Both the position numbers and the translations under genes were made by a program. A stretch of 64,000 nucleotides of DNA. Origin: Patellaria atrata CBS 101060. Its lineage: Eukaryota. Shown here one piece after another: positions 1 to 64,000 of this stretch (positions are counted from its first letter, which is position 1; every line of letters begins with the position of its first letter). The notes below the pieces were generated by a model. That model made no database searches. It saw only the letters and a program-made list of their open reading frames with translations, and was not told the origin of the DNA. The stretch spans positions 287,960 to 351,959 of the forward strand of contig MU006105.1 in assembly GCA_010093705.1 (NCBI GenBank), read 5' to 3'.

Positions 1-2389
1 AGTGAGCTTGTGAGCTCTACAAGGCCATTTCTAGATCAAGTCAGAGTCAGGGGGCACAAAACCCACATCAGGACGAGCATACCGTTTCAATGCTGCTTGA
101 CGCACGCCTTAAAGAAGTCTGCGAATTCCGACCTATTGGGCATGAACTGCAATTGGAACATCCTCGCATCCACTATTTTAGACTCGTACTCATGAAACAG
201 CCTGGTTTGATCTATAGAATTTTGGATGCTTTTCAGCACTTTACTGTAGAAACAACTGGAACTGCAACAGCAACAGCAACTGGTAGACCACCTCATGGTG
301 GTAAGAAAGGAAAATTTGTTTTCAAGGACCGTGGTTTCCGTCAAATCTAGAAAACGAGCATGTGCATATCTGGGAGGAGCTCGTGAGCAAAGAACAACCC
401 TTTTTTTCTACGACCGTTGGAGAGACACGAGATCCGACAACCCAAATAGAACTTTGGGACATGCATTTTGTGATGGCTAAGATACTAATCGAAATTGGAG
501 CTGGCAAGCATTCGATGACATTCCGATGCCTGGTGATGTTCCTCCCCAACCAACAGATTTGCTGAAGATGACACGACTCGCACGACAATCTACATTGCAA
601 ATGGGGAAGGACTACAAGGAGTCATTGAGAAGTTGTTTGAAACTAGTGGATTAGAAACCGTCTTTGGAAAAAATGGAATCTAGGAATTGAATCAGAAAAT
701 TTTTAATGATGTTGTATTGGCACTAACTAAGGGACATGTCAAAAATATCCCACAATTGATCAATGACCTGACGAACAAGCGGGGACGGTGGAGATTGACG
801 TTTTAAGAAGTTGGAGTGTCGATCTTAGTCAGGAGGTCGATGAAATGGGTTCAAGCCTGCTTGATGGTAAATAATATTTTGGCGATAGTACACATGTACA
901 ACCCGTCTTCAAGTAGTTTCGTGAATAATCATTTTTGGCTGTGGGGACTCATAGCGGGACTAGCATTTATAAAGTTATACAATCTGATGACAAGACCCAG
1001 TATAAATTGAAAAAGGCGTGACCCAATATTTGTTCTATTGGAAAACCCGTACGGTGATCTGATCAACCTAGTCTCATCTTACAAGAGGAATGAAAGCATT
1101 AAATGAGCAAAGGGTGACAAACCTACGATTCTCTGGAAACAAACAAGAAACGCCAAAACCAAACCATGACCTAAAAGAAACATTGTCCACTTACCACATA
1201 TCCACGAAACGCTTCCTCTTACTACACCAGCTCCCTATAACCTACTGCAAACCTCCATAGAATGATTGACAAGCAAAAAAAATGACCCTGTTCCCCTTGT
1301 GCGAATTGCTCTTTACCTAGCCAGAGCACAACCCAATGTATGCGTCACTAAGCGAGTGCCGAATTGTGATTGCCTGCTACAACAATGTTGGGGTCATAAC
1401 GATATACTATGGCCGTATACTATTCCCCCGTCCCCCCTTCCCCGAAAAAGCAGCCGCGACAGCTTCTAACCTCCATCTCTGAAAAGGCGTTGACAGCTAT
1501 CGTTCCAACTGAGACCACACGAAGCCAAAATACTCAGAGTAGGGATCGGAAACTCTGATTCAGTAAGTAGTAACTTGACATGGACCACGTTTAACGTAAG
1601 GACACTCTGCTCGGGGGATAATATCGGCCAGGCCCCTGTTTTGAAGGCCCTTGGGATCTAATAGGTTCGCTGGAGAACTACAGGCTATCTGTGAATCCTG
1701 CTTATACGGTTAGCGCAAGGTGGTTCACGTCTTTGATGCCTGAGATCGGGACGCATTTGGATAGACGTTAAGGGGTATAGAGGAATTGCATGTACTGTAC
1801 AGTATTGTATCGCGGAGATAAGAGAAGACCTTATGGTGTAGAAATTGTACAACAAGCTAAGATGTAACGTCGTGAGACTCTGTAACCTGGACTAGGGTTC
1901 AGCTGCCATAGGTACAAAAAGTTGTACATGGGTGAATCTGCAAATCTGTAGCCTGGATCGTTGTCGAAAGGTATTTTTGAGACTCGATGTCATACTGTAA
2001 TCGGATCTCCAAAAGGATAACATCACGAAGGAGCAAAAGCACCGGAAAAATGTCGAGCATTCAAGCTTCGTACAGTAGCGATTCCGGGTAAGAAATCGTA
2101 CACAACGACAACGGGATAAGGCACATCCCAAGGTTCCAAACCAATTCACCCTTTTCGCTTGACGCCAACTCCGTCCATACTCCATGCTTCGCCTGCCGGT
2201 TGAAGAGAAAACAGGTCCAAAAACGAAGGGCAAGAAGATTACACCATCACCGCCAGCTCAAGAAAACGAAATCCCTTATTCCAAATTTCCAAACTCCGAT
2301 AGGATATGCAACGGGTTGCCAACAAGCCGGTCTCTAAGCGCCCAAGCGGTGTGTGGCATCACATCCCATTGGGCGGGTGGCATGCTGGT

Positions 2390-2808
2390 TCATGCCGTGT
2401 AATACGTCTGTGTGGTTGGAGTCTGGTTGGCTTGGGACAGTCGCTGCAAGGCGAGTTCTGCGGCATCCCTAGGAGTGCGTTTTAGTAAGAATTCCATCAT
2501 GGGATACCATATTTGGGTGGAAGTGGCGCCTACTCTTTGGCTTGGTGGACGTGTTCACCATCGTACCAGTATCTGGCAGCAATGTAACCTGCTGAAGTAT
2601 CAGCCCTATGCTGGGGTAGGGCTGAAATCTTGGAGCTTACCTTGCCCTTCGACACAAACACTGCTAGACCAAGCGGTACGGCCACCTGTCTCATACATTA
2701 GTCCTCCGTCTGACTGGTAGTAGGATCATCGATTGGCTATAGATATAGCGGCGGTGGGTTGCCAGCGTGGGGGCTTATGGGGTAGAAGAGTAACGGAAAT
2801 TGGGGGGC

Positions 2809-2839
<31 letters not shown>

Positions 2840-3021
2840 CCTCTTCGATCGGAAACAATGTTGAAGACTGGAGGACGTAACTGAGCAGCTCGGCAGTGAT
2901 CTGTGGGGAAGTAAGCACAGAGGTTGAAGAGCGGTCAAGGCTGAGAAGGAGGTCAGCGCTGACCTTGCAGCCTTCCTTGCCAATAACCAGTAGTCTGGCC
3001 ATTGGTTTGTTGTGAAGCCAT
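2390..3021 (-). CDS. Small stand-alone double-stranded RNA-binding motif (dsRBD/DSRM-like) protein, 98 aa, 5 exons (3021-2964, 2900-2841, 2685-2641, 2588-2534, 2468-2390)
   Basis: Four GT..AG introns splice to an open 297-nt frame: MASQQTNGQTTGYWQGRLQDHCRAAQLRPPVFNIVSDRRGGRTAWSSSVCVEGQGYIAARYWYDGEHVHQAKEDAAELALQRLSQANQTPTTQTYYTA. The pattern W..RLQ.HC......P.F / beta strands / AKEDAAELAL matches the alpha-beta-beta-beta-alpha dsRBD layout. Confidence 0.85.
2802..2836 (+). repeat. G homopolymer (G6-C-G28); poly-C in intron 2 of the dsRBD gene
   Basis: Directly visible; begins 4 nt after the intron-2 donor on the minus strand. Confidence 0.95.
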
Positions 3022-4941
3022 AGTGTATAAGAAAGCTTGGGTGCTGATTTAGGAGAGATAGGTGTGACAGGACGGTTCTTAAGTGATATATCGGTGATGT
3101 CAACCAAGGCCGGGGACGTTGAAGAAAGTGATCAAATTGAGAGAGAACTGCTCGCTGATGACCGTGACGTAAATTGAAAATATCTGGACTCTGGAGAGGA
3201 GAAAAGTCCGTACTTATAGACTAGGAAAAGGGGGAAGCGTCATGCCAGATGGTGTTCAGTTACCCAAACGCGAATCCAAGCGGCAGGCATCCGCAATGAT
3301 CAGGGACGGTGAGTATCATAAAGAACCAGAATCGGAAGGAAAGGATGTGTTGGCAATCTTACCCACGCTACTTTGAGGCGGCTTCTAGAGAGGAAGAGAT
3401 GCAGGTCAGTGAGTTCGCATGGTCCTAGAGACTAGAGAAGTAGAGACTAGAGAATCCCAGGATCCGTCGACGAAGGGTCGGGCCGTCGATGTGTTGGGCA
3501 TGATGACAGAGCAACAAGCCCATCCATCCATTCCATCAAGCCAAACGGACCAGCGCAGCCTAAGCAATATCGCCGACCTGGTGGACTACCTCATATCAAG
3601 TGTCAGCGCTGGCGATGGGTACTCCGCCGCTGTCGTCTGGTAGTTCTAATGTCTGTAAGAGGTGCGCACACCCGCTGCACGATGGCGAGACGGCTCGTCG
3701 ACAGCCTCGTGGTGAGACGCGATTTGAAAAAAGAAAGGACGGAGAATGATGAACTTCAGCAAAGCCGCTGCAATGCCAGCACATTCTGCAAGCTGGCAAC
3801 GCTGGCTACGGGTCTGCAACTCTGCACTGTTAATTTAGGCGTGCTAAGACGCTTCATATGTGTCGTCGATCCTGGGGCAGTCGTTCTAATTTAGCGATAA
3901 TGCAAGTCATTCATAACCGGCTGGCGTGATAGTTTCCAGTAGTAGTGTCGTGTCCGTTTGAGGTGGAGAGAGGTACAGATGTGGGTTGAGGAGGGAGTTT
4001 GACGTGCCTGGAAAGCGGGACAGAGTAGTGTAGAAACAGGTATAGTGGCTAAAAAGGCTGAAGGAACATATAACCAGTTCTGTCTATAATAACTTCGGCT
4101 ATGTTAAACGACACCGCACATTGTATCATTGTATCCTCTTAATTTGAATCCTCGGTGAGCCGGTAACTCCTCATCAATCATCATGCTGCTGTAGAGCTCT
4201 GCAAAAAGCCTGTGAATCGTTATAAAATGCGGTGACAGGACGGGTCCTTGCATCAATGGAGCCGTTTGATATTGATCTGTCCCGCCTTTGCTTCCCCACC
4301 ATGGGACTACCATGGACTGCCATGGCTCCTGGTGCTTTCTCTGGGTCGGTGGTTGACGGGATTATTTGAGCCATATATGCTCCTTATACACAAGCATATC
4401 CGTCCCCTTGCACCGATCAAGGTACATGTGCGACGGTGGCTGGGGATCTTCGTTTCCAAGCATATTCATCATGGCACAAGGCGAATCGCAGACTCTGAAT
4501 TTGATAGTGTGGAATTTCGTAACTCATATATCATAAGAGGGCACCATCTTAAGCCCTATGGAAGTTCCACCGAAACCATGAAACCCATTATCCGTCCTGT
4601 GGAGGACCCATTGCCGCATATGAAACGCCTGTCTAATAATGACAAACCGTGTACCATTTGTTTGCCCTGATAAAGTCTTCGCAATGCTAATAGAGTACCC
4701 ACACACCGTCAGCATCCGATTCTCATCAAGTGCGTGCAATACTATTGGCATCAAACAATCAAAAGTTTGATTACCAAGTGCTAAAGACTCGGCGCACAGC
4801 ATTTCAAGCCGAAAGCCCCTGTCAAGGTCGCAAGGCAAACGTCCCGAGGGGGAAATATCTACGAGAATCGAAAATACTCAGTTGACCCGCAAGAGGCCAA
4901 ACAATCCTGAGCAGAACAAGAAGACTGAAGCATACTGAATC

Positions 4942-6291
4942 TCAAGCCACGGCATTGGATCGAGAACTACGGTGGAAAACGTCATTAAACAGACGTCTAT
5001 GACTGGCATGCTCCACGTTGACTGAGGCATTATTAGAATTGGGGATGCGAGGCTGTGGACCGTGTTTGCTATGGAAGTGACTCCTGATACGGTCATCTAC
5101 CAATGCAATCATGCCAGTCGAGATGATTACGCTGAATTGGTGATGTTAGATGAGCTTCTATGCGATTAAGGGTATCACTCACTCTCCAACGTCAGGTTCC
5201 ACGGCTTCTGTGAACCAAAACGCACTGTTCGGAATCCAGCCTCCTTTCGCTACTTCTTCTCGAACTTCGGCAGGAGTCTTTTGTCTTGGAGCAATGTGTG
5301 CCAGAGCATCATCCTTTCCGCGTTTGTAGAGATGGTAAGAAAAATCTTCTGCACCCTTCTGCGACTTCTTAGTGACGTGCCAAGAGTAATCCGAGCCCCA
5401 ATACTCGAAGTCATAGTGCTTCTGCTTTTTGGTAGTACGCTTGACGACGTCTATGTGAGCATAATTGCTGAATTCAAGTTGAATAGTGTTTGTAAGTCTA
5501 GATTCCAGGTTACCCTTCTTCACGCTATAATCGCTAAAATCACTAAGCATCGATTCGTACCCTGAGTCGCGTCTCTTCAAACCAGAAGAGGTTGAATCAT
5601 TGTTATGTTTCGTGAAAGGTTTTACGAGACTCATGCTGAAAGATTGCCTAGCTTCGAATAGTCGTTGATGTACTGGATTATCTTGCATTCTCACGGAATG
5701 ACATATCTCCCGCCCGGAATCTCGTCCATAACGGCGGAATGAGAACTCTCTTTTAGCCAAATCATGTATCCTAAGGTGGAAGAGCCCTATATCTTGCTTT
5801 CCATATCTTGTCTCCACCGGGACATACAGACTTAGGTTCATGTTACCATCATAGGTAGAGTCGTCATGGCTAATAGTTAAGGTACGGGGCGACGGGAATA
5901 GGTCTGCGAAATCTCTAGGCGTAGCTGGAATAGCTGTAGGTTCCGGAAAGTTATAGTTATGCGTATACTCGTCCTCCACGTCACTTTCGACATCATCCAT
6001 GGAAGACGCGTATGTCTCGAACGATGCTGTAGACGTGTTCCCGTGGTTTGCAGAGGGCATTAGCTTAGAACCTATGGCGGTGTTCGTACATGCACCGTCC
6101 ATTTTGTCGAGTTCAACATTGGGACTTGGTTGACTGTATTCCGTTGGAGCAGTGCTATGAGAGTAATTGGAGCTATGGTCAGCACTGCGAGTAGATTGTG
6201 AGCTTAAGCTTAAGCCATTGCTTTCGCTAGACTGATGTCGAAGGTGAGGCATGATATAAGATTCTTCATATGGAGGAAGAGCTTGTGGCAC
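4942..6291 (-). CDS. Conserved fungal hypothetical protein (start uncertain; intron 5182-5132)
   Basis: 370-aa ORF with motif-like blocks HDDSTYDGNMNL, LFHLRIHDL..REFSFRRYGRDSGREICHS, IQLEFSNYAH. A GTGAGT..CTAAC..CAG intron extends the frame into DVIISTGMIALVDDRIR..., stop at 4944-4942. Confidence 0.8.
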
Positions 6292-9200
6292 GCGTGCAGA
6301 TGTATTTGCTAGTCTGAAGTGGCTCGGTATAAGGGGAAAGGGTTTGTTTACCGGCAGGAGAGGGTCGAGATCATATTATAGTCAGTGACTAAATGTAAAC
6401 AGTGAAGAAGTTTGTGTCCCTGGAGCGAGCGGTGAATTAAATAATTGTGGAGAATCGCATCAGATCCATGAAGTAGATACATGGATCATGGCGTGAACGT
6501 TGCGGAGGATGTAGGTTACCATCTCTAGAAGTGTGGAGTGACTAGGTTGACTTGAAACTGTGGAGAGATGTCGATATAACGAGACGCCAGTAGCGCAACC
6601 TCGTGGGGGTGCTCGTGACAGGGCTAGACTGGACAAGAGACGCACGACTCGCCCAAACGCTCACCCACGCCTACCAGTCAGCCTCCGATTTTTACCCTTT
6701 GCCCCCCTTAGCCTATCCCTTTAGTTCTACTGTAGTATCATACATTATTATTCCTAGTTTCTTACCATCCACGATGATATCCCAACATCCAGTTCCACCG
6801 TCCGATCGAGACTTGAGTTCCTTTCACAGCCACCCAGAGAATAGCCCTCTACCCCTGGGCTCACACTACCCTAACACGCTTACAATTGGGAGGTTCGAAG
6901 CTTTGAGAGTTGAAAGTCTCCCTCTTAAGTTCTATTCTATACTGGGAGCATTTTTTGTCCATGGCTTACAGCCGAAAACTCGAGTGTAACTCTAGATTTA
7001 TTGATATGTACGACAAGATTCATCTTCCTCGACTACCAGACCATACTACCAAAGCAATCGGTGTCTTCTCTCGCTCATCCTAATCTTCATCTACTACAGT
7101 CAACAGCGAGAAGTTACTGCTTTTGCCCGCCGAAACTGATCCGGACCACTGCTTGCAACTTGCCGTTTCGGACGAGTTTTCTCTCCCGTAATTCGTGCGG
7201 ATACTTTGGAAGTAAAAGGGTCCTCCAGATGCTCCACGCTTTATCTATTGCAGGATTGATCAGCGCTCGACTACGGTTCCAAGGGTTCGTCGCAGTTCTC
7301 ACAATATGATAGATGTAGATGGACGTCAGAGCTACCATTCAGGGTTGTTTGATATCCTACTCCAGAGCTCTAAACGTGTAGGACGGGTACATCGTCTTGT
7401 GTTCTACGCGAGTTTGACACTTCCATAGAGTGGCATGTGTAGGTTGACTGGTGGACTTCCAAGACTCACAACTGTGTACTCTGGGAAAATCGAGTAGCGC
7501 ACCAGAAAACACGCCCTTCACCCGCGATTGCCCTGATCTTTCAAAATGTTGTCAAGGATTCAGGTATTGCCAATTGTCTTAGATCTATAGGTCAGTTTTG
7601 CCTCGATAATAAGTCAAAGGACGATTGCAGAAGTTAAAGGCTCTATCATTGGAGTGTTAAGGGGGGCCCGATACTCTGCCTCCCGTCTGCAAACTCTAGA
7701 ACCCGTATCACGAAAGCTACAAGCTTCATAGAGTTTATGATTACTTCTGCCCTATTTCCGGCCGATGGCAAAAGCCCAAGTTAGGAATGAGGGGGAAGGT
7801 CGCGTCGCGGTACCTCCGTACAGGTACAGTACAGTACAGCAAACGCGGTCCATATCTGCAGCCCAGTCGAGTCCAAATGTCTGCAAAGCATTGCAAGCAT
7901 TTCTTCCCAATTCATCACCTTGAATATATTGAGCGGACCATTCAGAACGTTTAGTCCTGTCTGCTTTCAATGCACTCATTGTCGAATTCGAGATTTTCCG
8001 CTGCATCCGTTAAACATCCCGACAATCCCAGCGGGATCCTTGACCCAATGAGAGACCTCCACGCTTTCTGGATGTACACCAACGTTTCTCTTCCACGTTC
8101 ATCGTGCCATGACCACTGATTAAACCCACTGAGCCGCGTCTCATCTATCTTCCCGTCATGCAGGACGTTAAGCTCCACCAGTTCGGCCTACTCGTCCCAG
8201 AAATGCGGACAAGCCGTCCCGTACTCCCCTCTAGCTTCTTCCTTCAGCTCCGTGAATGCTACCAGATCCATCAGCGCAGCAGAATCCTTTGTAGGTCTGC
8301 ATGGAAGAGGTTTCGAAAGCTAAGAAACGTGGGGATCGTGGTCCAGGCTCGACATTGAGCCTGCTCTATCGAAAGACCGTAACCGGACTTTACGCCATCA
8401 TCCCTTCTCTCTGATTGCTCGGAATGAACCAACCATATCTCCTGCCATGATTATGGATTGTCGTAGCTGCACATCTAACTTCTTTCGAACTTACTCGGGC
8501 TTGGAACAAGCGGGGAAGACAGAGTCCTCCAGACTGCTTTCAGAATGCCTTGTGGTACAGTACTACTGTACTCTGTCCAGCAGGAGGTGTAAGGTCGTAA
8601 ACCCACCGCGGCCGATTCAATAGGGATATTTGTCTTCGGGATCAGACTAAACTAGTAATGCTATGACGATAACAGACAGCTTTCTATTTACTTATACAGT
8701 ACAACTATCTTATGATTCGACAGAAGTAATTTTGTCTTCCTTTCCGCGGCTTAATACTGAAGAATATCTCTTTATGCAAAGTTAGGCTGTGGTTAGAAGC
8801 TAAAATGTTAGACAAGCTACCGTAACTAGCATTCGCTAGTGACGATGTCATAACCAGCAAGCTCTTTTCCACGAGCATCGACTTGATTAACCATCCCACT
8901 TGAAAATCTTCAACTATGACAATTTTTCGTCCGTCAATAGGTTATAACTGCATACCTTGCAACACGATGATCTCCCGCCGCTTATCATCCGTCAGGATAC
9001 AATAATAATAATCTTCTGACTAGATTATCGTACTCTCTTCACGCTGTCTTTCAATAAACACGGGCTTTCCCGTGCCAGTTGATTTGGTACATGGGGCTCC
9101 TTCAACTACATGATCAACATTGTGGAGATACTCACAACTTGATGGACGCTGCAAAATGATAGCAACCCGGTGGAGAGCCTAATACTCGTACGAAAACGAT

Positions 9201-9813
9201 CGGTTAACTAATAGTATTGGCGCAGTGGAATTTAACTTTTCGTCCTCATCATCATGCATCGCTCTGATTGACGATTATGACATACCATTTTGTACCGCGC
9301 TTGAATATCAGCAGTAGTGTCAGCACCAAGGTCTCACTTGAACCCTATCTCCGAATTCTTGTCAGCTTACAAAATTGTCGTACAAATAAGGTTTTGCCTG
9401 AAACGAAGAGCTAATGTTTCGCGCAGGCACGGAGAGAAAAGAATCTTACTGTATGTATAAGAGTCGCTGTTTCCGTAAACGGCTCATCCGGTAGGTGGCG
9501 ATATGTAGGGCGCATTGATTGATCTCTTTTCTATGCATTCGCAACACATTCCTAAATATGTAGTTCAATATACGCAATATTATTTCATCTGGACGAATCT
9601 ATTCAGGGTGTTATCCCTAATGAAAGGGGAAACTGCGTGCAAACAATATCTTGGATTATAAAGCTTTTTGCCATGTCTATATATGCCCGTTCAATGTTTT
9701 CATCCGAGCATGCTATGGCAAGAAGGAAAATTTGCTCAATCTATATCCTATACCACACCGCTTCTACTTATCCACTTCCTAACGGAACGGGTGTAACCTC
9801 ATGCCACTCGATT

Positions 9814-12800
9814 CTAGAACTCTCTCTCCCACAGCCTCTTCCCCTCAATCACATTCCCCATATGCGTTCTCGCAAATGACTGCCCACGCATGCGGTGCCC
9901 AATCCATCCCTTCAAGAACGGCAGCGGTGAAGAGCTAAACGGCGACTTCTTCCATTCCCGCTTCTTCGGACGGGAGTCTGGCGGCACGAATAATAACGTT
10001 TGAGGATCAATGCCCAAGAAGTATAGCAAGCGCTCGTATTCCGCGCTATCTTTGAGATACAGTGCACCTGCATAGAGCTTCAGCGCGAGGAGAGTATCGA
10101 GCGATACCTCATTACCTTTGGACCAGGCGCCAACGACGAGAACATCTAGGTGGGAGAAATCGACCATCGTCTTTGTTATCTGAGGTGCATATACATGCAG
10201 GCTGATGTATTCTGACGCTCGAATATCTCCCATGAGTTCGTTCGCTTCCCAGGGGCTTATGATGATAACTTGTGATCGCTTTCTTGAAGTCAGCACCCAA
10301 TGTACAGGACGTAGGTAATTATCCGCTTTCTCGCCAGCTCGGGCTATTACTGTTCGCAGAAAGTCCCGAGTAACGAAAAGGTTTGAGCATATGTCCTTGA
10401 ATGTAGAGAGTTTCGAAAATGACGAGACTTTCGTGATCGCTTTGAAAGCTTGGACGACTGTTGTGGCTTCGGTCGGAAGCTTGCCTTTCCTTACGAAATG
10501 CACGATATCATTGCTGACGGCAGGGACCGTAATCGGGCGTTTTGGGGGTCGCTCGGTGTGCTGTTCCCGTTCGACTTCTGGGTCAAGCTCTCGAATTTGC
10601 TCCTCCTCAGTCCGAATATTCCCCAGACCGGATCGGTTTACCAAGGTCCAGCGGTTCCGAAGCTCCTCGATAAACGGCTCTGTATCGTACAACTTGATGG
10701 CTGTTTCGATCTGTTCTGATCGGGTGTCAGAAGCTCCATACAGTTGTTCTAACCCTTTCTCTTCCTGCTCGACTATCTTGCTGCTGTATTCTTCAACAGC
10801 ATTCTGATCACGCACAGCCTCTTGGATTTCCCGCCCGTCTAGAAGCTTTGTGAATTCTATCTCCTTCCTAACGAATTCTACACCTTGAGTCACCCAGAAT
10901 GGTAAGATACGTTCATGTCTATCACAGGTTTCTTGGATACACCATTTGAGAACATGTTCTGATGTGAGATTCTCCCCTTTGCTCGTTTTTTGCAGACCGA
11001 GGCTGATCTCCGGAGACCCAATAAACATGATAGAGTGGCCGAATCCGCCTAACTTACGCATCCTCATGCAAGCTAGATTACATGATTAGTATATAAGTAA
11101 AATATTAGAGCGAGTAGATTATCTTACCTTGTACTAATTTGTCCTTTACAAGGCCTGGACCTAGAGTTACAGCCGCGCGAAACCCATCTGGCATAACCAG
11201 ATCAACACCGCGAGTGTGAACTTCGTCAAAATAGACAAGGCAACTCTCAAGGTTATGCCGATATGGTGATGAAACAAAGCGATACGAGATGTTAAGACGG
11301 TCAATCACCATCAATTCGTCATGCTCATCAAAATAGAGAGCGGCTTCTGCGTCCGGAACAACCTTTAACCATTCTTGAACCACTTCAATATTTTGCATCT
11401 CTAGAACTTGTGCTCCAACGTCGATTAAGGCACAGACATTTGGGCTTTGCTCTGATATAAATTGTAGTAAGTCCGGAACAGATAGTTTTCTTCCTTGTTC
11501 ATCAGCTGCAAGCATATACGTCCGGTTTTCTTCTCGGATGATATAATTCATTACGAGCGCATTTGTATGCAAGTTATCGTCAATATCTTCCTGCTTAATT
11601 GACAGCGGAAGAAGATCTCGAGTATCATTCGTTCCGCTGAAACCCGTAGTGATGTGTCCGTTGGATGGTGCAGGAATATCCCAGCTAGATGCTCCCAGCT
11701 TCTTGTGGAATGTTTTCGCCTCTTTTGGAAAGACAATTTTGTCCATGAAGTAATCACACACCTTTTTGTTATACTTCAAGTGGGGAAAAACGTCTCTGCA
11801 GCACGTGATGTTATCCCCGAGATTGATGCTTCTCAGATTCATGAATCGAGCTGGCAATCCTTGCGCGGACTTCGCCCAAGATGCGTAGACATCCGAACCG
11901 GTCCTCTCCTTCTGGAGCTGCTCAAAACATTGAAAAATTTGAGAGTTCGTTAGTCCATGGTAGTAATAGCTTAAGCAGGTAAGCAGAAGAGCGCAATCTG
12001 GATGCGCAAATTCGCTAGCTATGGAGGGGACTGATTTCGCCCGGTAAGGGACTGCCATTAGACAACGCTTCAAGTCAAGACCATACTCGACAAGCCAGCG
12101 CTTCTTCTGAAGAGCAAAAAGTAGGACTCTGTGTCCGATGAGACCACGAAGAGTGTAAAATACGACTCGCTGTCGAGGGTCGGATCCCACGAGCTGATTG
12201 ATCAGATTTGCATCACCTTCACTTAGGTCCTGACCCTGTATGAACCTGAGAATTGCCTTCTTCGAAGAACTGTCAAAGTTGAAGGAAAAGCACTCAAGTC
12301 TCCCTTGGGCTATGCATTGCAAAAGTCCTTGGAGTATCCTATCACCAATGCTGGCATCTAGAAAACTCAGAGTAGGGAAACATCCCGGCCTTTCATCTAC
12401 TTCTAGACTTCCCGGCTTCTTTTTAACCAGGGAACGAACAACAAAAATAACTTGTGTCAAGATGTCTTGACAGATTGTCCACCGTTCAGCATGACCGTCA
12501 ATGGGTTGCTGCGTTCCCACTGTATAAACCAGCTGGTATCGAGGATCGAGAATCTCGTCGCTTTCGTCCATTACATCACGAGTATTCCTCCGCAGCCATT
12601 CGTCTATTCGAATCAGCTGTCCTCCAAGAGCAGGACGAGTCTGAAGTTTCTCCCTGCCTGACAGGCGGAAGGATAGCATATACTCTGGGAGTGTAACATG
12701 CACTGCTCTCTCTTTAATGCTCTCTCGGTAGAGACATTCTAATCTTGTTAGTAGAGCTGGGCTCACGTCCGATGTCCGCGTAAAGGGTATCGCGAATACC

Positions 12801-15800
12801 CTACGATTGATCAGGCCACCAAGACGTTGCGAGAGGAGTCGATGTGTTTGAGGAAGCAGAGGCTTTAGGGATACGACCCGAGCAAGTTGTTCGCCGTTGG
12901 CAAGAACCGATACCACCATTGGTATGATGACAGACGATTTGCCTTCACCCATGTTGAGCTGGGTCACGAAGTTCGAAGTCTGAAATATCATTTTCTTTGC
13001 AACCAAAACCTGAATGGGACGGATTCTAAAGTCGTTCTCCAGTTCCAAAATCAACCAATCTGGGAACCCCCCGACGTCCCAGTTCCGCGGGCCCATATTC
13101 TCGAGCTCTTTGTTGAACATTACAATGTTAGCTGTTGCGGCAAATCGAACAAGACGCTCTGCCTGCTGTAGATTTGCCAACGCTTCTCCATAACAAATCA
13201 GAGCTGGTTTCCACGCTGGTGGTAGCTTCGATATCTGTGTGGATGCCAATCTAGCCAACAAGGTTTGCGGAGTCAGTTTCGGCCAGATGCCCGCTTCTCG
13301 GAACATGATTGAGGAGTCATTCTCTGGCTCCAGTTTCGCGCGGATTATTTCGAAGACTTCCCAAACATACTTCAAACATGCACCTTGGTAGGATGCAAGC
13401 TGTACTGTGTCAAACGGGAGTTCCGGTGGTAAAAGTGGTCGCTCATGCACCTTCAATGCGTTTAAGCTCTTCTGCAGTTCTTTGCCATAATTTCTGACGG
13501 TGAGATGCTTGTCAGAGATTAATTCCCCCGTGATGTCTTCAAGATCATGAAAGCTATCTTGAGTATCATTCCTCTTCAGGAGAGTGGTGGCCCTCAATCC
13601 GGATGGTGGAGACGGCAGCGATGTTGGATGCGAACTGTTGGAGAGAACTTCCTCTAGAGACGGGGCTGGTAGGTATGGTGCTGAGGGTTCTAGTGTCGGA
13701 GAGGTGATTTGGGGAGGCTGCAGTAGATGTTGAGAATGCGGGCAATTCATCACGGATAATACCCCTTGGATCCTCTGAATACAGTCGACAAATTTATGAT
13801 TTCTATAGATATCAGAAATGTAATTCGTAAGCCATCGCATCGAATTTTCTCTGGGAGTCCACGAGAGACTCATATAAGTCGGTGTCTCGACAATATGCTC
13901 AGTAGGCCATCGGTCCATTAACTGACGAATAAAGGTGTCGATCCCGGCGTTCAGCTGAGGGAGGTCAATTCTTTGCCTCTTCGTTCCCCTAGAGATCGAA
14001 CCAGATCCTTTCAAGATCTCAATGCGTCGTAACTCCGTTTCCATCACATTCCTATCTGGTTCTCTTGGTGCCATGAGGTCAAACGATCCTGATCCCAGTC
14101 GGAGGTCTCCCGAAAATTGGCCTGAGATGGAAATCGCGATAAGTGCGCGCAAGTGTTTCTCAATATGTGGCACACCAAAGGCAATAGTCCCGAACGTAAA
14201 CATCAATTTATATACTCCGTTAGCTGGAGTTGAATGGCGGCAGAGCTCGAACAGTGAGCCCCAATTGCCTGGGAGGCACATTTCGATGAGCTCTACAATC
14301 GAATGTTCTTCGAAGACTGTCCCGAAGCCGGAAACCTTAGTCCAGGTCATCATTGTCTGTAGGAGGTTTGTGTCAACGTTCAACGATTTTGGCCATTCGC
14401 TGATTATATTGCTGATATTGTAGCAACGCTGGGCATCGGGATTAATTCCGGAATCTCTTGACTTATACAATCTGTCCAAGTTTTCCTCATTAGCATCGCT
14501 GGCGGGGAGATTACTTCTAAACCTTCGGTTCTGCGCATGGGCTTTCAGGAGAAGGAGCTCATCTCCCTGATGATTAGGCTGGATTGCATCCACCCGTGAA
14601 GACGTCAGCGTTATGAGATATTCATTGCTCGCGATGATACCCCTGACGGCGAAAACAAACCCTTCATGTTGGTTGAATTTCGGGATGGACTTGTTCCATT
14701 CAACCTTTTCCTGCACAGTCATGTCGCGGGGGTAAAACTCGCGCTTGGGAGTTAATTGAGCTATGAGCTCAAGTATCTTCATCTCCTCACTACCAAGAGG
14801 AGAACAAGGTCTCAAGGAGCTCTCTCCAAGACGCCGTAATGCCTCTTCAACCCCAGTAAGACCAGTAAGCTTATCTGGAAGAGCAGAGCTCGACACAGCA
14901 TGTAGATATATGAGGAATAGTGCTGCAAGTAATTCCGGTGGTGTCTGAAGCTTACACAGATTTGTATCTACCTGGAAGACGAAATAACGCACCTTTAGTG
15001 CATCTTTATTGTGGATGGTCACAAGAGTGTGATCAGATGGCTCCTTGCTAATGGAAGTTTCCACATCGCCATATGGTACAAGGACTAGCGTTTTTCCACC
15101 CTGGTTCCTGTTGTTCGACTCTTGTAGTATGAGCTTGCTTTCAACTCCATGAAGAGTTGGTAGTGTTTGCGAAGAGGCTACAACACTACCATACTCCGGC
15201 GACTCCAATTCTCCATTGGAGTTAATAAAAAAGTTCAGGTCGTACCTGGGGAGTTCAACTTCCAAGCGGCCCTGTGCATTTGTGTACACATTTATCAACT
15301 TCTTTTCTTCAATGTTAGAGAAAATCTCACAGAGATCAGAGGCAATGTCACTTTTAGGATTGAGTAGAATCTTTGTTCCGGAGGTTAAAACATACTTCTC
15401 ATCTTCTAGAGTCAGACTCCATGGTGTATCGTCCCACGGCGACTGCAGTAATCTAAGGTGAATCGTCTTCGTTTCAATATCGATCCAATGGAAGTAGCCT
15501 TTTGTAAAAGACTTCGGCAAATTGTAACTCAACCGCCTATCATCGATAAGTTCCAAGATTTGTGTGCACTTTTCCGCTCTGATGAAGAGTGTGCCGTGAT
15601 CGAGCCCAAAGTGGACTTTATGTCCTTCAATCGGATGTGGATGCATATACTTCATACCTGTCATGTCGGAAGGACAAGCACTTAATTTACTCTTGTGAAA
15701 AAGTCTTCCGACTAGGTGGGAATCTCCATATAGTGTCGGGAGTTGCCCGAACTCTATACCCTCGACGTAGAATTCTCCAGTGAGGAGATGAAAATGAATC

Positions 15801-18800
15801 CGCTGTTTATTGCGGTTAGACATCGATTGGGTGAGGGTTGTGACCCAACCCTTCCTATTGTCGAATGAGACGGGTCTCCAAGGTTCCACAATTGATAACG
15901 AAGGTATAAATCGAGATAACGCTTGAGACATCCCGTCCGAGATAGTATTCTTACAGATAGCGGACTCCAGCTTAGGACTTACAGTGTGACTTATCCTTTG
16001 GGTGCGCGTGGTTATGTGCTCTCCGGAGAGGTGAATGAGGATTGCTGTCTCGATGAAGATAGCAATGGTGGTCTCGTCAGCGAAAACGTCGTCCAAGAAT
16101 TTACCATCCACATCCACTGTGTGCTGACAAAGTGCAGCAGCTTTAAAAAGCATGGTCTGGAATTTGGATTGACTTTCATCCTCACCAATGCGCTTGTATA
16201 GGTCTCTACACCATTCCATAGTTGAGCTGCGCAGATCCCTCAAGTAGTCTAGGGCTAACCGGACAATCTCTTTAGAAGGCGATAGTGACAATGTTCTTAA
16301 ACATATGTCAATAAGGATAGAGATACAGTGATGTTCGCTCCAATTCCCCTCGCTGAGTAGCTTCCTACGAGATACCGCATCTAGAAGAGCATAGCAGAAT
16401 GATGCATCCTCAAACAAGAAATGTGATTCCCTTCTAGCGGAACTCTTGTGTTCTGTCCCAGTCTGCAATGATGCTTGGGTGAAAAGCACAACAACAGGTT
16501 CCGTATATATCAAGTTCGAGCTGGATAGCTCTCGCGCCATATTTAGCCACTGTAGTCGTTCTCCTGAACGCAGTGAGAGAAAAGCGTACTGCAGGTTCAG
16601 ATCCAAATCATGTGGACAAGCACCCTGCTCAGAGATGGCTCTATTCGCCGGTTCCAAAGGCGAGTTTACCGCCCACTGAAATTGCTCAAACGAACCGCTG
16701 GGCAAAGTTAGGGTACACTTGGGCTGAAAGGATAAGTCTTTCTTTTGGCCTGCCACCCATTGCGGTCTGTTTTTGTCCAAGTTCTTAAGATCCAAAAATT
16801 TGTAGTCGGCTCCCAGTGGCCTGATTATACTTTCGACAGACGCGTCTGAGAACTTCTCATATCTCCAATGAGCGACCATAAATGGCTTCTTGGATGTGCC
16901 GAGCGAGATGCGCGTTCTGGCGGAGCTGTTCTCCTGGAATGGCAATTCTCTTTGATTTGATAGTGTCTGTATGCATGGTTCTCCAATGACACTTTCATTC
17001 CTTGCTAGGTCTTGAATCACAAGCCATGTCGAGTTCCGCCAACACACAAAAGTCGTTGGTAAAAGAAGTTCAAAAACAATGAACTTCGCCTTGTGCTCAT
17101 CTGCTGGGAGTGGCTCCTCAAATATGGCTATTTTCATAGACTCGAACTCTCGCCGCTCAACGCACTTCTTGCATTGTTCAGGGACATGCCATGTTGCAGC
17201 CGGACCCAGAAAAGTGTGTTCCCGTCCGTAAGAGCGTGCTCTAATAATCTCGAACTTAGATTGTTTCTGGAAAAACTCTTGGATCTTCTTCTCGCGGTTA
17301 TCATGCGCTTTTTCGAGAATCGACCTCCGAAGCACCTGATGTTCTCTTGATTGATCAAAGTACTGCACTCCAAATGTCCCAGAGGCTGGATCCGCGAAGA
17401 TACAAGGGTTGTGTGGGAGAGCGGAACTCTTGCGCTCCTTCAAGTACGCTTCCACGTTTTGCAATCGCTCCATTTGTGCCAATTTTGGGAGTAACAAATG
17501 CTGAAATAGTTCCACTGGGACCTCGGGCGAAAACTCTAACAGCAAAGGAATACTCTCGGTAGCGATTGTGTCTAGGGCAACCCACAGTTCTGCTATTGTT
17601 AGATATGCGTTCGATAGACTAACGGGGTCGCATTTATAGTGGGCTGTTGCAAATGTTGCGTAATTCTCAAGCATATCTGCCAAGGCTTCAGCTTTATCAA
17701 TGGAGCCAGGAGTGACTGATCTAAGCCATTCGATCATCTTTTTAGCGACCCAATCTTCAAAATCAAACATCTCAATAAGGCTGTGATCTGATTCCGGAAG
17801 TTTTGGTGTGATCCCATCTTCATCATAAATCAGACCAAAGCATTCCTTAGGTTTGAATTCCTTTGTCTCGACTTCTTCTGACTTTCTTGACAACGCTTTC
17901 TTGATCGCGAGAAAATTTGCTCCAAAATGCAGCTTAGTGCAATCCTGGATTCTGCTCTTTTCCCAATCATATTTTGGAATCATCTTAGCTTCCTCTTTAT
18001 CTAATACTTTCTTCCATCTTTCTTCTATAATATTTCGAATGTCTGTGCTAGTCTGCAATAATTTCCTGGAGATGAACTTCATCGGATCCGTAAGTTTAGA
18101 CATTCGTCTAGCTAGCTTAGAGGAAAGTGCTTGTAGCATGTTCGTATTGATATCATTTCTGCACGCTAAAGTTCCAAGGCATCCAAGGAAGTATAACACA
18201 AATTGTTTATACATTGCTCGATGATCTCTTGGATTTTCAATCATTAGACGGCGGTGGATGGCGACTCTTAAGACGAGCCAGAGGGGGGATCGCCGCCATG
18301 GTTTCAGAGCATTCTTCCAGAGTATCTGATCCCTTGTTGCTTTCCGTAGCAGCTCGTACTTTTCCGTAGTGCCTAGTGCTCTCAGCATAGACGTGAGCTG
18401 ATGGGTTACGAGAGTGGGCGCTGACGCTCGGCGGATCTCTGGGAACTCTATTCCAGCTTTACGCGTCGTTCCGGAGAATCGAGTGACACTTTCGTTGTAT
18501 AGGTTTGCTATTCGCTCAACAAAGCAGACGCGAAATTCGGGGTTAGAAAGATGTGAAGCGGGAAATACCGCCCTAGTCCCGGGGAATAAGCGTATAAGTC
18601 GACCCTTGGTTCCGACTACATCTTCTTCCTGTGCTGAGGCCTCGAATGCCTCATAAATCACCAGATCCTCGGTTGTTCTGTGGACGGTCACCCCAGCATT
18701 TTGTGCACGGAGGAAGAGCGCAACAGTTTCTGTTGAATGATTAGGAGTCAGTGCATAGAGAGTGGTGGGTCAAAAGAAGACTGACCTCCAGGATTCATGT

Positions 18801-19104
18801 TTTCCATGGCAGAGGCAAGTTCTACCTTGTCCAACTGGTCAAACCGGGTAATATTAACCCATGAATCCAGCATCTTGAGGACGGGCAGCCAGCATAGACG
18901 ATCGGTATCGTCGCAGTCCGACTGAAAGTCTTTGAGGCTTGCGTGCACCAGTCGTAACAGGGAATACTCGTGCTGGATAATATTCTCCTCCTCACTCTGC
19001 GGTAGAACTGGTGGCAGAACCACATGGTGCAAAATAGTCAAGACCTTGTGATGATCCATCGTTGCGGATGCGGTTAATAGATTACTACCCGTGGAATCGG
19101 ACAT
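9814..19104 (-). CDS. Very large (~3,059 aa) DUF6606 + DUF3638 + DUF3645-type P-loop NTPase-like protein; exons 19104-18786, 18729-11128, 11072-9814
   Basis: Three ORFs joined in frame by introns 18785-18730 and 11127-11073, restoring LFLRAQNAG and VQACMRMRKLG. Motifs: HHVVLPPVLPQ, PWRRSPLWLVLRV, QLNMGEGKSSVI, DESDE, MAVPYRAKSVPSIASEFAHPD, GFSGTND, FDEVHTRGVDL. Confidence 0.9.
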
Positions 19105-20258
19105 TATCTATATGTGTATTTTGATGATAAGAACAATTCGTGGACAATGCGATTGTGCGTGGGAAATCTCAATGTTAGGAAGCGAATTGCATCACTGTAG
19201 AAGCGGGGAGAAGTCGGAGTAAAGTATCCAGGCAATTTGTCGGGTGATTGATGAGATTCTTTGGAACTTTTTAATGTCCGTGTGAAGTGAAGACGAAATT
19301 TGAAAGTAAGAAGGGGTGGTAACAAACGGCCTTGTCGAGCTAAGGACATGATATTGAAGCTTATGAATTGAATGCTGCCGCTCGTGACTTTCTACATCTT
19401 ACCAAGGCCTCTATTAACTGCGAAAGAAGTTTATCACTTGACCATTTATTCACATAAACCTGATCACGCAATTCCATACTGGATATGGAACTATCACTCC
19501 CTTTTGCAATGAGTGCGGAAGTTTACCGCCAACTCCGCCATGCTGCCTCCCTCTTCTTTCGACGAGCACTTACGGCTCTGAGCATACTTGATGGTGTAAT
19601 GGGTAACTGAAACCATATGAATAGGAAAATTGATTCTTCGACAGATAAATAGGAAAATGCTAGTTTTGACGTTGAACGGCATGAGAAGTTGAGTCTTAGC
19701 CATTGATTTAGTTCTACTTAACTGCGGATCTAACTTGTGATAGTTTTGTGCAATCATAGCGATAAATACAACCACTGTCCTTTGATGGGAATGAAAATAT
19801 GAGATGAAGTTCAAGAAGAGACGTCGGTCCATCTGATAACTTCCCAAGCAGTTTCCGAAGATCATCCGTCACTGCAATAGTAGTTATAGTTCTAGAACTA
19901 AGGATTATCTACCAGTTTTTAGTAGATACTTTCCCATTCGAATTGTAATACCCATTCCTAGTTCTATTATCTTGAATCATTTTGTTGACTACTGAGGTTC
20001 TTTGATATAGTTTTACCCCTTTACAGTTAGCCCCTTGACTCTACGGAGTACCCGTACTTGGTATCTTACTAAGGTAGCGACCACCTCACGTCGAGCCTTA
20101 CCATATCTCACCGAGTTTCCCACCATCGACCCTATGTTTTAGGGCGCATTAGGATAACTATACATCTGATCTATGGTCATTATGGCTATTAGCATCAGCG
20201 ATAGCGCCGACTAATATGCTCATTACCGTGCATCAGCTTCTATCTCTAAGACACCAAA

Positions 20259-22214
20259 ATGCTATCATGGCGCTTGAAACGCAAATTCGCTACTGGTCCT
20301 TCTAAACGCACGTCGAGCAGCTCGAAAGCCGATCAGGAACCCATAACACATATCAACCCGCTCGAAACCGAGCCTGATGATCCGGCCCTTGATGAACTCA
20401 ATCAATCTTTATTAATCTTGACCGATATCTTCCCTAATGTGCAACCGGAAGTCTTCCGCGAGATGCTGGCAAACTTCGACAGGGAGAGCCGACTTCAGGT
20501 TATCACGGAAAATATCCTCAAATATCGAACAAAATGGGTGAAGGGCCGCGACGGGTTGCAAAAGGAGATGCCACGATACAAGTATAGAGATGTTGCACGG
20601 GTGGAGACGAAAAATGGCCCATTGCCTCAGGAGGAAAGGTTCAGAAACGAAGGTTATAAGCACGCTGCACGGACAGCTTTGTATCAGGAGTTCAAGAGCT
20701 TAAGTCACTCCACTGTAAGAGCTGTACTGGCAGAATATAACTATTCGTACACGAATGCTCGTCCAACGCTTCTCGCCTTGGTATCAAGGTCTTGGAAAAC
20801 CTCGTTTACGACGTTTTTTACACGTCGAAAGCCCCCTTCTATCAGTGACCATCCTTTAATCCTCTGGTCTTCAACAGGTTCAAACCCAAGACCGACTTTA
20901 CTTTGGACCGAAAACGCAGAACTAAATAAAGAGTTATATGATACACTCATTGCACCGATACTGGCCAAGGAGAAAAATGAACAGGAAGCTAGTGATCGTA
21001 TTTTTGCTGAAAGTCTTAACGAAGTTGAAGCAGAAGATGCTGGCGCAATGTATGACTGTGAATGCTGCTTCATACCGAACGCCTTCGAGTCTATCTCCGT
21101 TTGTGACGATCATTGTCATTTCATATGTTTCCGCTGCATTCGGAATTCGGTTCGGGAAGCTCTTTACGGCCAGGGTTGGGCTAGAAACATTGACTCCGGG
21201 AGAGGAACTCTGCGATGTGTCGCTCCGTCAAGCAACGATCAAGGGGAGTGTCGAGGCTGCATCGCTTCCGTTATGGTGCAAAGGGCATTGCTGTCTGAAG
21301 TCGATGGGGAAACCAGTTGGAGGAAATTAGAAGAGCGCTCCGTAAGCGAAAATCTTGTTAAAGCTCAGATACCGGTCTTGAAATGCCCTTTTTGCTACTA
21401 CGCCGAGGTCGATGATATTACTCTTTCAAGTCAACACATATATCGAGTGTGGAACAAACCTAGACTATGGGTTGCCATCCTGCTGTTGTTACAGTTACTC
21501 AATACGTCGCCGGTTCGTACAATGTTTCGACTCGCCGTTCTGTGTCTCTTTTTGCTCTTATCCTTCAACTATTTCCTTTCTAATCCTTTCAATCTTTTAC
21601 AACCTATTGAATCATCACTGCTTCGACTTGCTCAGAAGCAGCGTGGACTCAAATTCACCTGTCTCTCTCCTACTTGTGGTCGAAAGTCATGCATCAAATG
21701 TCATAAGTCGTGGGTGGATATCCACGTGTGTTATGAATCTGAACTTCTCTCTCTTCGTACCACGATTGAGCTCGCTACCTCTGCAGCTATAAAACGTACA
21801 TGTCCGCAATGTAATCTCTCTTTCGTCAAAAGTGCGGGCTGCAACAAGTTGACGTGCGTTTGCGGCTACATGATGTGCTATGTCTGTCGTCAACAGATTG
21901 GGAAAGATGGCTATGGACACTTTTGCCAGCACTTCAGAGTCCAACCAGGCAGAGCATGTACAGAGTGCGAGAAGTGCGACTTGTATCGCACAGAGGACGA
22001 GGATGTGCTGATTAAGCGTGCGGCAGAGCAGGCGGAACGGGAGTGGAGGGAAAAGAATGGAACGGATAAAAGTGTGCAGTGGGAGAAAAGGGTCTGGGAG
22101 CTAGAAGGGAAAAGTTCTACCGTTAGAAGCGTGGAGAATATGTGTCAAAAGCTTAAGACGAGAACCTTTTGGGAGGAGATGATCGATCTGGTAGTGGAAT
22201 ATTTCACTGCATAG
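20259..22214 (+). CDS. RBR (RING-IBR-RING) E3 ubiquitin ligase, RNF216/TRIAD3-like, with N-terminal CUE-like segment
   Basis: 651-aa intronless ORF: L.DIFP CUE-like motif; RING1 CECC..C..HCHFICFRC; IBR CPFC...CLSPTC..SCIKC..H.C; RING2 CPQC..KSAGCNKLTCVCGYMMCYVC with the catalytic Cys. Confidence 0.9.
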   Translation: MLSWRLKRKFATGPSKRTSSSSKADQEPITHINPLETEPDDPALDELNQSLLILTDIFPNVQPEVFREMLANFDRESRLQVITENILKYRTKWVKGRDGLQKEMPRYKYRDVARVETKNGPLPQEERFRNEGYKHAARTALYQEFKSLSHSTVRAVLAEYNYSYTNARPTLLALVSRSWKTSFTTFFTRRKPPSISDHPLILWSSTGSNPRPTLLWTENAELNKELYDTLIAPILAKEKNEQEASDRIFAESLNEVEAEDAGAMYDCECCFIPNAFESISVCDDHCHFICFRCIRNSVREALYGQGWARNIDSGRGTLRCVAPSSNDQGECRGCIASVMVQRALLSEVDGETSWRKLEERSVSENLVKAQIPVLKCPFCYYAEVDDITLSSQHIYRVWNKPRLWVAILLLLQLLNTSPVRTMFRLAVLCLFLLLSFNYFLSNPFNLLQPIESSLLRLAQKQRGLKFTCLSPTCGRKSCIKCHKSWVDIHVCYESELLSLRTTIELATSAAIKRTCPQCNLSFVKSAGCNKLTCVCGYMMCYVCRQQIGKDGYGHFCQHFRVQPGRACTECEKCDLYRTEDEDVLIKRAAEQAEREWREKNGTDKSVQWEKRVWELEGKSSTVRSVENMCQKLKTRTFWEEMIDLVVEYFTA

Positions 22215-22360
22215 CTATGAGAAATGATGATATCCATATCATATGACTGGAAGAGACCTAACTTAGAGACAGCGGGTAATGATTATATTATTACATTACA
22301 TGCGTGTATATGATATTCTAGCGATTAGCAGGAAATCATACTTTTGGGTTGGACTAGGAT

Positions 22361-23143
22361 TCAAGTTCTTTTCATCTCCTCGATGACCTTTTCCAAATTT
22401 CCGACCTCATGCGCAAACCTTCCCAAAAATAATCCGTCCACGCCCTCCTTCAAATTTTCAAAGGTTCCTGGTCCTGCACTACCTCCATATAGAATTCTTA
22501 CTCTACCCTTCCTCTCCCCACAGATTCGTCTCAATTCCTTGGTGACGGCTACAACATGATCCTTCCCTGCTGGTTCACTAGCACCAATCGCCCAAACAGG
22601 CTCATAAGCAAATATCACTTCAGAGCCATCCGGAATAGCTGCAAGTGCCGACAACATCTGAGTTCTACATTCTCTCACAGCCATCCCTACGGCAGCAGAA
22701 GCGGGACCAGAGCTGGGTGCAGACACTTCCCCAACGCAGATTAAAGGTATCATCCCGTTTCGAACAACAGCAGCCGCCTTTTTCGCAATGTTGCCGTCAG
22801 TCTCGCCGAACAATCGTCTCCGCTCCGCATGGCCTAGTTCCACTATTGAGACACCAATGTCTTTAAGCGACTGCGGGGATACTTCTCCGGTAAAAGCACC
22901 ATAGTCTTCGAAATAGGTGTCTTGAGCGCCGAGTAGCACCGGGTCCGGGGTTGAGGAGAGAATTGACGCGCAGGAGGTTAAGTTAAGAAAATCTGGGATG
23001 AGAAAGAGATCGACGTTAGAAGCGGCTGCCAATGGTGCCAGGGAAGCAATGTTCTTAGTGTAAGATAAGGTGCGAGAGGGAGAGAAGTACATTTTTAGGG
23101 ACGTGCCGACGATACGACGCTCAAGAGGAGGGACTGGAGGCAT
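22361..23143 (-). CDS. Triosephosphate isomerase-family protein, non-canonical paralog
   Basis: TIM motifs SLKMYF (catalytic K), GAFTGEVS, ELGHAERR (H), AYEPVWAIG (E), LYGGSA. Confidence 0.9.
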   Translation of the reverse strand: MPPVPPLERRIVGTSLKMYFSPSRTLSYTKNIASLAPLAAASNVDLFLIPDFLNLTSCASILSSTPDPVLLGAQDTYFEDYGAFTGEVSPQSLKDIGVSIVELGHAERRRLFGETDGNIAKKAAAVVRNGMIPLICVGEVSAPSSGPASAAVGMAVRECRTQMLSALAAIPDGSEVIFAYEPVWAIGASEPAGKDHVVAVTKELRRICGERKGRVRILYGGSAGPGTFENLKEGVDGLFLGRFAHEVGNLEKVIEEMKRT

Positions 23144-23764
23144 TGTGCTTCAACTTGTAATTGCATAGCAGTTCTACTGTATAGCGCCTTCAGCAGAGTC
23201 CACTATTAGTTTCAGTATGTATAGTTCTGCCCAGGTTCAGGGACGATTGTACGGAGTAGTTCTCGTCGTATTAAGGTAGTTCTAAAGTGACGTACGTCCC
23301 GCTCCACGCCGTCCCACCGTTTAACTCTGAGATATCGAGCTCATCTCCGATGATGGCGGAGCGGAATCGCGGACTATAGAACTAAACTACTCGTTTCTAA
23401 CCGTCCTTCTTGTAGCACCCCGGTCCTGGAGCCCGTGGCCGGATTCCGAGAGGCCAAGGGGTCCTTGGTCCCTTGAACCCCCACCTTTTGTTGTCCCACC
23501 ACCCCAGGCTTTACTCTCGAAATTCTCCTCCGAGAGTCGGTCGCTCTGAAAAAAAAAACAACCAATTTCCCACATTAGTCCAGGCAAAGAACGAACCATT
23601 CTGTGGAACTCTGGTTGTGAGAAGCAATACATGCAGCGAGATCTAGTAGATCGCTGGGCCCGGGTCAGGTACTTCGGATAGGTAAAGGGGATTTACAGGG
23701 TTCGAGAGTGACGACGAACATTGAGGGGTCAATCTCCTAGGAGCAACAGGAGCTACGGACGAGG

Positions 23765-23898
23765 GTAAGCTAGATTGACTATCCTAAGGAAGCAATAAGG
23801 TGTCTAAGTCATCTTTTGTTTGCTGTTGGGCGATTCTAATATATTTCCTATAGTTGTTCCCCCTAGTAGTGTCCAGAACTGTAACTAACCATCTACAG
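23765..23898 (+). other. Probable 5'-UTR intron of the MTHFR gene
   Basis: Donor GTAAGC at 23765, branch CTAAC 23885-23889, acceptor CAG ending 23898, 81 nt upstream of the ATG. Confidence 0.65.
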
Positions 23899-23979
23899 TT
23901 TCAATCAATTCTCATCATTTGGTCTCCTCACTTCACTTGCTATTTGTAAGAGGTAGAACTAAGAGCTTGCTTGGTCGAC

Positions 23980-26080
23980 ATGCACGTCTCTCAGAAGCTT
24001 GAGGAGGGTGTCAAGAATGGCAAACCTACATTCTCCTTCGAGTTTTTCCCACCAAAGACTGCTCAAGTAAGTGATTGGAAGTCACTACAATAGCCGAATT
24101 TTCCTCCAACAACTAACTGTCTCTTGCTGTTAGGGTGTCCAGAACCTCTACGATCGTATGGACCGCATGCACGATTATGGACCTTCCTTCATAGACATCA
24201 CCTGGGGTGCTGGAGGCCGTATGTCACATCTCACGGTAGAGATGGTGAAGAATGCTCAATCAGTACATGGCTTGGAGACTTGCATGCATCTTACGTGTAC
24301 CGATATGGAGAAATCGAAGCTGGATGAGGCTTTAAAGCTGGCGTATAATTCGGGATGCACAAATATACTAGCACTAAGGGGAGATCCTCCAAGGGAAAAG
24401 GAAAAATGGGAGGCCACGGCAGGGGGGTTTCGTTATGCGAAAGACCTAGTGAAATACATCAGGGATCACTACGGCAACCATTTCTGTATTGGGGTTGCTG
24501 GATACTCAGAAGGTTGTGATGATCATAGGGATGTTGATCTTCTGATCGACCACCTGAAGGAGAAAGTGGATGCCGGTGCCACATTCATTGTGACACAGAT
24601 GTTCTACGATGTAGACATTTTCTTAGCATGGCTAAAAAAAGTGAGAGCTAAAGGCATTAATGTGCCGGTCCTTCCCGGAATCATGCCAATTCAAACTCAT
24701 GCTGCTTTCGAAAGGCGGGCAAACTGGACTAAATGTGCCGTTCCCGCGTCTTGGAAGGAAGCGTTAGATCCGATTAAGAATGATGATGCAGCAGTTCGAG
24801 AGGTTGGTAAAGGTCTCATCGCAGACATGTGCCGGAAGTTACTCGCCAATGGTATTAACCATTTACATTTGTAAGTTCATTCGTCAAGACCTTCTGAGAA
24901 AACCCATTAACAATCTAGTTACACTATGAACCTAGAAAAGGCGACCAGAATGGTACTAGAAGAGCTCAATTTGCTTCCTGACCTTGAAACCCCACTAGAG
25001 AAACCGTTACCATGGAGACAATCACTTGGCCTCAATCGTCGCGAGGAGAATGTCCGACCTATATTCTGGAGGAATCGCAATAGATCCTACGTAGCTAGGA
25101 CCCAGGATTGGGATGAGTTCCCCAACGGACGCTGGGGTGACTCTCGCTCACCCGCCTTCGGGGAGTTGGATGCTTATGGAATCGGTCTCAAGGGCACTAA
25201 TGAGGCAAACATCAAGCTATGGGGTATGCCCAAGTCCATCCAAGATATCGCCAATCTTTTTGTTCGATACATGCAGGGCAAACTCGAAAGTTTACCATGG
25301 AGTGAAGCCCCAATCTCTAACGAGGCTAATGTACTTCTCGATGATCTTGTCAGCCTAAACGCCCGCGGCTTGCTAACAATCAACTCACAACCTGCTGTCG
25401 ACAGTGCAAAGTCATCCCATCCTGTCTATGGATGGGGCCCAAAAAACGGTTATGTTTACCAGAAGGCATACCTTGAGCTCTTGATTAGCCCCGAGCTCAT
25501 TGCAGAGGTCATCACACGCATTGAGAGAGATCCAGAACTCACGTACTACGCCGTGAATAAGAATGGTGACCTCAAGACCAATGCTCCTGGTGATGGCCCA
25601 AATGCTGTGACGTGGGGTGTCTTCCCAGGGAAGGAAATTGTACAACCTACCATCGTCGAAACAATAAGCTTCCTGGCCTGGAAAGATGAGTTCTTTCGTC
25701 TTGGCCAGGACTGGGCAAATTGTTATCCATCTTCGAGTCCGTCCAGATACGTTATCCAAGATCTTATGGATACGTGGTTCCTCGTCAACATTGGTAAGCG
25801 AGAATAATGATTTATAGAACTGCGCAGTTTAGCTGATTCCTTTGAAATAGTGCATAACGATTTTCACCAAACTCATGGTATCTTTCCTATATTTAACGGT
25901 CTGGAAGTAAAAGGAATCGAAATACCTCTGCATTCTAACGGTATCAAACCCGAATCTTCCTCTCCCATCAACAGTCACACGATCGGCCCTACCAACGGGG
26001 AGCGCCTGAACGGCACATCGAATCGTATCTACGCAAATAGAGCATCTCAGCCAGTAGCTGTGACGAATGGTTATCAATAG
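23980..26080 (+). CDS. MET13: Methylenetetrahydrofolate reductase (eukaryotic, with C-terminal SAM-regulatory domain), 642 aa; exons 23980-24066, 24134-24870, 24919-25793, 25851-26080
   Basis: Motifs FSFEFFPPKTAQGVQNL, ITWGAG, MHLTC, LALRGDPP, VTQMFYD, HFYTMN, RPIFW, WDEFPNGRWGDSRSPAFG, NAVTWGVFPGKEI; three canonical introns keep the frame. The MET13 versus MET12 assignment is by recollection. Confidence 0.95.
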
Positions 26081-29000
26081 AGCCATATCTTTCCTATTTT
26101 TGATGTTTTCTTCCATCATTCAGGATACGATCTGCATTAAGTGCATTAGCGGTGGAGTTGGCACGTTTTCAACAAAACAAAAGTCTTGACCAGCATTGGG
26201 AAGTTCGACGGGTAGGCCTAGTGTTCTCGTGCTTACCTTTTCATGATACCTTTGCATGATCAGCATGGCCAAAGCATTGAAGAGTATAGAATCGTCATAT
26301 TCAACTTGACGTATTAATTATAGAGTAGCATCGGGACGAACGCCATCCTCAACCTGGCGCACATATGGGGGAAAACCTTGTTCGCGAAGAAGGTTTTTAG
26401 AGTTTTAGCATTTTTCTTTTATCATTTTCATTCCATGATTTACGACCTCAAAGATTCGATGGATTTATTGCGTTATTGGGAATATTTTATTGACATATGT
26501 TCGCATTGCTAATAAATGATACCCAAGGTTATCGCCCTCAACGGCGGTTACAAAAAGTATATATAACCACATTTATATGATCTTAAAATAGGGTATCTCC
26601 TACGATCCAATATGCCGTAAAGGCTTTGGAAAGCAGGGGACCAAGCCCGGAACGGGATAGGTTAGCTACTTAGTTACTTTAAGGTCTATCAAACTTTCTA
26701 AATGTCCTCAATACTTGTGAGAGCTCGGTCATTAAGAGTACATCTTGTCATTACAAAAAATACTCTTTGTGAACAGATTTATTCTCCAACCTTCTCCACC
26801 ACTGTCCGTAAAAGCTCGTTTCCTGCGTAGATGGAGACGACTCCAGACATCCATTACGAGGTATTCATGCTGCTGTATGCTACCTTACCGCGACATAATC
26901 TGGGTGCTGTGAGGCTCGACCAATTTTGATACAATTCTATTCTTAGCTTTTTTATGATTGATGACCTTTGTCGCATATCAAGGTATATCCGTTCAGCTTC
27001 ACCCTATGATACTGTGCAAGTGTGCATCATCATCTCCAGATACTCCAGTAGATTTGGAGGAGATCCATGACTAGAATTTGTGGAGACCGGATCAAAACTT
27101 GCAATCATGAAGGCAAACCGGAGAAAATCCGTCATTGAAGGGTCATGGTTGGTTAATAGAGAGAGCGAAGGGGATCTGGAAATAATAAATTTCAACCTAT
27201 TGTAACAGGCTAGAGCCTAGTGGTATGGGATGCCCTGCATCCGAAGATCAGCCAGTAATATTTCCCTCAAACCTACCCCCAGACTCTTCTCTTCTTCTTC
27301 ATCTTGATTGTAGATAGCATCTGGACTAGATAGTTGGAACACAATTACTAGAGGCCGCTCACACCTATCCTCTCTAAGGTACCTAGAAACTTAAAGCGTT
27401 ATGACCACAACAGATTATGCGCATGCACTATATTGTACGTCTCGTTAACAGGCAAATTCTTAGTTGACCGTGCAGCTGCGGGCCAAGGCACCGCATGCCT
27501 CAGTCCGACTATTTCTTGAATTCCTTATTACACCATTATTCCGAGTTTCAAAGCCTTTTGAACAACGACTAAAAATTACTGCCGTACCTCGCATCGATTG
27601 CTGAATTTCTTCCTTCCATATACCTCTAGAATAGTCTTCTGTTCATGGATGGTAGTTTGCATTTAAGGGGTAAACACTCCGGACTACCGGATTAGGAAGT
27701 CGAGCGTATGTCACATGACCCCCCTGACGATGATTATAATTAACGGTTATTGATCAGCTCTAGTATGAAAACAAAGGGATGATGATCACCGTCGTTTATA
27801 AATCTCCGGTCAATCAAGAAAAAGTTAATTGGAGGTATCAGGAAAAATGGAGATTTTGTCCGCTTGTTGATTTAAGGGAACTTACCCCTGAGAATCAACC
27901 GCAGCTTCTTTCGTCAAAATAACGACCCTCCAGGAGGTCTTCGGCATCGTCTACGCATCAAGCATGCAATGGAGAATAGGAGATCACTACGGAGTGTTGA
28001 ATTGAAATAACCCGCGGGCGTTGAAAGTTCAATTAGCTGCAACGCGCCGTCAGTCATACGAACAGAACATTGATACGTCTTGAATTCAAATTCCGGATGA
28101 TACGGTCAAGGGATTATCGGTACGTGTATTCATCTGACCAATTCATGTGGTATACAGCTAGCATCTCTCTCAGATCATTTTTCCTTCAACACATCCGTTA
28201 AGGTTTTACTTACAGGAGTATCTCTTTCTGAAGCACGTAATTTGGGGATACCCTAAACTGACGCAAGAGATGATTGTCAAATTGACAGCGAATCTTATTT
28301 CATTCTCGTCAGGTTGCTTCGCGTTTTTTTTTTCCCCTCGGTTCTAACAGACCTCTATCAAGATACATACCTTTGGGAAATATCTTCCTGTGCTACAATT
28401 GCGCTGCGTCTAACAGTGATGCTTCTCGCCATCAATTAGTGAAGGTCTTCTCTAGGAGCGCTCGATGAGAATGGTAAGCTTCAAAACCTCCTCACCCCCT
28501 TAAGAGGATATTGACCTTTCTTTCGAAAACCCTTCGTCTCCGAGGGCAAACCAATGACACTGTTTTTGTGCACAGATACGGTCTCAACAGAAGCCTAGCC
28601 GCAATCTCCAAACTATCCTGCTATGCTAACCATTAAACCCTTTAAGTGAAAGGATTCAACGCTCAAGGCCGAGGGGGACACCTCACGCCGCCTACGCCCT
28701 GTCACACTACATCATCACATGAGCTACAAATATTTTCCTGACCCTCTCGCCTGTATGGTTACATATACCAGACTTCCCACCCCGTACTTCTCACGCCGAC
28801 GCCCAGGAACAGCCCTAACCGAACATCGAATCCCAACCCCTCATGTATTTCCGTACCCCGGCATCTCTAGAAACGCAAGTCAGATCACCAAAAATCCTTC
28901 AAATGTTTCGCGTGAAGAAGTCCTATGAGAGGATGAAGGACTCGAGGTGAGGTGAAGTAGTGACAAGGTAAGGATAGCTGCATACCAGACCTGCACGGCG

Positions 29001-29724
29001 CCGGCCTGGCACCAATCAGGACATTTTGGTGCCACACCTAATCAGAAATTTATATTATTCGCTAGGCAAACGTGGGGAGCATGAGTATTTTAGCCCGTGT
29101 GGACCGTTATGGATCGCTCTTAGAGCTGCGGGGAAAATCGTAGATGGTTTGATGTGGGCTGAGACGGTGTGGGGGAGTTGACTTTGGTCAGAATTTGGGG
29201 AAGGTATTGCGATAGCGGTGGTTAGTAATCTAACACTGGCGGGTTTTGTACACAGAGAAATGATTTGGGGTTTGGGTTCACAAAGGTGACACGGATTCAC
29301 TGGTATTGCCAGGATTTATGGTACAAGTATTTGGAAACTGGTGGTGTGTCAGATGTTTTACAGTATTTGGTCGTCATTTCGTTATAGTAGTAGCTAGTCA
29401 TTGCGAAATATCTCCAACCCATAGTACCAGAGAGATGGTAAAGGAAATATAGCGTTGGACACTAACGGTCAGGTGGTTACAACAACGGAATGGATGTGAG
29501 AGGAACTGGAAAAAGGGAAATTGGGAACATTAGAGTTAAGGGAAGTTGGGGTAGGAGCGAGGGAAAAGAGTATGATGTAAGTAAATAACCTTAAGAAAAG
29601 GCAACCGGAGAGAATCGGAGCAGGTAAAGAAAAAATCGGTGGACTCCGGTGCGGATTAACGTTATGACGACTGGGTAGGAGACCCCCTTGAGAATCAGGC
29701 AATCGCGAATCGAGAAATGGTGAA

Positions 29725-30778
29725 TCAGGATGTCAAACCCCTCTTCCTCTGTTTCGGTGGATCGCGCTTCAATTCGGGGTGTCTGCGTTCGTGCGTGAGA
29801 AGACAGTCGCTTCGAGAAAACACTTTGGGGCAACCAAGAGCATGGCATTGGAATACATTGCCTTCATGGGTCGATCGTCGGTGTCGACTGAGCCGGCCTC
29901 TTCTGTCTTTGGGTTTCCCTCCAAAGGTAACGTTGCAATCGGGGCATTTAAGAGGAGCATCACTGCTTAAGCTTGCAACTTCATTTGCACGTTTCTTTCT
30001 GGTAATCTGGGGTTGCGAAGTTGAAGATTTTCGAGAAGATTCTGTTGACGGCATCGTATATGGAATTGAGGTGCTGGAGTAAATCGGAACTTCCCCCGAT
30101 GTAAGAACGTTGGAACATCTAAACTGTTAGCTTGAGAAATGAAGTGGATTAGAGCAGCTCTCACACTCCCGATGTTGAACTGATAAAGCGAGGGCGTGAG
30201 AATTCGGATATTCCTAAGGGCTGGTATTGTGGTGGACTACCAAAGGTATCTTCTTGGTTATTCAATCCTTCGTGTGAAAATAGCTGATTTTGAGAATGAC
30301 AATTGCGAGCGTTGAATTCAACTCCCGGATGTTGAATTACTCTGGAACTTTCGGACAATGGTAAATCATAGATATACGATCGCTGAATCTCATCATTATT
30401 AAAAATAGACCCAGAAGTTTCTGGATACGGCATGCAGAATGAGTTGGGACTCAAGGGGATGGCAGCTAACGGTTGTGCTGTCTGCATTATCTCACTGGTC
30501 GGTAGCTCAGATCGTTGCCCGTATGGTATTTCGGGTATACTATTCATGTTGTATCCATAGGAAGATGCGATCGACGCCTTTCTTACTTCATGATTGGTAG
30601 GAAGTTCATGAATCGTATGCGTCGGACTTAATGGAGAACGTAAAGTTCTGTCCTCACCGAAGCCAGTAGGTCCTTGAACTGGAGGGTCATCAATTCGTCT
30701 ATTACGTCTCAAGAAGGTGCGTTGAAAGAATCCTGAACCTTTCGATATCGATGAACGGGGGGCCTGTTCTGTGACCAT
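29725..30778 (-). CDS. C2H2 zinc-finger protein, ~335 aa (intron 30164-30119)
   Basis: Two ORFs joined in frame by a GTGAGA..GCTAAC..TAG intron. C-terminal fingers CPDC-x16-H-x4-H and CHALGCPKVFSRSDCLLTHERRH; basic NLS-like KQRKR. Confidence 0.75.
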
Positions 30779-33700
30779 ATTAGTTCATTATGCTACTGGA
30801 GTAATTCGGTCGTTGAGTCCGAACCATAGATTTGGTTCTCTTGTTTAGTCGACGTAAACCGACCCAAAGACTGGAATGAGTGCGGAGAATGCATGACTTT
30901 TGCGCCGGGGCTAGTTTCGCCAACGTCAACTTGGTTGATAGATTTGGGGCCAACGTGATAGTGGATACTTCAATGTACTGTCAGACCTTTAGTTCAACAG
31001 ATTGTGATGCTAGAGTGAACCTACTCAACTTTTAAGAAGATAAAGTGCATGCTTTTCTATCGGTCAAGGAGGAATGTTCAATAACGCAACATGGCCATTT
31101 AACATTGACATAGCGAGACAACCATTGAGCAGAAATAAAGGGAAATATAAGAGGACAGGTCAGAAAATTGCCAAGCTAGACTCCGTAACAGCCAAAACTG
31201 ATATAAATGTCTGAGGACCGAGACTCAGGAGAACATGCCCAACATGGGATACGTCTACGAGGAGAGATTGTTGACACCATGTGAAATTGGTGATCCATAG
31301 GAACCCGTCCGCTATCCTTCAACCAACCAGATATTATGGCGATATCCTCATGCAGCCTCCACAAGCACCTAGTCCAGAGCACGAGACCGCAATACTAGGT
31401 GACGAGGGTCAGAGTAAACCACTAGAGGTCCGCTCCGCTCATACCGATAGTATCATCCCGACAGTGCATATCGCAAGCTCTATCCACGTAACTGAAGTTG
31501 CAAGAGGAAATTTCTCCTTCCGTGTCAGTGTAATTTGTAGCGGGCTTATCCGCCTAGGTCCTTAGATTTCTTTTCCCGACTACATATTCCCTGTCTGCTG
31601 CTAGTAGAACGGATGTCACAATCAAAAGCATCGCATGCGTGGTCCGTCGGCCATTCCGGATTGCATATTAAGGTCCTTCAGGAATAATTAAGACTTTGAA
31701 GTGGAAGAACCATGTAACCGAGTTGATTGTTGAGTCCTTTGTATGCGTATCGCTTTCTTCAGTAAAATGACGGAACAGTAGAAATGGATCCTTTTATATA
31801 GGAGATCGAATTGTCTTGAATTTTCCTCTTGAACTCTGAATTGATCAATGAAGGCCACACTCTTCCTTTATCCAGTCTAAGGTTTCACAATCTCTTACTA
31901 AAAATGTTCTTGTTTCTAAAAATTGTATAAGCAAATATGGGGTAGGTACTCCTCTGATTGGTCAATGGATTATGAATGATATCGATTGAAACCAAAATGC
32001 TGTAATCATATGGATCTTCTCCAAAAAGTAAATTACGCATGTGAGAAGGAAAACCTAATGGAACTCTTGACTTTTGCCTGTTATTTGCCTACATATGCGA
32101 GCGATATGTAGTTGAACTTGAACCTCGACTGCGGGTTTCGCTTGCACTTACCATGACTATTCAAGGTAGATGTCAGGCTTCGGTAGAATACTACTCCGTG
32201 GATGCTGCCTTTGTATGGCAGCTAGGTTCTCTGAGCTTGACCGGTGAGTGACAAGTTTGGAAATGGTAAGTGCTGGATGGAAATGATATCGTCCACAAGC
32301 GCATCATGTTCCACCGGTCAAGACGGCAAAATAGTAATAAAGAAGGTTAAAAACAAGGCAATTCATTTTGGTGCCAATGTTAGAAATCTTGGACGATCGT
32401 GAGCCCTTCTCGCAGTCGACATTCTTATTGGTATTTCTCTTATATCAAGTGTGAATTCAGCCATGTTAAAGCTTGAATTCGCCGTCATGGCTGTCTGACC
32501 AAGCTCACGGTATGATTGGAGGTCGATCGCATGCAGAACGACTCCTTAGACGGAGTCCACAGTCAACGGATGTTCATGGGGAGAGCGTAGGAAGAAGGTT
32601 TGACTGAGGAGTCCCAGGTTCAAAGCTGGAATGTGGAGTCCTTAAGGTAGCGCCACGAGAGGACCGCCGGGCGGCCCGTCCCACAACCACCAACGCTCCC
32701 ACGATTCCCCAGAGTGTCTAAATCCTGAAATCTGGAGAAACGGACACTCGTCTTAGACTTTCATTGTCCTTGCGGATAAGCCAAGTGCATTCAATTGGCG
32801 AGGTCCTCAACGACATTTTCATTTTGCCTTACCTATCCCACTCGGATTTTCGTGCATCTTTGTCTTGTCGGATCCACTTTGTCCACTTCATCGCATCCGG
32901 ACTCGTCGACCAGGGTCTTATCCACGCCATTGTCCTGTGACTATGTAGCGGACAAGCCCCTGGGTGGGACAATTGGCGTGATGGGGAAGACAGTTGCTTC
33001 CCTCATTGACTAACCTCTCATTCAATCCCCAAGAGTTCAAATCACAACTCGATCTCATGGGAAAAACTACTGGCGTGAGTATTTCCAAACCACGCGAAAG
33101 TATATATACTATATTCTAGTCTATTGCCTCAACTGTAGATGCTATCGATCATATGTCGCTGATATGAGCTCGTCGAATGCATACTGGTATTATACCCTCG
33201 CCTTTCTCCAAAGCTTTAGACGCGATTCTTCCTTACTAGGACTTTGTCCCCCCACCCATGAGAATATAGGCAAGACTCTTCAGCCCCCTTACGAGGTCTC
33301 CCTACGATATGCCCACTAGTACTCAGCCATAAGGCCTTTTAGCGAGCCAAGCGGATGATTACTATTTCTAACGGGATTAAAATACGAAAGGTTCATACGG
33401 CCACAAGGAGGCGAGGTATTGGAAGAACATGATACCAAGAAAACAAATATAACTCCTGCTGAGACTGGTTTGTTTGTGTGATGTAGATAAGTATTCCTCA
33501 GATTGGGTACTTAGCTCGCGAGCACGAGGTTAGTCCTGTAACATTCTACTATAGTTTTGTTGCATGAGAAAAAATTAAGTCCATAAGCCAAACGTGCTTC
33601 ATTGAGAAAGGGATACGAAGTATATTATAAATCTTTCCACTACTATTATGAAACCCTACCACATCGATCAGAGGTGCATTGAAGGGTGATTCGCAGGGTC

Positions 33701-33925
33701 ACCTTTACAGCATAGGGGATCTTCTGTCAAAAGAGGAGGGGTATCATTTTGCGCATTCCAAAACATCTCTATGTGCTGTCTCGATTATAGAGGTGTAAAA
33801 GGACTAAGTATATACAATCTTATTCAACGATCCCTTTCATTACCACTGCATTAGTATCATCCCGTGTAACGCCTCTACTATCTTCTGTGTAAAAGAACAA
33901 ACCACCCAATAACCATTATCATGCA

Positions 33926-35110
33926 CTACTCCAGTAGTCCAGAGAGAGACTTTGAGCGCTGAGGTTCCACTTCGAGTTTCGACTTTGACGATCTTGGATG
34001 ATGCGACTCTGATTTCGAGCGAGGAGTATCAACTTCCGCGAGGGCGGCCACGATGCTCTTCTTAGGGCTTGTCCTATCGCTAGACTTAGACTTGAAGAAT
34101 GAGAATATGCTTGGACGCTTTTCCTTATCTGCATCTGGAGGCGAAGAGGGACGGCTCGTCAACTTCGGTTTTGGGTCTGTAGATAATTTCATGCCCTGAG
34201 GGAGCCCTGGTGAAGCCGGTGGTGTCATTTCGTATGCACCGCTGCCTTTCCACTTATCGTTAAGATTGTCTAACGCTTCTTGAACTGCCGGTTCATAAGC
34301 TGGGAACTCTGTCACGGTGACTTCGTGCAGGAGCTTTAGCTTTGATATCTCTTTTGCTGCGTGAATACGTTGTATACTCGGATGCCAGCCAATGGCTTTG
34401 ATATCCAGCTTCATCGCCCTCTCCACCTTTTCCCCAACACCCATAAGTTCGACCAACTGTGTCACATTCTCCTCAATCTTCTTGATATATCCGGCAAATT
34501 TTGCTTGATCGTTAATAGTCCACCGTTGCATCGTAATGCTATTCCCCCATGGTATCCTCACCCCTTGCACATGTGCCACATCCTGCAGCAAGCCAAACTT
34601 TTCTCTAAACCCCTCTAGCCGATTTGGGTCTACCGTGAGTTGCTTATATGTAGACTTCTTCGATCCCTTCAACCCATACAACTCCATCATCTCCTCTCTA
34701 CTCAAATGGTCCGCACGGTCCAAGATCTCATTGAGTAACTCTTTAACTCTCTTCCCCGTCTCCTCCTCATCGAGCCTCGGATCCCTCTCAAGGAAGTATA
34801 TCGGATCCGTAGGCTCGGGATTCATAGCGCCTGCGTGCGACGGGATCATGAACGTCGCGATGGTGGGCGGCGGTGACGAAATACCGACGATATCGCCCCA
34901 TATCAGGAGTCTAGCCTGCTGCAGCCCCAATCGTATGAGTAGAAGCTGTTCTTTCTTGTCCCAGTAGGGCGCGGGATCGATCATATTGAACACCTCGACA
35001 CATTGCGAGAAGAGATGCGCGATGACGAGCACGTTTGTCAGGACGGTTGCGGGGTCGTCTGCGGCCTCTGCGGGGGGCTCTGTGGGCCTTACAACTTCTA
35101 TATCTGCCAT
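33926..35110 (-). CDS. HeLo (prion-inhibition and propagation, HET-s N-terminal-like) domain protein
   Basis: LFSQCVEVF..LLLIRLGLQQARLLIWGDIVG and RWTINDQAKF..YI..I..NV..L match the HeLo pattern; C-terminal S/P/K-rich low-complexity tail. Confidence 0.75.
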   Translation of the reverse strand: MADIEVVRPTEPPAEAADDPATVLTNVLVIAHLFSQCVEVFNMIDPAPYWDKKEQLLLIRLGLQQARLLIWGDIVGISSPPPTIATFMIPSHAGAMNPEPTDPIYFLERDPRLDEEETGKRVKELLNEILDRADHLSREEMMELYGLKGSKKSTYKQLTVDPNRLEGFREKFGLLQDVAHVQGVRIPWGNSITMQRWTINDQAKFAGYIKKIEENVTQLVELMGVGEKVERAMKLDIKAIGWHPSIQRIHAAKEISKLKLLHEVTVTEFPAYEPAVQEALDNLNDKWKGSGAYEMTPPASPGLPQGMKLSTDPKPKLTSRPSSPPDADKEKRPSIFSFFKSKSSDRTSPKKSIVAALAEVDTPRSKSESHHPRSSKSKLEVEPQRSKSLSGLLE

Positions 35111-35855
35111 TGTTCCGCTGTTAGAGGTGATGACGGCGCAATTGACATGATATCTCGGAGGGAGAGCAGGGTACTATGTGAGCGGAGAGAATGCGATAAG
35201 AAAAGTCTTGGTGCGGAGAGAGGAGGCCGACGGAATGCCGTCACGTGTAGTCTGTTCTTTGTCGAGTAGGACAAACCTGAAGTGCGGAGTAGTTCTCCAG
35301 TCTGGTGGCTGGTGCATTGCAGATTCCAGAGATCGCTGAGGTAAGGTAGGGTCGCGGGGAACTAAAGTGGCTGGTTTCTGACTACCCATCTAGGTATCTT
35401 TACCCTTGGAGTGTTTAGAAAGTGGAGAATAACTTTTTTAATCAACAACTATAAATATTAATAGTCGGGATGGATGGTAGAGGCCTACCTAAGGCTGAAA
35501 GTTACATGAGATTCTCCCAATTATTAAACATTTACCCCTGGGAAGAGAGTAGTAGCTAAAACAAACATAATAGCCTAGGTATTTTTAATAAGGTAGTGGC
35601 AACTACCACTTAAATATTGCTATTTTTTACTCCTTAAAGGATTCAGATCCCAATAGATCAAGCCATCCGTACGGTAAGAACGGCTCAAGTGCGATACAAA
35701 TGGGTTCCAATGAAAACCATCGAGATCACCTGAAGCCTGACACTTGGCCATACGCCAAACCCTATGCAATAAGTGTAAAACCAATGCACTGTACAGATAG
35801 TGAACTGCTTAAGGCCTAAGAGAGGCAGATCTAGTATGCTAAATAATTCTATAAC

Positions 35856-37110
35856 TCAGATCTGACTCTTCGAATGTTTTAGACCTCGTCCTGTCGTCTC
35901 GTTCTTTTCGCTCGCTGGTTTGATCCATGTGGAGAGATCACCAACTAAATACCTCAATTAGTACGCTGATAGGTGTGACCATGTGGCGAGTTATAATGTA
36001 CCAGGTAACTGGAATGGAAAATCCAGGGCGGCAAGCATTATTGCCGTAAATATTCACCACTCAAGTGCGCATGTAATAAATGTACATGCACCAGCAACAA
36101 CAACGAGAGTCTTCGATAATTCCGCATTACGTTCGATACCTGCCAATATGCACCCGCGAGAAGACAAAAAGCGGCTAACAGTGTTGCGAAGATACCGACG
36201 AATACGATATTGGTTCGGAGGGCACAAATTAGGTATATTAGGCACAGTAAACCCATGGTAAGCATGAAAAATTTTGTAACAATACATTACTCCAGAAGAA
36301 ATAGTGATAGGAAGAGGAGACATGTACCAAAGCTCGAGTTGAACCCAACGGTGGAGAGACCTTCAGTAGGTGCATTGACAGGATCCGAGGAATATAACGC
36401 ATAAGCGCCGTAGGAGGGTTGGAGGGTCGCCGCAAACCCAAGACAGTATGCCCCTAGGAAAAGTCAGTTACTCTAGGGGGTTAAGAGGAGAGCGATGTTC
36501 CAAAGCTGGAGAATACAATAAAGGGAAAAGTATTGCCAATGATCCACTATTTGAATTAGAAAGTCAATATCGGAAGAAGTACGTATCAAGAAGGAATACC
36601 TCTCCAACTCCACCTAATATCAGAAGAAGTCCCCCGAAGAAGAAATATGTGCCTATGCTTGCCGCGCCATTTCCCTCTGTACCTCTCCATCTCATTAAGT
36701 TGCAGTTTAATGGAGAGAGACTAAGTAAATACCTAACTAACGCCCTGCTAGAATTAGTAAGTTGGGTAAATATGCACAGGCTGGTACATACAGTGGGGTT
36801 GGATTGCCAACCGTTCTTCGTAGTTCGCCTTTTACATTATTCTGCGGTGAAAGATATATCTTCTCAAAGAGTTCTGGCGAGACAGATATACTTCTAGCAG
36901 TTCTAATATGCCGGAGTGCTTCGTTTTCGCCCGGTCTCCCCGTTCAGATTATGAGTATCTATCATATTGCGGTCAAATATGAGTATTTCTGACAGTACTA
37001 TAGAGGATCTGTACGGATGTAGACTTACTGCTAATATCCTTCTCCAAAGGTTCGCCATTAGTGGGCTCTCGGCTGTTGTGAGTTGATTGATGGGCTTGTT
37101 CGGTAGATAT
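35856..37110 (-). pseudogene. GPR1/FUN34/YaaH (acetate/ammonia transporter) pseudogene
   Basis: Exon relics: SISVSPELFEKIYLSP..VKGELRRTVGNPTPL, YFFFGGLL, EWIIGNTFPFIVFSSFG, CALRTNIVF, LDFPFQLPVGDLS. Disablements: ATA in place of the start (37110), a donor reading GA (~36500), an acceptor reading CAA (~36274), a frameshift near 36135, and an in-frame TGA at 36056-36054. Confidence 0.88.
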
Positions 37111-38078
37111 TTTCAATATTACAACAGATCTAAGTGACTTTAGAAATTTTCATAAACCCTCTGATGCTAAGAATCAAACAAGACTCTACCAAGCTTTCAA
37201 TAATGTAGTGTACAGTAGAGGAAGCAAAGACTAATTTTTTGTTTTTCCAGGTTTACTAGGAATTGAGAAAAGAATTTAGGAGAAGCCCCATTGATTCTCG
37301 GAAAGCCCGAATTAAAAACAAACCTACGAACTGGGAGTTAGATACTTAATTAGTCTGTTAAACACCAAATGAATCAAATATACAGCTCAATACGGGGCTC
37401 GCGCTGAGGAGAAGTGAGGAGTCCATCTTGTAGAGCTAGGAATTCAATCAAGACTATAGCAAAATAGTGCTAAGTAGACGCGTCTCCCGATATCCAGGGC
37501 TATTCTTACTCAAGCTTCCACGGCATTGAAACTTTGGAGCCGGTTTTACGGATGAGGTTTGTGGAGAAGTGGAGCGGAGTTGGGATGGAGTGACTGGCTC
37601 AGGGATAGCCTAACCTTTTCCGTCCTTAGGGTCATCCTATACTCAACCTCACCCATTGCTCCCTAGCACAACCATATCCTTTTAGCTCCTATTGCGTGTT
37701 CTCTCCTGAGTGGCGTTATCCGATTCTTGAAATCCGTACTACCGAGTACTCTTAGAGTAATTAGCCTGGATCTTATCCCCAGATCTCTATGTAGAAGCCC
37801 CATTCTGTAGGTCACTTTCGGAAGGTGTAGAAAGCTCTGAATAGCAAATTTATATACAGATACACCATATAAATCACCTTTTATCACGGGACCTGTGCTA
37901 GTAAATATTTTGTCGGATCTATTTCCGCGTCGAATCTCTCGGTGCTTTATACGGGTTGGGTTAGTGTACGTTGGAAGAGCATATACGCTTTACGACGAGA
38001 TAGGGTCGAGCATCAAGAAGCCTGGTTGTCCTATCTAAGTATTCAATTCGAATCTCCTTTGTATTGTACAATTTCCTC

Positions 38079-39206
38079 TCAGGCCCACTTTCCTCTCGTC
38101 GTCAAGTGGCGGATGAGCTTCCGCCCTAGCCTATACTCCGCTGTGCGCAATTTCCAGGGATTCCTCATGATCTGGCCACCGTTGTACAATCTCAAGCACC
38201 TCATATCCTGAGCCAGTATGTCAAAGGGTTGCCTGCTCGTGGAATTATTGAACTTAAGAGGCCGTATTGGTCTCGTGTATCGCGGTCCTGAGTCTGTATC
38301 CCAGTTCAAGAAATCCGCAAGTAAGGCACTGCGATACACGGGATCATTCCAACAATCTTTATCCTCCTTCCCTGCTAGACGTAGCTCGCAGGTGTACATG
38401 TACCCCTTCCGTTCAATATTCACACGTTTGCTGTACCATGCGTCCGGAAAGGGGAGCCAGTATACAAATACTCCTGCCGCAGCTGGGACTGTGTCCTGAC
38501 TCTGAGGTATTTGGCCACGATACACGCGGAAGATGAGGCGGAGAAGGCGGAGCTTAGGGATGTTTAGGATCAAGGCTAGTGCCCTATAATTGTTCATTGG
38601 AGTCCGCCGTATGGAACGAACGTCCACAGTAATCCCAACTTCCAGCTTGGTAATATTGGCCATCAGACATTGGGACATTACGGGGGGGATTTTCGTATAA
38701 TATGCAAATACGTCGACGTTTCGCATCTTTCTTCCCGGTTTCATTGTGTAGAATGCGAACATCTTCTCTTTATAGTAGGTTTCCAACACCTCTGACTTGA
38801 TTTGCCAGCAAGTTAAGACCAAACCTTGTGGTAAAGAATGATCCCATTTTGCTGCGAACATTCGAAAGTCTAGTGATTTGACTTTATCGATATAGATTAC
38901 GGGAACCCTAAGGTCGAAGGTTGAAAGATAAATTTCATCACGTATCTCACGCGGTAAAGCAAGGAGGGGAGAGAGATTTCGAGGTAAAGGGCGTTTAGTA
39001 AAGATAGTAGAAGACGCGAAGGTAATTTCGTGGTTACTTTCAACCTTATTCGTATCCCTATATCATCTAAAGTAAGCATTTAAGTGCTAATATTAGATAG
39101 TTTTACTATGCACTTACCTTATAGTCATTTCCATATCGCCCGATTCCTCATCCTTCTTGCCTCTCAAGCCGAGACGGTTGCTTAATTTCTGTTTGAACTT
39201 CTTCAT
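38079..39206 (-). CDS. Hypothetical protein with F-box-like/2EXR-type N-terminal motif, ~355 aa (intron 39117-39058)
   Basis: The frame upstream of the listed ORF is open and contains SPLLALPREIRDEIY, later LVLTCWQIKSEVLETYY; a GTAAGT..TAG intron links it to the MKKFKQKL exon. Confidence 0.7.
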
Positions 39207-41228
39207 ATTTGGATTGGTAATGACAAATAGGTGTTCCTGATAAGAGCAGGTTTCAAACTCGGATAGTATAACAAGATAACGTTGCGAGGAAAGCTGCAGG
39301 TTGATGGAAGAAAGAAACTCTCTCAAGCACGCTTCAAAACGTCGAGAATGCGACACATCGCGAGATATTTAAGGTGTAGAAGAGAAGGGAAGAGAAGAGA
39401 AAAGATTGACGTGGAAGAAGAGTAGAACGTTTGGGTGCGACTAACGTGACTTTGCGGTGAAAGTTTCAGCAACAGTGGCCATGTGAGCAGCAGGCGGCAT
39501 CCAAGATTGACTAGGGTGGAAATTGTTGTGAAGTTTCATGTTGCAAGTGTTGAAGAGAAGGAAAGGTGTTGCAGAAGGAGAAGATATAGTTGGCTCATCT
39601 ACCCAACTGATATCGCGTAAACGAAATGCGGTGAATGATCAGCCCACTTCCTGATCTCACTCATGATCATCATCACGGTGTGTATCTAGAGTTCGAGAGG
39701 TGGGCTGATGCTTCGTTTAGCTTTTCAAAGCAGGAAAGTTTGAAATAGGGAAATGTTTTTTTGGAAATACCCTTCATAGGGCACCCCTTTCCCATTCGTG
39801 ATCGAGTCATCTCAGATACGCAGATGATGTATAGATGTCGTCGACTTATCTATACTAATGAGAATTACCCTGCAAAAGTCAAGAATTGAGCACATCGCTT
39901 TTAATGTACTATAAACGTACAGTGAGTCTAGTTAGTGTCAACTATGGTAAGACGTACTGTATATGGCCAGGATACGATGTAAAAGGAGCCCGAATTCCAT
40001 GAAAGGAATTTCGTATAAGAAAGATACGGTTTTAGATAGCTAACTTCTTGAAGAAGCCGTAAGATCCCGAATAAACGTACATTCTTAATTATACACTCAC
40101 GTTGATATAAGTAGACGTGTATAGAAAGCGGACAGTCTCAGACGGATCTCGGCTCCGTACGAGGTATATGTATTCTTGAATGCTTGTCCTTCCTAAAGAA
40201 ATCCATTTGTATTCATACACATTGTGCATTGCGAGTGTGTGAATGCAAAAGGGACCTTAATGTGTTACAGGGAAAAGCATTCAAAATGCGTACAGTCTTG
40301 TATGACACAAAACAGCGATCATGCCCTGGATGCATAGATTGTGTATAGTCCTTGAGAACTACTATTTCATTACAGGAGGGCTGTGTACATAAAATAAACG
40401 TCCAATGCCGTTCGTCCTCAATTATGAATGGAGTGACCACATATTGCGGACACACTGTCCCCATGGTCCCAAGTTGAGCAATGAATTTTTACCCAGTAAA
40501 CAAATGGCCTACGACAAACCACGGTCCATGCCGAGAAGTTTAAATTTTAAGTAATACGTGTAAGTCTTCTAAGCTTACGGCCCCTCACAAGACTATTTGG
40601 GCATTTAAAATATACAGTCCCCATTGGATACAACCCATAGCAATAAAGCACGTGTACCGCAAGCGTTCAGTCGCATAGGAATAGTAGTTCGTCATAAGAG
40701 ACGTCGTGTAGAGTTAGTGTTCAGTTGAAAAGAAACACTAAGAGTAAGAATGGGTTTGGTCTATAAGAAGCATCCAGATGTTAACCGTAAGATGAGAGAT
40801 CGCTTACAGTCATTACAATTATGAAGAAGGGCAGCCACTTATAAGAGACCTATAGTGAATAGGAAGTCGTAACAGTAGAAAGCGGGGTGCTGTATCAAAA
40901 CGTACGGTAATTAGAGTAATGTCAATCGTTACAAGAGGACATGTGTACACCAATTAGACAGTCGAAAAGAGTAGGAACAGGAATAAGAGATGTTACGAAT
41001 TCCCGAGGAAGTATCAAATATAATGCTGAAGAGAGAGTTCCATAAGGTATTAACCTAGTCCCGCGGGGGAGCTATCTAATTCTAGTCTAGCATGCTATGC
41101 ATAAGAATAAAGTCGTGGTATCATACTGGGAATATACCTGAAAGCACCATAACACTAAGTCTCCATCAACCCTAATCGCATGAGCTCTTTGTTCGCAGAC
41201 AACCATTAGTGCAATGTATACACACAAA

Positions 41229-42280
41229 TCAAGCCCTGTTAACCTTTTCACCGTTCTCCTTTGGCAGATCCCCGTAATACTCCTTTAGGCCAGCCAACGT
41301 CTTCTGCGTCTCTTCCTTCAGTTCTTTCTTTAGTTCCTCTTCCGACCAGTCTTTCCAGGGTAAACCCTTTGGTACCCTTCCTACAGTCTCCTCCCAAAGC
41401 TTCCGCCTCTCCTCCAAAATATCTTCTGTCCACGCTTTCACCTCAGGGGTCACGATTCGCTTTGCCACATGTGTGAACTCGCCCAGATCAATCTTGCCCT
41501 CTTCCAGTTGCTCATACTCTAACATCTGTAATATAAGCTCCAACTTATCAACGTCATGTACGAAGTGTGCCTCGGCAGTCTTATCATCTTCATACTCCTG
41601 GAACAACGCCATGATTTCCTCGCCTCCAGTACCCGGGACTTGACTGAGCAACCCACCACTGGATGGACCACCATTGCATAGAAACTCCATGGTCTCGAGC
41701 TCCCGACGCATCTTTTCGGGCTTGCTTACACCGTCTACGGGGGTGATGTCACCGACTAGTAGCTCTGCCATGTCGTGCACAAGGGCCATGCGCGTGCATC
41801 TGCCGATGTCGAGGCGGGAGCGCAGAGCTGGTGGGGCGAGCAATGTAATGATAGACATGCGGTACATGTGATCTGAGATTGATTCGCCATACGAGATCTT
41901 AAAGCGACGCCAGCCCTCCCGTTTGGTAGATTTCAAACGCGTGAGCATGTGCATGAAGGGAAGCGGAGACGTAGTCGGGGTTGTTGGAGGTGGATGGGTA
42001 AGAGTTTTGAGGACTGTTGACATGTTAGTCGCCGAGATTGATTAGGAAGATTATGCCATAGGCGTTCATAGGATTGCGTAGAAATCAGGAGATGTGGTTG
42101 TGGTTGCGAGTAGTCAGGGGCATTCTCTGTTCACGTACCTGAATCCACTGTCCATTTAGGGGGTTCAGAACGTTGTGAAGAGTATTCTAGTATCTGTGAG
42201 CACTTGAAAGAGCATATAGGTGGTATCTGAGGTCTCGTCCTACCTGTGGTCCCATTTGATTGACCAGTTTCTAGCGTCAT
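41229..42280 (-). CDS. HD-domain 5'-deoxynucleotidase (HDDC2/YGK1-like), ~289 aa; exons 42280-42244, 42186-42139, 42013-41229
   Basis: Motifs LKSTKREGW, ESISDHMYRM, MALVHDMAE..VGDITP, VHDVDKLE; two in-frame GT-AG introns upstream. Confidence 0.92.
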
Positions 42281-42672
42281 TGTGTCGCAGAGGTAGTGTA
42301 GGAGTACTTCAAAGTGGTAGTTTTAGATTATAGGGTAGTCGCTCTGTGTGTGTCTTTTCTGCGAGAGTAAAGGATTTTGTAGTGCTGACAATTGAGTGGG
42401 GGAAGCACTTTATATAGACATTTTCGGCGACTCGATGCGGATTGTCAGACGGATATGAGATGGTAGCACGGGCCAAAGTGCATGCTTCTAATGTTTGTTA
42501 TTCATGCGCTGTACGCCGATCACACATCCTCCCCAAACCTTATCGAGACGAACAACCATCCAATTCACAAGGCCTGGTGAAATATAATGCTCTACCACGA
42601 GGGTCAAACAACCCTCCTCTTTTCTCCATGATTCACCGGCTATTCTGAGTTCTACATACCGTGTTGTTCAGC

Positions 42673-45108
42673 ATGTCGACGCGCTCTGCTTCCGTGGCAA
42701 GCACCGCAGCGCCGTCAAACCACACCAAGAAAACGAGTACCGGTGAAGCTGCGACCGCTGTAACACGACCCTCGAATGTGACACTGTATATCACAAATTT
42801 ACGGCTTCTAAACCTGGACAAACTCCCAGATTGGCCCCACATCACAGCCCAAACGTTCTCAACCAAGGATGTGCAGCAGAGTCAGAAGAATCGCATTCGT
42901 TGTGTCGAATGGAGTTTGTTTCGTCTGTTTGAGCTGTGGGACCCAGAAGAAACAAAGAATGTGAGTAATCATCCTCATACAGTAAACTGGTGGTACCCTA
43001 ATGGAAGGGTCAAATAGAAGCTACAGCCGTTTTTCCCAGCTTTGGAACCATTACAATCCCTCAATCTGCGTGCTGCACTGTACCGTTGTTTGAATGATAT
43101 CAAGAAGAATGGCGTTTTAGGACGAGACAGTGTCTTGAGAAAGTCTATGCTTGATGAGTGTAAAGGAGATAAATTCACAGATATCCTAGTTTCGTTTTCA
43201 ACCGCAGTGCTAGGGAGGAAGCTGTTTACCAACAAGAAGAGCCGTAAACATGATTCTACGGCAATAAAACTATCTACAGCATCGAGTTTGGCTTCCGGGG
43301 ATCAGGATATTTTGTTACCGCTTGTTATTGCACATAAAGTTTCACTCACCAATCGTTTAAAGCAAAAGCAAGAGAAAACGGCGAGGTATCAAGATTTGGC
43401 GGAAATGCTAGAAATTAAAAGGGAGCAGATTCGACGACGACATGAACAAGCAAAAATTGTTTATGGGAATGAACCCATCGCAACGAGCAAAGTAATTAAT
43501 ACATCCCATATTAAAAGGCAAATACGAGACAATTGGCTTGGTAATCCTGAATGGCTCGAAGTTATGATCCATGGCGATGAGCAGCAGCAGGGCGACCAGT
43601 TTCTGAGTCGATCATTTGGCGAAGTATGGACCGCTATTAACAAAGGAGAGACAATAGAGCCACCAAATGCAACTAAGGGACTGCTTGCGGATCTAGAGGC
43701 TCGAGTCAAGCAGCAGCAGAGGAGGTTAGATGACTGGAAGACCTTTCATGCTACCGTAGCTAAGAATAATTCGCGGATTGGGGCACCTACGAAATCACCT
43801 ACTGATCTTCCCACTCAATCGATCACATTCGACCGGCACCAAGAACATAGAATTGCCGATACTGGGAGGACAGCCAGCACCGAAGAGACTCATATCGATA
43901 TACGCTCGAATCAGACATGCTCACAGTATCAGCATATATTGCAGTCAATGGAGGCTGCTTTGCAGAAAGCGTCTCAACCCTTACAACGAAGGGAAATATC
44001 GCCGATTCCCACCAACTTCAAGAGCATCTCTGTACCCGTCGCGCGTAATGGAAGCGGGAGACTAAGAGCAGGTCAAGAATTGTTTCAGCAGAAGACCAAC
44101 GTCAGGACCCAATCTAGAAATATTGTAGGATCAGAAATACCTCGACAGAAGACAAATGGGAATTCCCAATCTAAGAGCTTCATTCGAAATGCAGCACCAC
44201 AACTTCCACAAGTGCACCAACGAATAGTCAGCGCAAGCGCCCAATCACAAGATGAGTGGGAGGACATTGATTCCTCCGAGATAATATCAGAACTATCTTC
44301 AAAATCAACGTTTAGTCCGCTACAACCGCCGTCTCTAACCGAAAATCAATTCTCCCCTGATCGACACCTACCATCCTCTCCACCTGAACTTGTTAGATCT
44401 CCGCAATCTCCCTTTATCGCCATTCCTTCGGGCGCACAACAAGGAGAGACCCCTCCTAATACCCCGCCCCGTGCTTCCCATCCGCTGCTCTCACCCTCTC
44501 CTCTCAACACCGAAACCCGCCTCGCAGACCACATCATCTCCTCCCTAACCGCCCCGACACCGTCACCCACCAAACACGCACCCGGGGTATCGTCTCTCAT
44601 GGAACGTACAAGGATGTCAATCGCAAGGGTCTCTCTCGCCCCACAGCCAATCTCCGATTCCCTCCCATCCCCCACCATGGAGGAAACCCCAGGCACAGAT
44701 CCTGCTCCCATCTTCCCGGCAGCAGGATTCAATCGCCGCGCTTCCCTCCTGGAACGAACTCGATTAAGCATGAGCATGATGTCCACCCAAATTCAGCAGC
44801 AAGTGCGCCTTGAAAAGCGCAAATCGTTAGCGGCGAGTAAACGGCAGAGCTTGTACCCGGTGAATCAGTTCGAGACACCGAGGAAGAGTGTGGGCGTGTT
44901 TAGGGAAGAAGATGAAGAGGAGGGACGAACGACGCCGAAGGAGGCCCTATTTGAGCAGGATGCGGATGCGGAGAGTGTATTTAAGAGTAGGCCAAAGATT
45001 GCGATAAGTCCAGTTGGAACTCCGGTCCCGATTTTGGGCGAACATAAGGAGGATGAAGAGGTTGAGGATAGTATAGGGTGGTCGCCGTCAAAGGGAAGGG
45101 GACAGTGA
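42673..45108 (+). CDS. HAUS6: HAUS augmin-like complex subunit 6 (N-terminal HAUS6 domain), ~792 aa (intron 42961-43017)
   Basis: TNLRLLNLD..PDWP, EWSLFRLFELWDP..KLQPFFP.LEPLQSLNLRAAL, LRKSMLDECKG; coiled-coil and S/P-rich tail with FKSRPKIA.SP. Confidence 0.85.
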
Positions 45109-45849
45109 CGTTAATAATGATGATACGAGTGTATACCCAGGCTTAGACGACGTTATATTAGGGACGTGTTCTGTGATATCAGAACCTGGACCTAGTGTCT
45201 CAGATAATGTGCATTGTTCTTAGGGTCTCTCTTGTTGATATAATTTAACCATGACGGGTTCTTCTTGAAATAAGTGTTAGCTGATTTACTCTTCGAAGTA
45301 GACCATTTATGCCTTTGGCGAGTGTTTTGGCCACATGCTCTTAAACACAAGGCACAGTACCTACGGTAACAGACGAGTATGCATTATAGGAAATAGATCA
45401 TATCTATAAATCCCGTTATTATCCAGAACTCTATCCAGTAAGCTCAGAGTACTACTTTCCACTAGCTCTCCAGACCATCAAGGTACTTGTTCTCTCGAAT
45501 ACCTTATCATTGAATCGACCTGGGCGAAATACCAAACACTTAGTTACTCGACTCACACATTCTATGGCCGTTAGTGAACAACGCATATGTCACTGAGGAA
45601 TACTCATAAGGAGATATTGAACAGGGTCTCAAATCATCAGCACTATACCTTTCGGGGAGCATACATGTTGATTCAATTCAGTTACAAATTTCGTAAACCA
45701 ACCAAGGGGCGTATACGTGAGAGAGAATTGCTATTCAGTTCAATTTGTTCAATTGTTCTCTCAGCAAACCACGGATTAACTCTGAATCAGCGTTCATAGC
45801 AAATAGCTATCGAGGCCCCTACCTACAAAGAGAAAAGCAGGTTTGACAG

Positions 45850-46923
45850 CTACTCGTAGTCAGATACGATTCCTTTGTGATGTTTTCTCTCTTCCCACGC
45901 TTTATAACCATGCTGCCAGGCCTCTAGCATCTTTTTATTATACGCCAATTTCGCATAACTAACAACCACAGTATTCCACTCCAACCACTCCTCAGCCCTG
46001 GCGCCGCTCTCCGCATCAATAAGTCCGACCGCTAAATCCCACTCGGTTCTCTCATCATTCATATAGAAAACCGTCGCACCACACCACCCGCAAAAATTTC
46101 TCGACACATTCTCTGAGCTCCGGTAATGCTTCATAGTACCGAACATTCGATCTTCTGGCAAGGGACTCCCATCCGGCAACGAGAAGCGTGATGGCGGGAC
46201 AAAGATCCAGGGCATGATATCTGCCCCTGAGTCTAACCTGCAGCTATCGCACCCGCACGCTTCAACGATGTACCGGTTTGTAGCGACGTCGAACCATTTG
46301 TCCGGTAACCCGAAATCTGCTTCTGGTGAGACTTTAATGTTCGGACGATGGAGATAGAACTCTATGCCGCCGCAGTGGCAGAGACACTTCACCTTCCCAC
46401 TTGGGTCGTGCGCTTCAGGTCGTGCCCGTAAGTCTTTGGTGGTGTCCCAGTATGGCGGTAGCTGTTCGCTTTCGCCGTCACGACCAGCCCATCGGAGGAG
46501 CGGCGTGCCGTTGTAACTGCGGACAAAATCGCTAGTCCCACCATCCTTGGTATCCTCGATGTATATATGCTCCTTGTACTCGAATATATTCTCAGCGCCT
46601 TGGACTAAAGGGGTCGCAATTGTCCAATTGTGTTCTAGAGAACCTTCAAGTGGGCTACTATCGAGCATATGAGCCCCACAAGTGGGACAGAAGTACTGGG
46701 TTACTCGCTCCGAGGACTTGTACTTGGCTAGCTTCTCGATAGCTGAGGATGGAGGAGCGCTCCATGGAGCATGGAACGCGGAGAGGGCGCCGTGGATACG
46801 ACGGCAGGAGGTACAGTGGCAGAAGTGCCCAGGCATGGGGAGTGAGGAATGAGGGATGGTCGTGGTAAAGTTAGACCTGCCGCAGAGACAGGTCGTAAGG
46901 ACGTCAATTGTATCAGACATCAT
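45850..46923 (-). CDS. Tandem GFA/CENP-V (Mss4-like, DUF636) zinc-binding protein
   Basis: Two repeats of CxC..CxCxxCR..SS....R/Q.FC..CG: CLCG/CHCTSCRR/FCPTCG and CHCGG/CGCDSCR/FCGWCGATVF; C-terminal SGARAEEWL. Confidence 0.88.
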   Translation of the reverse strand: MMSDTIDVLTTCLCGRSNFTTTIPHSSLPMPGHFCHCTSCRRIHGALSAFHAPWSAPPSSAIEKLAKYKSSERVTQYFCPTCGAHMLDSSPLEGSLEHNWTIATPLVQGAENIFEYKEHIYIEDTKDGGTSDFVRSYNGTPLLRWAGRDGESEQLPPYWDTTKDLRARPEAHDPSGKVKCLCHCGGIEFYLHRPNIKVSPEADFGLPDKWFDVATNRYIVEACGCDSCRLDSGADIMPWIFVPPSRFSLPDGSPLPEDRMFGTMKHYRSSENVSRNFCGWCGATVFYMNDERTEWDLAVGLIDAESGARAEEWLEWNTVVVSYAKLAYNKKMLEAWQHGYKAWEERKHHKGIVSDYE

Positions 46924-47472
46924 ATTAGTTCATATGCTAAGTGAGTAAGGACTCAGCGTAGAAGGATATGGTCTAATAACAGGTATACTGCTAGGCCTTT
47001 GCGTATCTCGGTATCAAGATCAGCTGTATCTGCTTAGCTAAACAGTCCTAGAGAGTCCTGATATGGGGTAGAAATAGCGGAGAGCTGCAGGGCCGATCTT
47101 GGAGCATCCTTAAACGTATAATTGAGGACATCACACATCAACGACGTACAGTACAACACAATATCGAAAATAGAGATCACGGGAGGGGATATACTGATTC
47201 GTACCTATTGGGTTCGTAAATCCAAAGGATAGATAGGCACTGTATATGGATTTTGGATGACTGAGCTGGCTGGACCTTTGGAGATGGAAGAGTGGAAGAC
47301 CCCGGTCTCCATACTAAAGGGCCTCGTCTAGACCTTCCACAGTAGAGTACACGATGCTGACTAACAATTTGTCATTGAACTTCGACACTCTCATCGCATC
47401 TGCATCTTACACCTCTGCTGATTCTTAAGTTCGTCACCTCAACAATTATCTACCTCGATTCTACCTGTAAAT

Positions 47473-47729
47473 ATGTCAATCTGGCAGTAAGTTCTTTCCC
47501 GTGCTTCTCTCGGGTGTCTGCTAAACAATTGGCCTTTAGATCTTACCGCAACCTTTCCCCCAAGACGCGTACCCTGTTCGGACTCGGTGTTATTGCTTGG
47601 GCGGGCATTGGATTAATGGCCACGGAAAAGGCAGAGAAGAAGTTTGGGTTTGAACCTACTGATCAGGATAGAAAAGAACTGGATAGAATCCTACCAAAAG
47701 TGAGGGTGGTGGATAAGGATGATATATAG
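47473..47729 (+). CDS. Small single-TM protein, 67 aa (intron 47487-47539)
   Basis: ATG TCA ATC TGG CA|GTAAGT..TTTAG|A TCT gives MSIWQSYRNLSPKTRTLFGLGVIAWAGIGLMATEKAEKKFGFEPTDQDRKELDRILPKVRVVDKDDI, with one hydrophobic helix. Confidence 0.8.
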
Positions 47730-48382
47730 GATCGCGCGAATATTTTCATGTAACATAACTTCGCGATAGAACACGCATTCCCTGATCAGTTTCCGTCTTG
47801 TTGTAGGACACTGTATGGCACCAAACTAGAGATCGACCTAAGTTGTGAGTGCACAATGTTGAGATCCTATACGACTGTCACTTTCGAAACCTATTCATCG
47901 TGACGCGTCCAGGACGTCTTGTAGCTTGAAGAACGCCTTCAAAGAAATCAATTCTGGCGAAGAAGCTAATTCTTTGGTCACGTTTTTTTCATCTTGACTT
48001 CTCGGCGCCTGACAGCCTTGGATTCCCTGAATATATATTGGGAGCTCTACCCCCGATTACATACTTTTACATATAATCCTTATATGCCAAATTTGAAACT
48101 ACCGGAAATTCTAACGCCCATTTTTTGAACAAAGATCAAGGATTTCTACCACCGAAAAGCCTTTTCCTCTATCGCAAGCTATCTCGGGATAGACTTCTAT
48201 ATTTCCTTTGGAACGTCTATATAACGCAAGTAATCTTCATACGTCGAATACTCGTATATTCTTATATTCCAAAGGTTATTTGAACATTAGACCCTTTAGC
48301 ATCTTCGAGCACTATCGCGTGATCTTTAACTCTCGATCTATCTATCCTCGACACTGATCATAGTATCCTAGACTTTCCTATC

Positions 48383-50869
48383 ATGGATGACTCGCAAGTA
48401 TTCAATACCTACAGGACGTACAAAATTGGAACATCCAAAGTCCTACAATGGTTAGCCGAGACGTCTCGCTTTTTGAGCTGGACGTGAGCCCCATACCATC
48501 TCCAGCATCTAATCAAATGGTGGAAGTCCCCGTGCGGCGGTTCATGGACTTAGTAAGTCGTATTGTAGGAGCTCCTACGTCAATAGTCGTGCCTGAGCAC
48601 ATCATCCAAACTCTCGGAGACACGATCGATTTACGTCGGCAATGTGTGGACTTCTATGCTGAAAAGACACAGAAAAGGTCTGCAGAGCAAGGCCACACAC
48701 ACTTCATCAGTGTTCTGGAAGCAATCCTGCATTCCTTAAAGCCATTGTCTGCGTCAAAATCGAGGAACGTTCCCAAGGGACCTGGAGGTAAGAAGGAGAA
48801 GAAGCAAAGATCAGCGGCCTCTTCCGGGAAAGATGTGAGCAATTTGACCATTTTTTTTCCTCATCTGGAACTAGAGGAGATCACTATGGAGGTTGATAAC
48901 CTTTGATCCCAAGACTCTGCTGGAAGTGCCATGCTCCATCCCCGACAACCCCAGGATTGATGCACCATATCAGCTAGCCATGACAAAAGAAGAGACCGCC
49001 TTCGCAGTCACATATTTTCTCATGGATATCTATAGCACTACCTCGGACGTCAAGTGTATGTGGCATTAATACAGTCGCACTAGCCAAAGTCTTGTAAGGA
49101 CAGGGCTTACAACGAAACTTCTCAACGATATTATTAGCTCAAGCCGAGCGAGTTTTCTTCTCCAACATCCGTGAGAAAAAGACCTTCGAGGAACTCCTTT
49201 CTCACTGCGACTTTAAGGGAACAGTTGATCAGGACCCTGATAAAGCCATTCCTTTGAATGAAGCACTACTCACGAATTCCTTGCTCTCATATTGGTCCTG
49301 CATTAACTCAATCAGGCAAACATATGTGGGAAGTTGGAGAAAAATATTCTGTGAATTTGGCATGAACGAATTGAAACCCAATCAATTGGATTTCCGTTTT
49401 TTCGATCGTGTAACCAGCCACTTAATAAAAGAGATCAAAGGCGGGGGGCCGTTTGAGGATCTGATGCCAACAACATCGATGATGTGTACCAAACGAGCAC
49501 CTTGCATAGAAGATGAAATGATACGATTTATTCGGGATCACTTATGGGATAGTACTTGTACCATTCCCATATGGGTTCCAATGGCCGTAATGCGCTGTTT
49601 AGATACTCTTTATCCAATGGAGGATGAGGGGGGTAACCCAAAATCTTTCCGACGCGTGCTTGATGCTGCCTTATGTGCACACGATCATCTGGAGAGAACA
49701 CTTCGCTTCTTTAGATTAGAACCAGGAAAAGACGATCTTACCATGCGAGATTTTGGGCCGTTCGTGAATGATATCGAGCTCATAATCGCTAACGTCAGCC
49801 CCGTCTAGAAACCTATACAGTACAATCTAATACGTCCCTAACCCGTCATGTGCGGGCTTCCAGCATTCCGAATCCACTACTATATGCGTAAATTAGGTCT
49901 CGCGATCGTGAATAGCTACAAATGGATCCAAAGTACGGTTTATCTCTACGACGCCCTTCGCAGCAACGATCGGAGAGTGATGAATGGCCGGATATGGAAA
50001 CCGTGATTGCTCATCAAACCCGTGGCCATCTACTCCTCCCGGAAATTCCGCTGGAGTGGAATCAATATCGTCGTCGGTTCACGATGTTTACTGAAGGCAT
50101 GTCAGTCATGACCGTCGCAAAGGACGCTAGAAGCCGTGATAAGATAGGCGGGAACCCTCGCAACCTTGAAAGCCGCTTATCCTTGTGCGAGTTGCTACAT
50201 GCACGCTGCACTAAGGGTAATTCCGAAACGGAGACGGGTGACTTTGATATGGCCTCCATTGAATCGATCCTAAGCGAGCGCAAGACGTGGGAAACAAGAC
50301 ATCCATCACGGCGCCGATCGAACAAAAGAAATACCGTTGAACCCAAGGAAGCAAAGTCAGATAATGAACCGGTAAACACAGCCTCGACGCTATTCCTCGG
50401 AGAATTGAACAAAATAATAGATATAGAAGAGGAATATCTCTACTTTGACTACGCATGCATGACCTTCCGATGTCATCACCTCCTTACAACCTTACAGAAT
50501 GAGCTGGTGGAGATCTTGTATAACATTCGGAGTGAATGCAAAATGGATGATCAAGGGAATCCGACTCTCCGACCTTGGTTCGTGATGCTCATCTTTGAGG
50601 AACTCGATAGACTGCGAGGAGATGAAAGGAAGAGAGTGTTGACGATCATTGTTGAGATTATGAACAAGTTCATTCAAGAGGAAGGAGACAAGCAAACGGG
50701 CGAGTCACACCATCTTCTAAATTGGGAGACTGAGCTATATCCCAATCCGCCTGAGTCCTTTCGCGAGAGTGAGAGTGCGGAGAACCAAGAAGAGAATGAA
50801 AGTGCGGAAGGCCAGGACGATGATGACGGCGTCAGAGTAGAGAGCAATGTTGAGGGTCAGAAAGCCTAA
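48383..50869 (+). pseudogene. DUF6604-family pseudogene
   Basis: The N-terminus TYRTYKIGTSKVLQWLAET, then IDLRRQCVDFY, GHTHFISVLE, ETAFAVTYFLMDI and FDYACMTFRCHHLL, fits the family. The frame is broken by a frameshift near 48470 and by stops or shifts near 48904, 49066, 49151, 49806, 49839 and 49920. Confidence 0.75.
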
Positions 50870-51802
50870 GAAAGGGGAAAGGGCGAATGGTCTTGTAAGA
50901 AGAAAATAGGAAAAGGTCTGTGAATATGCCCTGAGTGGCAGAGGCAGTTATGGTAAATCTACTACTTTGTTCTATAGATACGTTGTTACAGTCAGTCTGC
51001 AGAGGAAACTTGCTTATGGACAGTAGAGCGTCATGGGGATATCAATACTTTTTGCACGTACCATTATTTCTGCAACTTGAAAGTTAGGTCATCAATTTTA
51101 CTCGAAATCCATTGTTCCTATGGTAGTTGTATTGTATACAAAACAAGTATCAAAGAATCATATCAAACATCACCTGTAAAGAACGAAACCCAAAATGCCA
51201 CTCGATTCCGCAGCATAATGTTGTACAAACCTAGAACATAAGTTTCCCCAATATGATACATGATACTCACCACTTTCCTTTTCTCTACCTCTACCTCAAC
51301 CTCCACTCGCGCCTCTGCGCGCAACCCATAACTCCTCGATTGGAACTACAAATCTCGAACCGCACTCACCTACCTCAACCCACCCCCTCCCTCACCATCC
51401 ATCCATCCATCCATCCCCACACAACACACGCCTCACACAACGGCTCTCAATCCTCCCGCCCTTCCCGCAGAAACTCCCCCCAGTCCATCTCAGGCCTCAC
51501 CGCAACTTACGCCCAATCACCATCAATCTCTTATCAATCTGTCCTCTCTTTCCCCCCAAAATTCCCCGAAAATCTGATAGAAAGAGAGAGAGGAAGGGGA
51601 GTTTTGGTGAAACTGGAGAAAAAGGAACAGGTGTGGGAGCTGTCTCCCTCGGCGACAAGGGTCTCCGCCAGCGCAATCCTGCGCTGCAGCTAGGGCGCTT
51701 AGCGGGGGGACCCGGGGACTCGGATCTGGAGGGCGCCAGGCCGTGGCGTAGGGTTCGGGGGTTCTTTGCGGGCCGGTTTGCGTTGCTCCACTTGCAATAT
51801 AT

Positions 51803-51856
51803 GGGGGGGGGGGGGGGGGTTTGGGGGGGGGGGGCAAAGGGGGGGGGGGGGGGGGG
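51803..51856 (+). repeat. Clustered G homopolymer runs (G-quadruplex-competent)
   Basis: Three G runs of 12 nt or more separated by TTT and CAAA spacers. Confidence 0.9.
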
Positions 51857-53356
51857 TTATAGGGAGTGTGGTCAAAGGGGGGGTGGATCGGTGTATCAAA
51901 GGTCGCGAGGGAATTTGCTGTTTTAGGGGCTTGGGGGAGAGATTAGATGAATAGGAGTGAATTGAAAGTTTTTGGGCAGAATTCTGCAAGATGGGTAAAT
52001 TTGTTTTTTTATTCTTATTTTTTTTTTATATATATGTGTGTGCGTGCGAACTTGGCCGGTGCTCGGCCGGTTAAGCAGTGAGACGGGACGAGACGAGACG
52101 AGGGAACGGCGAAAGGTGTGGGTCCCCCCCTGGCCCATGGAGAGGAAGCTCTTACCGGTCCGTACATGTACTTCTATGTACGTGATAATGTGGTACAATA
52201 TGCGAGTCCAGCATCAGGAAAAAAGGGAGGGGCCGAGGGCTAAATGGGAGCATCACAGATCAGCAAGTCACAATTTGACTGAGGATGTAAATGCTAGACC
52301 GGATCGAATGAACATCCGATTCTTCTGCTGCGAACTGATCCGATGGTGGACGTCTGGTTGCTCGTGTCGACGGAAACATGATCGCAGATGTATGTGCTGT
52401 ACAAGTACCTTCCCGTATGTTGCTTTTGATTGCGTCCTGCTCTTGAACTTTCCCAAGATAAGGAGTTTGGTCCTGAATGCAGGTGTCAAATCCTTCTCAA
52501 CTGCCGTGCGTCTACATGAACACCAATGATGCCGCAGCTTCTCGAATCTTTCAACGGTTTATATACCGCATGCGGCATGTAGAGATCTGATTTCAAGGTA
52601 AAAGAGATGCGCTATGTCACATCATTATCTGACAGACGTTTCGCGCGGTAAACGTGGGTATGTGTAGTGTAAAATGTGAGACATTGCGATAGCACGGTGC
52701 ATCGGAGTAGTCCTATATTCGAGTGTACTTGAAATATAGGCGATATATGCGGAAGTTATGACGTATCGTGCGCGAGAGATGGGACTATCTGTTTGAGCCT
52801 GCTTGAACCTGTTCATTGTCGTCTCTGTTAGATTTATATGCCTCAATATATTGCTAGCAAATCGGGAAATTTATACTTGGAAAGTGAAACTAAACAAGTG
52901 GCTGTTACTGTGGAAGAGGGATGTTTGAACTGTCTCTTCTATTTCTTTTTGAGAAGGAGTACAGCGTCGGTTATACTGTCTTAAACCGAACCCGAAATGT
53001 TGCTGTGTCTATCAATCAAATTAATTGATACCGTCGAAAAAAATCCGTATAACCCAAACCATATAGTTAGTGACAATTTTACCGGCTCCAATACCCATAC
53101 CCATACCCATAAAGGCCATATCCAGTCCGATTGTGAAACCCAGAATACCTGAAACAACCGGAATACTCTTTTGACCCATATGCGTACAAGTTTTGGTGAA
53201 ACGAATAAAGGAAATTTTATCCCCTTCTAGAAACCAAATAGAAACTTTTCGACCAGTCGTTCCGGCCGTTTATCCCCTGTCCACTCCTCAAGCGAGGACG
53301 TGGCCGTCGGCGGACGGTCGGTATCATAAAGATACCAGCAACCAGATTAGGCTCAG

Positions 53357-54122
53357 CTACTGGATGCTTTTGAGCTTGACATTGCTGCAATGATAATTGC
53401 GTCAGAAAGTATGATTGATGAATGGTATCCATATCCAATCCAGAGATAGGGATGGGTCGTCTAAAACTGGGCTTCTAGAAATGTTGGGCACCTACAATAT
53501 CAGAGTTGAGTTAGGCGGAACAATTTTAAGCAATCCGGCACTAATTCAAAAGTACCCTGGTTAGTGATTTGATGAATGTTGATGGCATGTTCTCATTGGA
53601 GCACGCAGTCGGATAAGATCTATGATCGTATCATGCGGCGGGAAGGAATGGCAAAATACTCACCTGGAATAAGCATAATCACTGTGATAGGTTTATCAGC
53701 GTTGGTTGCCACTTGATGCGGTAGGAAGATATGGAAATAGAAGGGATTTCTATACGTACGGAGAGATCACCAGTAAAGCTTCCTCATCGACTGCCATACC
53801 AAGAATACCTTCATCTAAGCCTACAATCGGAATTGCAACGTGTCAATAGACCTGATTTGCTGTATAATACCTTGGGAAACAGGATTTTTACCTCTGATAG
53901 CACCACCTTGTCCGATGATGAAGGTACTTGTCCCGGTAGAAATCCTGCCAGATATTTCAGCAATGTCCATCAAAAAAGGGGTTCGTGGACATACTGAGTT
54001 CCCTTTTTGTCGTCCTGGGAAGGGTCGTATAACCACCCGGTATAGTCATAGATCACTTTATCCCCATGTTTCGCCGTAGCATCACCATTTCCTTGTTGGA
54101 TAATCTCTTTCTCCACGCCCAT
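53357..54122 (-). CDS. FKBP12-family peptidyl-prolyl isomerase-like protein, 110 aa, 6 exons (54122-53995, 53944-53892, 53820-53760, 53681-53664, 53540-53496, 53384-53357)
   Basis: Five GT-AG introns give an open 333-nt frame: MGVEKEIIQQGNGDATAKHGDKVIYDYTGWLYDPSQDDKKGTQISTGTSTFIIGQGGAIRGLDEGILGMAVDEEALLVISPDYAYSSAGLLKIVPPNSTLIFNVKLKSIQ. FKBP hallmarks: MGV, GD.V...YTG.L, IRG.DEG, ISPDYAY, PPNSTLIF. Confidence 0.92.
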
Positions 54123-56329
54123 TTCCGAAGTTAGGTTGGATGGTAACAAATGTGGTGAAGAAGATTACCCTGGTGTATCAGATAGAGCGTTTGGCGTCAA
54201 TATGAGTTAGACGAAGTTGAATTCCGCTAGAAACCCTCGGCCTTTTGAAGAATGGGCTAAGAGAGGAATTTGAAAGTTTGGAGTTTCGATTGAGAAGACA
54301 TCTCCAAGGAATTGGCATTTCAGTCTTTATGAATCTCCATTGACCTGCTTGTATCAGGTCATTAATATGCATTGAAAGCCAGCAAGCTAGTCCCTGGGTA
54401 CTTACCTGTACTGAATTCGGAATCGGAACTATTCGAAATAGCCACTCAATACCTAGCAGATGTAAATGAGATAGTACGGTGGCTGCTAGTTACTCCGTAG
54501 AATACATCCGATCCAACGCCGTTGAGCTGTGGTCGTGTGTTAGCATTCTAGCCCAGTGCCCCTCCGTCCGCGATTCGGCACCCTAAGCGGATCATCTTAG
54601 CTCTGCAGTAGAGTGATGAAGTTTCTAGGCGTCTCTATCTGGACTCTTTCAGGATGGGTTCGAGACAGGTAACCTGCTAGTCTGGCGTTTAGTCTTGATA
54701 CAAATCGAATGGGAAGACGTCGAGGTATTCTCCGATTGTGTTGTCAGCCCTAATCAGGCATGAGGGTTGCTTTGAAATGTAGTGCTCATTTGAAGCGAAC
54801 CATTTAACTTCTCGGCGTCTGCTCCGAATTCACCCTTACTCCTTGTGCGTCGTGTACGGCGTCGTGTATGCTTCTTCAACAGGGAATTGAATGAAGTTTT
54901 AAAGGTTTTGTTGTCTTGCAGAGTCGCCAGCGTTGCCAGCATTCTTCGCTTCGTGCATTGACAGACGTTGAAATTCTTTAAAAATGTCCGCGCGGCACTT
55001 CCCCTCAAACATCAAGCCGCGATATCCCCCTGAAAAGCTGCAGAAATCCCTAAGAACGAGGAAAGTTCGTTTTGTAAACATTTGACAAGCATGTATTTAG
55101 CCCTCTATCCCCGTCGACTTTTCAATGAGTTTATAGTTAGTACTTGGGAAACAAATATGGGGATCTGGGAAACCACATGGATTAGAGTTTGGAGAGGCAT
55201 CAGATAACGTTGAAGTAAAACTAGAACGTCCGTACTATGGCCTTTTTCAGATGCAGACGTATGAAGTGCAGTCAGCCACAAATTGACATGGACAATTATT
55301 TGCGCAGGTGAATTGCGCAAAATTCTGATCCTTTGCAGGAGGGAGCCTCTTAGTAGGCTTGATAACAACAGCATATGCATTCCTATACAGGCACCATCGG
55401 CTTATCATTACCCGAAAAAGTCATGCATGACATCGATATGTAGAGAGAAATCGTTGTTATCGTGTCATGCAGCTTTTTGATAGATTTTGACGCACACAAA
55501 CAAACCTGAGGATCTCATCATCCAAAAGGTACAGGTAATGATCAACTAGTACTCGAGTCATGGTCTTTAATGGATGTTTATATTGATATCCAATAGTAAC
55601 GGGGACGGATAGCATCCGGTCAAAATTGAGGCGCCTAATAGTTTATTCCCACCATAAACAGCGAAGGAAACAGATGTTTGAATCCGCTATGCTAGAAATA
55701 CATAAGTTCAAGATTAGTAGCTCTGATTCAGATACTTAAAACGGACGGCCCCGCTCTCAAGCGGTGGTTTGAAGAGCAGGGTAACCCTACAGTAGTGACA
55801 TGCTAGGCGTAATAGGCGTCTGGAGGGGTAAGTGTACTAACGCTATAATCGTAGCAAGCATTTGCACATGTAAGACGAACTTGGTTAAGGTGCTTTGGCA
55901 AGCAATACACTTGCAGGCTGCACAGAGTAAACGATAGGGTACTATCAGCCATCGGGTGCCCGATATCATGGTATGGGAAGACCCAATCAAACTCTATTAG
56001 ATAGGTGGAACGAATTAAAATCCTCGGCAACGGGATTAGGCCTTTGTCTTGCGCTTCAAGCGGCTGGTTGAAAGCTATCTGTTTCGAAGTCACCCTGTAT
56101 GTTTTCCTTCAAAAGCTTGTGGAGACGCCGTCTTCAGCCAATCGGTTTCCGATCGAATGTAGACTTGAGAGTCAAACAATCAAGACTCGGCTCCAGTTTC
56201 AAGATCATGGATTCCTCGGTCACGGTAGTCCACTCGGTACGGCTCGAAAAACCTAGTACTCACTCCTTTTGATTCAGTCCTTGACTCCCTGGTACGGCTG
56301 CGCAAACCGCGGATGTAAAGGTCTTGCCT

Positions 56330-57360
56330 TCATGCTGGTGAAGCTAGGGACCGATGATGTACAAGTTCGGTAACTGATAGGCTAGAAATTTGAGGCATAT
56401 TGACCTTCCCACCAACACGGATACCCTCACCTCCTTGCTCTATAAACCAAAGTCTTTGGATACCAATGTTGACAAGAAATTTGAACATCCTGTGGTAGTT
56501 GAGTCCAACTTGTTCAACACTGTGGCTGTCATCCGATAGGGTGAACTTTCCCCCCTTCTCGAGAAAATACTTTATGAAAATATTAGATTGAGCGGTAACT
56601 GCGGACTTTACTTACTCGCCTTGCAGATATCTGCTTCGGGGTACGGTGTCTTCATCCCCTTCCGGAATGCAGATGAATTGAGTTCAAGAAGCCCACCATA
56701 ACTAGCAATAAAGTCCAGGTTCCGGTTAATTCTGTTCCAGACGGTTTCCCATCGCTTGAACTCTACATGCTTGTTGTCACTAAATAGACGAATCAAATCT
56801 AAGTGGCCAACGACAGGAGGCTTCAGTATCTGCAACATATCGTGTTGATCGTCGAAGTATCGCTCCGCCAGTTTTTCATCACAATCCTCCGAATTTGCCC
56901 GTGATTTTTCATAAAGGTCCCTGTCAAAGTCGATTGGAACCGTGTGAACATGGTGTACTGATCCGATGAAAAGATCAAACTGATATCTGTCAAGAAGCTC
57001 GTTGATTATCTCCAATGACCTCGGTCGTATCCATTCAGTCTCAAAGCCGATAAGAATTCTGATTTCGCTTGCATATAGTTCCCTCAAACGAACAGCTTCC
57101 TGGTAATACGCGTCGAAGAGAGTTGTTAAACTTCCTAAACTTTCGCGCTATTCATGTGGTCAGGGTTGAAGTCTCAAAAGTACAGTAGGCAGATGAATTA
57201 CTTCTTCTTCTGGATATAGATCATCATTATCTCTTGGAATGTGCTCCGTTAGTGCGAACGTCTCGAATCCCCGTGATATAGCAGCTTGTACCATCTCCTC
57301 TAATGTATTTTTAGCATGGGCACAGAATTGCCCAGAATGACTATGATGGGAGAAAGGCAT
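56330..57360 (-). CDS. HIS2: Histidinol-phosphatase (PHP family), 308 aa; exons 57360-57202, 57147-56620, 56569-56330
   Basis: MPFSHHSHSGQFCAHA, LTEH.PR, GFETEW, GSVHHV, VGHLDLIRL, ELNSSA.RKG...PYP, FTLSDDSH. Confidence 0.92.
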
Positions 57361-57626
57361 CGCGTCAATTGTGGATAGAAAGTCCTCTCAACCTGCTAAA
57401 AAAACAATTGATCTCAAGAGTACCTGATAAGTGATTCCAATGATATGTATACGATGGTGATATAGGATATCATGCTCTGTCACAGATAGTTGCTAATGAT
57501 GGAGGTGAAATTAAGATCTCTGTAAAACCGGAAGCGGAGGATGAGTCAGCCAAGATTCCACTTCCGGTCTTCAACCACTATTAACATTTTTATTCTTAAC
57601 CCACTCATTATCTCAAAGTCTGGCTA

Positions 57627-57698
57627 GGCTGGATGGCGCAATGGTAGCGCGTGGCCCTCCTAAGGCCAAGGTTGTGGGTTCGAGTCCCACTTCGGTCG
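57627..57698 (+). tRNA. tRNA-Arg (anticodon CCT), intronless
   Basis: Cloverleaf: acceptor GGCTGGA/TTCGGTC, D arm GCGC/GCGC, anticodon arm TGGCC-CTCCTAA-GGCCA, T arm GTGGG-TTCGAGT-CCCAC; followed by TTTT (Pol III terminator). Confidence 0.97.
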
Positions 57699-60557
57699 TT
57701 TTGCCTTTTTGTTTGGTGATTTGTTTGATTTCTTTTGCTCCAGAATGACATACGTTACTCTGGAGTGTCATTTTGCCGTTTGAGAAGAGAAAGAATTGTT
57801 CATGGATGATGGAAACGAAAATGAACATTATCCTTGGATGAGTTCTATGCATGATCATGTAATTTGGTTTGGATATGGAGGGATGCGATATCGCGCATTT
57901 GATGAGGAATCCTCCCTGGACCTCGCATGCATATTCTAACGCCACTTCTCTCAACAAACTGAGCGGAAATGAGAAACACAACAAGTTCAATCGAGATCTT
58001 TATCCCCGTGGTGTTAATGTCTTTTAGTGAGTAGGTTGCGTTGATCGGATATACGGTTTCTACCTCCGATGAGTTTACGATCTCTGTTCCCTTGTCAGAA
58101 TATTCCTCTCTTGCTGTATGCTTATGATCGAACAACATCCGACCCAACTGTACTCAAAAGTGAAGGATCAGAAAGAATACGGATCATTCATATTTCATTG
58201 TATACACAGCAATCGTACAGCAACAGCGGAATGCGGACCGTAACAAGGGAGGGATTAGATCGGTGAGTTGTAGGGAGTCATTAAGTTGTACGTTTTTGCA
58301 GTAGAATATGGTAACCTCTGGCGATGGGAAATTCTCAATTCTCTATGCACAATTAGGTTGGCCAAATTCTCGTAAGTCATCGTTCACAAACGTAGTTGTT
58401 TTGATTAACCGTAGTTGACGGTGAAAGGAGAAACCTAAGTAAATCAAGATACATGGATTTCACATAGAATTATGATTGTTGTCTTACGGTTGCTAAGGAG
58501 AAGGGCATATCTTCCCTAAGTACAGATCTTCAAGGGCGGAGGGGTACGACGCAGACGTTCGAGGAGCGAGATCCGAGTCTTCAGGTTCTATTCTATATCG
58601 CGTCAGATTCAGTGCTATCATTCCAGTGTACTCGAGTCATTTCCTTACCATACAATCATTCTCGCAATTTTAATTCTTACGACATGTTGAAGGCATCAGC
58701 GCTCAAAAGTCCGAGAACCAGAACTATATCCAACAATTGATCAAGTTGAGTGTTCGGAATCAGTACCATATTACGTCTAGACCTCCCTTTCAGCGTCTTA
58801 CCGCCTTCTTTTCGATCGAGATTGCTTGTTTCATTTTTACTACCGTATAGACAACGTAGTACGCGTCAACTGTCGCCAAAAGTTTCTTGTGTTGCATTTT
58901 CTATCGTTCAACTTGGAAGTTAGTGATTTTGACGCGTACGGATTACTGTCAACGGAGTCGAACATACAATTCTGTGTACAGATACGCGGTTTTAGGTTCT
59001 CTTCAGTCAGCTAGAAGCAGCAGTTGTCTGTCTAGAGGACCAGCGGAAGGAGATTTGGTTTTGCGGAGAAGATATGTTTTTGGGTTGTTAGGTTGTTGAG
59101 TGTGTGCGGTGGAAAAGGGAGTGTCCAGAGCCGGTCGAGGTGAAGAATTCGCCGCCTCCATCCCCTATCACTACTCCATTTCTCCCACACATTTCTATTA
59201 TTGGTTTCCAGTATTCACACCACCATCAACGCGGTTGTTATCTTAGAGATTCACGTCTACTATGTAAAATCCTATCTATTCTTTATATTAGTCAAAATTT
59301 CCCCCTTAAAGAAGATGAAGACCTAATAATTCAAATAATATTATTAAAGAAAGTTAAGTTAGTCTAGATATCTCGCTTATTAGGTATTCTTATACCTTAG
59401 TATCTTTAATTTTACCGCGTGAATCTTATATTTTTATTTCTATAATTCTAAGAAAATCAATCATAATTACGGTTAAGAAATTCGAAGTAAAGGAGTTTTA
59501 AACCTCCGCTGCTACACGGGATGCTTAATTATTTTATTTTTTTAGAAAACTTATGACCCTCCAGCGAAAACCTAAAGAAATCCGCATACTCAGTAGCCTC
59601 AACGTTATCTCGGCACGAAGGAGTACATACAAAAAGATCCTAGCTCCCAGTCAGTTCTACCTCTAGTTTTACAACACGTTCTCGATCAGGGTTGTACTCA
59701 CCGTTCCATTTACTTAAAGCTCATTGATAAGGAGCTGTGCGACCAACTCCCTAATCACCTGTAGCGTAGGCGCATCGTACCCTTCAGCGAGGCCAACGAG
59801 GAGAGCAAGGATACCGTGTACTATGCGTAAATACACGAGTCTGAGGATGTAAGGGGTAAAAAGATTCATTTTCTTAGTTCGAGGTGGTATGTAAAGTGAT
59901 AAACTGATTCCTGGGATTTTGGGGGCTGTACTGGAGAAGATAGACGGAGGTGATTTTGGTTCGAATCAGGGAGGTGTATCTGGCGGATTGTGGCGTTCTC
60001 GAAAAAGGATGTCTTGGTAGGAGGAGAGGTATGTGGGAGTCTGAGTACGGAGAGGAGGGAATTGTTACTTTAGTAAAGTTGAAGGGTTAGTGGAGGAAAG
60101 AACTGATTCTGATGATGTTACGTACACTAGTAGGTAGGTTTGTGTGCTCGCGAAGACTCGGAGAATAAGCTCAATTTCCTTTGGAAATAGGTTTACGTGT
60201 TAGCTAGGGCTTCGGGAGAGTAGAGTCAAATGCTTTAAGGGGATATTGAAAGGAAGAGGTACCCCAGTTGGTGACGGAGCTTTAGTTTGAGAAATGAGTA
60301 ACATTCAAAGGGTGGTGCAATTACTTACGTTCGTGTTGCGGTTGAGTTTCTGCAGTAGGGTTATGGGTAGATTTTCTTGTGGAGAAGAGTTATGCAGATT
60401 ACAATGGTGAAGGAAGATCAATGTAAAGGGTCAATAAGTAAAAATAAGCGCGTGGTAGCAAACTATTTTGAGAGCCCTATTGTGACTTCAACTGTTTGTT
60501 CGGGTTATATGTAATTTGCCATAATATTCGCTATCTAGCAGATACCTCATCACTGTC

Positions 60558-62108
60558 CTACCTAACTTTATACACGCAAGGTTTGAGAGCCTTGGTTTCA
60601 TCCTCTTCTTCCTCATGCTTCGCGTCGTCTAGAAACCTTAGCTTACGTTTACTTTTCCAGGCCACTCGACCTTCGTCCTCTCTCCTGGTGGGTACGTTTT
60701 TGCCCTTGACTGGTGAAGCCCCTTTGACAAAGCTCATTTTGACGAACATTTTGTTGCTGAGATCTACCGCATTTCCAGCTCTCTCATCAAGTACAAAACC
60801 TCTCTTCCTCAAGATTTCAACAAATGTTGAAACATCCGTTTTCAGTCTCGAGCGTCGATCATCAACTTCATCAACCTCAACTGCCAGTACTTCATCATTT
60901 GCTTTCTCCTCTTGCTCAGCTATTCGTTTCTTACTAGGCATTCCTTTCCTCTGTCGGTTGCCTACACTATGCTCGACCACCCCTTTCTTGCCCTTCTCAA
61001 CTCTACCGAATCTGCTTTTGATTTCAGCAACCCACAGTTCACCCTTCCACCTTAGCACCCGCCATGCTTCTTCGACAAAATCGATCCAATTGGTGCCCAT
61101 GAGCGCAAGGCAGAAGATGGCTATATCTACACTCCCATCTGGTAGGGGTAAATTCGATATGTCGGCAATAGTCACAAGGGGACTTGAAGCTGCAAGGTCA
61201 AAACTATGGATTTTGGAATTGAACTGGGAGAGATGTGGCTGTAGTGCGGTAGATAGACCTGCTGTCCCGCATCCTAGATCTGCGAGGGTACATGTCCCTT
61301 GAGTTCGAGGAAGTGGTCGTGCGTTACCAATACTTGGCTCTCCGTTTGATTCAGGAGCTGGTGCTTGCCCTTTCTTTTCTTTCTTGAACCTTGCTTTTTG
61401 ACTCAAAGTCTTGACCCTCCCTCGCTCTAGAACATCCTTAATATAGCCATCTACTGGATTCTCGGGCCAAACACCAACTTGTTGCTGGAAGCCAGTGTGG
61501 TAATCATCAAACATTTCTGGGGATTCGCTAAATAATGCAAGTGATTCAGTAGAAGGTTTTGTATACAATTCTTCATTTAAGTGACGGAAACGAGCAGCGG
61601 CAAGTTTACTACGCATAGATGCTTGAAGTGGGGTCAAAGTTGTTGATGGAGTTTGCGACTTTGCTGGACCGTTCTTGGGGACCTTAGGGGTCCTCATTTT
61701 GACGATAGTATCTTCCACTTCCTTTGCAGCGTAATTTTTCTTCTGTCTCTTCTTTTTCGTTTTCGTAGTGTTGCCGTTCGAAACTGGTTGTAATTGCTCA
61801 GCTTCCTCTGTAGGCTCAGTCCCTGAACCCTCTGCGCTTTGGTTGCCAGCCAATGCCTTGTTCTTCTTCTTCATTTTCTGTTTTGCGGCTTTATTCCACC
61901 CATCATTTCCCCCCTCGAAATGTTTCTGCCACAAGTCTGCAATATTGTCCCCTGTTATTGACGACTCATTGCTCTTTTTATGATCTCGTTTCCGCTTCTT
62001 GGTGGGTGGAGCTCCATTCTCGTGGGAATTAGAAGCTAGTACGGTGCTAGACACATCCGTTTGTGTTTGGAGGGAAGCCGATATGTTCCAACCCTGGACC
62101 GCGAACAT
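60558..62108 (-). CDS. RRP8: 25S rRNA (adenine-N1)-methyltransferase Rrp8
   Basis: MFAVQGW start, LTPLQASMRSKLAAARFRHLNEELYT, YHTGFQQQV.VWPENPVD, ADLGCG, IFCLALMGTNW, LKPCVYKVR end. Confidence 0.95.
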   Translation of the reverse strand: MFAVQGWNISASLQTQTDVSSTVLASNSHENGAPPTKKRKRDHKKSNESSITGDNIADLWQKHFEGGNDGWNKAAKQKMKKKNKALAGNQSAEGSGTEPTEEAEQLQPVSNGNTTKTKKKRQKKNYAAKEVEDTIVKMRTPKVPKNGPAKSQTPSTTLTPLQASMRSKLAAARFRHLNEELYTKPSTESLALFSESPEMFDDYHTGFQQQVGVWPENPVDGYIKDVLERGRVKTLSQKARFKKEKKGQAPAPESNGEPSIGNARPLPRTQGTCTLADLGCGTAGLSTALQPHLSQFNSKIHSFDLAASSPLVTIADISNLPLPDGSVDIAIFCLALMGTNWIDFVEEAWRVLRWKGELWVAEIKSRFGRVEKGKKGVVEHSVGNRQRKGMPSKKRIAEQEEKANDEVLAVEVDEVDDRRSRLKTDVSTFVEILRKRGFVLDERAGNAVDLSNKMFVKMSFVKGASPVKGKNVPTRREDEGRVAWKSKRKLRFLDDAKHEEEEDETKALKPCVYKVR

Positions 62109-62440
62109 TTTTAGGCTTGCTACAATTCTATGGTGAAGTTGTCGGGAGCTTGAATTATTTTTCTCGAGCGCGGAACAACTTCGGCGGGGCTGGTGGAAGA
62201 TCATCTTGCTGAATCATCTTCATTCACCCTTTTCATGTCCTCCTGAGGTTTGCCAACAACCTAGGGTTGCATAAATACCGGTATTTATTATAAACACCAG
62301 GTATTTAACAAATACCGTAGAAACCGGTATAAACCCGGTATATGCCAGAGAAGTGACTTTAGTGTCCAATTCTTATCATATCATGGGGTTATGGAGCACC
62401 ACGTGACAGTATTATTAAATATAAATAGTAAGCCTAGTTA

Positions 62441-64000
62441 ACGTGCTTCACCAGTCAGTGGGACACACCAGTCAGTGGGACATCCCACCAAAACCACCCC
62501 ACGTCTTCAACAAAATCAACAATGCCACTAACACAGAACCTTCAGAAGCCCCGGCAAGAAGGTAGGTTACTTATTACTACTAAGTCGCTTCAAGAAAACA
62601 GAATTTCAAGTGTCCGGAAGGCCGCCGGATTGTACGATGTTCCAAAGTCTACTCTCCATCGTCGCGTACATGGCATAACACCTTAGAGCGTGTCTAATTC
62701 GCAAAAACGAAAGCTACAGCTATCTGAGCAGCAGGCACTCGTAGAATGGGTCCTAGATCTCGACCGACGCGGATTTCCGCCCCATATCATCGAAGTACGA
62801 CGAATGGCAGACTATTTACTCGCGGCACGCGGCCAGAATCCTCCTCCCACACCCGCTGGTAAGAACTGGGTATGCCGCTTTATCAACAACCAGCCAGACC
62901 TACAGACAAAATGGAATAGGAAGTTTCATTCTCAAGGCGCGAAATGCGAAGATCGAGACATATTTCGCGAGTGGTATGGGCGTGTAAACGAGACGCGCCA
63001 GAAGTATGGCATCTTAGACGAAGATAGCTACAACTTTGACGAGACTGGATTTATGATGGGTGTATCTGCGACATCAAAAGTCGTTACAAGCTCTGATACT
63101 ATAGGCCAAGCAATTCTCATACAACCGGGCAATCGCGAATGGTCAACGGTGATTGAATGTATTAATGCCACCGGGTGGGCAATCCCGCCCTTCGTTATCC
63201 TTCCAGGAAAGCTCCACCAGTCAAGCTGGTATCAGGGTCTACCCGGTGACTGGATGCTCGCTGTTAGCGATAATGGCTGGACAACAAATAAACTAGGATT
63301 CGAATGGATTAAGCACTTTGACAACTGTATAAAGTCTTATACAAAGGGGGTCTACCGTCTACTTATACTTGACGGTCATGGTAGCCACGCAACGCCTGAA
63401 TTTGACCAATACTGTATGGAAAATTAAGATTATTACCCTCTGCATGCCGTCGCATACGTCACATCGTCTTCAGCCGCTTGACGTAAGCTGCTACTCTCCT
63501 CCAAAGGTTGCGTACGGTCACCAGGTTCAAGAGCTCGCCCGTCATGGAATCCACCATATTGATAAAGAAGACTTCCTAGCAATATATACTAAGGTACGGC
63601 TATCTGTCTTTACAGATCAGAATATTAGAAGCGGATTTCTTGCTACGGGCCTAGTGCCATACGACCCTGAGCACGTCATATCGTCACTTCTAATCACGAA
63701 GACTTTGACTCCACCAGGCACGGCTAATAGGGAAGCACCTCAATGGACTTCAGAAACACCACATACTACTGCCCAGCTAGAGCAGCAGGCAAAGCTTATA
63801 CGGGACATCCTTCGGCATCAGTCACAGTGCCCTACTAGCCGAGCAATCAATCAACTTGTTAAAGGATGCCAGATGGCGATGCATTCCGCTACCATACTTG
63901 CAAAGCAGAATATAGAGCTTCGTACAGAAAATTAACGTCGAAAACGGAAACAGCAGCACCGCCGAAGGTATATCGCGCATGGAGGGGCTCTACAGGCTCA
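62441..64000 (+). mobile_element. Fot1/Pot2-like (pogo, Tc1/mariner superfamily) DNA transposon, left part; runs off the window
   Basis: TA (62439-62440) followed by an ACGT-starting terminus with a 17-bp direct repeat CACCAGTCAGTGGGACA x2 (62449-62482); transposase gene downstream. Confidence 0.92.
62522..64000 (+). pseudogene. Disrupted pogo/Fot1 DDE transposase
   Basis: HTH_psq-like RKAAGLYDVPKSTLHRR, CENP-B-type HTH LVEWVLDLDRRGFPP, catalytic motifs NFDETGF, LILDGHGSH, LQPLDV; in-frame TAG 62684-62686, frameshift at ~63424, TAA 63933-63935. Confidence 0.9.

Follow-up and report, generated by a model that had tools for sequence, protein, structure and literature searches.

In plants and animals, Dicer function depends on cofactors that carry dsRNA-binding domains (dsRBDs), and the known Dicer partners hold two or three such domains with canonical RNA motifs; a lone dsRBD usually binds dsRNA weakly. 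RNAi accessory factors tend towards fast evolution, and GW motifs are bound by Argonaute. As set out in PMC11309768, a canonical dsRBD contacts RNA through three regions: a Glu in helix alpha1, GPxH in the beta1-beta2 loop and KKxAK at the N-terminus of helix alpha2. [quoted passage not shown] In the passages of PMC4817773 and PMC12663654 that bear on the subject, dsRBDs are mentioned only within ADARs and Dicers.

Here we followed up a first-pass annotation of a five-exon gene for a stand-alone dsRBD protein near the start of the window (i.e., the whole 64,000-nt stretch of Patellaria atrata CBS 101060 DNA that was analysed). Recomputing the spliced product on the minus strand returned the coordinates, the five exons and the 98-aa protein exactly as annotated, with the following predicted features:

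3021..2390, minus strand: gene for a dsRBD-fold protein, five exons, four GT..AG introns, 98-aa product
2964..3021 (58 nt), minus strand: exon 1, start codon at 3021-3019; residues 1-19 and base 1 of codon 20; variable N-terminal tail, then onset of helix alpha1 (W14, Q15, L18)
2901..2963 (63 nt), minus strand: intron 1, GT..AG, phase 1, codon 20
2841..2900 (60 nt), minus strand: exon 2, residues 20-39 and base 1 of codon 40; remainder of alpha1 (invariant C22), P30 and strand beta1, ending in S-D-R-R
2686..2840 (155 nt), minus strand: intron 2, GT..AG, phase 1, codon 40; splits the invariant R-G|G-R loop
2802-2836, plus strand: G6-C-G28 tract, 35 nt, G-rich, entirely within intron 2
2641..2685 (45 nt), minus strand: exon 3, residues 40-54 and base 1 of codon 55; strand beta2 (G-R-T-A-W-S invariant)
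2589..2640 (52 nt), minus strand: intron 3, GT..AG, phase 1, codon 55; tandem CAG|CAG acceptor
2534..2588 (55 nt), minus strand: exon 4, residues 55-72 and two bases of codon 73; strand beta3, then onset of helix alpha2 (invariant A59, R60, Y63, D64, G65, A71)
2469..2533 (65 nt), minus strand: intron 4, GT..AG, phase 2, codon 73; TACTAA-like branch site
2390..2468 (79 nt), minus strand: exon 5, residues 73-98, including the TGA at 2392-2390; helix alpha2 (invariant E73, D74, A75, A76, A79), then disordered tail

All five exons are indeed under 80 nt, and the annotation's remark that the gene is invisible in an open-reading-frame track was a fair one, with the exon-holding stop-to-stop frames spanning just 31–65 aa. 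None of the five unspliced exon frames matched any Pfam family, which is expected of pieces only 15–26 residues long. Branch-point-like motifs (CTNAC, CTRAT or TACTAA) lie 10–25 nt 5' of the acceptor in all four introns, and an in-frame stop precedes the gene's ATG by 10 codons. Other frames over the locus—a 105-aa frame on the plus strand (2403-2720) and further frames longer than 100 aa—were rejected as antisense or out-of-frame by-products. The gene is not, however, “hidden” as had been supposed: the spliced product is letter-for-letter identical to the NCBI hypothetical protein M501DRAFT_1019265 (P0001) of the same strain, and UniRef already names that product “DRBM domain-containing.”

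The locus was found in only two sequencing runs (one sample, one study), as DNA-type contigs of at most 14 kb that keep the introns and hold no splice joints, and the contigs of both runs break at 2794-2845, over the G tract. No RNA reads were found for this organism; what supports expression and the four junctions of M501DRAFT_1019265 is homology and the deposited model, and we treat both as predicted. Related loci speak to the introns individually. For intron 1, 66 of 80 related loci (one of the 66 sits at a locus edge) have an AG acceptor at the identical phase-1 site and lack a contiguous exon upstream, and an intron occupies the identical position of intron 2 in 60 of the 80 (59 GT-AG, one GC-AG). 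Introns 3 and 4 are missing in 75/80, where the intron 3 stretch is a single open frame. Judged across these loci, the first two intron positions are ancient and the last two lineage-specific. At 11 of the 80 loci (L001-L007, L009, L026, L039, L056), the whole protein is uninterrupted on short contigs that are cDNA-like and that we infer to be spliced transcripts. A blastn comparison of 12 short contigs (these 11 plus L033) with the 68 other loci gave a single match of 59 nt, and no genomic and cDNA contig pair from one species was present within the 80-locus set at >=85% identity.

The protein belongs to a sizeable family. All 600 homologue candidates (53–172 aa) matched at E<=1e-3, and a profile search returned 395 representatives (50% identity) at that cut-off, 280 of them at E<=1e-10. 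The named records in these lists all come from filamentous ascomycetes and are all hypothetical or DRBM proteins, which agrees with the annotation's placing of the motif in uncharacterised Pezizomycotina proteins; Aspergillus, Penicillium, Trichoderma, Botrytis and Fusarium are among the genera represented, and from these searches the family appears widespread in the filamentous ascomycetes (Pezizomycotina). Twenty-two columns are invariant among 65 aligned members, all of which the window's protein keeps, and across several fungal classes one stretch of 11 residues varies little or not at all; among the Leotiomycete- and Sordariomycete-type sequences, many members terminate in G-W. A search of open-access full texts, with six orthologue locus tags included, returned no functional study of the family. 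The sole fungal “DRBM” match, PMC12604049, concerns ribosomal protein S5 and was set aside. Identity to a deposited protein together with 600 homologues at E<=1e-3 rules out a chance arrangement, and we are all but sure of the joint claim that this is a genuine, conserved protein-coding gene with a dsRBD fold and membership of this family.

The fold itself is predicted with good agreement between methods. The AlphaFold2 model (mean pLDDT 76.7, core 84–90) places helices at residues 13-24 and 65-86 and strands at 31-39, 42-51 and 55-58, i.e., the alpha1-beta1-beta2-beta3-alpha2 topology of the dsRBD fold (DSRM-like superfamily), while residues 1-9 fall below a pLDDT of 50 and the aligned members differ in their N-terminal sequence. 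All 11 Foldseek matches in the PDB at E<=1e-3 are dsRBDs, led by HYL1 dsRBD1 (3adg) and followed by DRB2, DRB7.2, RNase III, DRB4 and hDus2; structural look-alikes in the Atlas were plant DRB1, SON and RNase III. The model and these matches bear out the single alpha-beta-beta-beta-alpha domain first proposed. The Pfam comparison that had been suggested alongside it came out differently, with 16.0 bits against dsrm (PF00035, gathering score 23) and 17.5 bits against DND1_DSRM (PF14709, gathering score 25.7), so that by gathering cut-off the 98-aa protein belongs to neither family. Sub-threshold matches at E<=0.1 were nonetheless frequent among the 65 members (DND1_DSRM in 55, dsrm in 28), with best family E-values of 9.6e-5 and 2.2e-4, respectively. 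On the model, the product is one domain with a predicted dsRBD fold between short disordered tails.

This one-domain architecture is the family norm, in that members typically measure 60–170 aa and most have one matched stretch. The expectation that no enzymatic partner domain would be found also held, as the 48 longer forms share no recurring partner. Among the 15 longest representatives, 12 have no Pfam match, one has a marginal GAGA match without a passing stretch and two have sub-threshold dsRBD matches only. Other Pfam domains occur in 7 of the 48 longer homologues, all different and in clusters of 1–3 members; they include zinc fingers, ribosomal uS7, queuine tRNA-ribosyltransferase, HECT and transposase-type domains, the names being partly source labels and partly our own assignments from accessions. 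In our reading, these fusions reflect the merging of adjacent gene models rather than architecture, and the queuine tRNA-ribosyltransferase fusion, a single case in a one-member cluster, likewise looks like a merged gene model.

Where the family departs from described dsRBDs is in the residues expected to meet RNA. The first contact region is retained: D20 aligns with the HYL1 Glu, and the position is acidic in 58/65 members (E in 30, D in 28). In the second, the loop R39-G40-G41-R42 is invariant in 65/65 and contains neither Pro nor His. In the third, (V/I/L)-(N/H)-N-A-(K/R) replaces KKxAK (last position K in 54/65, R in 11/65), and an invariant acidic pair, E73-D74, directly follows the retained K/R. 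The invariant residues fall into two clusters, one in the beta1-beta2 hairpin (S36 to S46) and the other spanning the turn from beta3 to alpha2 and the start of that helix (Y63-D64-G65, A71, E73-D74-A75-A76), and these clusters coincide with the canonical RNA-contact regions as defined in PMC11309768. In net charge the core is close to neutral (median +1, range -2 to +6 across 65 members). A canonical dsRBD this is not: the Pfam scores are sub-threshold, GPxH is missing and, of the three KKxAK lysines, two are lost, so dsRNA binding is not a given. The lost motifs, E73-D74 and the near-neutral core together resemble the non-RNA-binding “type B” dsRBDs.

We hypothesize that the protein would most likely dock on base-paired RNA via the usual dsRBD face, made up of helix alpha1, the loop between beta1 and beta2 and the N-terminal end of helix alpha2. 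That face would have been rebuilt, with an invariant Arg-Gly-Gly-Arg hairpin standing in for GPxH and N-N-A-(K/R)-E-D for KKxAK at the helix start. A face that is invariant and at the same time non-canonical would point to one specific, conserved target, either RNA or RNA–protein, rather than to dsRNA at large; and because there is no catalytic domain, the protein would serve as a small adaptor or accessory subunit of an RNA-processing machine supplied in trans. We infer this mechanism and consider RNA binding through the rebuilt face somewhat more probable than its contrary. Assignment to any specific pathway is another matter and is improbable for each that we considered; of the roles raised in the first-pass annotation (RNAi cofactor, mycovirus sensor, splicing regulator), the findings favour no single one.

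The same face could instead be turned towards protein. In that case the dsRBD fold would not bind RNA and would act as a protein–protein module like the type-B dsRBDs (e.g., the third domains of TRBP and Loqs), its invariant RGGR / YDG / AKEDAA surface clamping a conserved protein partner. The loss of GPxH and of two KKxAK lysines, the invariant acidic E73-D74 at the helix start, the near-neutral core and the sub-threshold Pfam scores all fit this reading, type-B and protein-platform dsRBDs are described in PMC11309768 and PMC6451096, and the fold matches include DRB7.2 and DCL4 dsRBD2 in protein complexes (8igd, 9k9p). Yet type-B domains are described as conserved solely at the C-terminal end (PMC11309768), whereas conservation in our family is highest in the N-terminal two thirds, beta1-beta2 loop included. 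Moreover, R38, R39, R42 and R60, all invariant or near-invariant, together with K/R72, suit phosphate and groove contacts, and the closest relative by sequence and fold, HYL1 dsRBD1, was crystallised with dsRNA (3adi). We therefore regard a protein-only module as unlikely, if still a serious contender.

The leading idea of the first-pass annotation, an RNAi cofactor, would make the family a one-domain Dicer-partner protein of filamentous ascomycetes, akin to HYL1/DRB4, Loqs/R2D2, TRBP or RDE-4, with a role in quelling, meiotic silencing or antiviral RNAi. Plant Dicer partners (HYL1, DRB2, DRB3, DRB4, DRB7.2) supply the best matches in both sequence and fold, and as the literature searched yielded no fungal Dicer-partner dsRBD protein, the slot appears empty; the G-W ends of many members also recall, speculatively, the GW motifs mentioned above. 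Against these points stand the architecture and the rate of change. Specifically, the 98-aa protein has a single domain lacking GPxH and KKxAK, where the Dicer partners (HYL1/DRB, TRBP/PACT, Loqs/R2D2, RDE-4) bring two or three dsRBDs in tandem, and a near-invariant 11-residue stretch across fungal classes is unusual for RNAi accessory factors. We consider a Dicer partnership doubtful on this balance.

Of slightly lower standing is a structure-specific binder of stable RNA (e.g., tRNA, rRNA, snRNA) that would serve, in trans, an enzyme of RNA modification or processing, comparably to animal Dus2, in which an extended dsRBD delivers tRNA to the catalytic domain. Five hDus2 dsRBD sequences are the next PDB profile matches after HYL1 (E=0.071-0.19), though at values that are not significant, and hDus2 also appears among the fold matches (5oc5, 6f00, 4wft, 5oc6). 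Its non-canonical beta1-beta2 loop reads RNA by Arg (PMC6451096), and the housekeeping-like conservation of the family suits a conserved RNA target. However, the region before alpha1, which in hDus2 is the N-terminal extension that gives tRNA specificity, is variable and predicted to be disordered here, and no fusion to a modification enzyme recurs. We hold this reading to be improbable.

Finally, a non-functional locus (i.e., a chance array of short frames or a decaying pseudogene) might be argued from the lack of RNA reads, the very short exons and the 35-nt G-rich tract that breaks up the locus, but it is effectively refuted, and left with next to no probability, by an intact product that keeps all 22 invariant positions and is identical to the deposited model, by uniformly canonical splice sites, by hundreds of homologues and by confinement of the G tract to intron 2.

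As a gene the locus is thus real and ordinary; as an uncharacterised family it is modestly interesting. There is no gain in gene discovery, since the model and its DRBM label were already public, and the value lies in a pointer to a small, strongly conserved family across filamentous ascomycetes, well-studied genera included, in whose dsRBD another set of invariant residues has taken the place of the RNA-contact motifs. At its most ambitious, the RNA-docking reading would make this solo dsRBD, with its RGGR hairpin for GPxH, the subunit, missing so far, that recognises RNA in trans for a core fungal RNA pathway, a long shot for which the most attractive candidate may be a dsRBD partner of Dicer-like enzymes and the alternative may be a modification enzyme's detachable module for docking tRNA or rRNA. 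If the family proved to be a fungal Dicer cofactor or a new dsRBD mode of RNA reading, the study of RNA in fungi would benefit; if a housekeeping adaptor, it would be one more hypothetical protein assigned a fold.

Set beside known systems, the family shares with the canonical type-A dsRBD (PF00035) the fold, the acidic alpha1 position and the hydrophobic alpha2 A-A-x-x-A-L pattern, and its beta2 aromatic residue, W45, sits where type-A domains have a conserved Phe; unlike them, it has R-G-G-R for GPxH and a KKxAK cut down to the last K/R, followed by the invariant E-D. Small viral dsRBD proteins (Moumouvirus H2EFX2, 100 aa; poxvirus E3-type) are likewise single dsRBDs of similar size, but the matches are generic (H2EFX2 E=4.4e-5; identity 10–24%) and indicate no specific relation, and no mycovirus protein stood out in the viral fold library.

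The hDus2 dsRBD (4wft, 5oc6), from human tRNA-dihydrouridine(20) synthase, is alike in fold and weakly similar by profile (E=0.071-0.19), with C-R in alpha1, P-V-(F/Y) in beta1 and (F/W)-S-S-x-V-T-V in beta2 common to both. Its beta1-beta2 loop is also non-canonical and Arg-using; however, according to PMC6451096, the hDus2 domain is part of a fusion with a catalytic domain, its loop is shorter, it retains K419/K420 and it requires an ordered N-terminal extension. The fungal protein, by contrast, stands alone with a variable, disordered N-terminus and no Dus domain, and so lacks the extended dsRBD. DRB7.2 of Arabidopsis (8z49, 8igd) is likewise a small, single dsRBD and ranks fifth and tenth among the fold matches (rank 5: TM 0.70 by either length over 97 columns, identity 18%). 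It acts through a protein partner, DRB4, and thereby sets a precedent for a one-domain dsRBD adaptor, although the sequence relation to the plant protein is not significant (E=0.4) and nothing indicates orthology.

The closest comparison remains dsRBD1 of Arabidopsis HYL1/DRB1 (2l2n, 3adg, 3adi), which leads the matches in sequence (E=2.7e-4 for the single sequence, 1.6e-5 for the profile) as well as in fold (E=4.4e-5, rmsd 2.3 A over 72 columns, TM 0.82 by target), at an identity of ~25%. HYL1 has two dsRBDs and a partner, DCL1, whereas the Patellaria protein consists of a single domain and is not known to have a partner. Aligned, the G-P-S-H of HYL1 stands opposite the R-R-G-G of the family, and its helix start is R-K where the family has a turn three residues longer and N-N-A-K. 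Around these differences, the two hold in common the topology, the length of the beta1-beta2 loop, the acidic alpha1 residue and the A-A-x-x-A-L core of alpha2.

The dsRBD gene (locus M501DRAFT_1019265) lies on the minus strand, with its ATG at 3021 and an in-frame stop ten codons upstream (read on the reverse complement of 2200-3250). When its exons were joined and translated, the spliced reading frame spanned 297 nt and encoded 98 residues; the first-pass annotation was right about the position of the gene, the number and sizes of its exons and the length of its product.

Exons and introns of the dsRBD gene
3021-2964, minus strand, exon 1, 58 nt
2963-2901, minus strand, intron 1, 63 nt, GT..AG
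2900-2841, minus strand, exon 2, 60 nt
2840-2686, minus strand, intron 2, 155 nt, GT..AG
2685-2641, minus strand, exon 3, 45 nt
2640-2589, minus strand, intron 3, 52 nt, GT..AG
2588-2534, minus strand, exon 4, 55 nt
2533-2469, minus strand, intron 4, 65 nt, GT..AG
2468-2390, minus strand, exon 5, 79 nt

Each of the four introns starts with GT, ends with AG and carries a branch-site-like motif just 5' of its acceptor. Because the stop-to-stop frames bearing the exons reach only 31-65 aa in the ORF list, an ORF track would miss the gene, as had been claimed. Its description as "hidden" did not hold: a database homologue search with the 40-aa window frame containing exon 2 returned a 98-aa NCBI protein (P0001, the deposited hypothetical protein of this locus; UniRef name "DRBM domain-containing protein") that rests on the same five-exon model and is identical to the window's spliced product, and the same 98-aa sequence occurs letter for letter in the ESM Atlas. 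The gene is already in public databases, and its product is, in kind, a dsRBD. The ORF survey found no long open frame in the ~2 kb flanking the gene on each side. Upstream of it, the nearest large frame (5179-6375, minus strand; 398 aa) has a Ser-rich first half and no Pfam match at E<=1e-3; a 2554-aa frame at 11105-18769 (minus strand) carries DUF6606 (E=3e-56), DUF3638 (5e-77) and DUF3645 (5e-14) and is followed by a 423-aa frame (9814-11085, minus strand; no Pfam match) that may be a downstream exon of the same gene. Neither the 398-aa frame nor the DUF protein suggests a functional link to the dsRBD gene.

A search for sequencing runs over the locus listed two, from one sample, and both gave genomic-type contigs with the introns present and no joints. 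Comparison with 80 related loci from metagenome collections (L001-L080) gives strong, if indirect, support for a gene that is expressed and spliced as drawn. Specifically, intron 2 occupies the same position and phase, at the R-G|G-R codon, in 60 of the 80 loci (59 GT-AG, one GC-AG), its site being uninterrupted in 16 and the motif pair missing in four. For intron 1, 66 loci (one of them at a locus edge) show an AG acceptor at the phase-1 site of codon 20 and lack a contiguous exon upstream of it; nine are contiguous there, two contiguous with a variant motif, and three lack the motif. Judged from these loci, introns 1 and 2 are ancient. Eleven short contigs of ~1.0-1.7 kb (L001-L007, L009, L026, L039, L056) encode the complete protein from Met to stop with neither intron, and these look like spliced transcripts; among the 80 loci, no species turned up with both a genomic and a cDNA contig. 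Five loci on contigs of 1.8 to 483 kb (L010-L012, L015, L040) have intron 1 but not intron 2. This points to a lineage in which the R-G|G-R intron, conserved elsewhere, was lost precisely; L033, on a 1.1-kb contig, has the same arrangement.

The stretch cut by introns 3 and 4 is one open frame in 75/80 loci, and both introns appear to be lineage-specific additions, gained within the 297-nt coding sequence in the lineage of Patellaria (a Dothideomycete by taxonomy check). We regard them as real because their removal restores the invariant A59, R60, Y63-D64-G65, A71 and E73-D74-A75-A76 in register. The intron 3 acceptor (2589-2594, minus strand) is a tandem CAG|CAG, and use of its upstream AG would add one residue to the beta2-beta3 loop, already one residue longer here than in most relatives. 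Intron 2 contains a homopolymer-like G6-C-G28 tract (2802-2836, plus strand; poly-C in the sense pre-mRNA) ending 4 nt from its 5' splice site, and the length of the tract is apparent only, since contigs in both DNA runs are interrupted at 2794-2845. The stretch 51803-51856 of the window contains further G runs (17, 12 and 18 nt).

The product belongs to a family of small proteins. With P0001 as query, all 600 of 600 candidates of 53-172 aa fell at E<=1e-3, and organism names were available for ~90 of the 120 homologue rows listed. We take the named genera among those listed to be all Pezizomycotina (Aspergillus, Penicillium, Talaromyces, Coccidioides, Histoplasma, Botrytis, Sclerotinia, Fusarium, Colletotrichum, Trichoderma and Verticillium, with many lichen-forming fungi), with the taxonomy confirmed for Patellaria; one longer homologue comes from Drechslerella, presumably an orbiliomycete. 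A profile of 65 aligned members, searched against 1.84 billion cluster representatives, matched 395 at E<=1e-3, of which 280 reached E<=1e-10 and 24 reached E<=1e-30; by this measure the family is bounded and does not merge into the far larger set of ordinary dsRBD proteins, which number in the thousands. Names in ten opened clusters were all "hypothetical", "uncharacterized" or "DRBM/dsRNA-binding", and full-text searches of open-access articles, which also covered the locus tags of six orthologues, turned up no study of the family. Many Leotiomycete- and Sordariomycete-type members (in the 65-member alignment; L005, L006, L013-L032) end in Trp, often as ...G-W after a Ser/Pro-rich tail, and the C-terminus of the window's protein differs from theirs; any connection with the GW motifs that bind Argonaute would be speculative.

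The evidence supports a stand-alone domain. Most of the best 150 representatives in the profile search are 60-170 aa with a single matched stretch, and among the 15 longest, Pfam assigned no family to 12, sub-threshold dsRBD only to two and a marginal GAGA-type match to one. A dedicated search found 48 longer proteins with the family domain, seven of which carry other Pfam domains (P0325, P0326, P0327, P0331, P0337, P0342, P0346); each has a different, unrelated partner and sits in a cluster of 1-3 sequences, and these fusions are probably merged neighbouring gene models. Across the 48 and the 15, Pfam revealed no helicase, deaminase or kinase partner and no recurring partner domain of any kind. 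An AlphaFold2 model built from the 65-sequence alignment (mean pLDDT 76.7; 84-90 per ten-residue block over residues 11-80, below 50 at residues 1-9 and 89-98) has elements H13-24, E31-39, E42-51, E55-58 and H65-86, i.e., alpha-beta-beta-beta-alpha, and its top Foldseek matches in the PDB are all dsRBDs—HYL1 dsRBD1 first (3adg; E=4.4e-5, TM 0.82 by target, rmsd 2.3 A), then DRB2, DRB7.2, E. coli RNase III, DRB3, DRB4, the human Dus2 dsRBD and DCL4 dsRBD2—so the prediction speaks for the proposed fold. Among solved structures, HYL1 dsRBD1 likewise comes closest by sequence (E=2.7e-4 for the single protein, 1.6e-5 for the profile).

P0001 scores below the Pfam curated cut-offs (dsrm 16.0 vs 23 bits; DND1_DSRM 17.5 vs 25.7), and at E<=0.1 these models match 28/65 and 55/65 members, respectively. 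The canonical RNA-contact elements, as set out in PMC11309768, are compared with the family below.

RNA-contact elements, canonical dsRBD versus family (65 members; residue numbers of the window's protein)
alpha1: canonical Glu; family E in 30/65, D in 28/65
beta1-beta2 loop: canonical GPxH; family invariant R39-G40-G41-R42, within a (near-)invariant S36 to S46
alpha2 start: canonical KKxAK; family (V/I/L)-(N/H)-N-A-(K/R), then invariant E73-D74

Only the last position of the alpha2-start motif is basic (K/R in 65/65), and core net charge has a median of ~+1 (range -2 to +6). The observation of the first-pass annotation is confirmed and its interpretation partly supported: fold and stand-alone architecture stand, whereas neither "hidden" nor the assumed canonical dsRNA binder survives. 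The loss of canonical motifs, the acidic E73-D74 pair and the near-neutral charge would also suit a dsRBD fold with a purely protein-binding role, as in protein-binding dsRBDs, a reading we hold to be possible and rather unlikely. The earlier idea of an RNAi cofactor draws on the family's nearest relatives being plant Dicer partners, for which our full-text search found no fungal equivalent; single-domain architecture, missing canonical motifs and very strong conservation are, however, atypical of Dicer partners, and we think it improbable. An hDus2-like role, acting on tRNA or some other stable RNA, is less well supported still; the matches behind it are sub-threshold.

We lean modestly toward a protein that binds RNA by way of a reworked and specific surface, because the most conserved residues of the family lie exactly on the dsRBD RNA-binding face, which is arginine-rich, and because a loop arginine has a precedent in hDus2. 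It would then be a constitutive small adaptor. With its RGGR hairpin and the N-terminal end of helix alpha2, it would dock on a single specific surface, either base-paired RNA or RNA-protein, and pass what it has bound to an enzyme provided in trans. What remains of interest is the family itself, which is uncharacterised, conserved widely and remodelled at its RNA-binding face. In the hDus2 dsRBD too, the corresponding portion of the beta1-beta2 loop bears an arginine, and there it touches the minor groove (PMC6451096).

Follow-up and report, generated by a model that had tools for sequence, protein, structure and literature searches.

FK506 acts through the complex that it forms with FKBP12, and the available part of a report on Aspergillus fumigatus states that deletion of the one FKBP12 that binds the drug gives rise to resistance; several FKBP12 proteins are present per genome in this fungus, and the same excerpt attributes FK506 action to only one of them (PMC4569257). 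The pocket of FKBP12 is listed, in the accessible portion of the source, as Y26, F36, D37, F46, V55, I56, W59, Y82, I91, and F99 (PMC5114585). In the sections at hand of other studies, FK506 binding follows similarity to the FKBP12 active site (PMC6290070), a changed FD pair in FKBP51 abolishes PPIase activity, and the FK2 domains retain the fold without the site and fulfill a scaffold role (PMC6359276).

In this study, we show that a 64-kb stretch of DNA from Patellaria atrata CBS 101060 (the window, meaning the whole stretch that was analyzed) contains on its minus strand six exons which, when joined by coordinates, give 333 nt corresponding to 110 codons followed by TAG with no internal stops (Table 1). 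Patellaria atrata is a wood-rotting fungus. None of the stops, frameshifts, or lost splice sites by which a pseudogene is recognized was found, as the frame is open and every one of the five introns runs from GT to AG. The motifs CTGAT, ACTAAC, and CTGAC in introns 3, 4, and 5 fit CTRAY, which we take to be the fungal branch-site consensus. Exon 1 encodes the strands at the N terminus together with the long 30s loop that is typical of the Pezizomycotina long-loop FKBP12 type, and it matched four canonical members by tblastn with E values of 3e-12 to 1.5e-8. The region 52900–54500 occurs in two Logan assemblies of DNA runs, free of differences and gaps (0 of each) and with the locus unspliced in both; since these runs are probably the source reads of the P. 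atrata assembly, a local assembly error is excluded, but the sample is not independent. On balance, we consider it somewhat more likely than not, judging from the sequence, that the locus is a real, spliced, protein-coding FKBP-like gene, in a reading which as a whole includes the absence of both drug binding and catalysis.

Table 1. Exons and introns of the P. atrata CBS 101060 FKBP12-family gene, with two other genes of the window (positions within the window)
Feature	Position	Strand	Description
FKBP12-family gene	53357–54122	-	six exons joined by coordinates
Exon 1	53995–54122	-	ATG 54120–54122; codons 1–43; phase 2 at end
Intron 1	53945–53994	-	50 nt, GTATGT...CAG
Exon 2	53892–53944	-	53 nt; ISTG...IIGQGGAIRG, rewritten beta-5/40s-loop segment, V55A
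Intron 2	53821–53891	-	71 nt, GTAAAA...TAG; phase 1, in the Gly codon preceding W59/L
Exon 3	53760–53820	-	61 nt; LDEGILGMAVDEEALLVISP, helix with W59L; LGEK turn G-to-D
Intron 3	53682–53759	-	78 nt, GTACGT...CAG; CTGAT about 15 nt 5′ of acceptor; phase 2, in the codon preceding D of DYAY
Exon 4	53664–53681	-	18-nt micro-exon (..DYAYS.) with the Y80 and Y82 equivalents
Intron 4	53541–53663	-	123 nt, GTGAGT...TAG; ACTAAC 20 nt 5′ of acceptor
Exon 5	53496–53540	-	45 nt; AGLLKIVPPNSTLI(F), 80s loop, FPG to LLK
Intron 5	53385–53495	-	111 nt, GTAGGT...CAG; CTGAC ahead of acceptor; phase 2, in the Phe99 codon
Exon 6	53357–53384	-	28 nt including stop TAG 53357–53359; (F)NVKLKSIQ, last strand
DUF6604 gene	48391–48906 and onward		
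HeLo-domain gene	33926–35173		

The exon–intron structure can be compared with that of homologues recovered from metagenome contigs, which were scanned with a profile of canonical relatives; 593 of the 597 matching stretches were confirmed and 80 loci were kept. Introns were present in only two of the 80 fetched loci, L015 (positions 1501–2042 of a 16.7-kb contig) and L002 (positions 1501–1938 of a 145.5-kb contig). Both are canonical intron-bearing long-loop FKBP12 genes, with three introns in L015, two in L002, and different subsets in each. Because they carry intron-bearing fungal FKBP12 genes, both contigs are taken as fungal genomic DNA. In L015, the first intron interrupts the Gly codon that precedes W of ..IKG/WDEG (phase 1; the slash marks the intron), the second the codon ahead of D of DYAYG (phase 2), and the third the Phe codon of LIF/DV (phase 2), and introns 2, 3, and 5 of P. 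atrata coincide with them in position and phase; the counterpart of intron 2 reads AAG G/gt...ag/GT TGG. When spliced at the sites matching those of P. atrata, L015 encodes a clean canonical protein of 122 aa. L002 has the counterpart of intron 5 in the same position and phase and, one codon beyond intron 4 of P. atrata, an intron that splits the codon following AYGD in phase 2. As introns 3 and 4 both have counterparts in homologues, the micro-exon is flanked by two introns known elsewhere. In neither L015 nor L002 is there an intron corresponding to intron 1, KGKQFDSS being contiguous in both. The gene thus shares the introns of the Pezizomycotina long-loop subfamily at three sites (introns 2, 3, and 5), with intron 4 displaced by one codon. 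The six-exon model of the initial annotation, including its 18-nt micro-exon, stands in view of these common intron positions and of the 28.8 bits that exons 5–6 add to the family-profile score, which they lift from 79.6 to 108.4 bits.

Assignment to the FKBP family was seen with the profile PF00254 (FKBP_C), which matched a public 87-aa P. atrata protein from this locus, P0001, at 50 bits (E value 3.7e-13), above the gathering cut-off of 21.1, over profile positions 2–72 of 94. Among solved FKBP sequences, 112 were matched by P0001, and 8z28_A is the nearest structure that belongs to its subtype. Many of the proteins among the best 120 of 7995 profile-search matches were Dothideomycete proteins of about 124 aa with a long 30s loop (YTGWLYD..DNKG.QFDSSVGRGD..), and 51 long 30s-loop proteins of 105–135 aa from the matches listed served as the canonical set. 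With the family profile, the 110-aa model scored 108.4 bits (E 7e-35) against 184.7–236.8 bits for the canonical proteins, whose figures are inflated by their membership in the profile. Exon 1 scored 48.5 bits, which is within the canonical range (minimum 48.2, median 63.7, n = 51, members in the profile), and exons 2–6 scored 57.0 bits against a canonical minimum of 116.8 bits, the latter again inflated by members being in the profile. In the region of exons 2–6, the mean identity among canonical members is 76%, and it is 47% between them and the P. atrata protein, whose best identity to any canonical long-loop member is 52%. In a 38-row tree made of 35 of the 51 family members (mostly those with organism names), P0068, P0095, and the 110-aa model, the end branch of the P. 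atrata protein amounted to 4.74 changes per column (median of the tree, 0.17), a 28-fold difference, and its position among the Dothideomycetes was without support. The protein has the N-terminal MGV.. start and the YTG[WF]L..(8–10 residue insert)..KG.Q signature of the long-loop type, and lacks the FDSS-VGRGD, VI.GW, and AYG.RGFPG motifs. It is a member of the Pezizomycotina long-loop FKBP12 group by descent and not by motif.

With exon 1 or P0001 as the query, word-based searches retrieved nothing apart from the P. atrata protein, and among the 1947 matches (E ≤0.001) of a full HMMER search of 1.84 billion representatives, none of the single-domain relatives exceeded about 55% identity. The databases searched contained no relative in which the pocket is altered in this way, so the altered state is not known from a species other than P. 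atrata. There was no second FKBP copy within the window, where all other tblastn matches had E values of at least 0.23. None of the best 120 of the 7995 profile matches came from P. atrata, which gives no evidence against a canonical copy; the paralog of the initial annotation is only a putative one, and the gene may be the only copy of the long-loop subfamily in this species.

The residues of the pocket were numbered as in human FKBP12 by transfer via P0095, a 107-aa canonical protein that matches every listed contact residue. The heavy rewriting of the pocket described in the initial annotation was borne out in its particulars: ISTG stands in place of FDSS, AIRGL in place of VI.GW, and AYSSAGLLK in place of AYG.RGFPG; the loop stretch is four residues shorter than in the family; and the residues equivalent to Y26, I56, Y82, and F99 are retained. 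F36 and D37 are gone, R42 is replaced by T, position 46 by S, V55 by A, W59 by L, F at position 87 by L, and I91 by V. Only four are kept of the ten positions that are invariant in all 51 canonical members (Y26, F36, D37, V55, I56, W59, Y82, F87, I91, and F99). Set against the pocket list given in the literature, F36, D37, position 46, V55, W59, and I91 are lost or changed, and the residues are not those of a drug-binding or active FKBP12 (PMC5114585). Moreover, the G-to-D change in the LGEK turn together with G83S, P88L, and G89K alters glycines of turns and loops and a proline in a way that seems structural. These apparent structural changes, together with the four residues missing from a core strand, would fit loss of constraint as well as a new function. 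That the protein is drug-insensitive or non-catalytic can reasonably be supposed from the identities of the residues. A search of the available literature yielded no paper on an FKBP12 with W59L. A poorly active FKBP11 occurs in N. crassa, and a literature search on the FKBP set of that fungus returned nothing relevant.

The four missing codons, FDSS, fall exactly at intron 1, and the 11 residues that remain as far as ..IG can be aligned with VGRGD...IG without a gap. An alternative exon 2 that would restore FDSS was looked for, and a hidden exon or alternative splice form of this kind was ruled out: F[DE][STAG] occurs a single time in the three frames of 53200–54300, within intron 1 and three codons ahead of a stop; none of the eight frame-keeping alternatives to intron 1 restores FDSS; and a profile search of the three frames of the same region gave nothing further. 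Retention of intron 1 would introduce a stop nine codons past exon 1. For an introner-like origin of the introns there was no sign within the window, in which no further copies of them, intron 1 included, are present. The loss of FDSS coincides with a lineage-specific intron 1, and we propose that an intron gain or a splice-site shift probably removed the four codons.

It is possible, though doubtful, that the locus is a decaying relic, either a redundant duplicate or the fungus's own ortholog, which has lost its function and is drifting with its frame still open by recency or luck; this is the main rival to the reading of the gene as encoding an FKBP-like protein. Such decay is suggested by the 28-fold longer end branch, by the alteration of near-invariant columns (columns at least 90% conserved in the 51 canonical members), 25 of 61 of which are changed or deleted, including turn and loop glycines and a proline, by the disappearance of the FDSS strand at a splice junction absent from the homologues, and by the same state having been found in no second species. 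It is also suggested by third-position GC, which is 0.41 in exons 2–6 and thus at the level of the introns (0.42), against 0.46–0.59 in five other coding stretches of the window, a small sample. A stop-free frame is by itself not improbable under drift, as codons 44–110 remained stop-free in 0.28–0.34 of the runs of a neutral simulation with 40–46% residue change. However, a stop-free frame with all five GT..AG pairs intact was obtained in a fraction of only 0.0008–0.003 of the runs of the same simulation, which was substitution-only, ignored indels, used a crude mutation model, and took all excess change as neutral; in the gene ten of ten splice dinucleotides are intact, and introns 3–5 carry the branch-site-like motifs noted above. 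Uniform drift would likewise not predict an exon 1 that is as conserved as that of a normal ortholog while the rest is not: 14 conserved columns are kept and 2 changed in exon 1, against 22 kept and 23 changed in the remainder (Fisher p = 0.008). The 20 replacements at conserved columns are milder than neutral change, with a mean BLOSUM62 score of −0.20 against −0.85 to −0.97 expected from mutation of the codons used by a canonical gene (P 0.012–0.028). Many changed codons are two to three bases away from any consensus codon, which indicates that the divergence is old and not recent. RIP-type mutation was examined as a source of the changes and rejected, the minimal paths at the 22 changed conserved sites comprising 19 transversions, 11 G:C-to-A:T, and 3 A:T-to-G:C changes. 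These tests of selection are crude, with small samples and an approximated ancestor; taken together, they make long pure drift unlikely and are compatible with a recent loss of function. Some selection on the frame, which had been argued from the intact frame and splice sites, is likely in view of the conserved exon 1, the improbability of frame and splice sites under drift, and the mildness of the replacements.

Two other explanations concern the product and its role. The initial annotation regarded the gene as hidden, and this has to be corrected, because the public protein P0001, labeled "peptidyl-prolyl cis-trans isomerase" and found by the exon 1 search, shows that it was mis-annotated in a shortened form and not left unannotated. 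P0001 has the same exon 1/exon 2 junction as the six-exon model and consists of exons 1–4 plus R and a stop, ending in ...DYAYSR, since the exon 4 donor is read through (..TCC AG/G TGA, with the slash at the donor). If this annotated 87-aa chain were the true product, intron 4 would be retained, translation would stop at the TGA just inside it, and an FKBP fragment without its last two strands would result, which we regard as very improbable. Apart from the public model itself, what bears on it speaks the other way: intron 4 has a consensus donor, an ACTAAC motif ahead of its acceptor (Table 1), and a counterpart in L002; exons 5–6 encode the C-terminal strands of the family, in order and in frame, with the gain in profile score given above; and a domain deprived of its central strand could hardly be expected to fold. 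The same read-through error is present at the same spot in the public models P0056 and P0093, with non-homologous sequence just past AYG.R, whereas their relatives keep a normal C-terminus. In the Bipolaris maydis model, P0056, there is a 27-residue in-frame insert at the intron near AYG.R/GFPG, and in P0093 unrelated sequence follows past the intron at this place. The public 87-aa model is to be superseded by the 110-aa six-exon model, and the 3′-end annotation error near AYG.R/GFPG affects homologues in other fungal genomes too. The remaining explanation is a special case of the preferred reading of an FKBP-like protein without drug binding or catalysis: macrolide binding itself would have been selected against while a drug-independent role was kept. 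The concentration of changes at drug-contact positions, with signs of continued selection, agrees with such an escape, but many changes lie outside the pocket, and there is no biosynthetic or resistance context, the neighbors being a DUF6604 gene and a PHP-domain gene. Furthermore, one FKBP12 alone mediates toxicity in A. fumigatus according to the excerpt available, so that a cell escapes only once each FKBP12 that binds the drug has been either lost or altered (PMC4569257). As toxicity arises via the FKBP12–drug complex, an additional copy blind to the drug would be of no use to a cell in which a binding FKBP12 is still present and could protect only one from which they have all disappeared. 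The adaptation to macrolide producers that had been suggested for this gene is unsupported, and we consider selected drug escape quite unlikely.

The surroundings of the gene in the window were also inspected. No biosynthetic or self-resistance cluster was found around the FKBP gene, its neighbors being the DUF6604 and PHP-domain genes. On the minus strand at 11105–18769 there is an unbroken frame of 2554 codons with DUF6606, DUF3638, and DUF3645, a very large fungal protein with no assigned function. A Tc5/pogo-type transposase (HTH_Tnp_Tc5 and DDE_1) at 62687–63935 on the plus strand is split across two overlapping frames, and for this reason it is probably a frameshifted, dead copy. A short run of the hexamer CCCATA, with at least three copies, is found at about 53088–53113, roughly 250 bases past the FKBP stop, in the intergenic space toward the DUF6604 gene. 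Genes for triosephosphate isomerase (22361–23149, minus strand) and methylenetetrahydrofolate reductase (24134–25807, plus strand) are also in the window, and with housekeeping genes beside lineage-specific ones the FKBP gene is not in an obviously repeat-rich or accessory compartment.

By descent the protein is a cytosolic long-30s-loop FKBP12 whose ligand-binding and catalytic half has evolved very fast. We assume that the 110 residues still fold as an FKBP domain and that high-affinity binding of FK506 and rapamycin and prolyl isomerization have been lost; if functional, the protein may act as a non-catalytic FKBP-like binding or scaffold module, much as the dead FK2 domains do in large FKBPs. 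In light of the effect of the FD pair in FKBP51, the scaffold role of FK2 domains, and the way in which FK506 binding tracks the active site, a binding module without catalysis is the best guess. That the product is a real FKBP-like protein which neither binds the drug nor catalyzes is a claim we would rather accept than reject, on the sequence as it stands. We are less confident in a stronger version, which we think unlikely, in which an FKBP12 has been remodeled under selection in one fungal lineage into a drug-blind and non-catalytic form and a single event, in which an intron arose or moved at this very site, took out its FDSS strand. If this were true, the gene would be a natural case of a splicing change rewriting the active site of an enzyme, as well as a natural FKBP12 scaffold that forms no toxic complexes with FK506 or rapamycin. 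If the protein is made and folded, it would show in which of its parts the smallest FKBP tolerates rewriting without loss of the fold, it would point to a role of FKBP12 without proline isomerization or macrolide binding, and it would be a natural drug-blind comparator for engineered FKBP12 scaffolds.

The closest known proteins are the canonical long-loop FKBP12s, such as P0247 of Dothidotthia symphoricarpi, P0119 of Delitschia confertaspora, and the protein of structure 8z28_A, with which the P. atrata protein shares the MGVEK..GNG start. It has in common with the canonical long-loop group the YTGWLYD..D.KG.Q insertion, the length class, and the order of elements, and differs from it in that FDSS is gone, V55, W59, F87, and I91 are changed to A, L, L, and V, FPG reads LLK, and the LGEK turn has D for G. 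FKBP12-1 to FKBP12-3 of A. fumigatus are likewise small single-domain fungal FKBP12 homologues, and some of the FKBP12s of that fungus have pocket substitutions and no deletion phenotype in the portion of the study at hand; they differ from human FKBP12 at only 3–4 of 14 contact residues, whereas the P. atrata protein has lost 6 of 10 family-invariant ones (PMC4569257). Pocketless FKBP-like proteins are already known. The FK2 domains of FKBP51/52 and the third FK domain of wheat FKBP73 (3jxv) are described, in the available part of the source, as having the FK fold without a drug site or measurable PPIase activity and as serving as scaffolds (PMC6359276). In our alignment, Leu occupies the W59 position in the third domain of 3jxv as well (..VIEGLD..). 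However, these domains are internal to multidomain co-chaperones and widely conserved, whereas the P. atrata protein is free-standing, 110 aa long, and known from one species; what would be new here is a pocketless protein that is a free-standing FKBP12 in a single species. The likeness to the PPIase-dead FK domains points to a possible mode of working and not to close descent.
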